64,000 nucleotides of DNA from Dictyostelium discoideum (taxonomy: Eukaryota), in the NCBI GenBank assembly GCA_000004695.1, contig CM000152.2, positions 1,792,001-1,856,000 on the forward strand. Reading direction: 5' to 3'. Below are positions 1 through 64,000 of the stretch, one piece after another. The notes beneath the pieces were generated by a model, which saw only the letters and a list, made by a program, of their open reading frames with translations, was not told the DNA's origin and did not search any database. Position 1 is the stretch's first letter. Every line of letters starts with the position of its first letter. A program made the translations under genes and the position numbers.

Positions 1-53
1 AGAATTAATAAATTAAAAATAAATAAATAAGAAAATGAAAATAATACTCTTAC

Positions 54-1012
54 ATTTTCTTCCTTAATTTCAAAAAAATCATCAAATTCACTTGGATCTT
101 CATCAAAATCTGATATTTTTTTATTTGATTTAGATTTATTTCTAGTATTAATCAAACTATTACTACCACCACCACCACTACTACTACTATTTTGTAGTTT
201 TGAAGGTTGTTTTTGTATAACTGGTGATGAAATTTCTAACTCTTCAAAACTATTAATATTATTATTATTATTATTATAATTAGTATTATTACCATTGAAA
301 TTTGTATTACTGTTTAAATTTGTCTTTTTTTGAATATTAGAATTACTATTATTATTATTATTAATATCATTATTATTATTATTATTATTATTGTTGTTGC
401 TGTTAATGTTGTTATTACCAATATTGGTTTGATTTTTTAAAGCTTGTGGTGTTGCTGGCAAAGGTTTTGATTTTGTACCACTATAATTATCAGCCACTGG
501 AATATTATTAGTATTCTTTTTAAATGAAATACCACCACCACTAGCACTATTGTTAATAATATTGTTATTATATAAAGAATTACTTCCATATGTTGGTTGA
601 ATATAACTATTATCACCATATGTATTATAGTTTATAGAGTTTTCATAGTCATCGGAATATAGATTCTTATTATTTTTACCATTACCTGAAGATATTGATG
701 TGGTAGTTGTTGTTGTTGTAGTTAGGAATGAAGTTGGTGAAATTGATGATGATGGTGGTGGTGGTGGTAGTAGTGGTGATTCTCTACTATTAATATTCTT
801 GTTATTGATATTATTATTTGTTTTTATTTTTTGTGTTGTTGTTGTTGTTGTTGTTGTTGTTGGATTGAATGATTGGTTAATATACTCTTCACTATCAATA
901 TTTGGATAATTTATTGGTTGTTGACTGATTTGTGACGATCTATTGCTTTTAGATTTAGATATAATTGGAACATACTCGTCATTGTCAATTTGGAAGTTAT
1001 TATTATTATTAA

Positions 1013-1082
<70 letters not shown>

Positions 1083-1454
1083 ACTATAATTATTATTACT
1101 ATTGTTTATATTATTATTATTATTATTGGTTGACTTTGATACTTGATATGGTGGAACAATTTTATTTGATTTTTCACTTCTTTCTTCGATTTGGTCTTGA
1201 AGATCATTTTTTCCTATCATTTTTTTATTACCATTACCACTATTATTATTATTATTATTTATATTATTATTTATATTATTATTATTTATATTATTATTTA
1301 TATTATTATTTATATTACTATTATTATTATTGCTGTTATTGTTATTATTATTATTACTACTACTACTATTGTTATTACTTTTATTACCACTATTTAATGA
1401 GCTTTTCATTTGTGAGTAAATATTTTGAATCGGGGTGAATAAATTTTTAGGCAT
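54..1454 (-). CDS. 5' coding exon of a hypothetical Asn/Ser-rich low-complexity protein. It runs from ATG (1452..1454, minus) down to a GTAAGA donor at 48..53. The gene continues beyond the window start.
   Basis: Minus-strand frame is open from the ATG at 1454 to about 54 with no in-frame stop (checked codon by codon over 48..160 and 1130..1454). The frame ends ...KEEN|gtaaga, followed by AT-rich intron-like sequence. The + strand ORFs 700..909 and 1130..1438 are antisense repeat artefacts. Confidence 0.5.
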
Positions 1455-1839
1455 GTAAAAAAAAAAAAATAAAAAATAAAAAAAAAAATAAAAATAAAAT
1501 AAATTAAATTAAAATTAATTAAAGTGGAGGTAAAAGTTGTAAAAACACAAGAAAATAAAAATAAAAATAAAAAAATAAATTAAAATTAAAAATAAATTTC
1601 TATGGAAAAACAACAAAAAAAAAAAAAAGTAATGAAAAAATAAAAGTATAGAAATTTACAGACAAACAATAATATAAAAAAAAAATAAAAAAAAATAAAA
1701 AAATAATTAAATATTGAGATTTTTGTTAAAAAATAAATAAAAAAAAAAAAAATAAAAAAAAATAAAAAAAAATAAAAATAAAAATAAATAAAAATAAAAA
1801 TAGAAGTGGTTTTGATTTATATGAAAGATTCACAAATAA

Positions 1840-1880
<41 letters not shown>

Positions 1881-2405
1881 TAAATCATTTAAATGATAAA
1901 AAAAAATAATTAGAATTAATAAAAAATTTTTTAATCATTTAATAAAAAAAAAATAAAAAAAAAAAGAAGTTATTTCTGAAAACATTTGAAACATAAATCT
2001 ATAATATCGAGTTTTATTGCTTAATTGAAAAAAATCATTATTATTTATTTTTTTTTCTTTATTTTTTTATTTTAATTTTTTTTTTTTTTTATTTGTTTTA
2101 GGAAAAGAGAAAATAAAAATAAAAATAAAAATAAAAAAATAAAATGAAATAAAACAAAAAAAAAAAAAAAAAATTAAAAAAAAAATTTTTTTGTGATGGT
2201 GTTTCGTTTTTTAGAATATTTTTTTTTTTTTTAATTTTTTTTATTTTTTTTTATTTTTTAATTTTTATTTTTTTGATGATTTTGTCATATTACATTCACA
2301 CAAAAATAATAAAAACACAATTCCATAATTTGTAGATCATTAAACAAAAAAATCAAAAAAAAAAAATCAATAAAACTCATATATATACCACATTAATAAA
2401 ATAGA
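1455..2405. promoter_or_regulatory. Divergent intergenic/promoter region between the minus-strand gene ending at 1454 and the plus-strand gene starting at 2406. It is over 90% A+T with long A and T homopolymer runs.
   Basis: No ORFs. Homopolymer tracts are present, for example T40 at 1843..1882. Two ATG starts face outward at each end. Confidence 0.4.
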
Positions 2406-3711
<1,306 letters not shown>

Positions 3712-3742
3712 ATTGATTAAATTTAAATTAAATAAAAAGAAA

Positions 3743-3783
<41 letters not shown>

Positions 3784-4020
3784 ATACAAATTGATTTTAT
3801 TTATTTATTCATTTATTTATTTAAATTCAATTTCAAAAGTCTTTTCTTAAAAATTAAATTTAATTTTATTTTAGTAACATTATTCAATTTTTCAATCAAA
3901 TAATAAATAATTATTTAAATAAAAAAAATTATAAATAATAATTATGTAATTTTAAAAAATAAAAATAAAGGATATATATATATATATTTTTTTTTTTTTT
4001 AAAAATGTTTATTAATTTAT

Positions 4021-4873
4021 TTATTTATTACAAACATTTATATATTTTTCTGCAGACCCAGTACAGTCACCCCAAATATCGGTGTAAATCAAATCTTTAT
4101 AAACTAAGCAATTGAATTTATCAGATTGAGTAATTTCAAGCATTGTTGTATTACAATTTAATGAATATGAACTTGATAAACCATTAGCAAAACATTGATT
4201 TAATGGTGTGAATTTTATATAATCAAAATTTTGTTTCCAGCCATTGTTATTGCAATCACCATGGTATTGAATTTCAACATAGGTATCTTTTGGAATTTCA
4301 ATATCATCCATTTCAATAACTGTATACATATATGGACTTGATAAACAATCATTAACACATTCATATGGTTTAAACCATTGAATTATTCCTTCTCTATATT
4401 TTATTTGAAAAAAAGTTTAGGTTAATATAATTTTTTTTTTTTTTTTATTTTTTTTTTTTATTTTTTTTTATTTTAATTAAAATCAATTAATACTCTCCAC
4501 ATTGAGCAGCAGAAGTTTTTTTAATTGTTCCATTATCAAAGTCAATTGAATAGGTTTCTCCAGTTGAAACAATACATGTATCTAAACGAATATAAGTTTC
4601 TGTTACCAATTCACCATTATCACATAAACTTTCAAATGAACTTTCAGAACCTGGTAAAACACCACCACCATCAACACTTCCTAATCTTTTATTTTCTTCT
4701 AATAAACTAAAACTACCACTACCTGTCAAACTACCTTGTGAGTCACTACTGCTATGTGGTTTGTTGCACCCAACAACATCATATTGGAAAGTCTTTAGTG
4801 AAAGTAAACTTTCACTATAAACAATGTTTACAAATAAAAAAATTAATGCAATTAATGAAAATAATAATTTCAT
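4021..4873 (-). CDS. Secreted cysteine-containing hypothetical protein (about 250 aa) with an N-terminal signal peptide; 2 exons join(4021..4393,4494..4873).
   Basis: ATG at 4873 gives MKLLFSLIALIFLFVNIVYS (signal-peptide-like). The read-through ORF stops at 4487. A phase-2 splice GGAGA|gtattaatt (donor GT at 4493/4492) to aaatatag|A (acceptor AG at 4395/4394) joins the 128-aa and 102-aa ORFs in frame: ..AAQCGE-EGIIQWFKPYECVNDC... The intron is 100 nt and AT-rich. Total 753 nt = 251 codons. Confidence 0.45.
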
Positions 4874-4952
4874 TTTATTTTTTCAGATATATATATATTT
4901 TTTTTTAGAAAAATAATAATTAAAAAAAAAAAAAAAAAATTTTATTATTATT

Positions 4953-5008
<56 letters not shown>

Positions 5009-5149
5009 ATGATTAAAATATCTTTTGATTTTTCTTCACCTATAAATTTTTTTTTTTAACCACAAAAATTTTAAGAAAACGTTAACCAAACATCATAATT
5101 TATTGGGTTTTGGGAAAGTGACAAGAATTGTATAAAAATAAAATATCAA

Positions 5150-5410
5150 CTAAAATATTAAAATTAGAAAAGTCAACAGAAAATAAATATCTTTTAAATG
5201 ACGTAAGAAAATAAATTATACTAAAACTAAATAGAAAAAATAAAAAAATAAAAAATTGAGATAAAATTAAAATATTAAAATTGGAAATATCAATTGAAAA
5301 ATAAAAAAAAAAAAAAAAGAAAAAATCTCTTTAATATGACGTGCCAATATAAATTTTATTGAAAAAAAAAAAATATCTATTAGTTGACGTGCAAATATAA
5401 ATTTGGTTGA
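5150..5410. promoter_or_regulatory. Three spaced copies of a TGACGT(A/G)-containing ~25-bp motif embedded in about 100-bp degenerate tandem units. They lie 480-690 bp upstream of the Nse1-like gene.
   Basis: aaatgacgtaagaaaataaatta (about 5198), atatgacgtgccaatataaatttt (about 5334) and agttgacgtgcaaatataaatttgg (about 5383). Each is preceded by atattaaaatt[ag]gaaa...caa-type sequence. TGACGT is the CRE/bZIP half-site core. Confidence 0.3.
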
Positions 5411-5742
5411 AATAAAAAAAAAAAAAGGAAAAGGAAAAAATGATCGCAATAACTTTTTTTTTTTTTTTTTTTTTTGTAATAAAATTCATACTTACTTATT
5501 CGATTTTTTAAATATAATTTGTAATTTTTATTTTGAAGAGAGAAATGAGTGGGGAATAAAAGAAAGAATTGATTCAATTTTTTTTTTTTTTAAGTTTTTT
5601 AAAATTATTTTTATTTTAATATTTAATTGTTTTTTTTTAAAAAAAGATAAATGGTGGCAGAATAAAAAATCTATATTTTTATATAAATATATTCCCTTAT
5701 CATTGTTTTATTTTTTTTATTTTTTATTTTTATTTTTATTTT

Positions 5743-5776
<34 letters not shown>

Positions 5777-5886
5777 CAACACGCGAAAAATTTTGAAAAT
5801 AATCCAACTATTATTAAATTTAAAAATAAATATATATATATATTTTTTTTTTTTATAATTGTGCATATACATTGATATAAATATAA

Positions 5887-6899
5887 ATGAGTAGAAGATC
5901 ACAACCACAACAAAATTCTCAATCACAAAGACCACAACCACCTTCACAATCAAGGAGTAATAATAATAGTAATAATAATTATAATAATAGATATGAACCA
6001 ACAGATGGTGATGATGATGAAATTGAATATAATGCACAACATAGATTATTATTAGATCAATTTACAAAACGTAGAATTATTAGTACAGAAACATTAAAGA
6101 AACTAGTGATGACAGTTAATAGAATAACACAAGTAAACATTTCATTAGATGATTATATCAATTCATTAAATTCAAAAATTATGGAAGTTGGCTTACAAAT
6201 TAAAATTTTAAATACTGATGGTATAAATGATTATATTTTAACAAATCTCAAACCAGATGAATGTGCAAGATATGCTACTCATTATTCTGGTGATGAATTG
6301 AAATTCTTTAAATTAATTGTAAAATTTTTCATTATTAATTAATAATATAATAATAATAAATAATAATAAATAATAATAATAATAATAATATTAATTAAAA
6401 ATATAATCTATATTTGAATTTAAAATTTAGTTAAAAATGTTTATAGAATCAAGAGTTGGATTAAAAAAAAATGATATTTTAACATTAGGTAGAGATGAGC
6501 TTAAAATTAAATTGTCAGATGCAGATAATTTGTTTAGAAAATTTGCAGAGGATGGTTGGTTAAGATTATCAGCATCCAAATCATTCACAACATTAACAAA
6601 TAGAGCTTTATCAGATATGGCACCATTACTTGATGGTATTCCAAACTGTGCATTATGTCATACAATTTGTGTTTTATTAGAAGTAAGTATTGATTATATC
6701 TATACTATAAAATTTTTTTTTTTAAAAATAATTTATTAATTTTTTTTTTTTTTTTTGTTTTTTAATTTTTTCCCTTTAGGATGAAAGTGTTCAATGTCCA
6801 AATGAAGATTGTGCTGTAATGCACTCTCATTGTGCAGAAGGATGGTTTAAAGCAAATAAAAATAAATGTCCATCTTGTTCGACAAGAATGGATTTTTAA
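5887..6899 (+). CDS. Nse1 (non-SMC element 1; RING-like subunit of the SMC5/6 complex) homologue, 3 exons: join(5887..6318,6431..6682,6780..6899), about 267 aa.
   Basis: ATG at 5887. Donors ATT|gtaaaa (6319) and GAA|gtaagt (6683). Acceptors tttag|TTAAAAATG (6431) and ccctttag|GATGAAAGT (6780). Stop TAA at 6897..6899. The C-terminus CALCHTICVLLEDESVQCPNEDCAVMHSHCAEGWFKANKNKCPSCSTRMDF matches the Nse1 variant RING (C.LCH...C..C..MH..C........CP.C). Confidence 0.55.
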
Positions 6900-7286
6900 A
6901 AATGTAATTTCTTTCTTTTTAAAAATGTAATTTTTTTTTAATTTTAATTAATAATTGTGTTGCCTTTGGGTTATGTTAAATGATGGAATGAAAAGGAAAT
7001 TATCACCATTTTGGATCTTTCGACTTTCTTAATGAATGGTCAAAAATTGAGTCCAATTTATTTTGAAATTTCAAAGTTTATTAATAATCAACTCTATGAT
7101 AACAATCGGTGATGTAAGGACTGGCATTCTGGTTAATGGTAGTTATATGAACACCTTTCTCTCCAAGAATTCATCGAAAAAAAAATAAAAGATATTAAAT
7201 GAATTAAAATATCATTTTCTAGTTTTTTTTTTCTTTTTTTTTTTTTTTATTATTATTATAATTAATATTTTGTGTGTTTGTTTTTA

Positions 7287-7456
7287 TATTCTGGTCAAAA
7301 TAGTAGGATGGTGTATATAGTAATCACCCTTAAAGATACTCAAAATAGAGAAATGAAATTTAAATTTCATGAAACTTTTTTAAATTTTCATTACAATATT
7401 AGGATTCGAAACTTTTTCTCTGGAATTATCTAAATCTTTTTTTATTTTATCGTCGG
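7287..7456 (-). mobile_element. Decayed relic related to the TRE5 B-module/ORF1 5' region, a pre-existing older layer at this tRNA locus; the homology is continuous with the adjacent 7457..7470 flank copy.
   Basis: 7421..7470 ctggaattatctaaatctttttttattttatcgtcggattggtgattaatc closely resembles TRE5-A ORF1 5' sequence ttttttctaaatctttttttattttatcgtctggttcgtgattgatg (7687..7733; the first 36 nt of this relic segment lie in this feature). The rest is a diverged, partly alignable continuation. Confidence 0.25.
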
Positions 7457-7470
7457 ATTGGTGATTAATC
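7457..7470. repeat. 14-bp direct repeat attggtgattaatc, copy 1 of 3. Putative target-site duplication at the 3' end of TRE5-A copy 1.
   Basis: Identical 14-mers at 7457..7470, 13334..13347 and 15950..15963. Each abuts an element end: C-module oligo(A) on one side, A-module 5' terminus on the other. Confidence 0.5.
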
Positions 7471-7582
7471 TTTTTTTTTTTTGAATTGGATAACGCAATT
7501 ATTATTTGCTTCTCCTTGAGATGCTAGATCTCATTTTATTTTATTTTTTTTTTTTTTTTTTACAGGGTCTCTAAAAGAGGGG

Positions 7583-7907
7583 TTAGTTTACTTTTTTTTT
7601 TTTTTTTTTTTTTTGTTTCGAATTTTGAATTGTATTATTACTTTTGATTAAAACATCTTTTTTGTCCAAACTTTTTTCTAAATCTTTTTTTATTTTATCG
7701 TCTGGTTCGTGATTGATGTTTATGACGTATTTGAATTGTTTTTTTTTTAATTGAGTTTTATCCACAATTTCGCTTATTTTTTGTAGGCATTTGTGTTGCT
7801 TAATATTTGTGGGGTTGTTTGTGATTTTCATTTTATTTTCTTTCTATTTTTTATATTTTTCTTTAAAAAGTTAAAAATCTGGAAATTTTCTGATTAACTT
7901 GGGTTCC

Positions 7908-7912
<5 letters not shown>
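7583..7912 (-). repeat. 3' B-module duplicate of copy 1, carrying the ORF1 start and the first ~63 ORF1 codons followed by oligo(A).
   Basis: ORF 7583..7831 MKITNNPTNIKQHKCLQK... is identical to the ORF1 N-terminus. It is preceded by cctgggaacccaagttaatcagaaaatttccag as at 12785..12830. Confidence 0.7.
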
Positions 7913-7974
<62 letters not shown>

Positions 7975-10900
7975 TTATTTATAGAAAGTACTGAGTGAAT
8001 TATTGTATTTTTTGAGATGTTTAGGAAGTTCTATTGCGTGAAGAGGTGAGTTCCATTGTCTGCTAAATTGTAATAGCTTTAGCGAGATTAGTGAGTCTAA
8101 TTTATTTTGTTCTTCTGGCCGTTGCTTTGATTTGATTCTTAATGTTTTGTTTATAACCGCTTGTGTCCTGTCCCATGCAGCTCTTTGTGTTTTAATTAGT
8201 TCACGTATGACTTGTTGTCTGTGAATTATTATTTCTTTTTCATCGTGAATGAGTTTATTTCTTTTGTGCCAGATTTTATCGAATATAATAGCTATTAAAT
8301 TGGCTACTAGTGCAATTTGTAGATGGTTTAAAATCTTCACATTCCAGGTGTGAGTGGTGTGTCCACACTTAGTTAGGGTGTAGTTGAAGATTTCTTGTGT
8401 GTTTTTGATGTGGGCTTTGCAGTTGAAGAATATATGTTCTGAGGTCTCATCTTCCCCACACTGTTGGCATGGCATGTTGTATATTTTTGGTAGTGCTTTC
8501 AGTGTGTATCTCCATAATAGATCTCTACCTTTCATGTTTATTATTTTTTTGATTTCTTTAAATGGAAGGTGTTTGCTATTAATTTTGGTCATTATTTCTT
8601 TTTGGCCAGGAGTTGGTATGAATTTGTTGTGTTCAGGAGATTGAGTTGTCATCATATCCTCGTATATTTTTTTTAATTTTGGGAGGTGTTCGTAGTGTGT
8701 TTGTTTATTTTGTGGAGTTTTTAATTGGGTCCATGCTTGCTTGCATTGCCAGTGTAGTTGTAGTTGATTTTGTTTTGTTGTTGTTTTGTTGTTGTTGTTG
8801 TTTTTGAGTTCCTCTTCCCACAGTTTTATATATGAACTAGGAGTGTTACTTACTCTTTGGTGGAGGTATCTTTCGAATAACCATGCTTTCTGTGCTAGTT
8901 CTCTTGTCTTCAGGTTCCATAAGTTTAGGCCACCATTGATATAGTTGTTTTGTCTTCTTTGTAGTGAAAGAGAGTTTTTAGATTTTGTGTTGAAAACGAA
9001 TTTTACGATGTTATTTTCAATACTATTGTGTTGTGGTGTGGTGTTGATGTAAGTGTGGAACGTTAACTGAGATAGTGCATATGTTTTTGCCATTATGAGT
9101 CTGCCCATATAGGTTGATGAAGTTGAGTTCCATGTTACTAGTTTAGCTCTGATGTTGTCTGAGATTGTATTGATTTTGGATTTGATACCCTTATTGTTGA
9201 AGTCAAAGCCGAGGTACCTTTCGTTTGATTTTATGACGGTGTATAGCGTTCTGGTGTTCCATTTGAAAGTGATACACGAGCATTTGGTTTGGTTTATTTT
9301 TGCGCTGGTTGCTTGGCAAAACTTCTTGATCCATTCATTCATGAGGAAATGGTCCATAAAGTTGTATGCTATTGTTGCTGTATCATCGGCGAACTGTAGT
9401 ATTTTAATGGTTTCTTTGGTTACACCATTGATGCAGCGGTCATTTATTATAGTAGTTGCCATGCATTCAACCACTAATGCGAAGATAGTGGGAGAGATAG
9501 GATCCCCTTGTTTGGTTCCTCTTTTTGATGTAAAGCTTTTAGATAATGAGTTATTGATGTACCCTGATGTTTCTGATTCATTGAGTAAGTTCATTATTGT
9601 GAGGACCATTTTGAGTGGTAGTTTTAGATGTGCAAGAGTACGTAGAATGGCGTTATGTGAGATTGAATCGAATGCTTTTTCAAAATCATAAAATGTTATG
9701 ATTGGTTCCATATCCTCTTTTGTGTTAATCTCTCGTTTTATTATTTCTATTGTTGAGTTTAAGGTGATGATGTTATCGTGCAGTAGTCTTCTTGGTACGA
9801 ATCCAGTTTGGAATGGTGAGATTATTTTGTTTAAGAACTTCAGGATCCTATTGTTGATTATTTTCGAATAGATTTTGTAATCGACATTTAGAAGTGTTAT
9901 TGGTCTATAGTTATCCAGGTTGTTTGGGTCTCCTTTGTTTTTATATATAGTAATCAATATCCCTTGTTTGAAGTCCTTTGGGATTGTTGTGTTCCAGAAG
10001 TGATTGTATAGTTTTGATATTATTGGTAGAATTTCATTAATGTGGTTTTTGTAAAATGTTGGAAGGAGTCCATCTTTACCAGGTGCTTTTCCTTCTTGTA
10101 TTTTTTCAATGCCTAGTCTGATTTCGTATTCTTCTATTGGTTGATTAATTTCGTCCAATATCTTTTGATCAATCCTTTTATTGAATGTTTTTAGGAGTTC
10201 GTGGTGAGTGTCTTCGTTGCATTCTCTCTTCTGGTACAGGTTCTCGTAATATCTTCTTGCTACTTCGAGGATATCCTCGTTTTTTGTTACCAAACAATTG
10301 TTGCTTGGATCTAGAATTTGAGGGATTTCATTTGTCTTTCTTTGGACTTTTCACCTTCTGGTTAAGTATTTTGATGGTGTTTCTTTGTTGTTGATGTGGG
10401 TGTTGGTTTGGTTTGCTTGTTTTATTCTTACTTGTTCCTTTAGAATATTGTTGATCTCTTCTTTAAGGAAGATTGCTCTTGAATCTTTGGCTGTTTCGAG
10501 TTTTTCTGCGAGTTCTTTTAGTTTGTTTTTGGTTTTATTGCTTTCTCTAATTTCTATATTAATTGACAGTTTCTTTATTTCATCTTTTAGTTTCAACCAT
10601 TGTTCGCAAATGTTTAATTTGTACCATTTGCTGGTGTTCTCTTCGAATTTTTTATTGTAGTATTTAATTGTTTTATTAATTTTGAGGCTGGTTGAATTCA
10701 TTTTGAGAGTTTCTAGGTTTTGTCTCCATAGTCTTTCTCCTTTCTTTTGTTGCTCGTATTCTGGTATTTTTAATTCAATGATTACCATGTTGTGATCAGA
10801 TTTTAATTTGATTTCCTTAGTAGTAACTATTGGGTTTAGATGGAGTATCTTCTTTGAGACAAAGACCCTATCGATGGTTGATTTGTTTCTTGGAAATGTG

Positions 10901-11196
10901 ATTCCATTCTTAATTTCTGTAAATTCGAATTCGTCGAAGATTGTTTTAATATATTTGTTAAGGTTATTATCCACTGAACAGTCTACATTGAAGTCTCCAG
11001 TTATAATATCGCTGTGTAGTATTTCTTCTGTGAGATTTTCCTTATACCATTCATGTCTTTCGTTTGACTTTGCTGGGGCATAAATGGTTGTGCATTTGAT
11101 CTGTGTTTTTGCAATCATCCATTCGGAAGATATAATTCTTTCGTTTATTGTTTTTGTTGTTGTTTTTATTTGGGTGTTGATGATGATTTGTGACAC
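7975..11196 (-). CDS. TRE5-A ORF2 (AP-endonuclease + reverse transcriptase + CCHC zinc knuckle), copy 1. It is a single reading frame interrupted by one in-frame TGA at 10351..10353, so this copy is probably inactive.
   Basis: ORFs 10351..11196 (EN: TGDFNVDCS) and 7975..10293 (RT: FADDTATIA; CQQCGEDETSEH) are in the same frame, since 11196-10293=903. The codons between them (KVQRKTNEIPQILDPSNNCL) contain no further stop. The M residues in the ORF track here are GTG/TTG, not ATG. The ORF2 frame is open upstream and overlaps the ORF1 end. Confidence 0.8.
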
Positions 11197-11408
11197 CCCT
11201 TGTCCTGTTTTATCAATTGGTGCGTGGTGTGTTATTTTGTTTTTATATTGTTGATTTATTGAGTAAATTTTATTTGTTTTTATATTTGTTTCAGTTAGAA
11301 GTGCTGCGTCCAGCTTGTTGTTGTCTAATACGGTGTTTATTATGCTGGCAGATTGGATGGTGTTGGATCCTTGGACGTTCCAAACACCTATTCTTATTGT
11401 GTTTTTCT

Positions 11409-12743
11409 TTATAGTTTTATTTGGGGTAGATTTTTATCTACCTTTTGAAGTTTCTGGTTTATTTTGTCTTCTAACTGATCTTTACTTTGTTCGTTGTGTT
11501 GTTGGTCTTGTGTGTTTGTGGGGTTTTTTGATTTACTGATTTGTTTTAGAATTTCCTTGTTGAAGTTGTCTATATCTTCATCCATTTTTGTTTTTATGCT
11601 TTTTTGTCCATATTCACCCAATTTTGGTTTGACTGGTGTTTTGTTGGTCCTGTTTGTTTTGTCTTGTTGTTTGTTTTTTGGTGTGTTTAACAATTTACTT
11701 GGTGAATCGATAATTTTCGATGGTGTACCATAGGTTGGGCTGAAACTCATGATATGTTTTATTGGAGAGGAGAAGAACCATTGATTTGAAGGGATTGAAA
11801 GTGGGAATTCTATTTTTCTTATTGCATCAGTGTTTGGGCTGGTGAAGTCGAAGATATCATTTACCTCTCTAAGTTTTTCTTCCGTTGTTAGTCTCTTTGT
11901 TTCGCCGTGTTGTTTTATTGGTGTATTGTATGGAGATGGTGGTTCAATAGGTTTTTCTGATTTTGTTTTAATTTCTTGATTGTTTATCGATTGGGTATTG
12001 ATCTCATTCTCTATTCTTGTTAGTTCATCTACGTTTTCTAGTGATGCATCTATTACCTTTTGAGCTGTATCATCTAGGGCCATAAATGTTTTATCATTAG
12101 ATGAGGAGGTGATTGGTGGGATAATGATTGTTCTTTTTCCTTGTTTTGGTATTTGTTCTGATGTAGATTGTGGTTGTTGTTCATCTGATTGTTTTTTATT
12201 TTTGTTTTCTTCTTGATTTTCTGGTAATGAGGTTTGATCTCTCCATCCTTTGTTGGAGTGACCAATTAATGTTAGATTGTCTAGTTCAATGATAGTGTCA
12301 TATTCTTCTACGACTCTTTTCACTGTTTTGATAATTAGAGTTTCGCCTTTAATTTCAGATTTAATTAGTTTACATCCTTCATTTTCTATTACCCATTCTA
12401 TTTCTGTGAGTGATTTATACCAATCGAAATCCGTATACATATTTTTTGGTCTTAGAGTGGTTATAAATTGTCCTTTTAATTCTGCATCGAACATATTTAC
12501 AAAATAGATTACTGTACTAATACTGTCTGTGAGAATTTTGAATGTATTATTACTTTTGATTAAAACATCTTTTTTGTCCAAACTTTTTTCTAAATCTTTT
12601 TTTATTTTATCGTCTGGTTCGTGATTGATGTTTATGACGTATTTGAATTGTTTTTTTTTTAATTGAGTTTTATCCACAATTTCGCTTATTTTTTGTAGGC
12701 ATTTGTGTTGCTTAATATTTGTGGTGTTGTTTGTGATTTTCAT
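11409..12743 (-). CDS. TRE5-A ORF1 protein (444 aa), copy 1.
   Basis: Complete ORF MKITNNTTNIKQHKCLQK... Its first ~63 codons are duplicated in the 3' B-module copies at 7583..7831 and 13445..13648. It is about 98% identical to the copy-2 ORF1. Confidence 0.8.
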   Translation of the reverse strand: MKITNNTTNIKQHKCLQKISEIVDKTQLKKKQFKYVININHEPDDKIKKDLEKSLDKKDVLIKSNNTFKILTDSISTVIYFVNMFDAELKGQFITTLRPKNMYTDFDWYKSLTEIEWVIENEGCKLIKSEIKGETLIIKTVKRVVEEYDTIIELDNLTLIGHSNKGWRDQTSLPENQEENKNKKQSDEQQPQSTSEQIPKQGKRTIIIPPITSSSNDKTFMALDDTAQKVIDASLENVDELTRIENEINTQSINNQEIKTKSEKPIEPPSPYNTPIKQHGETKRLTTEEKLREVNDIFDFTSPNTDAIRKIEFPLSIPSNQWFFSSPIKHIMSFSPTYGTPSKIIDSPSKLLNTPKNKQQDKTNRTNKTPVKPKLGEYGQKSIKTKMDEDIDNFNKEILKQISKSKNPTNTQDQQHNEQSKDQLEDKINQKLQKVDKNLPQIKL

Positions 12744-12819
12744 TTTATTTTCTTTCTATCTTTTATATTTTTCTTTAAAAAGTTAAAAATCTGGAAATTT
12801 TCTGATTAACTTGGGTTCC

Positions 12820-12864
<45 letters not shown>

Positions 12865-12865
<1 letters not shown>

Positions 12866-13333
12866 TCTTTTTTATATGAAAAATGAAATAATCAAAAAAA
12901 GAGATTGTTGTTGTTGTTTGTTTTTTTTCGATCTGATTATTTTTTGCTTTTTTTTGAAAATTTTGCTACGCAAAATTCTCAAAACGAAACAAATAATAAA
13001 TTACAATAAAGTAAAAAGATGGCTTTTTAAGATAGTTTATTTATTTATTTATTTGTTTTTTAAGTCTTTTTTATATGAAAAATGAAATAATCAAAAAAAG
13101 AGATTGTTGTTGTTGTTTGTTTTTTTTCGATCTGATTATTTTTTGCTTTTTTTTGAAAATTTTGCTACGCAAAATTCTCAAAACGAAACAAATAATAAAT
13201 TACAATAAAGTAAAAAGATGGCTTTTTAAGATAGTTTATTTATTTATTTATTTGTTTTTTAAGTCTTTTTTATATGAAAAATGAAATAATCAAAAAAAGA
13301 GATTGTTGTTGTTGTTTGTTTTTTTTCGATCTC
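12865..13333 (-). repeat. TRE5-A A-module tandem array, about 2.4 units of ~199 bp (copy 1 5' end).
   Basis: Units start at 12865, 13064 and 13262 with aagtcttttttatatgaaaaatgaaataatc. The same unit repeats at 15501..15949. Confidence 0.8.
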
Positions 13334-13347
13334 ATTGGTGATTAATC
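13334..13347. repeat. 14-bp direct repeat attggtgattaatc, copy 2 of 3, at the junction between the copy-1 5' end and the copy-2 3' oligo(A).
   Basis: See 7457..7470. Confidence 0.5.
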
Positions 13348-13689
13348 TTTTTTTTTTTTTTTTTTTTTTTTTTTGAATTGGATAACGCAATTATTATTTG
13401 CTTCTCCTTGAGATGCTAGATCTCATTTTATTTTTTTTTTTTTTTTACAGGGTCTTTTTGATTAAAACATCTTTTTTGTCCAAACTTTTTTCTAAATCTT
13501 TTTTTATTTTATCGTCTGGTTCGTGATTGATGTTTATGACGTATTTGAATTGTTTTTTTTTTTTTAATTGAGTTTTATCCACAATTTCGCTTATTTTTTG
13601 TAGGCATTTGTGTTGCTTAATATTTGTGGTGTTGTTTGTGATTTTCATTTTATTTTCTTTCTATCTTTTTTATTTTTCTGATTAACTTG

Positions 13690-13748
<59 letters not shown>

Positions 13749-13750
<2 letters not shown>

Positions 13751-13836
13751 TTATAGAAAGTACTGAGTGAATTATTGTATTTTTTGAGATGTTTAGGAAG
13801 TTCTATTGCGGGTGTTGATGATGATTTGTGACACCC
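13749..13836 (-). pseudogene. ORF2 remnant of copy 2. The last ~20 codons of ORF2 are fused to its first ~8 codons, with the deletion junction at 13810/13811; about 3.1 kb is missing relative to copy 1.
   Basis: 13741..13810 matches 7975..8043 of copy 1 (..ttaggaagttctattgcg). 13811 onwards (ggtgttgatgatgatttgtgacacc) matches 11173 onwards of copy 1. Confidence 0.7.
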
Positions 13837-14046
13837 CTTGTCCTGTTTTATCAATTGGTGCGTGGTGTGTTATTTTGTTTTTATATTGTTGATTTATTGA
13901 GTAAATTTTATTTGTTTTTATATTTGTTTCAGTTAGAAGTGCTGCGTCCAGCTTGTTGTTGTCTAAAACGGTGTTTATTATGCTGGCAGATTGGATGGTG
14001 TTGGATCCTTGGACGTTCCAAACACCTATTCTTATTGTGTTTTTCT

Positions 14047-15381
14047 TTATAGTTTTATTTGGGGTAGATTTTTATCTACCTTTTGAAGTTTCTGGTTTAT
14101 TTTGTCTTCTAACTGATCTTTACTTTGTTCGTTGTGTTGTTGGTCTTGTGTGTTTGTGGGGTTTTTTGATTTATTGATTTGTTTTAGAATTTCCTTGTTG
14201 AAGTTGTCTATATCTTCATCCATTTTTGTTTTTATGCTTTTTTGTCCATATTCACCCAATTTTGGTTTGACTGGTGTTTTGTTGGTCTTGTTTGTTTTGT
14301 CTTGTTGTTTCTTTTTTGGTGTGTTTAACAATTTACTTGGTGAATCGATAATTTTCGATGGTGTACCATAAGTTGGGCTGAAACTCATGATATGTTTTAT
14401 TGGAGAGGAGAAGAACCATTGATTTGAAGGGATTGAAAGTGGGAATTCTATTTTTCTTATTGCATCAGTGTTTGGGCTGGTGAAGTCGAAGATATCATTT
14501 GCCTCTCTAAGTTTTTCTTCCGTTGTTAGTCCCTTTGTTTCGCCGTGTTGTTTTATTGGTGTATTGTATGGAGATGGTGGTTCAATAGGTTTTTCTGATT
14601 TTGTTTTAATTTCTTGATTGTTTATCGATTGTGTATTGATCTCATTCTCTATTCTTGTTAGTTCATCTACGTTTTCTAGTGATGCTTCTATTACCTTTTG
14701 AGCTGTATCATCTAGGGCCATAAATGTTTTATCATTAGATGAGGATGTGATTGGTGGGATAATGATTGTTCTTTTTCCTTGTTTTGGTATTTGTTCTGAT
14801 GTAGATTGTGGTTGTTGTTCATCTGATTGTTTTTTATTTTTGTTTTCTTCTTGATTTTCTGGTAATGAGGTTTGATCTCTCCATCCTTTGTTGGAGTGTC
14901 CAATTAATGTTAGATTGTCTAGTTCAATGATAGTGTCAAATTCTTCTACGACTCTTTTCACTGTTTTGATAATTAGAGTTTCGCCTTTAATTTCTGATTT
15001 AATTAGTTTACATCCTTCATTTTCTATTACCCATTCTATTTCTGTGAGTGATTTATACCAATCAAAATCTGTATACATATTTTTTGGTCTTATAGTGGTT
15101 ATAAATTGTCCTTTTAATTCTGCATCAAACATATTTACAAAATAGATTACTGTACTAATACTGTCTGTGAGAATTTTGAATGTATTATTACTTTTGATTA
15201 AAACATCTTTTTTGTCCAAACTTTTTTCTAAATCTTTTTTTATTTTATCGTCTGGTTCGTGATTGATGTTTATGACGTATTTGAATTGTTTTTTTTTTAA
15301 TTGAGTTTTATCCACAATTTCGCTTATTTTTTGTAGGCATTTGTGTTGCTTAATATTTGTGGTGTTGTTTGTGATTTTCAT
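14047..15381 (-). CDS. TRE5-A ORF1 protein (444 aa), copy 2.
   Basis: Complete ORF differing from copy 1 at only a few residues (e.g. TTIRPKN vs TTLRPKN, EEFDTII vs EEYDTII, ETKGLT vs ETKRLT). Confidence 0.8.
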   Translation of the reverse strand: MKITNNTTNIKQHKCLQKISEIVDKTQLKKKQFKYVININHEPDDKIKKDLEKSLDKKDVLIKSNNTFKILTDSISTVIYFVNMFDAELKGQFITTIRPKNMYTDFDWYKSLTEIEWVIENEGCKLIKSEIKGETLIIKTVKRVVEEFDTIIELDNLTLIGHSNKGWRDQTSLPENQEENKNKKQSDEQQPQSTSEQIPKQGKRTIIIPPITSSSNDKTFMALDDTAQKVIEASLENVDELTRIENEINTQSINNQEIKTKSEKPIEPPSPYNTPIKQHGETKGLTTEEKLREANDIFDFTSPNTDAIRKIEFPLSIPSNQWFFSSPIKHIMSFSPTYGTPSKIIDSPSKLLNTPKKKQQDKTNKTNKTPVKPKLGEYGQKSIKTKMDEDIDNFNKEILKQINKSKNPTNTQDQQHNEQSKDQLEDKINQKLQKVDKNLPQIKL

Positions 15382-15457
15382 TTTATTTTCTTTCTATTTT
15401 TTTTATTTTTCTTTAAAAAGTTAAAAATCTGGAAATTTTCTAATTAACTTGGGTTCC

Positions 15458-15500
<43 letters not shown>

Positions 15501-15503
<3 letters not shown>

Positions 15504-15949
15504 TCTTTTTTATATGAAAAATGAAATAATCAAAAAAAGAGATTGTTGTTGTTGTTTGTTTTTTTCGATCTGATTATTTTTTGCTTTTTTTTTGAAAATT
15601 TTGCTACGCAAAATTCTCAAAACGAAACAAATAATAAATTACAATAAAGTAAAAAGATGGCTTTTTAAAATAGTTTATTTATTTATTTATTTGTTTTTTA
15701 AGTCTTTTTTATATGAAAAATGAAATAATCAAAAAAAGAGATTGTTGTTGTTGTTTGTTTTTTTCGATCTGATTATTTTTTGCTTTTTTTTTGAAAATTT
15801 TGCTACGCAAAATTCTCAAAACGAAACAAATAATAAATTACAATAAAGTAAAAAGATGGCTTTTTAAAATAGTTTATTTATTTATTTATTTGTTTTTTAA
15901 GTCTTTTTTATATGAAAAATGAAATAATCAAAAAAAGAGATTGTTGTTG
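15501..15949 (-). repeat. TRE5-A A-module tandem array, about 2.3 units (copy 2 5' end). The terminal unit is truncated about 20 bp earlier than in copy 1.
   Basis: Units start at 15501, about 15700 and about 15899. The array ends ...gagattgttgttg at 15949, immediately before the 14-bp repeat. Confidence 0.8.
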
Positions 15950-15963
15950 ATTGGTGATTAATC
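15950..15963. repeat. 14-bp direct repeat attggtgattaatc, copy 3 of 3, between the copy-2 5' end and the tRNA-Val upstream flank.
   Basis: See 7457..7470. It is followed by 32 bp of flank and then the tRNA at 15996. Confidence 0.5.
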
Positions 15964-15995
15964 TTAATGACATTCATAACAAAAAAATCATGTTT

Positions 15996-16069
15996 GGTTT
16001 GATGGTGTAGTTGGTTATCACGGTTGCTTTACACGCAACAGGTCTCGAGTTCGATCCTCGGTCGGATCA
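15996..16069 (+). tRNA. tRNA-Val, anticodon TAC (UAC), 74 nt.
   Basis: Hand-folded cloverleaf. Acceptor GGTTTGA/TCGGATC (3 G-U pairs). T8. D-arm GTGT-AGTTGGTTA-TCAC with G18G19. Anticodon stem GTTGC/GCAAC with loop TTTACAC (U33, anticodon TAC, A37). Variable loop AGGTC. T-arm TCGAG-TTCGATC-CTCGG. Discriminator A. It is followed by T5 (16074..16078), a Pol III terminator. It is strongly similar to eukaryotic tRNA-Val. Confidence 0.8.
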
Positions 16070-16073
16070 TATA

Positions 16074-16078
16074 TTTTT
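16074..16078 (+). terminator. Pol III oligo(T) terminator downstream of tRNA-Val.
   Basis: ttttt 5 nt after the discriminator base. Confidence 0.5.
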
Positions 16079-16147
16079 AAAATTTTACGGAAAATACTAA
16101 TTAAACTTTCCTTTAAAGGATAAGCTATGATTAATCATTATTAAAAA

Positions 16148-16658
16148 CTAAATAAACAATAAGCAAAAAGTAATCAACCTTGCATTAAAAAAAAAAATTT
16201 TTTTTTTTTTTTTTTTTTTTGTAATTATAAATCCCCGACATTCAATTTCCCATGGCCAGATGGTGTAGTCCCTTATAACACTATCACAAACAGAATTACA
16301 CATATAATCCCACGAAACATCAAAAAGGATCATAAGGTTAACATAGACTACGTAAATCTTCCAAGTTTTATTACCAAAATCCACATAGAAATCATCAAAC
16401 TCCTGTTTTATTTAGTAGGCTTTGAATTGGTAGTATATCTCTAGATAATTCATCTAAACATTCTATCATATAATTAAATACCATAGGATTCCAATCCTGT
16501 TGACCTTTACTATAGAGTTGATTCCTTGATAAATCCATTGAATTAAAGCCAAGGCATACCAATTCATTATTTTTGATATACCCCTTGCTATTGTTGATTC
16601 TATTAAGAGACATTTTAAATACACGATCTTCTTTTTTAATATTTTTTTTGACCAACAT
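16148..16658 (-). other. Coding-like, relatively GC-richer segment with two adjacent minus-strand ORFs in different frames (87 aa, 16395..16658; 78 aa, 16148..16384). It may be a frameshifted gene, pseudogene or retroelement relic about 190 bp downstream of the tRNA.
   Basis: No canonical intron joins the frames. A +1 shift near 16395 would give a continuous ...PIQSLLNKTGEFDDFYVDFGNKTWKIYVVYVN... The second ORF start is GTG. No domain recognised. Confidence 0.2.
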
Positions 16659-16896
16659 TATTTATTTAGCGAATTTTTCATTTTGCTATGACATTATATT
16701 TAAAAAATAAAAATAAAATAATAAAAAAAAAAAATTAAATAATTATTTTCATTTGATTTTACATTTTAAATATTGTTCAGGGCAGATTTTTTCCAATTTC
16801 TTACTACACCATTTTATTTTTTCAAATAATAAATTCCCAAAAATTAATTAATTAAAACAAACATAAATTTATTTTTAAAAAATTATTATATTAGTT

Positions 16897-16935
<39 letters not shown>

Positions 16936-16943
16936 AATTGGAA

Positions 16944-16979
<36 letters not shown>

Positions 16980-17064
16980 ACTTAACCGAAATCTTTTTCG
17001 TTTTTCATTTTTTTTTTTTTTTTTTATCCATTTTTTTTTTTTTTTAATATATCCAAACCAATAA

Positions 17065-19425
17065 ATGAGTAATAATATAAAGTTTTTACAATGTTTTAAA
17101 TTTGTCAAAAATTTAAATTTAATAAATAATGTGAAACCAAGTTATAATATCAATAAAAACCAATTTAAAACTACACCAATACCCACAATTAAAACTTTAT
17201 CAACAAATATCAATATTTTAAATAATTTTGAATTTGAGAAAAATGAAAATATAAAATTTTTTTCAACATTTAATAAATTTAGTAGAGGTGGTGGTGTTTC
17301 ACTAAAGAAATCTGGAACTACTACTAATAATAATAAAACAAAAGAATTAACAGAATCAACATCAGATTCAACAAATGAAAATGGATATAAATTTAATTTT
17401 ATAAATCCAGATTCAATTGCACCATTTAAACCAAGACATTTACCATATGAAACTACAACTGATTTAGATTTTTTAGTACCACCAGGGTTAACACCAATTG
17501 AATCAAGTGAAACATTAAATAAATATTTAAAATTGGCAAAAGCATTATCAGCAATTGGTTTTGAACATCAAGAGAATGAAAAATGGGAAGAAGCATTGGA
17601 ATCCTATAATAAAGCATTATTTTATATTAGAAATATATTTGCATCTGAAAAAACTAGAGATAAAATTGATTTACGTGATTTTGCATTGTTATTAAGTAAT
17701 TCAGCAGAATCCTATTCAAGGGTTGATAAAATGACAGATGCAATGACACGTTCAAAACAATCGATTGATTTATTGGAAGTTTATTGGAAAAATCAAGTTT
17801 TACAATTTTCAAGTTCAAAACCATCAATAAGATCAATGTGGAAAAAAGATGAAATGTTGGGAGTTTTTTGTAGTAATTATTCAGAGTATTTAATTTTCGA
17901 TAATAAATTTGAAGAGGCAGAACCATATCTAGTTAGAGCACATGAAATTTTAGAGAAAATTTATCCACTCAATCATCCAGTTAATATTGAAATTGGTATT
18001 TCATTAGTAAAAGTTTTAAATGAAATGGGTAGATCAAAAGAGGTTGAAAAAATCTTTGAAAAGTATGGTGATACAATAACTGATGCAATGGGCAAAACTG
18101 AAGAATTTAAACATATCTCTGAAAAGGTTGAAACTGATATTAAACATCAAATGATTGAACAAATTAAAGATCAATATCCTGAATTAGGTTTAGATCATAA
18201 AGATTTTGAAGATGATGATGGTCAAGAAGATATTGAAAGAGATAAATATTTAGATGATAAAGAAAAACTTAATCAATATATTGAAAATAATAATGGTGAT
18301 TTAATTGAATATGATGAAAATGGTAATTTAACTTTTAAAAATAATAAAAATAGAAAAGATGATCAAGATGATGATGAAGATAATAATATAAAAGTAAAAT
18401 CAAAATATAGTGAATTAGAATTTGATATAAATGATTTATTATTATTAGAACAAGATAAAATTGAATCAAAGCAACAAGAAATGGAAATAAGAAAACAAAA
18501 AAGAAATAATGGTGAATTATTATTAGATCAAGAAGATGATGATAATGATGAAGATTTACAATTTAAAGAAAGAGATTTTGATGAATTAAATAATGAAGAT
18601 GATGATGACGATTTTGATTTAGATTTTGGTGATGAAGGTGATGAAGATGAAGGTGATCGTGAAGATTTAGGTAGAGAAGAAATTCATCCAAGAGAAGAGA
18701 TGTTAAATATAAAATTAGAACAAGATGAAGATTTAATGAAACAAAAAGGTATTAAAGTATTTTCAACACGTAAACCATTGGGAAATGTTTTAAATGAATT
18801 TGATTCACTATTTGATGAAGCCACTGAAAAGTATACAGAAATTCAAAATGAGAGAGTCATTGATCGTGAAGAACGTTTAATTAATAAACATTCAGGTATA
18901 CCAGAGAAAGTAATCTATAAAGATGGTAAAATCATTACACCAACCGATAAACACGGTGAACCAATTTCACAAGGTGCCATTGATAAATGGGGTAAATTCT
19001 ATGCTGAGGATTTAATTCAAGAAGATATCAATGAGGAGGAGGATGTATTAAATGATTACATTGGTAAAATGGGTAATCTAATGGAATCAATGTCAAAAAA
19101 AGAGTCAAATCAATTGGATAAAGAATTTAAATTAATGTATCCAAAATTTAAAAAATTATTATCTCAACCAAATCCTGAAAGATATTTAAATACTTCATTA
19201 ATGGATGTTGAAGAGGATGAAAAACAAAGAAAAGAATTAATAATTCAAGAAATTAAAGAAATTAAACAATATTTACAAGAATTAAAAGATGAAGGTTATG
19301 ATGATAATGGTATTAATGATGAATCAATTGACGATGATGATGATAATTCTTTTTTAGAAAATGATTATGATTTTATTAATGAAGAAAATGATGATAAAGA
19401 AATAAATAATAATAAAAATATTATT

Positions 19426-19483
<58 letters not shown>

Positions 19484-19995
19484 GTAATAATAATAATATT
19501 TCAGAAACAAATTATATAGATTTTATAAATACAGCTAGAGAACTCAATTTTGATGAAGATAAAATTATTAAAAAAATTGGTGAAAGAGAATTTGAAAATT
19601 TACAAAATCGTTTTAATATTAATCAAGAAAATGATGATGATGAAGAAAAATTAATAAGTGATATTTTTAATAATAATAATAGTAATTCAAATCCAAATAA
19701 AAAACAACAAAAACAAAATCAAATTCAAGAAGATGATGAAACAGAATCTTTTGATGATGATAATGATGATGATTCTTTAAGAGGCTTATTAAAAGAACTT
19801 GAAGAATTAGATGGAGATCAATCATATGATGATGATGAAACTATTGATTTAGAAGGATTTGAAGATTTGGATGATTTGGATGATGACCAAGTTGTCGATG
19901 AGAGTAATCCAGAAAAAGATTTGGAAAAATATTTGAAAAAAGTTTCAAAAACTAATTCATTTAAAGAATTTATTGATGATATTAAAAAGAAATAA
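17065..19995 (+). CDS. Hypothetical 976-aa protein with an N-terminal presequence-like region, a TPR-like helical segment and a long acidic D/E-rich C-terminal half; single exon.
   Basis: ATG at 17065, continuous ORF to TAA at 19993..19995. KWEEALESYNKALFYIRN is TPR-like. Contains a (AAT)n Asn tract. Confidence 0.7.
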
Positions 19996-20134
19996 AATAA
20001 TATATTTCTTTTTTTGTTCAAAAAAAAAAAAAATAATAATAATAATAATTATAATAATAATAATAATAATATTTTCAATCAGAATTAATTATTAATTATT
20101 ATTTTATTTTTTATTTTTTTTTTTTTTATTTTGA

Positions 20135-20461
20135 TTAAGGTTTATAAAAGTATCCATTATTATTTATAAATAAAATTCTAAATTTATCATTATTGGACAC
20201 AGTTATCTCTAATACATTTTGAAATGGTTGTTCTTTTCTAATAAAATCTTTTTGATATTGATTTTTTAAATTTAATTTTGATCCTAATACTTTAGAGTTT
20301 TTTTTTCTTTTAACACATTTAAATGAATTCAATGGGGGAGCTAAAATTATAAATAATAAAAAAAAAAAAAAAAAGAAAAAAAAAAAAAATGGAGTTTAGT
20401 AAGGTTTTTTTTTATTTTTAAAAAAAATTTTAATTATTCTAATAGTACTTAGGAAGTCCAT
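20135..20461 (-). CDS. Possible small 2-exon gene (about 72 aa): join(20135..20340,20449..20461).
   Basis: The ORF 20135..20332 starts at TTG, not ATG. Upstream, ATGGACTTCCTAA|gtacta (ATG at 20461) could splice to aattttag|CTCCCCCATTG (acceptor AG at 20342/20341) with matching phase (1+2). The donor is non-canonical and no homology is recognised. Confidence 0.2.
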
Positions 20462-20862
20462 ATTGAAGATATTTTTTATAGAAAAAAAAAAAATAGGGAT
20501 AAAATATTATTTTTAAGTTTGGCCGTATATAAAAATATCAGCTGAATATTAATCTTTAAAGTGCTGAAAATTAATTTTATTCAGCTCTGGTTTGGCTTTT
20601 TTTTTTTCTGTACGAATCCTCTTAAATAAATGGGAATGTGTTTTTTTTTTTTTGGGTGTTTGGGAAAAAAAAAAAAAAAAAAAAAATTTATATTAAAAAA
20701 ATATACTGATTAAAATTCTTTTTTTTTTTCTATTAATCAGCACAAAGATAAGTAAAAAAATATTATTTCGTTATTGTGTAATGGTTTTTTTAAACTTTTA
20801 AACTTTTTTAAATTTAAAGAGGTGTTCTGTTTTGTGCATCCTAGAGAAACGAAAATATATCG

Positions 20863-20897
<35 letters not shown>

Positions 20898-21412
20898 AGG
20901 TTAAAAATATCATGAAACCATTTATGATTTTATTAAATTATTTTGGGGGTTGATTTTTGTGTTTTAAATTTAAGAAAATAATATATAGTAATAATAATAA
21001 AAAAAAAAATAAAAAAAATATTATTATTTAAAATATAAAAATAAAATATTCTTATTTAATTTTCTAAAAAAACAATATGAATTGATCATTCCTAGATTTC
21101 CAATTAATTTTTTTTATTTTTTTTATTTCAGTTTTTGGTTGGCCAAATTAAAATTTAATGGGCTGGAAAAAAAAAAAATGGTTTGATTATTTTAAAATTT
21201 TTTTTTATTAAAAAAATCTCAATACTTCGAAATATTTTATTTCCCATGCTTTTTCTTAAAAAAAAAAGTTTGCAAAGATTTTTTCTGTTTCAATCACACA
21301 AACAATGGTTTTTAATTATTTTTTTTTTTGTAATATTTTTTTTTTTTTTTTTTTTATATATTTTTTTTCTCATTTTTAATTAAAAAAAAAAAAAAAAAAA
21401 TAATTAATCAAT

Positions 21413-21462
<50 letters not shown>

Positions 21463-21504
21463 TAATAATAATAAAAATTAATATAAATAATAAAATTTCC
21501 AACA

Positions 21505-21921
21505 ATGAATTTTGATAATAAAAATAAAAATGATAATTATCAAGAATCAATTCAAAGAATAGTAAATCAAAGAAATAATCTTTTAAAAGAGGTAAATTTA
21601 AATAATAATAATTTTTATTTTTATAATTTTTTAACAAATACTAATTTTTTAAAATATTATTATTATTTATACATTCCAGATAGAAAATAAAATCAATCAA
21701 CAATTTGGAAATGGTAACTATGAAACATTAATAAAATCAATTGAACTAATCTATGAAATTGAAGAGAAAATTAAAAGAATTAAAGAATTAAATAGTCTTC
21801 AATGTGACCTATTAGAATATATAAACCCAACTAATTCAATGGTACCAACTTCACCATTCTCTTCTCCTAATTTTCCTAATTCTAATATTGAAATTATTGA
21901 TCAAAAACAACATCATCAACA

Positions 21922-22012
<91 letters not shown>

Positions 22013-22489
22013 AAACAACAACAAAAACAACAGCAACAACAACTACAACAATCTCATACCAAACAATCACCTAAAAAACAAGGTCACAATTCAAAACAAC
22101 AATTTTTAACATCATTGGAAAAACATAAAGATCAAAAAGAAGAAAATGAAGAAAATGAAGAAAATGAAGAAAATGAAGAAAATGAAGAAAATGAAGAAAA
22201 TAAGGAAAAAGATGTAGAAGTTGCAAAATCAAATAAACCAAAAAGAGGTAGACCATCAAAACCAAAACCAGAATATTGCTTTCGTTATGGAACAAGATCT
22301 TGTCCATATTGGAGAAAAAATGTAATTAAAGGTGAGCTCGTTGATGTTTGTAATGCATGTGGTTTACATTTAATGAAAAAAGAAAAAAAAGACTTGATGG
22401 AGAAACAAAAAAACAGCATTAAAAATTTATTAAACAATGATGAAATTATAACAAACTATGATGACCTAGGTTTTGTATTATATAATTAA
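21505..22489 (+). CDS. GATA-type zinc-finger-like putative transcription factor with polyQ and (ENE)n tracts, 2 exons: join(21505..21591,21680..22489), about 299 aa.
   Basis: ATG at 21505. Donor GAG|gtaaat (21592). Acceptor attccag|ATAGAA (21680), in frame with ORF 21839..22489. C-terminus CFRYGTRSCPYWRKNVIKGELVDVCNACGLHLMKK (cf. CxNCxxTxTPLWRR....CNACGLY). Confidence 0.55.
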
Positions 22490-22828
22490 AAAAAAAAAAA
22501 AATGTAATAATAAAAAATAAAAAGAAATAAATCTGTAATATTAAAAATAAAACAAATAAATCTTAAATAGTTTTTTTTTAATAGACCCATGCCAATTTGG
22601 ATGTATTAATTTTTTATTTAAATATTTATAATTATACTGATCGAGATCTAAATTTATTAGATTTTATTTATCATTATTAAATAAAATAAATATATAAAAA
22701 ACAAAATACAAAAAATGAAAATATTAAAAATGTGTCTGAAAGGTTTCAGAATTAAATTTTAAAAAAAAAAACTAATATTTACAAATTTTTTTATTAATAT
22801 ATAAGGTTAAATAAGGATTAAAGAAGAG

Positions 22829-26189
<3,361 letters not shown>

Positions 26190-26573
26190 TTTTTTTTTTT
26201 TTTTTTTTTTTTTTTAGGAATATTTTTTTTTTTTTTTTTTTTTTTTGGTCTCCAATTTATATATAAGTATTTTTAAATTGTTTTAATGTTTCACATGTAA
26301 TTATATAATTTTATTAAGTGGATAAACGTATATTTTGTTTTTTTTTTGAATTGGGATGTGGTTTTTTTTTTTTTTTTGTTTTTTTATTTTTTTTTTTTTT
26401 TTTTTTGAAATAATAAAATTTTATAGGAATAAATAAAATATATTTTTTTTATTTAACCAAAAACAGGGATACTGAAATTCTGTATTTGATTTTAAAAAAT
26501 TAAATAAAAGAAATCCCATTTTTTTTATTTTTTTTTTTTTTAAAATTTGTGATCACCTGTATAAAATTAAATG

Positions 26574-26605
<32 letters not shown>

Positions 26606-27393
26606 ATATTGATTTATTGTAATTTTTGATTGTTAGTATCCAATAAATTAATTAATTATAAAATTTAAATTTAAAAAATAAATAAAAAATAATAAAAAAA
26701 AAAAAAAAAAAAAAAAAAAAAGAAAGAAAGATAAAAAAGAAGAAAAAATTTTTTTTAAAATCTTTTAATTTTTTTTTTAAAAAAACTTTAAATTTAACCT
26801 AATGAATGTGTGAGTTGAGTGGGTGGTAATCAAATAAAATATAAAAATGGTGAATTAAAAAAAAAAAATTTTAAAAAATTAAAAAATTAAAAAATTAAAT
26901 AATTATTAAAAAAAAAAAATTAAATTCCAAAAAAAAAAAAAAAAACACAAAATACACACAGTGTTAAATATGATAATGTGTATAATTATATAATAATTTA
27001 AAATTACAACAGTACTTAACAATTTACTCTATTGTATTTTAATGAAAATAATAACAGTATAAAAAAAAAAAATAAAAATAAAAAAAAAGTATTAAAATTA
27101 AAAAAAAAAAAAAATTATAATAAAAAAAAAAATAAAAATAAAAATAAAATAAGGAAAAATAATATTGAAAATAAAAAAAATAAAAAAAAACACCACTACC
27201 CCAAATTCTATATATAGATATATAATTTATTGTGTTTTTTTTTTTTTTTTTTGAGTTTTTGGATGTGATGTGATTATGATTTTAATTATATTTTGTTGAT
27301 ATTTGAAGTTTAAAATTAGAGCTACAACGTATTATGTGTGTGATAAAATGATGAAGGGGTGATGATATTTATTTATTTATTTATTTAATTATA

Positions 27394-27452
27394 ATTTACT
27401 TGTTGATTGACTGATTGATTGATAGATTGATTGATTGATTGATTAAGTGATT
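27394..27452. repeat. (TTGA/GATT)n tetranucleotide-like microsatellite in an intergenic region.
   Basis: ttgattgactgattgattgatagattgattgattgattgattaagtgatt. Confidence 0.8.
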
Positions 27453-27883
27453 TATTAATTCAATTAACTATTGATTTCAATGTCTATTATTATTATTAAT
27501 CATTCTATGAATAAAAAAAATAATAAAAAAATAAATGAAAAAAAGACTATAAAAAAAATTTTATTTTAATTGAGATATTTTATTATTTTTAAAATGGATA
27601 AAAAAAAAATAAAAAAAAAAAATAAAAAACAAAAAAATATAATGGATTGAAAAAAAAAAAATATATATATTAAGTGTGATAAAATATTTATAAATATTAC
27701 TATGAGGTATTACAATTTTGTGGTGGTTTTTAAAAAAAAAAAAAAAAATAAAAAAAATAAATATATTAAATAAATAAAAAAATTAAATTTTGAAAAAAAA
27801 AAAAAAAAAATATCTTGAGGATATGAATTTTTTTTTTAACTGCGTTATAAGAACTAGATTTTTATTAATATTTTTTTTAAAAT

Positions 27884-27918
<35 letters not shown>

Positions 27919-28686
27919 TGAAAGTACTAAAAAAGTATTATGCAATGTTTTCAACAATTACTTTTTTTAGATAGATATTGTTCCAATTATTTTGAAATAT
28001 AAAACTTTAAATAAAATAAAAATAAAAATAAATATTAAAAATAAAAAATAAAATAAAAATAAAAATAAATGAATATAATAAAAGTAATTTTTTGATATCC
28101 GTACATAGAAAAGAGTTTTTAATACTACTTTGTAATATTACAATGAATTTTTTATTTTTTTATTTTTTTATTTTTTTCTTTTATTTTTTTTTTATTTTTT
28201 TTTAGATTATTTGATATAAAAAATAAAATACAAATAAACTATTCAAACAAAGAATTAAAGTTAAATATTTACCACAAAAAAAAAATAAAAAAATAAAATA
28301 ATAATAATAATATTTTAATTAAAATAAATAAAAAAAATAAAAAAATAAATTAATAATGTTTGTGGTATGGGGGTTGAAAATTTTTTATTTAAAATTCGAA
28401 GGAGTTTATATATCTACCCTATTGTAATTAATTATTTGAATTAAAAAAAAAAAAATTTTAAAGAATAAAATAAAAAATTAAATAAATAAAAAAAAAATAA
28501 AAATTTTAAATCAAAAAGTATAACTATATTTAATTTTATTTTTAATTTTTTATTTAAATTTTAATTTTAATTTTAATATTTGATTTCATTTTTTTTTAAA
28601 TCTATTTACAAAAAGTTTTTTTTTTTTTTTTTTTTTTTTAAAATCTATTTACAATATTTGCTATGTTTGTTTTTTTTTTTTTAGAT

Positions 28687-29234
28687 TTAATTTTTATCAC
28701 AAAGTAAAAAATTAATATTTGGTTTTGATTGTTCATTGCAATCAATAATTTCCATTGGAACTAATGGTGAGGTATTTCTACTACTATTTAAACTAGTTGA
28801 GGAACTCTGGCCAATATTAAAAGTACCATCAAATGATGAATTTAACTTTAATCTCTTTTTTTCAGTGTAAGATTTTAAAACATCAATTGAAAAAAGGCTA
28901 AAAAACTTTGGAGAACTATCAATTGAGGAAGCCAATGAACTACATTGATAATTTTGAATTGGACTTGTAACATTTGATAAACATGGATTATATGAATATA
29001 CAATATTAACTGGATCTCCAAGTTGTGTATTATTATTATTAAAATTATTAATAGTATTATTATTATTATTAAAATTATTATTAATAATATTATTATTATT
29101 ATTAAAATTATTAATAGTATTATTATTATTTTTATTACTATTACTATTATTATTATTATTAATATTATTATTATTAATATTATTATTATTATCTTTATAA
29201 TTGAGTTTAGAATCTATTATAAAATTATCACCAA

Positions 29235-29286
<52 letters not shown>

Positions 29287-29294
29287 ATTTAAAA

Positions 29295-29325
<31 letters not shown>

Positions 29326-29405
29326 TAAAATGTTATTATTATTTAAAATATTATTATTATTATTTTTATTATTATTATTATTATTTTTATTATTATTATT
29401 ATTAC

Positions 29406-29484
<79 letters not shown>

Positions 29485-30408
29485 GTTATTTAATTTTTTT
29501 TTTTTTGAGTTTTGTGATTGTATTAAATCAATTTTTTGAGAAATAAAACGTGGTTTAAAAGATTGATTTAATTGATTCATAGTTAAGAATAATTCAAAAA
29601 TGACTTTTGAACTATTGATGTTAATTGATTTATGATGTGGATAAACGATGGAAGTACTATTTGGAAATTTAGGAATTGCAACTATGGAACTAATAGGTAG
29701 CATTACATATTTGATTGAAGTTGTAATGGTTGGATCATCATTTAAATAGTGACGTAAAAGAATTTCATTTGCATTGAAAATATTTGGAGCCAATTGGATT
29801 GAAAATTCCCAGAGTTTGAAAATATTACCGGTATTAGTATTATTATTACTATTATCTTGATAAGTTAAAGTTCTTTTAGTAACTTGGAAATTTTCAGTAA
29901 TTTCTTGGAACAAATTAACATATGGACTATTACTTTGAGTAATACCTTGATCTTTAGTAATGGAATCTCTAATTGGCTTCTCTTCACCATTTTGTTTCCA
30001 ATTTCCAGTTGAATTGTCTAGTTTTCTCTTTTTCTTTTTATCTTTAACCAAGATACATTGGAGAGCACCACCTGATAAAAAAAAAATAAAAAAATAAAAA
30101 TAAAAAAAATAAAAAAAATGAAAAAAGAAAAAATGAAAAAAGAAAAAAAAGAAATTGTATGTTATTAATAAAAGGTGTGGGTGGTGAACATTTTTTTTTT
30201 TTTTTCAATTATATTTTTTTTTATTATTTTTTTTTTTTTTATACATACTTTTACTTTTTAATAATGATTCATCCTCAGTCATTTCTTCTATTTCTATTCC
30301 ATTTACACTTAGATCATAAAAATGGCCAAGTAAAAAAATGAAAAAAATTAATTTTAAATAATCTTCATCAGAAGTTCTGTGATTTAAACTTTTTTGTAGT
30401 TTTTTCAT
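28687..30408 (-). CDS. Hypothetical Asn-rich protein (about 514 aa), 2 exons: join(28687..30071,30249..30408).
   Basis: ATG at 30408 (MKKLQKSLNHRTSDEDYLK...). Phase-1 donor AAAA|gtatgt (30248) to tttatcag|GTGGTGCT (exon from 30071) gives ...SLLKSKSGALQCILVKDKKKKRKLDNSTGNW... The long ORF 28687..30051 itself begins at TTG, so it needs this upstream exon. No domain recognised. Confidence 0.45.
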
Positions 30409-31594
30409 TTTGATTTTATAAAATTATTTTTTTATAAAAAAAAGTTTTTTTTTTATTTATTAAACAATTAATTTAATTTAATATTTATAAATATTTCTAT
30501 TTCCTTTTTTTTTTTGTTTTTTGGTATTTTTTTTTTTTTTTTTTTGAAATGGAAAAATAAATTAGTAAAATTGAAATGGTTAAATATGAAAAAAAAAAAA
30601 AAATTTTTTATGGAAAAAAAAAATTGTATAAATAAATTTAAATTTTAATCAAATAAATTTTTTTATTTTTTTTATATTTTTTATTTAAAAAAAAAGTATT
30701 TTTTTTTTTTTTTTTAATTCTATTTTTGGACCTTGGTTTTTTTTTTCTATTTTTTTTTTCTATTTTTTTTTTTTTTTCTATTTTTTACTGTATCAATTAG
30801 ACTTATATAAACCACTTGAAAAAAAAAACAAAAATAAAAAATAAAAAAATAAAAAACAAATATTATTACAATGGTGGTAGTGGTAATGATAGTGTGTGTG
30901 TGTTACTCATGGGTGTTAACCATAAAAAATTAATTTTGCCTTTTGGCATCCGAAGAATCAAAAAAACAAATTGACTTACAGTCTTCATATTAATAATAAC
31001 CATTTTCATATTATTATATCTGAAAAAAAAAACATCACAGTGTGGGTTGGTGTAATTCAAAAAAAAAACATTTTTATTATTATAAAGTGGTGTGGTAATG
31101 ATTAAATTGTTTTTTTTTTTTTTTTTAACACATTGGCTGAGAAAAAAAAAAAAACAATTATAATATTATTTTTTTTTTTTTTTTTTTGGTTTTGTTTTTT
31201 TGTAGTAACTTAAAAATGGATAGGGTTAAAGAGCAATAAACTACACACTGAATCTACCCCATCCATTATATATTCACTAAATTAATATTATTATTATTAT
31301 TTTTTTTTTTCACACCATTATATATTCACTAAATTAATATTATTATTATTATTATTTGTTTATGAAAAGTAAAATACTATTCAATATTTTAGTTTATATA
31401 AAATTTTAATTAACTGATCCTTTTTTTTTTATTTTTAGAATTAAGATTTCTTTAAATCTTTAAATATTTTTGTTCCAATTTTATTTTTTTTTTTTTTTTT
31501 TCAAAAATTTTTAAAAAAAAATAAAAATTGTGGTAATATTGAATAAAAACAAAAAAAACTAATGTAATAATAAAAAAAAATTTAAAAATTAAGT

Positions 31595-31633
<39 letters not shown>

Positions 31634-32603
31634 ATACCATAGTTTTTATAAAAAAAAAAATACTGCTTTTTTATTCTTTTGTTTATTTTCTTCATTATAT
31701 TATTATTTAAATTTTTTCAATCTTAAATTTTTATTTTATCATTTTTTAATTTTTTTTATTTAGATCCATTACTAAGAAAATAAAGATTAAAAATATTTTA
31801 AGTATAAAAACATTGATTCTATTTGTTTTTATTTTTTTTATTTATTTTTTTTTAGATTCAAGCGTTTTTAAACTTCCTGTCCATAGATCATTTTTTAATT
31901 ACCTATTTATTTTTTTTTTAATTTTTTAGTTACCTATTTTTTTTATTTTTTTTTTTTTAATTTTTTTTATTTTTTTTTTTATTAGATCCAAATGGAACAA
32001 TCGATCACTAAAAAAAAAAAAAAAAAAAAAAGATAAAAATAAATTTTTTTTCATAACAATAAATAAAAAATTTTCACTAATTATTGTAATAATTAAAAAA
32101 TAATAATAATGATAATAATAATAAAAATTAAAAATAAAATAATAATAGTACTAATATTTGGTTGATAAAAAAAAAATAGAATTTGATAGGATATAAAAAA
32201 AAAAAAAAAAAAACAAAAAAAAAAAAAAAGCAAAAATAAATAAAGGAAAAAGAACCATTAATTTAAAATTTTAATCAATTATATAATCTTATCATTTTTT
32301 TTTTATCCTATTAAAAGAATTTTTTTCATGGAGAATATGAGAACTGATTAATAAAAATAAATATAAAAAATAAAAAAACTAAAAAAAAAAAAAAAAAAAT
32401 AAAAATAAAAATAAAAATAAAAAAAATAAAAAAAAATTAAAAAAAAATAAAATTTTGAAATAAAAAAACGAATCAAGTTTTTTTTTTTTTTTTTTTTTTT
32501 TTTTTCCACAAAGTTTCGTTTATTTATAATTTTATATTATATCGAAATAATATATATTTATAAAAAACAAAACAAAATAAAATAAATAATACATAATAAA
32601 AAA

Positions 32604-35101
32604 ATGGTACAAATATCAAAGAAAAAGATAATAACCAATAATAATAAAAATAATAAAAATAATAATAAAAATAATAATAAAAATGAAGCAAAATCCAAAG
32701 TTATAACTATTCAAGAAGATAAAAGTGATAAAGGTGTATTAAATAAAGTTGATAATTTTATGAATGGAGTTTATGATACACCAGAAGTATTTGTAGGATC
32801 AACCGATAAAATAAAGAATTCAATGACAGATATTATGTCAAATCTATATGAATTAGCAAAAAAGAATGAATCAACAATTACAGAAACCGATGCATTAGAT
32901 TCTTTAGTAACCAAAGGATTCGATGGTGAACAAATTTGGGCACAACTTCAATTATATAATGATCCAATACTTCAAGAATTGGAATCAAAAGTAAATGATT
33001 TAACAACAAATTCAAATGATTTAAATATAATTAAACAAAAAAAACAACAAATAGACGATGAAGATGATGAAGATGATGAAAATGAAGATGATTTCGATGA
33101 CTTTGAAGATGAAGATGATGATGAAGATGATGATTTTAATTTAGAACATGATGATTACCAAGAAAGTGATTTAGAGGATGAATTATCACCACAAGAAGAT
33201 AGTTTAGGTGATTCTGATATTGAAAGTGAAGAATTAGAGGAAGAGGAAGAAGAAGAAGAAAAGAAATCAAATAAAAAAAATAACAAAAAAGTAGTTACTA
33301 CCAATGTAAATGATAAAGATGATAAAAAGAAAATTAAAGGTAAAAACTTTTTTGGTGATGTTGATGAAAATGTTGACTTTTTCGATGCAAAAGAGATGGA
33401 AAAGTTTTTAGATGATGAAGATGATAATGAATATCAAAGAAGAGAAGATCAAGAGAATGATGATGACGATGACGATGTCGAATTGGGTGATTCTGATGAA
33501 GATGATGGTGGTTTAGATTTACCAGAAGCTGAAATGGATGATGAAGAAAAACATTTAGATTCACTTTTAGATAAATATATGGAAGAGAATGCCGAAGAAT
33601 TAGAATTAGAAAGATTAGCTTCAAAATCAAAATCAAAATCAAAATCTTCAACAACTAAAAAATCAAAATCAATTGACCCATCAAATATGAAATTTAATGA
33701 TTTCTTTTCTGATCCAAATGAAAAAGGTGAAGATGACGATGATAATGAATTCCCAATTGATTATGAAGATGAAGAAGGTGATGATGATTATGAAGATGAA
33801 GATGATGATGATGAAAATTTAGATAAAGAAGAAGAAGATGAAGATGAAGAAGATGAAGAAGAAAATAAAGAAGAAATTAAAGAAGATAAAGAAGAAGCAA
33901 CATTACCACCAGAAGAATTATCAACTTTCCAAAAGAGAGCACAAAAAATTCAACAAAGAATTAAAGAACTTGAAGCTCAAAATCTTAAAAAGAAAGATTG
34001 GACTTTAGTTGGTGAATCTTCTGCCAGAGATCGTCCATCAGATTCATTATTAGGTGAAGTTTTAGATTATGATCATACACAAAGAGTAAGAATATTTTTT
34101 TTTTTTTTTTTTTTTTTTTCAAATAACATACATTAATATATTAATATTATAATTTATTTTATTATTATTATTATTATTAGGCAACACCAACTATTACAGA
34201 AGAAACAAATAAAACAATTGATGATATGATTAAAAAGAGAATTTTAGAAAAGAATTTTGATGATGTAATTAGAAAAACTGAAAAAGAATTTAAAGATAAC
34301 TATAAAAAGAAAATAGAATTAAGTGATGAAAAAAATACTGAAGGTTTAGGTGATGTTTATGAAAAAAGTGTATGTAAAAATTTAAAATAATTTTAAAATT
34401 ATTATTATTATTAATAATAATATATTAATATATTTTATTATTTTTTTTTTTTTTTCAAATTTTTACTATACTAGTATATGAAACAAGTTTTAGGAGTTGA
34501 AGAAACAGATGAATTAAAACAAAAACATATTAAAATTTATGAATTATTTAATAAATTATGTTATAAATTAGATTCATTATCAAATTTCCAATTTACACCA
34601 AAGAGAATTAAAGATAGAGAATTAAATATAACAACAGCAAATGCATTAACAATTGAAGAGAAGATACCAATTGCAACATCATCAGCTACAATGATTGCAC
34701 CAGAGGAAGTTTATTTCAAGAAGAATGCCGATGAAAAAGGTGAAAGTGAATTAACTAAAGAAGAACGTGTTAAGAATAGAAAGAAAGTTAAACAACAATG
34801 GAGAGATGAAAAAGATGAGAAAGAAGCTGAAATTAGACATAAAAAGAAGGTTGACCCATCATTTGCTAAAAAGACCACTGTTGCCGCTGATATGGCTCAT
34901 CTTAAACAAGCTAGTAATGTTACAATCTTTGATTCAAAGAAATCCGATGTTCATTCTGGTGACTTTAGATCTGGTAAAACTTTTGCAACCATTCAACAAA
35001 AAGAAGAAAATAAAAGAAAAGGTATTGATGATCCAAATTCTCTAAAATCAAAAAAGAAAGCAAAATTGGATAGTATTAAAGGTAGTGATTTCAAACTTTA
35101 A
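32604..35101 (+). CDS. U3 snoRNP / SSU processome protein Mpp10 homologue, 3 exons: join(32604..34085,34181..34369,34475..35101), about 765 aa.
   Basis: ATG at 32604. Donors AGA|gtaaga (34086) and AGT|gtatgt (34370). Acceptors ttattag|GCAACACCA (34181) and tatactag|TATATGAAA (34475). The conserved Mpp10 core spans the introns: KKDWTLVGESSARDRPSDSLLGEVLDYDHTQR-ATPTITEETNKTIDDMIKKRILEKNFDDVIRK...GDVYEKS-YMKQVLGVEE...IYELFNKLCYKLDSLSNFQFTPK. Also has long acidic D/E tracts typical of Mpp10. Confidence 0.6.
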
Positions 35102-35219
35102 ATAAAAAAAAAAAAATAATAATAAAAAAAAAAATAAAAAAAAAAAAAAATAAAAAAAAAAATAAATAAATAAAATAAAATAAAATTAAAAATAAAAAAA
35201 AAAAAAAAGAAAAAAAGAA

Positions 35220-35257
<38 letters not shown>

Positions 35258-35674
35258 TATTAGAATTTACTTTAACCCACAAGTTGTGTTTCATTTTATT
35301 TTTATATTTTTTTTATTTTTTTTTTTATTTTTTAAGCCCATGTTTCTAAACAATTATCTTAAATCATAGTTAATTTTAGTTTTTAATTTAAAAAAAAATA
35401 TATACATCGAACTGGTTTTAAAAATAGATTTTTTTATTTAATTTTTTGATATTTTTATTTTATTTTAGTTTTTATTTAATAAATTATATTATTAATTAAT
35501 TTAATATTAATATTTTCTCAATTTATTGAGTAAGTTTGAGCTACATTAAATTCTAATGAAGAATATTTGGTGCATGGCATATATAAAAACAACCCCCACT
35601 TCAACCCACTAACCTCACATTTAAAAATTCCCACACAATGATGATACCATTATCACTAACCCCTAAACACACAA

Positions 35675-35724
<50 letters not shown>

Positions 35725-37370
35725 GGTATTCACTCAATTATTGTTATTTTATAATTTTTTATTATATAAAATTTAATCTCGATTGTAAAAATAAAAAATG
35801 ACACTTTGATAATGAAAGTTTTTATTTGAATATTGAAAATAGACTCATTTGTAGGTTATTTATGTTATTTATGAAAATTGAGGGAAAGATGTGTTGATCG
35901 ATTGAAAGTGTTTAAATATTTTTAAAAATAAAAGTAATTATTTTAATTTTAAGATTATTTTTAGTTTTTTATTTTTGAAAAAAAAAAAGAGTTTAGAAAA
36001 AATAAAAAAAAAAAAAAAGGTGAGGATGGTGTATGTTTTTATGAATAAATTGAATTTAAAAAAAAAAAAAAAAATTTAACTAAAATAATTAGGTTGAATA
36101 TATAATATTATTTAATGAATCTCTGGTTTATTTATTTATTTTATTTAATTTTATTTTATTTTATATTATTTTTGTTTAGTTTATTTTTATTTTTATTTTT
36201 ATTTTTAACTTTTTTTTATTTTTATTTTTATTTTTATTTTTTTTTTTTATTTTTATTTTTTTTGATTTCCCAAATTTTTATGAATTTTCAAATATTGTAA
36301 AATGACCCAATCAAAATTAAACTGAATGTTTTTTTTCTAATCTCTTTCAATCACTAAAATCAAATGTGTGGTGCAAGACTACACTAATAATAGTGTTTCA
36401 TTATGACTTTTATTTTTTTTAAAAATAATAATTTAATTTCAAAAAATTAATTTTTAGAGTCTTTGGGCTGCAAAGGCTTTTATCAAATAAGCAAATCTCC
36501 CACATTCTCATGATTATATTAAATTTTAATTTAAAAAATGAGGTTGTGTTATTTTAAATATGATTATTCTCCAATTCACACAAAATTTCAATCATTTAAA
36601 AAGAAAATTTTTTTTTTTTTTTATTATTTTAAAATTTTAATTTTATTTTTTTTTTCATTTGGATTACTACATCATCTTTTAATCATCTTATCACAATCTT
36701 TTTTTAAAAAAAATAAAATAAAATAAAAAAAAATTATTTTTTTTAAGAAATCATTAAAACTAAAATTCATGTATGTAAAAACTAAAATTTTTTTATTATT
36801 TTTGACAAAGTTTGAAAATTCAATCAAATTCCAATACAAATAATGTACATCATTTTGTTTTTTTTTTTTATTTTTTTTTTTTTTTTTATTTTTTCTTCTA
36901 TTCTGTTTCGTTTTTATTTTTTTATTTTTTTTTTTTACTATAAAAAATAATTTCAGTTTTTTTTTTTTTTTTTCTACATTGTTTAAACAGAAGAGTTCAC
37001 CTTTTAAATAATTAAAATAGTTTGTATCTCATTTTTTATTTTTTTTTTATTTTTTTAATTTTTTTTTTTTTTTTTATAATCTGTTTTTAAACGAATTTTT
37101 AAAAAAATATATTTTTTATTCTCCAATTTTTTATTTTTTTTTCAAATATATAATAATTGTTTAGATACCCGAATTTTTTTTTTTTTCAATCTAAACAATT
37201 CTTCTTTTTCTGTAAAAAAAAAAAAAATTATTCATAAAAATATAATTAAAAAAGAAACCAATAAATTTCAAGTTTTTTTTTTTAATTACTTTTTTTTTTT
37301 TTTTATTATTTAATTTTTTATAACCTCAAATTCTTTATTTCCCACCAAATTTATTTGGATAGATAAAAAA

Positions 37371-37425
37371 ATAAATAAAATAAATAAAATAAATAAAATA
37401 AATAAAATAAATAAAATAAAAAAAA
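37371..37425. repeat. (AAATAAAAT)6 nonamer tandem repeat in an intergenic region.
   Basis: aaataaataaaataaataaaataaataaaataaataaaataaataaaataaaa. Confidence 0.8.
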
Positions 37426-38467
37426 TAAAAAAAAAAAAAAAAAAAAATAATTTATTAAAAAGTTGAATATGGTGTGATTATTTTTTTTTTTTTTTTTTAT
37501 CCCAACTTATTGTTAATCTCAATTATATTGTTTTTATTCTGATGTTATATCTTTTTGATTTTATGATAATGAACATCATCATGGTATTTTTAGATTTGTA
37601 CATATATTCTGGAAAGAAAAGAAAAAAAAATAAAAAAGAATGGGAAAAAAAAAAAAAAATTATAATCTCCCAATTATATAAAAAAATAAAAAAAAACATT
37701 TTATTTTTGCCCACTCAATATTTACACTCACACTTTCACCACTAACACACACATTCCTTCAATATACAATAATAACAACACCATTTTTATTGATTGTTAC
37801 TATTATTATAAATTTACCTACAAAAACGTTTTTAATTAATTATCTGCCATCACAGAATTATTTCACCACATTACCTAATTTTTTAAAAGAAAAAATTAAT
37901 AAAAAAAAAAAATAAATAAATAAAAAGAGAAAAAAAAAAAAAAAAAAACCAGATATGAATAAAAAAAAAAAAAAAAAAAAACAAAAAACAAATACTTTCA
38001 TAAATCATACATATATATAAACAAAACTAATATTTTAAAAAAAATATCGGTAAAATTAAAATTTTTTTTTTTTATTATTAATTTTTTTTTTTAATCTAAA
38101 TCTCAATTTATTTATGTCTGATTAAATAGAGATTTAAAACAATCACACACCATAGTATATATTTTTTTATTTTTTATTTTATTTTTTTTAATTTTTTATT
38201 TTTTTTTTATTTTTTTTTTATTTTATCTAATCACTCTTTTTGAAAATTTTTTAATTTTTTATTTATTTATAAACCATCATTTTTTAAAATTTTAAAAAAT
38301 TATAAATAATTATTAACTTTTTTTAAATTTTCTTTTTATTTTTTAATTATTTTTTAAAATAAATAATAATAATTTTTTCTTTTTTCTCTTTTTTTTTTTT
38401 TTTAATTAGTTTTTTTTCCATTTTTAAATCAAATAGAAATACTACCACAACAACCAAAAAATTAAAA

Positions 38468-39196
38468 ATGACATCAGCTACTAATAATAATTCAAGTTCT
38501 ACTGAACAACAACAAGCAGTATTATATCAAAAAATATTTAAGAAAATCTATGAAAGTAAAGCTGGTACAAATAAGAATTCATGGGAATATTTTTCATTGG
38601 GTTTAACAGTTTATCAATGGTTAACAGAGAACGATCCAGTTTATACTCATACATTGGTTCTTGAAGATGTTTTGGATGCAGTTTATGAAATATTCGATAT
38701 TATCATATCAATTTTAGAAATGTTAAAGTCCAATTCATCATTACTCGCTCCTATTGTCTATTACTCAAATTCATTCGTTAAAAGAGCTGGTATTAAACAT
38801 AATCAATTATTTAATTTACTATTAACCAGTACAATTGTAACTTTAAAATTTTGGTCTGAATCTGTCCAAATTAGAAATATACTATTGGCTGATATTTTCG
38901 AATTCCCAGTTAAAGATATCAATATAATGGAGAAACGTTTCTTGTCTGGTATTGATTACAATTTAAATATTTCTCAAAATGAAATCTCTGAATTCTTGGC
39001 CAGATTCGATAAATCCTATCATGAACGTTTCCAAAAATTAAAACATTTTAAAGAACAACAAGCTTTATTAACTCAATATATTAAACAACATAAAAATCAA
39101 TACAATACAAAAAAACAATTATCAAAATCTGCAAATAATATAACAACTACATCAATAATAATATCAGCTGATACTCAAAATTGTGAAACATATTAA
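38468..39196 (+). CDS. PHO80-like (Pho85/CDK5-type) cyclin-domain protein, 242 aa, single exon.
   Basis: ATG at 38468. NQLFNLLLTSTIVTLKFWSESVQIRNILLADIFEFPVKDINIMEKRFLSGIDYNLNIS resembles the PHO80 cyclin box (..RLLLTSVMVAxKFxxDxxxxNxxYAKVGGISxxELNxLExxFLxxLDFxL). Confidence 0.5.
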   Translation: MTSATNNNSSSTEQQQAVLYQKIFKKIYESKAGTNKNSWEYFSLGLTVYQWLTENDPVYTHTLVLEDVLDAVYEIFDIIISILEMLKSNSSLLAPIVYYSNSFVKRAGIKHNQLFNLLLTSTIVTLKFWSESVQIRNILLADIFEFPVKDINIMEKRFLSGIDYNLNISQNEISEFLARFDKSYHERFQKLKHFKEQQALLTQYIKQHKNQYNTKKQLSKSANNITTTSIIISADTQNCETY

Positions 39197-39239
39197 TATT
39201 ATTTTTTTTTTTTTACCCCCTTCAAAAATCCGAATTTAC

Positions 39240-39276
<37 letters not shown>

Positions 39277-39714
39277 GTCATTTAAAAAATCATTTAAATT
39301 ATATGTTATATTAGTCATTGTCGTAAAAAAAAATTAATGATTTCATTATTTTATTTAAAAATACGAATTTTAAAAACCATCAAAAAAAATTGTAAATTAT
39401 TTTTTTTTTTTATATAAAAAAAAAAAAAATTAATAAATTGTATATTATATGTAAATTAATATTTCTAAAAAAACAAAATAAAATTATTTATTTATTTATT
39501 TAATTGAACTTGTGGTTTTTTTTTTTTTTTTTTTTAAAATTTGTATATATTAAAATATTCCAAACATACCAAAATTTACCACCATTCAAAATATAAAATT
39601 ATTATCAAAAAAGTACCCCTCCTATGTGGTTATTTTCATTAATTATTTGCTATAAATAACATAATTCAATTATTTAATTATAATTTTTTTTGATTTTTTA
39701 TTTATTTTTTTTTT

Positions 39715-39751
<37 letters not shown>

Positions 39752-40089
39752 CATGTACCCAAACACACTCACCACATTGGAGGTACAATAAAAAAAAACC
39801 ACAACAATAATATAAATCATAATTATTTATATATTACTCACTCAAATTAAATTATGTATTATATTATTTTAATTAAAATATAATATTTTTAATTTTTTTT
39901 TTTTTAATCATTATTTTTTTTTTTATTTTTTTTTTTTTTTTTAAAATTTAAATTACAATAAAATAAAATATAAATCAAAAAAAAAAAAAAATCATAATAA
40001 AAATTAAACTTTACTTTATAACCAATGGTTAATGGACAGAAATAAATTTAATTAATTCGTAATTTATATAAATTAGTAATAATAATAAT

Positions 40090-40120
<31 letters not shown>

Positions 40121-40139
40121 GATAAAATAATTAAAGAAA

Positions 40140-41102
<963 letters not shown>

Positions 41103-41199
41103 TAAAAAATAAAAATAAAAAATAAAATAAAAAAATTATAGGAAATATATATTTGTTTTAAAATTATTGTTTATTTAAATATTTATTGTGAAATTTAAT

Positions 41200-45979
<4,780 letters not shown>

Positions 45980-46077
45980 ATTTTTTTTTTTTTTTTTTTT
46001 TTGTTTTCCCTCTTTTTTTAGTAAAAAAAAAATAATAAATGATAAGAAAAAAAACAAAAAACAAAAAGAAAAATGTG

Positions 46078-46108
<31 letters not shown>

Positions 46109-46282
46109 TTAAATTTCTGAATTTTTTTATTTTTTTTTTAATTTTTTGTTGTTCCCAAATCAAAAATAAAAGAAAATGAATAAATAAAAAAAAAAAAAAA
46201 AAAAAAAACAGAAATGTATTGATTTTAATTAAAATACAAAGGGGTTTATTATTTTTAGTTTTATTTTAAATTTTTTATATAA

Positions 46283-46452
46283 TCAAGGTAAAATAAAAAA
46301 TGAATTTCCTCCACCTGCTTTAACTAAACTTTTATCATTTCCTTTGATTGAAGGTAATAGTTGTGGAAATGATTTATTATCACCATCTTTACCAATTATA
46401 ATTGGTTCACAAAGACCTAATTGATAATGTTCATTCCAACCAAATGAATATA

Positions 46453-46485
<33 letters not shown>

Positions 46486-47232
46486 CATTTGAATAAACTT
46501 GAATTAAGATATGCTCAGAACCAATTGAAAAGTTTTTAATTTTATTTTCATTAAAAGATTCGCTATTTAATAGTTTAAATTGATTTGAATTACTATTATC
46601 AAGTGATAGATCTCTATTATCACCTAAAATACCATACTCACCACGACCACATATATATAATTTATCTTGGTTCGTCAATAAACAACTATTACTCCAACCA
46701 CATTGTATCTCTTTTATTTTAATATCATTTAATGATTTTGATGTAGAAGTTGGTAATATAAATGATGAAATATCAATCACACAAGGATTTGATTGATCAA
46801 TGAAATTACCATTACCTAATTGTCCGAATTTATTTTGACCAAATGATAATACATTTTTAAAATTAATATCCAATAAAAGAGTATGCTGAAATCCACATGA
46901 AATTTGAATGATTTTAATTTCATTTTTAAAATTAATTAATTTTGGTGAATCTTGAACCATTGGATCAGCAATATCATTGATATTATTATTATTATTATTA
47001 CTCTTTAAACTATTTCCATCAATTAAATTTGATAATTGACCAAATTTATTACAACCCCAACCGTATACATCATTTTCACTTGATAAAGCAATTGAATGTC
47101 TCATTCCACATGATACACTAACTATTCTAATTTTATTATTAAATAAAATTTCAATTAACTTTGGTTCATTTAAATTCTTTCTTTCAACTTTCTTTTTCTT
47201 TAATACAATTTTTTTTTTAATAACTCCACCAC

Positions 47233-47320
<88 letters not shown>

Positions 47321-47517
47321 TTTATTATTTGATGTTGATAAAGTTGAATTTAAGGAACAAGTTGTATCTATACCCAATTGACCATGACTATTTGAACCCC
47401 ATGAATAAATATTTCCATTATTATCACATGCTAAACTATGTGCCCATCCTCCTGAACAATTTTTTATTTTAATTGAGTTTATTTTAAAGTAATTTAATAT
47501 TGTTGGAATTGTTTGAT

Positions 47518-47592
<75 letters not shown>

Positions 47593-47914
47593 CATTTGAA
47601 TTTATTCCTAATTGACCACTATCATTTGAACCAAATGTATATAGATCTCCATTATCAATAATCATCATTGAATGACAACCTCCGCCAACTATATCATTGA
47701 CAATTTCATAATCTTTTTTACCATCTGGTGGTAAAACTAAAGTTGGTGTACTAACACTATCATCAGTATTACCAATACCTAATTGTCCTAAATTTCCTGA
47801 TCCCCCTTTATATTTATTTTAAATTAATTTAGAAAATCAATATATATGCGTGAGTGTGTGTGGGATTGTATATGATTTTTTAATTTGTAATATCTTACAA
47901 GAATAAATTTTCAT
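46283..47914 (-). CDS. RCC1-repeat (regulator of chromosome condensation-like) protein, 2 exons: join(46283..47805,47899..47914), about 512 aa, with a 16-nt first exon.
   Basis: The ORF frame is open upstream of the M at 47668 (..YKGGSGNLGQLGIGNTDDSVSTPTLVLPPDGKK..). ATGAAAATTTATTCTT|gtaaga (ATG at 47914, donor at 47898) to ataaag|GGGGATCAGG (exon from 47805) gives MKIYSWGSGNLGQLG, a canonical RCC1 Y-x-WG-x-N-x-GQLG repeat. Further repeats: IYSWGSNSHGQLG, VYGWGCNKFGQLS, LSFGQNKFGQLGNG. Confidence 0.55.
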
Positions 47915-48169
47915 TTTTATTATTACTATTGTTATGAAAAGAATATATAAAAAAAAAATAAAAATATTTATAAAAACATTCAGATATCACACTTTTGAAA
48001 AAAAAAAAAAAATATTTTCATTTTATTTTTTTTTTTTTTTCAAAAATAATCCCAAAAATAGAATGAAATAAAAATAAATAAATAAATATATTATTTATTA
48101 TTTTATTATTATTATTATTATTTTTTTTACTATTACACAGAGTCTTGTATACAAATTATTTAAAATTTA

Positions 48170-53388
<5,219 letters not shown>

Positions 53389-53496
53389 TTTTTTTTTTTT
53401 TTTTTTTTTTTTTTAGGATTTGTTGTTGGTTAATATTTTAAATTTTAAATTCTTTTGATACTATAGCTGTAAATCGAGTTTATAAAATAAAATAAA

Positions 53497-53554
<58 letters not shown>

Positions 53555-54172
53555 TTTGTTTTGTCAAAATTTAAAATTGATCAAACCATAAAAAAAAAAA
53601 AAAAAAATTTTCTGTGCGAATTGTTTTTTTTTTTTTTTTTTCTCTTTTTTTTTATTTTATTTATTTTTATTTTTTAATTTTTTTTTTAATTTTTTTTTTC
53701 TGATAGATTTTAATTTTTACGACAAAAAAAACAGTTGGAAAAAAAAAAATTGTTATGGAAACAATTGACTATTTTTTTTTTTTTTTTTTATTTTGAAAGC
53801 CACAAAAAAAAAAAAAAACAATAATAAAAAAAAAAATAAAAATAAAAATAAAAAAAAAAGTGAAAAAATGATTGGCCAAAAATTTTGAATCTGATGACAA
53901 GATTTTTTTTTTTTTTCACTGATTGGTTGAATCACATTATGAGATTTATTGAAAATCCAAAAAAAAAAAATAAAAAAAAAAAAAAAATTTTTAATTTTAT
54001 TTTTTTCTTATAACGCAATAAGAAATTAGACAACAGCCAATCCTTAGCACAGCTATGAATTCAAAAATTTTTTATCACGGTTTATTTTTAATATTATTAT
54101 TTTTATTATATTTTTTTTGTTTTTATTTTTATTTTATTCCATTTAATTTATTTTATTGTTTTGATGATTTTA

Positions 54173-55156
54173 TTAGTTATTTATAAAATTAATATCAAAT
54201 TTTTTCTCTGGAAAATGTGAACAAAAATTAAAATTTGAATTTTCATATTTATATAAGCCACATCCTTTGTCATATATAAAAGAATGAGTTTTTCTTAAGC
54301 TATATCTTTTTTTGGAGAACCAATTTAAAATTTTTTCATTGGAAGTATGATATGACTTTGCAAAATATTCAACTCTCTCCTCTTGAGGGAAAGGATAATT
54401 TTCAAAGTAGACATAGAGCTCCTTTGTTGTTTTGGTGAATTTCTTGGTTGAATTTTGTTTATATTCCAAATGTTGAGCTTTTTTAAGATTTTCTCTTTTA
54501 TGTTTGAACCAAGTTACTATTTGTTCAACAGACATATCAAATTGATAGGCAATAATTTCCTTTTCAATTGCATCTGGAAATGGATTAGAATTAAACAAAT
54601 TTTCAAGTTGATCTTTATGTTCTTTGGTTTTTCTTGATCTTGTTTTTTTAACTTTGGGTGGTACAACAGATTCATTCCCATCTTTATTATTTTGAATTTC
54701 ACTTTGATTATCTGATTGATTATCTGATTGATTATCAGATTGACAATCAGATTGATTATCTGATTGATAATCAGATTGATAATTATTTTGGAATTCAATT
54801 TTATTATAAGATTGATTTAAATGATGGCAACTATTTTTTGTTTCATTTTGTTGGAGATTATTTTTTAAAATATTTTCACTGTTAAAGAAATAATAGTTTC
54901 CATTGTCATTTTTATTATTATTATTATTATTATTTTTATTGTTACAATTATAGCTATAATTATTTGAGACATTATTACTAATATTGTCGTAAAAATTAAA
55001 ATAAAGTTTATTTCCTTGAATATATGAAGTTGGAGAAGACAAATTAGAAGGTGGTTGTTGTTCAACTTCTGTGGAGTCATTGCAGAAATCTTCCTTAAAT
55101 TTTATTTTTAAATTATTTCTATTTTTAACATTTTGTTTATTATTATTATTTTCCAT
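54173..55156 (-). CDS. Homeobox protein with two homeodomains (327 aa), single exon.
   Basis: ATG at 55156. HD1: [59 protein letters not shown]2: [52 protein letters not shown]. Both show the helix-3 WF.xKR pattern. Contains a 9-bp (caatctgat)n array encoding QSD(N/Y/C) repeats at 54700..54790. Confidence 0.6.
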
Positions 55157-55526
55157 CCTTTTTATTTTTTTTTTTTTTTTTATTTTTTTTTTTTATTTAT
55201 TTTTTTTAGAAAATTTTAAAATGGACTATATTTTTTTGATGGAAAAATAAGATTTAAAAAAAAATTGAAAAAAAAAAAAAAAAAGAAAAGGTTGATGATA
55301 AAAAAAATTTTTTTTTTTTTTTTTTTTGTCTTTTTTTTATTTTATTTTTTTTATTTTTTTTTTTTTGAAAGACAACTTTTAAGGAATTCAAAAAAAAAAA
55401 AAAAATGATTAAAAAAATATAAAAAAATTAATAAAAAAATAAAAAAAAAAAAGAAAACCTCGGATGTGTTTTTTTTTTTGATTAAAAAAATTATTATTAT
55501 TGAGATAAATAATTTTTTTGCTTGGG

Positions 55527-55562
<36 letters not shown>

Positions 55563-56179
55563 TATAAATCCATACACTCTCAGTGAAAGTTAAAATCTAT
55601 AAAATCTAAAATATGTGGTCAATAGTGGTTGTGGTACTAAAAATAAAAAATTAATGACCATAAGAAGTAACAATAAAATATTCACACAATATCCAGGTTT
55701 TCTTTTGTTAAAGTGGACACAAAGTGGTTTGTTTATCTAATTTTTCATATAATCAAAGACTCTAAAAATAGTATAGATTTTTTATCTAATTGAATGTGAT
55801 TAAATTTCAGAGTGTATCTTGAGTTTAAAAAAAATCTATACCTCATAATAAGATAAATTAAAATAAATTATATTTTTTATTATCATTTTTTCAAAATTAT
55901 ATTACAATTAAAGGAAGTATAAATATTTTTTTTAATTTTTTTTATTTTGAATTGTTTTTTTTTTTTTTTTTTTTCAATTTTTTTTTTTTCAATTTTTTTT
56001 TTTTTTTTCAATTTTTTTGGACTAGATTTGCCCATGTGCATCAAAACACCACTTTGAAAAATGATAAAAATAGGATTTTTATTTTCTTTTTTTATTTTAT
56101 TTTTTTTTAAATTAAATTATTTTTGTTCAACCCAATCGTTAATTATTTATTTTTATTATTTTTATTATTATTATTATTG

Positions 56180-56223
<44 letters not shown>

Positions 56224-56340
56224 TATTTTTTTTTTTTTTTTCTTTATTAATTTTATCCAGTGTTCGATAAATTAAATTTTTTTGAAACATTCAAAGATTT
56301 TGTGTTCGAATTAAAGGATCTTGAGAAACTTTACAAAAAA

Positions 56341-56415
<75 letters not shown>

Positions 56416-56642
56416 TTTTAATTTTTCCCATAATAATTAATTTTAAAAAAAAGAGATTAAAATTTGAGGAGATTAAAATAAACACTACCTCCCAAAAAAA
56501 TTAATTAAAAATTAAAAATTTAAAAAAAATAAAAAAAAAAAAAAAATAAAAAAAAACGAATGGAAAAAAAATTAATCACGGAATTTGGTATTTTTTTATT
56601 TTTTTATTTTTTTATTTTTTTTTTTTAAATTAAAAAACGATA

Positions 56643-56963
56643 ATGAAAAGATTACTTGAGATATCTTGTCAAAAACAAAATTCCATTAAATCATTATCTA
56701 CACCATTATCAAAATATGTAAATAATAATAATAGTAATAATTACAAAGCCATATTTATAAATCCACAACAAAACCAACATCATCAACAACAACAACAAAT
56801 AAAATTTAATAACAGTAGTAATACAAAAACCTTTAATATAAATGAATTTAATTTAAATTTTAAAAGATTGTTTTGTACAAATAAAAATATAAAAAATGAA
56901 ATAGAGAATGAAATAGAGAATAATAAAGTTGAAAAGGAAGATGAAGAAGAGGAATTAAATGTA

Positions 56964-57019
<56 letters not shown>

Positions 57020-59168
57020 TATAGAAGAAACCAATAAACAACAACAACAACAACAACAACCATATCAAAGAGTTTTAATGAAACCAATTTCAAATAAACC
57101 AGTTATTGCAATTATTGGTAAACCAAATGTTGGAAAGAGTACAATTTTTAATAGAATTATAGAAGGACAAAGAAGAGCATTAGTAGAGGAGATACCAGGT
57201 ACTACTAGAGATCGTTATTATGGTGAAGGATTTTTATATGGACGTGAATTTATATTGGTTGATACAGGTGGTTTAATTGGTGAATCTAAAGAAGATAAAG
57301 ATCAATTTCAAGGGGTAATTCAAGACCAAGCAGAGATTGCAATGGAAGAAGCCGATGCAATTCTATTCGTATTGGATTATAAAAGTGGTTTAACATCAAT
57401 TGATAAAGAGTTGGCAAGAATGTTAAGATCAAAAAGACAAAAACTTGGTAAACCAATTTACATTGGTGTTAATAAAGCAGACAATGTTTCAATGAGGGGT
57501 GAAGACTTCGAAGAGATGAAAACTCAAATCACAAGATTAGGATTCGGTGAACCTATACCATTTTCAGCACATCACGGTGACAATGTTCATAGTATGTTTG
57601 AGTTAATTCTATCTCAATTCCCTCACATGGATTTATCATTGGAGAAATTGGAAGAGGATTTAAAACCTGGTCCAATTAGAATTTCAATAGTTGGTCAACC
57701 AAATGCCGGTAAATCAAGTTTACTCAATAAAATCATTGAAGAAGAACGTTCAATCGTTTCCGATATTCCAGGTACAACACATGATCCTGTTGATTGTAAT
57801 TTCCTTTGGCGTGATACTCATGAACTATCATTAATCGATACAGCAGGTATTAGAAGACGTTCAACTCATAAAATTGGTTTAGAGAAATCTTCAGTATTAT
57901 GGGCATTAAAAGCAATTGAAAAATCTCATGTAGTTTTCATTGTAATCGATGCTACAATTGGTATCACTGAACAAGATTTAAAAATTGCAAGTTTTGTTGT
58001 TGAAAATAGAAAAAGTATGATTATAATTGTAAATAAATGGGATCTTTATTTAAAGAATAAACATGCAACTCAAAAAATAACTGATAAATTATTTTTCCAT
58101 GATTTCCAAAACAAATCATCATCATCATCGTCAAAATCGATTGCAAATGAAAATTTTGATACAAGTTTTACTTTAGATACATTACTTGATGATTTAATTT
58201 CAAATAATATTAAAAATTCAAAAACTGATGATGTTTTAAATAGAAATGGTAAGAAAAAAGATTCATCAAAAAAGAAATCTTCAATTTTAGAAGAAAGAAA
58301 AACAAGAAAACAAAAAATAAGAGAGGAACAAGAAGAAGAAAAACAAAAACAATTACAACATTCTTCAGATTTAGAATATTCAAATATTTATTGGCCAGAT
58401 GCTAAAAATGGTCAAATTAATTATGTTGATGATATTGATGATATTGATGATATTAATGATATTGGAGATGATGGAGAAGTATATGATTTTGATATTGATG
58501 AAATTTTAAAAGAAGAAAGATATGAAGAAGGTAAAGAAGGTGATAAAGATGAAGAAGAAGGAGACAGTGATGAAAAATTCCAAAAAGCATATATTGAATA
58601 TTTAAAAAATAAAGAACTTAAATTAGAAGAATTGGAAAAGATTACTAGTCAAAATAAAATTAAAAGACCATTACCACCAAATGTTGAAATGCCAAAAATT
58701 ACTAAACTTCAAAAAGATTATGAAACTGAATTACGTTCAAAATTATCATTTTTAGATTTTGCACCAATTTTATTCACATCAGCTAAAACTGGATTTTGTG
58801 TTCCAACAGCAGTAGATCTTTCAATTAAAATCTTTTTCGAACGTGAGAAAAAATTACGTGTTGCAGAGTTAATAGAAATCATTAAATTGGTTTCATTTAA
58901 ACATAAATTCCCAAAAATGGGTAGAAATACTTTAAAATTGAAATTTGCACAACAAGCAAGAGGTTATCCACCAACTTTTGTATTTTGGGTAAATCATCCT
59001 GATAATGTTGAACCTTCAGTAGTTAGATTCCTATTACGTAGTATTAGAGATTATTATCCATTCGTTGGTACTCCAATTTATGTTCAATTTAGAAAAAATA
59101 GAGCAAATAAAAAAAAATTTTATAAAAAGGTATCATCATCATCAAATAAAGGTGGAAAGAAGAAATAA
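56643..59168 (+). CDS. EngA/Der-type double-GTPase (two tandem G domains + C-terminal KH-like domain), 841 aa, with an N-terminal extension and a large charged insertion. Probably an organellar ribosome-assembly GTPase.
   Basis: G1: VIAIIGKPNVGKSTIFNRI..IPGTTRDR..LVDTGGL..NKAD. G2: IRISIVGQPNAGKSSLLNKI..IPGTTHDPVD..LIDTAGIRRR..IVNKWDL. The C-terminus RFLLRSIRDYYPFVGTPIYVQFRK is typical of the EngA KH-like domain. Single ORF, ATG at 56643. Confidence 0.65.
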
Positions 59169-59381
59169 CAATAGTAAATATTAAAAATAAAATTAAAAAA
59201 TTAATTAAAACTTATTGTAAATACTATATATATATATTAAGAAAAAAAAAAAAAAAAAACCAAATTTGATTTACAAAATGTATCTATAGACATTTATATA
59301 TTATTTTTATTTTTTTTTAATTTTTTTTATTTAATGTAAATAAATAATAAATTTCCAGTTTTTTTATTTTTTTTTTTTTTT

Positions 59382-60704
<1,323 letters not shown>

Positions 60705-60720
60705 ATTTTGATTTGTCTTT

Positions 60721-60752
<32 letters not shown>

Positions 60753-61230
60753 TTTCTTTTTTTTTTTTATTTTATTTATGATAAAAATATTAATAACCGC
60801 CCCTCACGACATATATATTGCTATTATTATTATTATTTTATATTGTGTATCTTCTTCAAAAGGTTGAAACAAGTGTGTAAAAAAAAAAAAAATTTTCATT
60901 TTTTTTATTTTTATTTTTTTTTTTATTTTAAAATTATTTTTTAACTTTTGTTTTGGGTTAAAACAAATCCATTTTTTTCCAGATTTTTATATTAAAAAAT
61001 AGTTTTACAAAAAAAAAAAAAAAAAAAAAATATTAAAAATAAAAAAAAATATAAAAAATAAAAACAATGGTTTGAAAATCAATTTTGTCAAAAACCTAAA
61101 AATAGAATCAAAAAAATTTTGTAAATTGGTTGAAAAAAAAAAAAAAAAACAAAATTACAAAAGGTTAATGTGCCACCATTTTGTTTGGAAGGTTGTTTTT
61201 TTTTGTTTTAATTTTTATTTTTAATTTTTA

Positions 61231-62643
61231 TTAAACATTTTCAACAAAACCAAATGATGGTTTTTGTGATTGTTGATTTGAGGGTATTAAAGGTTGATTA
61301 CTGTCACTTCTTATAAAATCATTAATTTCAATTGATTCACTATCATCATCATCGTCGTCATCATCATCATAACCTATATTCGCGCCATTAATTGGCTGTT
61401 GTTGTATAGTTTCTAATTTTATATTGCCATTATCATTCTTATTAATAATATTATTATTATTATTATCATCATTATTATTATTAATATTGATTGGTTGATT
61501 ATTTGTAGTTGCTATTATTGAAGAGGAAGAGGAGGAAGGAGAAGAAGAATTATTTAATAATCTTTGTTGTTGTAAATAAAGTTCATTCTCTCTCCAATAA
61601 GTACCATCAGTTTTTGGAAAACCTATTGGGAAAAACCATTGAATTAAAGTATCACCCATAACTTCTCTAAAATTAAATTTCCAACCTTTATCGAATTTCC
61701 ATTTATATTTTAATCCATTCCTTCTTGCATATTTTCCTTCTTTCTTTCTTTCATATCTTTCAACGGGTGTATAATTTCCTAACAAAAATTCCATTTGAAA
61801 GAAGAATAAACCACTAACACCTAACAATACTGGTAATACACCAGAGAAATTAAAAATATACATTATTGTTACTATTATACTTGATACTAAAAAATCAACT
61901 TCATTTGAATTGTTATTATTATTATTATTAATTTTAGCACTATTTGAATCATTTAACTAAATATAATAAGATTGATAAGATGTTAATATATATATATATA
62001 TTATAAATACACTAAATATATACACTACATTTAAATTAACATTTAAAATATAAAAACCTGATATAGTTAAAGTTGTGATTGTAATTGAAGTTAATATTAC
62101 AACATAAAATAAAAATTGAATGAAAAACTTTTGATTTCTAAAACCAGTACAATTACCAATCCAAGGACAATGATGATCATGTTTTAGAATACATCTTTTA
62201 CATTGTTTACAATGATGAGTTCTTGGTGGTTTAAAAGCACAACATTGTGAACAGAATCTAGCTTTGTTGTTGTTGTTGTTGTTGTTTTTACTGTTTTTAC
62301 TATTTACAATTGTTATTGTACTTAAATCATCATCAACCAATACTGTAGTTGATTTAGATTTATTATTACTTTGATTTAAATGTTTGAATTGGTCAATTAA
62401 TATTGTTAAATCTTGTTTTGTTTTACCTTCTGGTAACCATGTTGATGGTGGACTACCTGGATCTGTTAATACTGACATACTATAACATCTTAATAATAAT
62501 AATGCTAATAAATGATATACTATTATATATGTTTGTCCCCATATATTATTAAAAAAATTTAATGGTTCATAAACTAAAATCCATTGACTACATATAACAA
62601 ATAATATAAATATATATACACCAATAACTGAAATTGTTATCAT
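61231..62643 (-). CDS. DHHC-type zinc-finger protein S-acyltransferase, 2 exons: join(61231..61956,~62029..62643). The exact donor is uncertain.
   Basis: ATG at 62643. DHHC-CRD: CSQCCAFKPPRTHHCKQCKRCILKHDHHCPWIGNCTGFRNQKFF, flanked by hydrophobic helices. The read-through frame hits TAG exactly at acceptor atatttag|TTAAATGATTC (exon from 61956). Candidate phase-0 donors are AAT|gtagtg (62028) or AAT|gttaat (62040). Downstream exon gives ..VDFLVSSIIVTIMYIFNFSGVLPVLLGV..NYTPVERYERKK.. Confidence 0.6.
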
Positions 62644-62672
62644 TTTATTATTATTAATTAATTTTTTTTTTT

Positions 62673-62723
<51 letters not shown>

Positions 62724-63052
62724 TCTATTATTATTATTATTATTATTATTACAACTATTGTTTTATGGTTACATTACTAAAAAAAAAAAAAAAAAAAAAA
62801 AAGAAATCGTTATTTATTTGATTTTAAGGGAGTTGTTTAAAAATAAATATTAAAAAAAAAAAATTAAAAAATTAAAAAATTAAATTATTTTGGGTTTTTT
62901 TTTTTTTTTATTTTTTTTTATTTTTTTTTTATTTTTTTAGCTTTTCCAAAAAAAAAAAAAAAAAAAAAAAAAAAACGATACAGAACTCAATTTTAATTAA
63001 TTTCAAAAAATAAAATAAAAATAAAAAAAAAATAAAAAATAAAAATTAAAAT

Positions 63053-63458
63053 ATGAATCAACTTAAACCAAAATTATCATCTATTTCAAAGTTTTCATTT
63101 ATTCGGATTAATAATATAAATAGAATAAAATATTTCACAACTAATACAAATATTGATAAAAATAATGAAAATAATGAAAATAATGAAAATAATGAAAATA
63201 ATGATATATTTAATTTAACCGAAAAAATAGTTTCAAAATTTATAGTTAATAATAATATTAGGAAAATTAATGATGAAAATAATAAAAAAATTACAAAAAA
63301 ATATCAATTAAATTTCAATAATAAAAATAATAACAAAAATAAATCAAATAAATTTCAAAAAGATTTAAATAATGAAAATAATGACAATGAAGAAAATAAT
63401 GAAAATAATGAAAATAATGAAAATAATGAAAATTACTATAATGAATTAAAAGGTAATA

Positions 63459-63546
<88 letters not shown>

Positions 63547-64000
63547 GAAAAAAAAAGAATTAAAAGATAATTATGAAATTTATGAAGATCCAAATCAAAG
63601 AATTGCATATAAAACATTAACAGTTGTAAAAGTTAAAGATGATACACATATAGATTATGCATTACAACAATTAAGAATTCAATTAAAGGGTAAAACAGGA
63701 TGGAATAAAGATAAAAATATAATCATTGGTAATATTCAATGGTCAAGAATTAATGATTTTATAAAAAATAATACTTATTATGATGATAATGAAGATTTTA
63801 ATATAAAAGTTAAAGAAAATGATGATGATAATAATAATAACCAATCACAACCATTTATTGGATTTTGTAAACAAATATTTCCAAATAGTATTTTGATTGA
63901 AGAACAATCGAATGGTAAATGGAGTGATATTGGATATGATTTCATTTCTAGTAATTTTAAACATTGTAAATGGAGAACATGGAGAATTCAAATAGTTACA
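63053..64000 (+). CDS. Hypothetical Asn-rich protein, 3'-partial (ORF runs off the window end).
   Basis: ATG at 63053 (MNQLKPKLSSISKFSFIRINNINRIKYF..). The frame stays open through the (AAT)n tract to position 64000 (checked codon by codon). The minus ORF 63315..63617 is an antisense artefact. Confidence 0.4.

Follow-up and report, generated by a model that had tools for sequence, protein, structure and literature searches.

Two TRE5-A retrotransposons in tandem upstream of a Dictyostelium discoideum tRNA-Val(UAC) gene, with a 14-bp target-site duplication at all three boundaries

The window analyzed here, a 64,000-nucleotide stretch of Dictyostelium discoideum contig CM000152.2, contains a tRNA-Val(UAC) gene preceded by two retrotransposons of the TRE5-A (DRE) family, arranged head-to-tail on the minus strand so that their A-module arrays face the tRNA gene (Table 1). 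ARAGORN placed the tRNA gene at 15995..16070, and a +1 nucleotide at 15996 agrees with the positions of U8, A14 and G18G19. A search of the whole window against Rfam at gathering thresholds returned no match, not even a tRNA, which reflects a filter effect; a local run gave 54.3 bits. The gene is probably ValUAC-2 of AX4 chromosome 3, judging from its inferred locus assignment, and the Winckler laboratory mapped de novo integrations at ValUAC-2. The 5′ end of the proximal element (element 2) is separated from G+1 of the tRNA by 46 nt (15950..15995); the element is on the minus and the tRNA on the plus strand, and the element 5′ end faces the tRNA. This geometry matches that described for TRE5-A, which integrates about 47 ± 3 bp upstream of tRNA genes in the opposite transcriptional orientation (PMC5391098).

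Table 1. Features of the tandem and its tRNA landmark (window coordinates; TSD, target-site duplication)
Feature	Position	Strand	Remarks
TSD copy 1 (distal), ATTGGTGATTAATC	7457..7470	.	adjoins poly(A) tail of element 1
Element 1, TRE5-A.1, structurally full-length	7471..13333	-	5,863 bp
Element-1 poly(A) tail	7471..7482		T12 on plus strand
Element-1 ORF2 (endonuclease + reverse transcriptase)	7975..11412	-	one in-frame TGA; 11412 marks the start of the translated stretch (ORF2 frame, immediately 5′ of the ORF1 stop), not a mapped ORF2 start
Element-1 ORF1, intact	11409..12743	-	444 aa
Element-1 A-module array	12837..13333	-	199-bp unit, ~2.5 copies
TSD copy 2 (middle)	13334..13347	.	separates element-1 5′ end from element-2 poly(A) tail
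Element 2, TRE5-A.2, non-autonomous	13348..15949	-	2,602 bp
Element-2 poly(A) tail	13348..13374		T27 on plus strand
Element-2 ORF1, intact	14047..15381	-	444 aa
Element-2 A-module array	15475..15949	-	199-bp unit, ~2.4 copies
TSD copy 3 (proximal)	15950..15963	.	adjoins element-2 5′ end
Spacer, proximal TSD copy to tRNA +1	15964..15995	.	32 nt
tRNA-Val(UAC) gene, targeting landmark	15996..16069	+	Rfam, 54.3 bits

Assignment to TRE5-A rests on several features. The elements lack LTRs and end in 3′ oligo(A) tails (12 and 27), and element 1 has two ORFs, the second of which in TRE5-A encodes an APE-type endonuclease and a reverse transcriptase. The untranslated regions are modular, as in TRE5-A with its A- plus B-modules 5′ and B- plus C-modules 3′: an array of 199-bp A-modules lies at the 5′ end, and a stretch from just upstream of ORF1, including its first codons, recurs near the 3′ end. 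This 3′ repeat is 98% identical to its counterpart (positions 109..332 of element 2 versus 5084..5304 of element 1) and encodes ORF fragments of the form MKITNN.... Furthermore, two published primers for endogenous TRE5-A match within ORF1: Rep-109Q at 29 of 29 positions in both elements, and Rep-190 at 20 of 20 in element 1 and 19 of 20 in element 2. The element-2 ORF1 product shares 99% identity with proteins of D. discoideum AX4 and is nearly identical to that of element 1.

Element 1 begins with the canonical 5′ end GAGATCGAAAA (GAGATCG...), which carries an extra G relative to the internal repeat (CAGATCG), as described previously for TRE5-A (PMC3159450). In element orientation nothing precedes the A-module array, and an internal A39 run follows it (12824..12862). 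A potential microhomology at this 5′ junction (AAT stands before the extra G, and likewise in the internal repeat) was rejected as probably due to chance, since no comparable match occurs at other full-length copies. Pfam analysis of ORF2 identified RVT_1 (E = 5.8e-33) and a weak Exo_endo_phos hit of 18.9 bits, under the 24.5 cut-off. The original prediction had called this copy full-length; the 5,863-bp structure is indeed complete, but ORF2 is interrupted by an in-frame TGA (10351..10353), with the same frame continuing on both sides of the stop. The corresponding codon reads TTA in a second assembly (GCA_054883475.1, locus L002), the discrepancy being due either to a strain difference or to a sequencing error; TRE5-A.1 copies that are autonomous and retrotransposition-competent have ORF1 and ORF2 both uninterrupted.

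Element 2 has the anatomy of TRE5-A.2, a subfamily described as ORF2-less (PMC5391098). At ~2.6 kb, it retains ORF1 and the C-module and has lost ORF2 through one deletion, whose junction (13810|13811) corresponds to removal of element-1 positions 8039..11172 (3,134 bp, taking out nearly all of ORF2). It also lacks 71 bp equivalent to element-1 7571..7641, and at the 5′ end it falls 22 nt short of element 1.

The string ATTGGTGATTAATC occurs exactly three times on the plus strand of the window, at 7457, 13334 and 15950, with no further copy, and 100 dinucleotide-preserving shuffles gave an expectation of zero exact matches. Each occurrence abuts an element boundary. T12 and, beyond it, the C-module end GAATTGGATAACGC adjoin the distal copy on its 3′ side; the middle copy has the element-1 5′ end before it and, after it, T27 and the same C-module end. 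With the first two tail T residues included, the common string becomes ATTGGTGATTAATCTT (16 nt), and the TSD is therefore 14–16 bp long. The tandem thus reads TSD, TRE5-A.1, TSD, TRE5-A.2, TSD, 32 nt, tRNA. The original prediction, made from the DNA alone, of two minus-strand TRE5-A elements with A-modules towards the tRNA, three boundary copies of the 14-mer and a proximal element 46 bp from tRNA position 1 was borne out at every position.

The independent assembly GCA_054883475.1 has the two elements in the same tandem and the 14-mer in all three places. Misjoining of repeat copies from separate places is a conceivable artefact in a repeat-rich region, and the comparison gives it some purchase: the elements of the two assemblies differ at 11 positions and in several homopolymer runs beside a left flank that is 100% identical, which suggests imperfect repeat sequence in at least one assembly. 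Nevertheless, the order of elements and their junctions recur under a different accession, and the junction sequences are unique to this locus, so that we regard an assembly artefact as extremely unlikely.

To be a target-site duplication, the 14-mer must not be an integral TRE5-A terminus, and a wider comparison shows that it is not. None of the eight other 21-kb loci that carry TRE5-A contains ATTGGTGATTAATC; at each, an unrelated TSD of 12–15 bp is present instead. Elsewhere the geometry is conserved, with 5′ junctions 45–50 nt from the tRNA and, by hand count from the junctions, spacers of ~30–35 nt at seven other loci. Re-duplication of the TSD is likewise general, being found at five of the eight other sampled loci (L003, L005, L006, L007 and L008), where copies stand after successive poly(A) tails. 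The most elaborate case is a tRNA-Thr(CGU) gene (L003, GCA_054883475.1) with four elements and five copies of GTTTTGTAATTAAA. As in the window, the duplicated string follows every poly(A) tail, here four, and recurs beside the tRNA. In contrast to the window, this stack comprises four serial events, its proximal (youngest) copy is a full-length TRE5-A.1, and its two outer copies are strongly 5′-truncated.

Do the two elements share a single local origin? Unequal exchange or slippage between the TSD copies of one insertion, followed by loss of ORF2 from one product, would likewise yield TSD-element-TSD-element-TSD, and both copies do carry ~2.5 A-modules. The sequence relationships point elsewhere. 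The element-2 deletion junction (element-1 position 2162|5296) is common to TRE5-A.2 copies dispersed over eight other loci; a protein identical to element-2 ORF1 is encoded at at least nine loci of another assembly, and the junction is identical in all nine loci encoding the same ORF1 (L001–L009). Moreover, 18 of the 20 substitutions between the elements are subfamily-diagnostic: at these sites element 2 agrees with every one of the eight dispersed TRE5-A.2 copies, and element 1 with another TRE5-A.1. Exact-protein look-ups with element-1 ORF1 and the AX4 proteins P0001 and P0002 returned no match and added no further TRE5-A.1 loci. The poly(A) tails also differ (12 versus 27), each element has its own 5′ end, the two differing by 22 nt, and 14 bp offers very little homology for recombination. 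A local duplication is accordingly very unlikely, and the two elements are not one rearranged element, the other possibility that had been flagged for checking. Non-LTR reverse transcriptases are known to jump between templates, and a single target-primed reverse transcription (TPRT) event in which the enzyme, on reaching the 5′ end of its template, switched to the poly(A) tail of another RNA would also place two elements in tandem; such a jump would fuse them directly and leave no place for a third 14-mer between them, making it scarcely credible here. Overall, the locus displays two marks of a serial-integration tandem, namely a middle TSD copy equal to the outer two and elements of independent origin.

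We therefore consider it very probable that two independent TPRT events occurred at the same position upstream of this one D. discoideum tRNA-Val(UAC) gene. The prediction of serial, tRNA-measured insertions, the second re-duplicating the TSD of the first, is thereby supported by the independence of the elements and the non-element nature of the 14-mer. In the first event, a full-length TRE5-A.1 would have integrated after a targeting complex measured its position from the TFIIIB/TFIIIC-bound tRNA gene, a role for TFIIIB that is drawn from the literature. A plus-strand nick ~32 nt upstream of tRNA +1 would prime cDNA synthesis on the poly(A) tail; by the logic of the TPRT mechanism, this first-strand nick should lie at the left edge of the spacer. 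The other strand would be nicked 14–16 nt further upstream, at −46, and repair would leave the 14-mer on both sides of the element. In the second event, a TRE5-A.2 RNA, presumably mobilized in trans by the ORF2 protein of an autonomous copy, would have entered through nicks at the same two phosphodiester bonds, duplicating the tRNA-proximal TSD copy again and shifting the older TRE5-A.1 2.6 kb away, undisrupted. Insertion at the same bonds follows if the complex measures from the tRNA, since the adjoining 46 nt are unchanged by the first event. Published TSDs range from 10 to 16 bp, and the model therefore does not guarantee identical nicks in both events; their coincidence here could reflect either a site preference or luck.

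The order of these events is deduced from position specificity, since neither an empty allele nor one with a single element was recovered; the sole other assembly with this arrangement (L002) has both elements. In two divergent Dictyostelium genomes (L011, GCA_054859385.1; L012, GCA_054859235.1), the orthologous interval, between an Nse1-like gene and a 976-aa gene, has no TRE5-A and no 14-mer. Its tRNA-Val(UAC) gene, however, is in the opposite orientation, and apart from this gene there is no convincing alignment, so that the 14-mer in single copy is a reconstructed rather than an observed state. Private substitutions are too few, at 0–4 in 1.64 kb in all copies, for divergence to order the two elements. 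In the reverse sequence of events, the 2.6-kb copy would have taken the site at −46 before the 5.9-kb copy entered at the distal TSD copy. That site, however, would then have lain 2.6 kb from the tRNA, compared with a published integration window of 23–181 bp upstream (PMC5391098), and without a tRNA nearby as ruler a return to exactly the same 14 nt would be an unexplained coincidence. We judge the reversed order to be very improbable.

Insertion of one copy after another at the same spot represents usual and already described TRE5-A behavior, and the same signature appears at most other sampled loci. According to Spaller et al. (2017, PMC5391098), tRNA genes that have already been hit typically acquire further TREs, which stack as TRE–TRE tandems and do not insert into one another; tandems were present at 91 of the 98 tRNA genes that were occupied. 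The nearest published parallel is a TRE5-A(bsr)–TRE5-A.1 tandem at LysCUU-2 (PMC5391098), in which a new copy likewise inserted ~46 bp upstream of an occupied tRNA gene, between the tRNA and the old copy and in the same orientation, leaving the old copy intact. That tandem was experimental and used a marked element, with only the tRNA-side junction sequenced, whereas the window has two natural copies and a readable sequence for each of the three TSD copies. Similarly, a nanopore read placed a marked TRE5-A(bsr) on the tRNA-like-motif side of an existing natural TRE5-A.2, with TSDs of 10–16 bp (PMC9012585). As in the window, a complete new copy with its TSD was stacked on an older element, here a TRE5-A.2; unlike the window, the target was a tRNA-like A/B-box motif in a DDT-B DNA transposon fragment.

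The tandem is a clean natural case of repeated position-specific non-LTR integration at an RNA polymerase III gene, with every junction readable. A tRNA gene remains a target once hit, and new copies displace rather than destroy old ones, which accounts for how TRE5-A can amplify without damage in a gene-dense haploid genome. More tentatively, and with somewhat less than even confidence, such stacks may be exact stratigraphic records, with the youngest element beside the tRNA and both nicks reused to ~1 nucleotide. If so, reading stacks genome-wide could order TRE5-A.1 and TRE5-A.2 activity in time. This would be a modest refinement of known biology rather than a new kind of system; the present tandem is of illustrative value, and a census of nick-site precision could begin from it.

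Once the first element is in place, A-module sequence has replaced the original flank beyond the second-strand nick. On the stratigraphic reading, reuse of the same bond despite this replacement would imply that the second strand is cut at a measured distance, from the first nick or TFIIIB, and not according to local sequence. Integration upstream of RNA polymerase III genes through TFIIIB/TFIIIC is shared with Ty3 (and Ty1) of yeast (PMC5911963). Unlike TRE5-A, these elements have LTRs and an integrase and create 5-bp duplications, with neither TPRT nor a poly(A) tail.

The single tRNA gene that ARAGORN detects in the window is tRNA-Val(UAC), and its Rfam placement at 15996..16069, combined with the end of the proximal element at 15949, leaves 46 nt between that element and G+1, the spacing given in the original prediction. 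Rfam run over the whole window at gathering thresholds returned zero matches, even for tRNA, as the speed filters lose it in a window this AT-rich; a search of a 351-nt stretch did recover this tRNA, at 54.3 bits where the threshold is 29. Within the 64 kb, the 14-mer ATTGGTGATTAATC has exactly three occurrences, starting at 7457, 13334 and 15950, and 100 dinucleotide-preserving shuffles yielded 0 exact matches. Flanking sequence places every copy at an element end, as had been proposed. The distal copy is followed directly by T12 and the motif GAATTGGATAACGCAATTATTATTTGC; the middle copy sits between ...GTTTTTTTTCGATCTC on its left and T27 plus the GAATTGGATAACGCAATTATTATTTGC motif on its right; to the left of the tRNA-proximal copy is ...GAGATTGTTGTTG, and to its right unique DNA runs into the tRNA gene.

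The two elements fit published TRE5-A.1, which is autonomous, and TRE5-A.2, which is non-autonomous and without ORF2, in size, modules, orientation and tRNA distance (PMC5391098, PMC5911963). ORF1 shows 99% identity to Dictyostelium discoideum AX4 proteins, and in both elements ORF1 contains matches to two published primers described as specific for endogenous TRE5-A. Element 2 aligns with element 1 over its own first 2.1 kb (22 mismatches) and last 0.45 kb, starting 22 nt later in the A-module. Missing from it are element-1 positions 2162..5295 (window 11172..8039; 3,134 bp), comprising nearly all of ORF2, and 71 bp of the element-1 3′ untranslated region (window 7571..7641), which includes a run of 26 T on the + strand. 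Judged by 3′-end spacing, this 71-bp stretch is apparently absent from the other TRE5-A.2 copies too, in which case the two subfamilies would be distinguished structurally by this gap as well as by the ORF2 deletion.

Features of the tandem and target duplications flanking TRE5-A at other loci (L001 and L003 to L008) of GCA_054883475.1
Feature	Position	Strand	Description
Element 1 (TRE5-A.1)	13333..7471	-	5,863 bp; read 5′ to 3′ on minus strand
Element 1 A-modules	5′ end	-	~2.5 copies of 199-bp unit
Element 1 internal A39 run	after A-modules	-	
Element 1 ORF1	11409..12743	-	444 aa
Element 1 ORF2		-	reverse-transcriptase domain RVT_1, E=5.8e-33; weak endonuclease/exonuclease/phosphatase match
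Element 1 3′ region		-	repeats stretch just upstream of ORF1 plus first ORF1 codons
Element 1 poly(A) tail		-	12
Element 2 (TRE5-A.2)	15949..13348	-	2,602 bp; poly(A) tail 27
tRNA-Val(UAC) gene	15996..16069	+	Rfam, 54.3 bits
L001 duplication			TTTTATTTATTAT
L003 duplication			GTTTTGTAATTAAA
L004 duplication			GGTGTCATTGAA
L005 duplication			TGGTTTCGTACATTC
L006 duplication			GTACGTTATTATCTA
L007 duplication			TATATATAATTTT
L008 duplication			CTTCTGTGAAAT

An exact look-up of the element-2 ORF1 protein provided nine comparison loci in a second NCBI assembly, GCA_054883475.1 (L001 to L009), eight of them at other genomic sites and one, L002, the window's own. The 14-mer was found on neither strand at the eight other TRE5-A loci, where copies are flanked by duplications of their own, ruling out that it is an integral terminus of the element. 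Derivation of the tandem from one rearranged element, or by local duplication, can likewise be rejected. All nine loci break at element-1 position 2162, so element 2 carries the deletion common to the TRE5-A.2 family. Of the 20 differences between the two elements in their shared 1.64-kb unique region, 18 are sites where element 2 agrees with each of the eight dispersed TRE5-A.2 copies and element 1 with another TRE5-A.1, at L003. Element 1 and several independent full-length copies start with GAGATCG, the internal repeat reading CAGATCG; complete TRE5-A integrations are known to carry such an extra 5′ G (PMC3159450). The two elements therefore derive from different source lineages, and each has a full set of junctions of its own.

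Target-primed reverse transcription begins with a nick in the strand whose end primes on the poly(A) tail. Here this would be the window + strand, nicked where the 14-mer ends on the tRNA side, ~32 nt from +1, and the other strand would be cut 14-16 nt further from the tRNA, at -46. Because the 46 nt beside the tRNA would be left unaltered by the first insertion, a complex measuring from tRNA-bound transcription factors would cut the same bonds again. The second cut would re-duplicate the proximal target copy and insert the new element on the tRNA side of the old one, which would make the 2.6-kb copy the younger. Insertion of the 2.6-kb copy first is very unlikely, since it conflicts with the 23-181 bp range published for integration upstream of tRNA genes (PMC5391098); divergence between the two copies gave no confirmation of the order. 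Serial, tRNA-measured insertion with re-duplication of the first target site, as originally predicted, is supported, and the observation behind it is confirmed.

The phenomenon itself is already known, and serial stacking is the rule for TRE5-A, not the exception. An experimental TRE5-A(bsr)-TRE5-A.1 tandem lies 46 bp upstream of LysCUU-2, and 91 of the 98 tRNA genes already occupied gained new integrations (PMC5391098); a nanopore read captured a newly inserted copy stacked against a resident TRE5-A.2, with target-site duplications of 10-16 bp (PMC9012585). The triplicated duplication follows directly from this published behaviour. The target sequence is repeated after successive poly(A) tails at five of the other eight loci. 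Four elements are stacked at tRNA-Thr(CGU) in L003 (3759..13170), in the order, from the tRNA outward, full-length TRE5-A.1, TRE5-A.2 and two strongly 5′-truncated copies; counting one-base variants, the target GTTTTGTAATTAAA appears there five times. L007 and L008 have three target copies each, and the L006 stack is more decayed. In L005 (11995..12050), the TRE5-A.2 tail is followed by the target TGGTTTCGTACAT(TC), 21 A and the target again, an arrangement suggestive of an insertion reduced to nothing but its poly(A) tail. Counted by hand from the junction sequences, the spacing at seven tRNA-bearing loci is ~30-35 nt from the tRNA to the near edge of the duplication and 45-50 nt to the 5′ junction.

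The number of 199-bp A-modules in TRE5-A.2 copies is ~1.5 in L005 and L009 and 2.5 in the window; arrays of ~7-8 occur in L001 (8225..9900) and L007 (8214..9900), and of ~20 in L006 (5627..9900). Since copies with differing module numbers encode identical ORF1 proteins, the promoter-module array appears to grow or shrink quickly.

An assembly artefact is unlikely, as L002, the same genomic site (left flank 100% identical over 1 kb, right flank 99.1%), has both elements in unchanged order and the 14-mer three times. Between the window and L002 there are 11 substitutions, and some homopolymer runs differ in length. One substitution concerns the single in-frame TGA of element-1 ORF2 (10351..10353; position 10352), which is TTA in L002 (position 15010), reflecting either a strain difference that inactivates the window copy or a mistake in one of the assemblies. 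In L001, L003 and L004, which share a chromosome with L002, the tRNA genes are each offset by ~80 kb from HisGUG-6, ThrCGU-1 and SerGCU-7 to -9 of AX4 chromosome 3, and L002 by ~86 kb from ValUAC-2; on these offsets the window tRNA is probably ValUAC-2, listed at chromosome 3, 1,807,996..1,808,069, with 33, 1,923 and 28 mapped integration reads (PMC5391098, Table S2).

No allele with zero or one element was found at this locus in a search that included two divergent Dictyostelium genomes, GCA_054859385.1 (L011) and GCA_054859235.1 (L012); between the same neighbour genes these contain no TRE5-A, and the DNA around the tRNA gene cannot be aligned with that of the window. In the reconstructed empty site, AGGATTCGAAAC from the left flank (window 7392..7404) would lie ~100 nt upstream of the tRNA; its loose resemblance to a tRNA B-box (GGTTCGANTCC) may be chance. 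Relative to the window gene, tRNA-Val(UAC) is on the opposite strand in L011 (8108..8181) and L012 (9391..9466), and its acceptor stem there, GGTCGGA, gives a G5-G68 mismatch; that of the window reads GGTTTGA.
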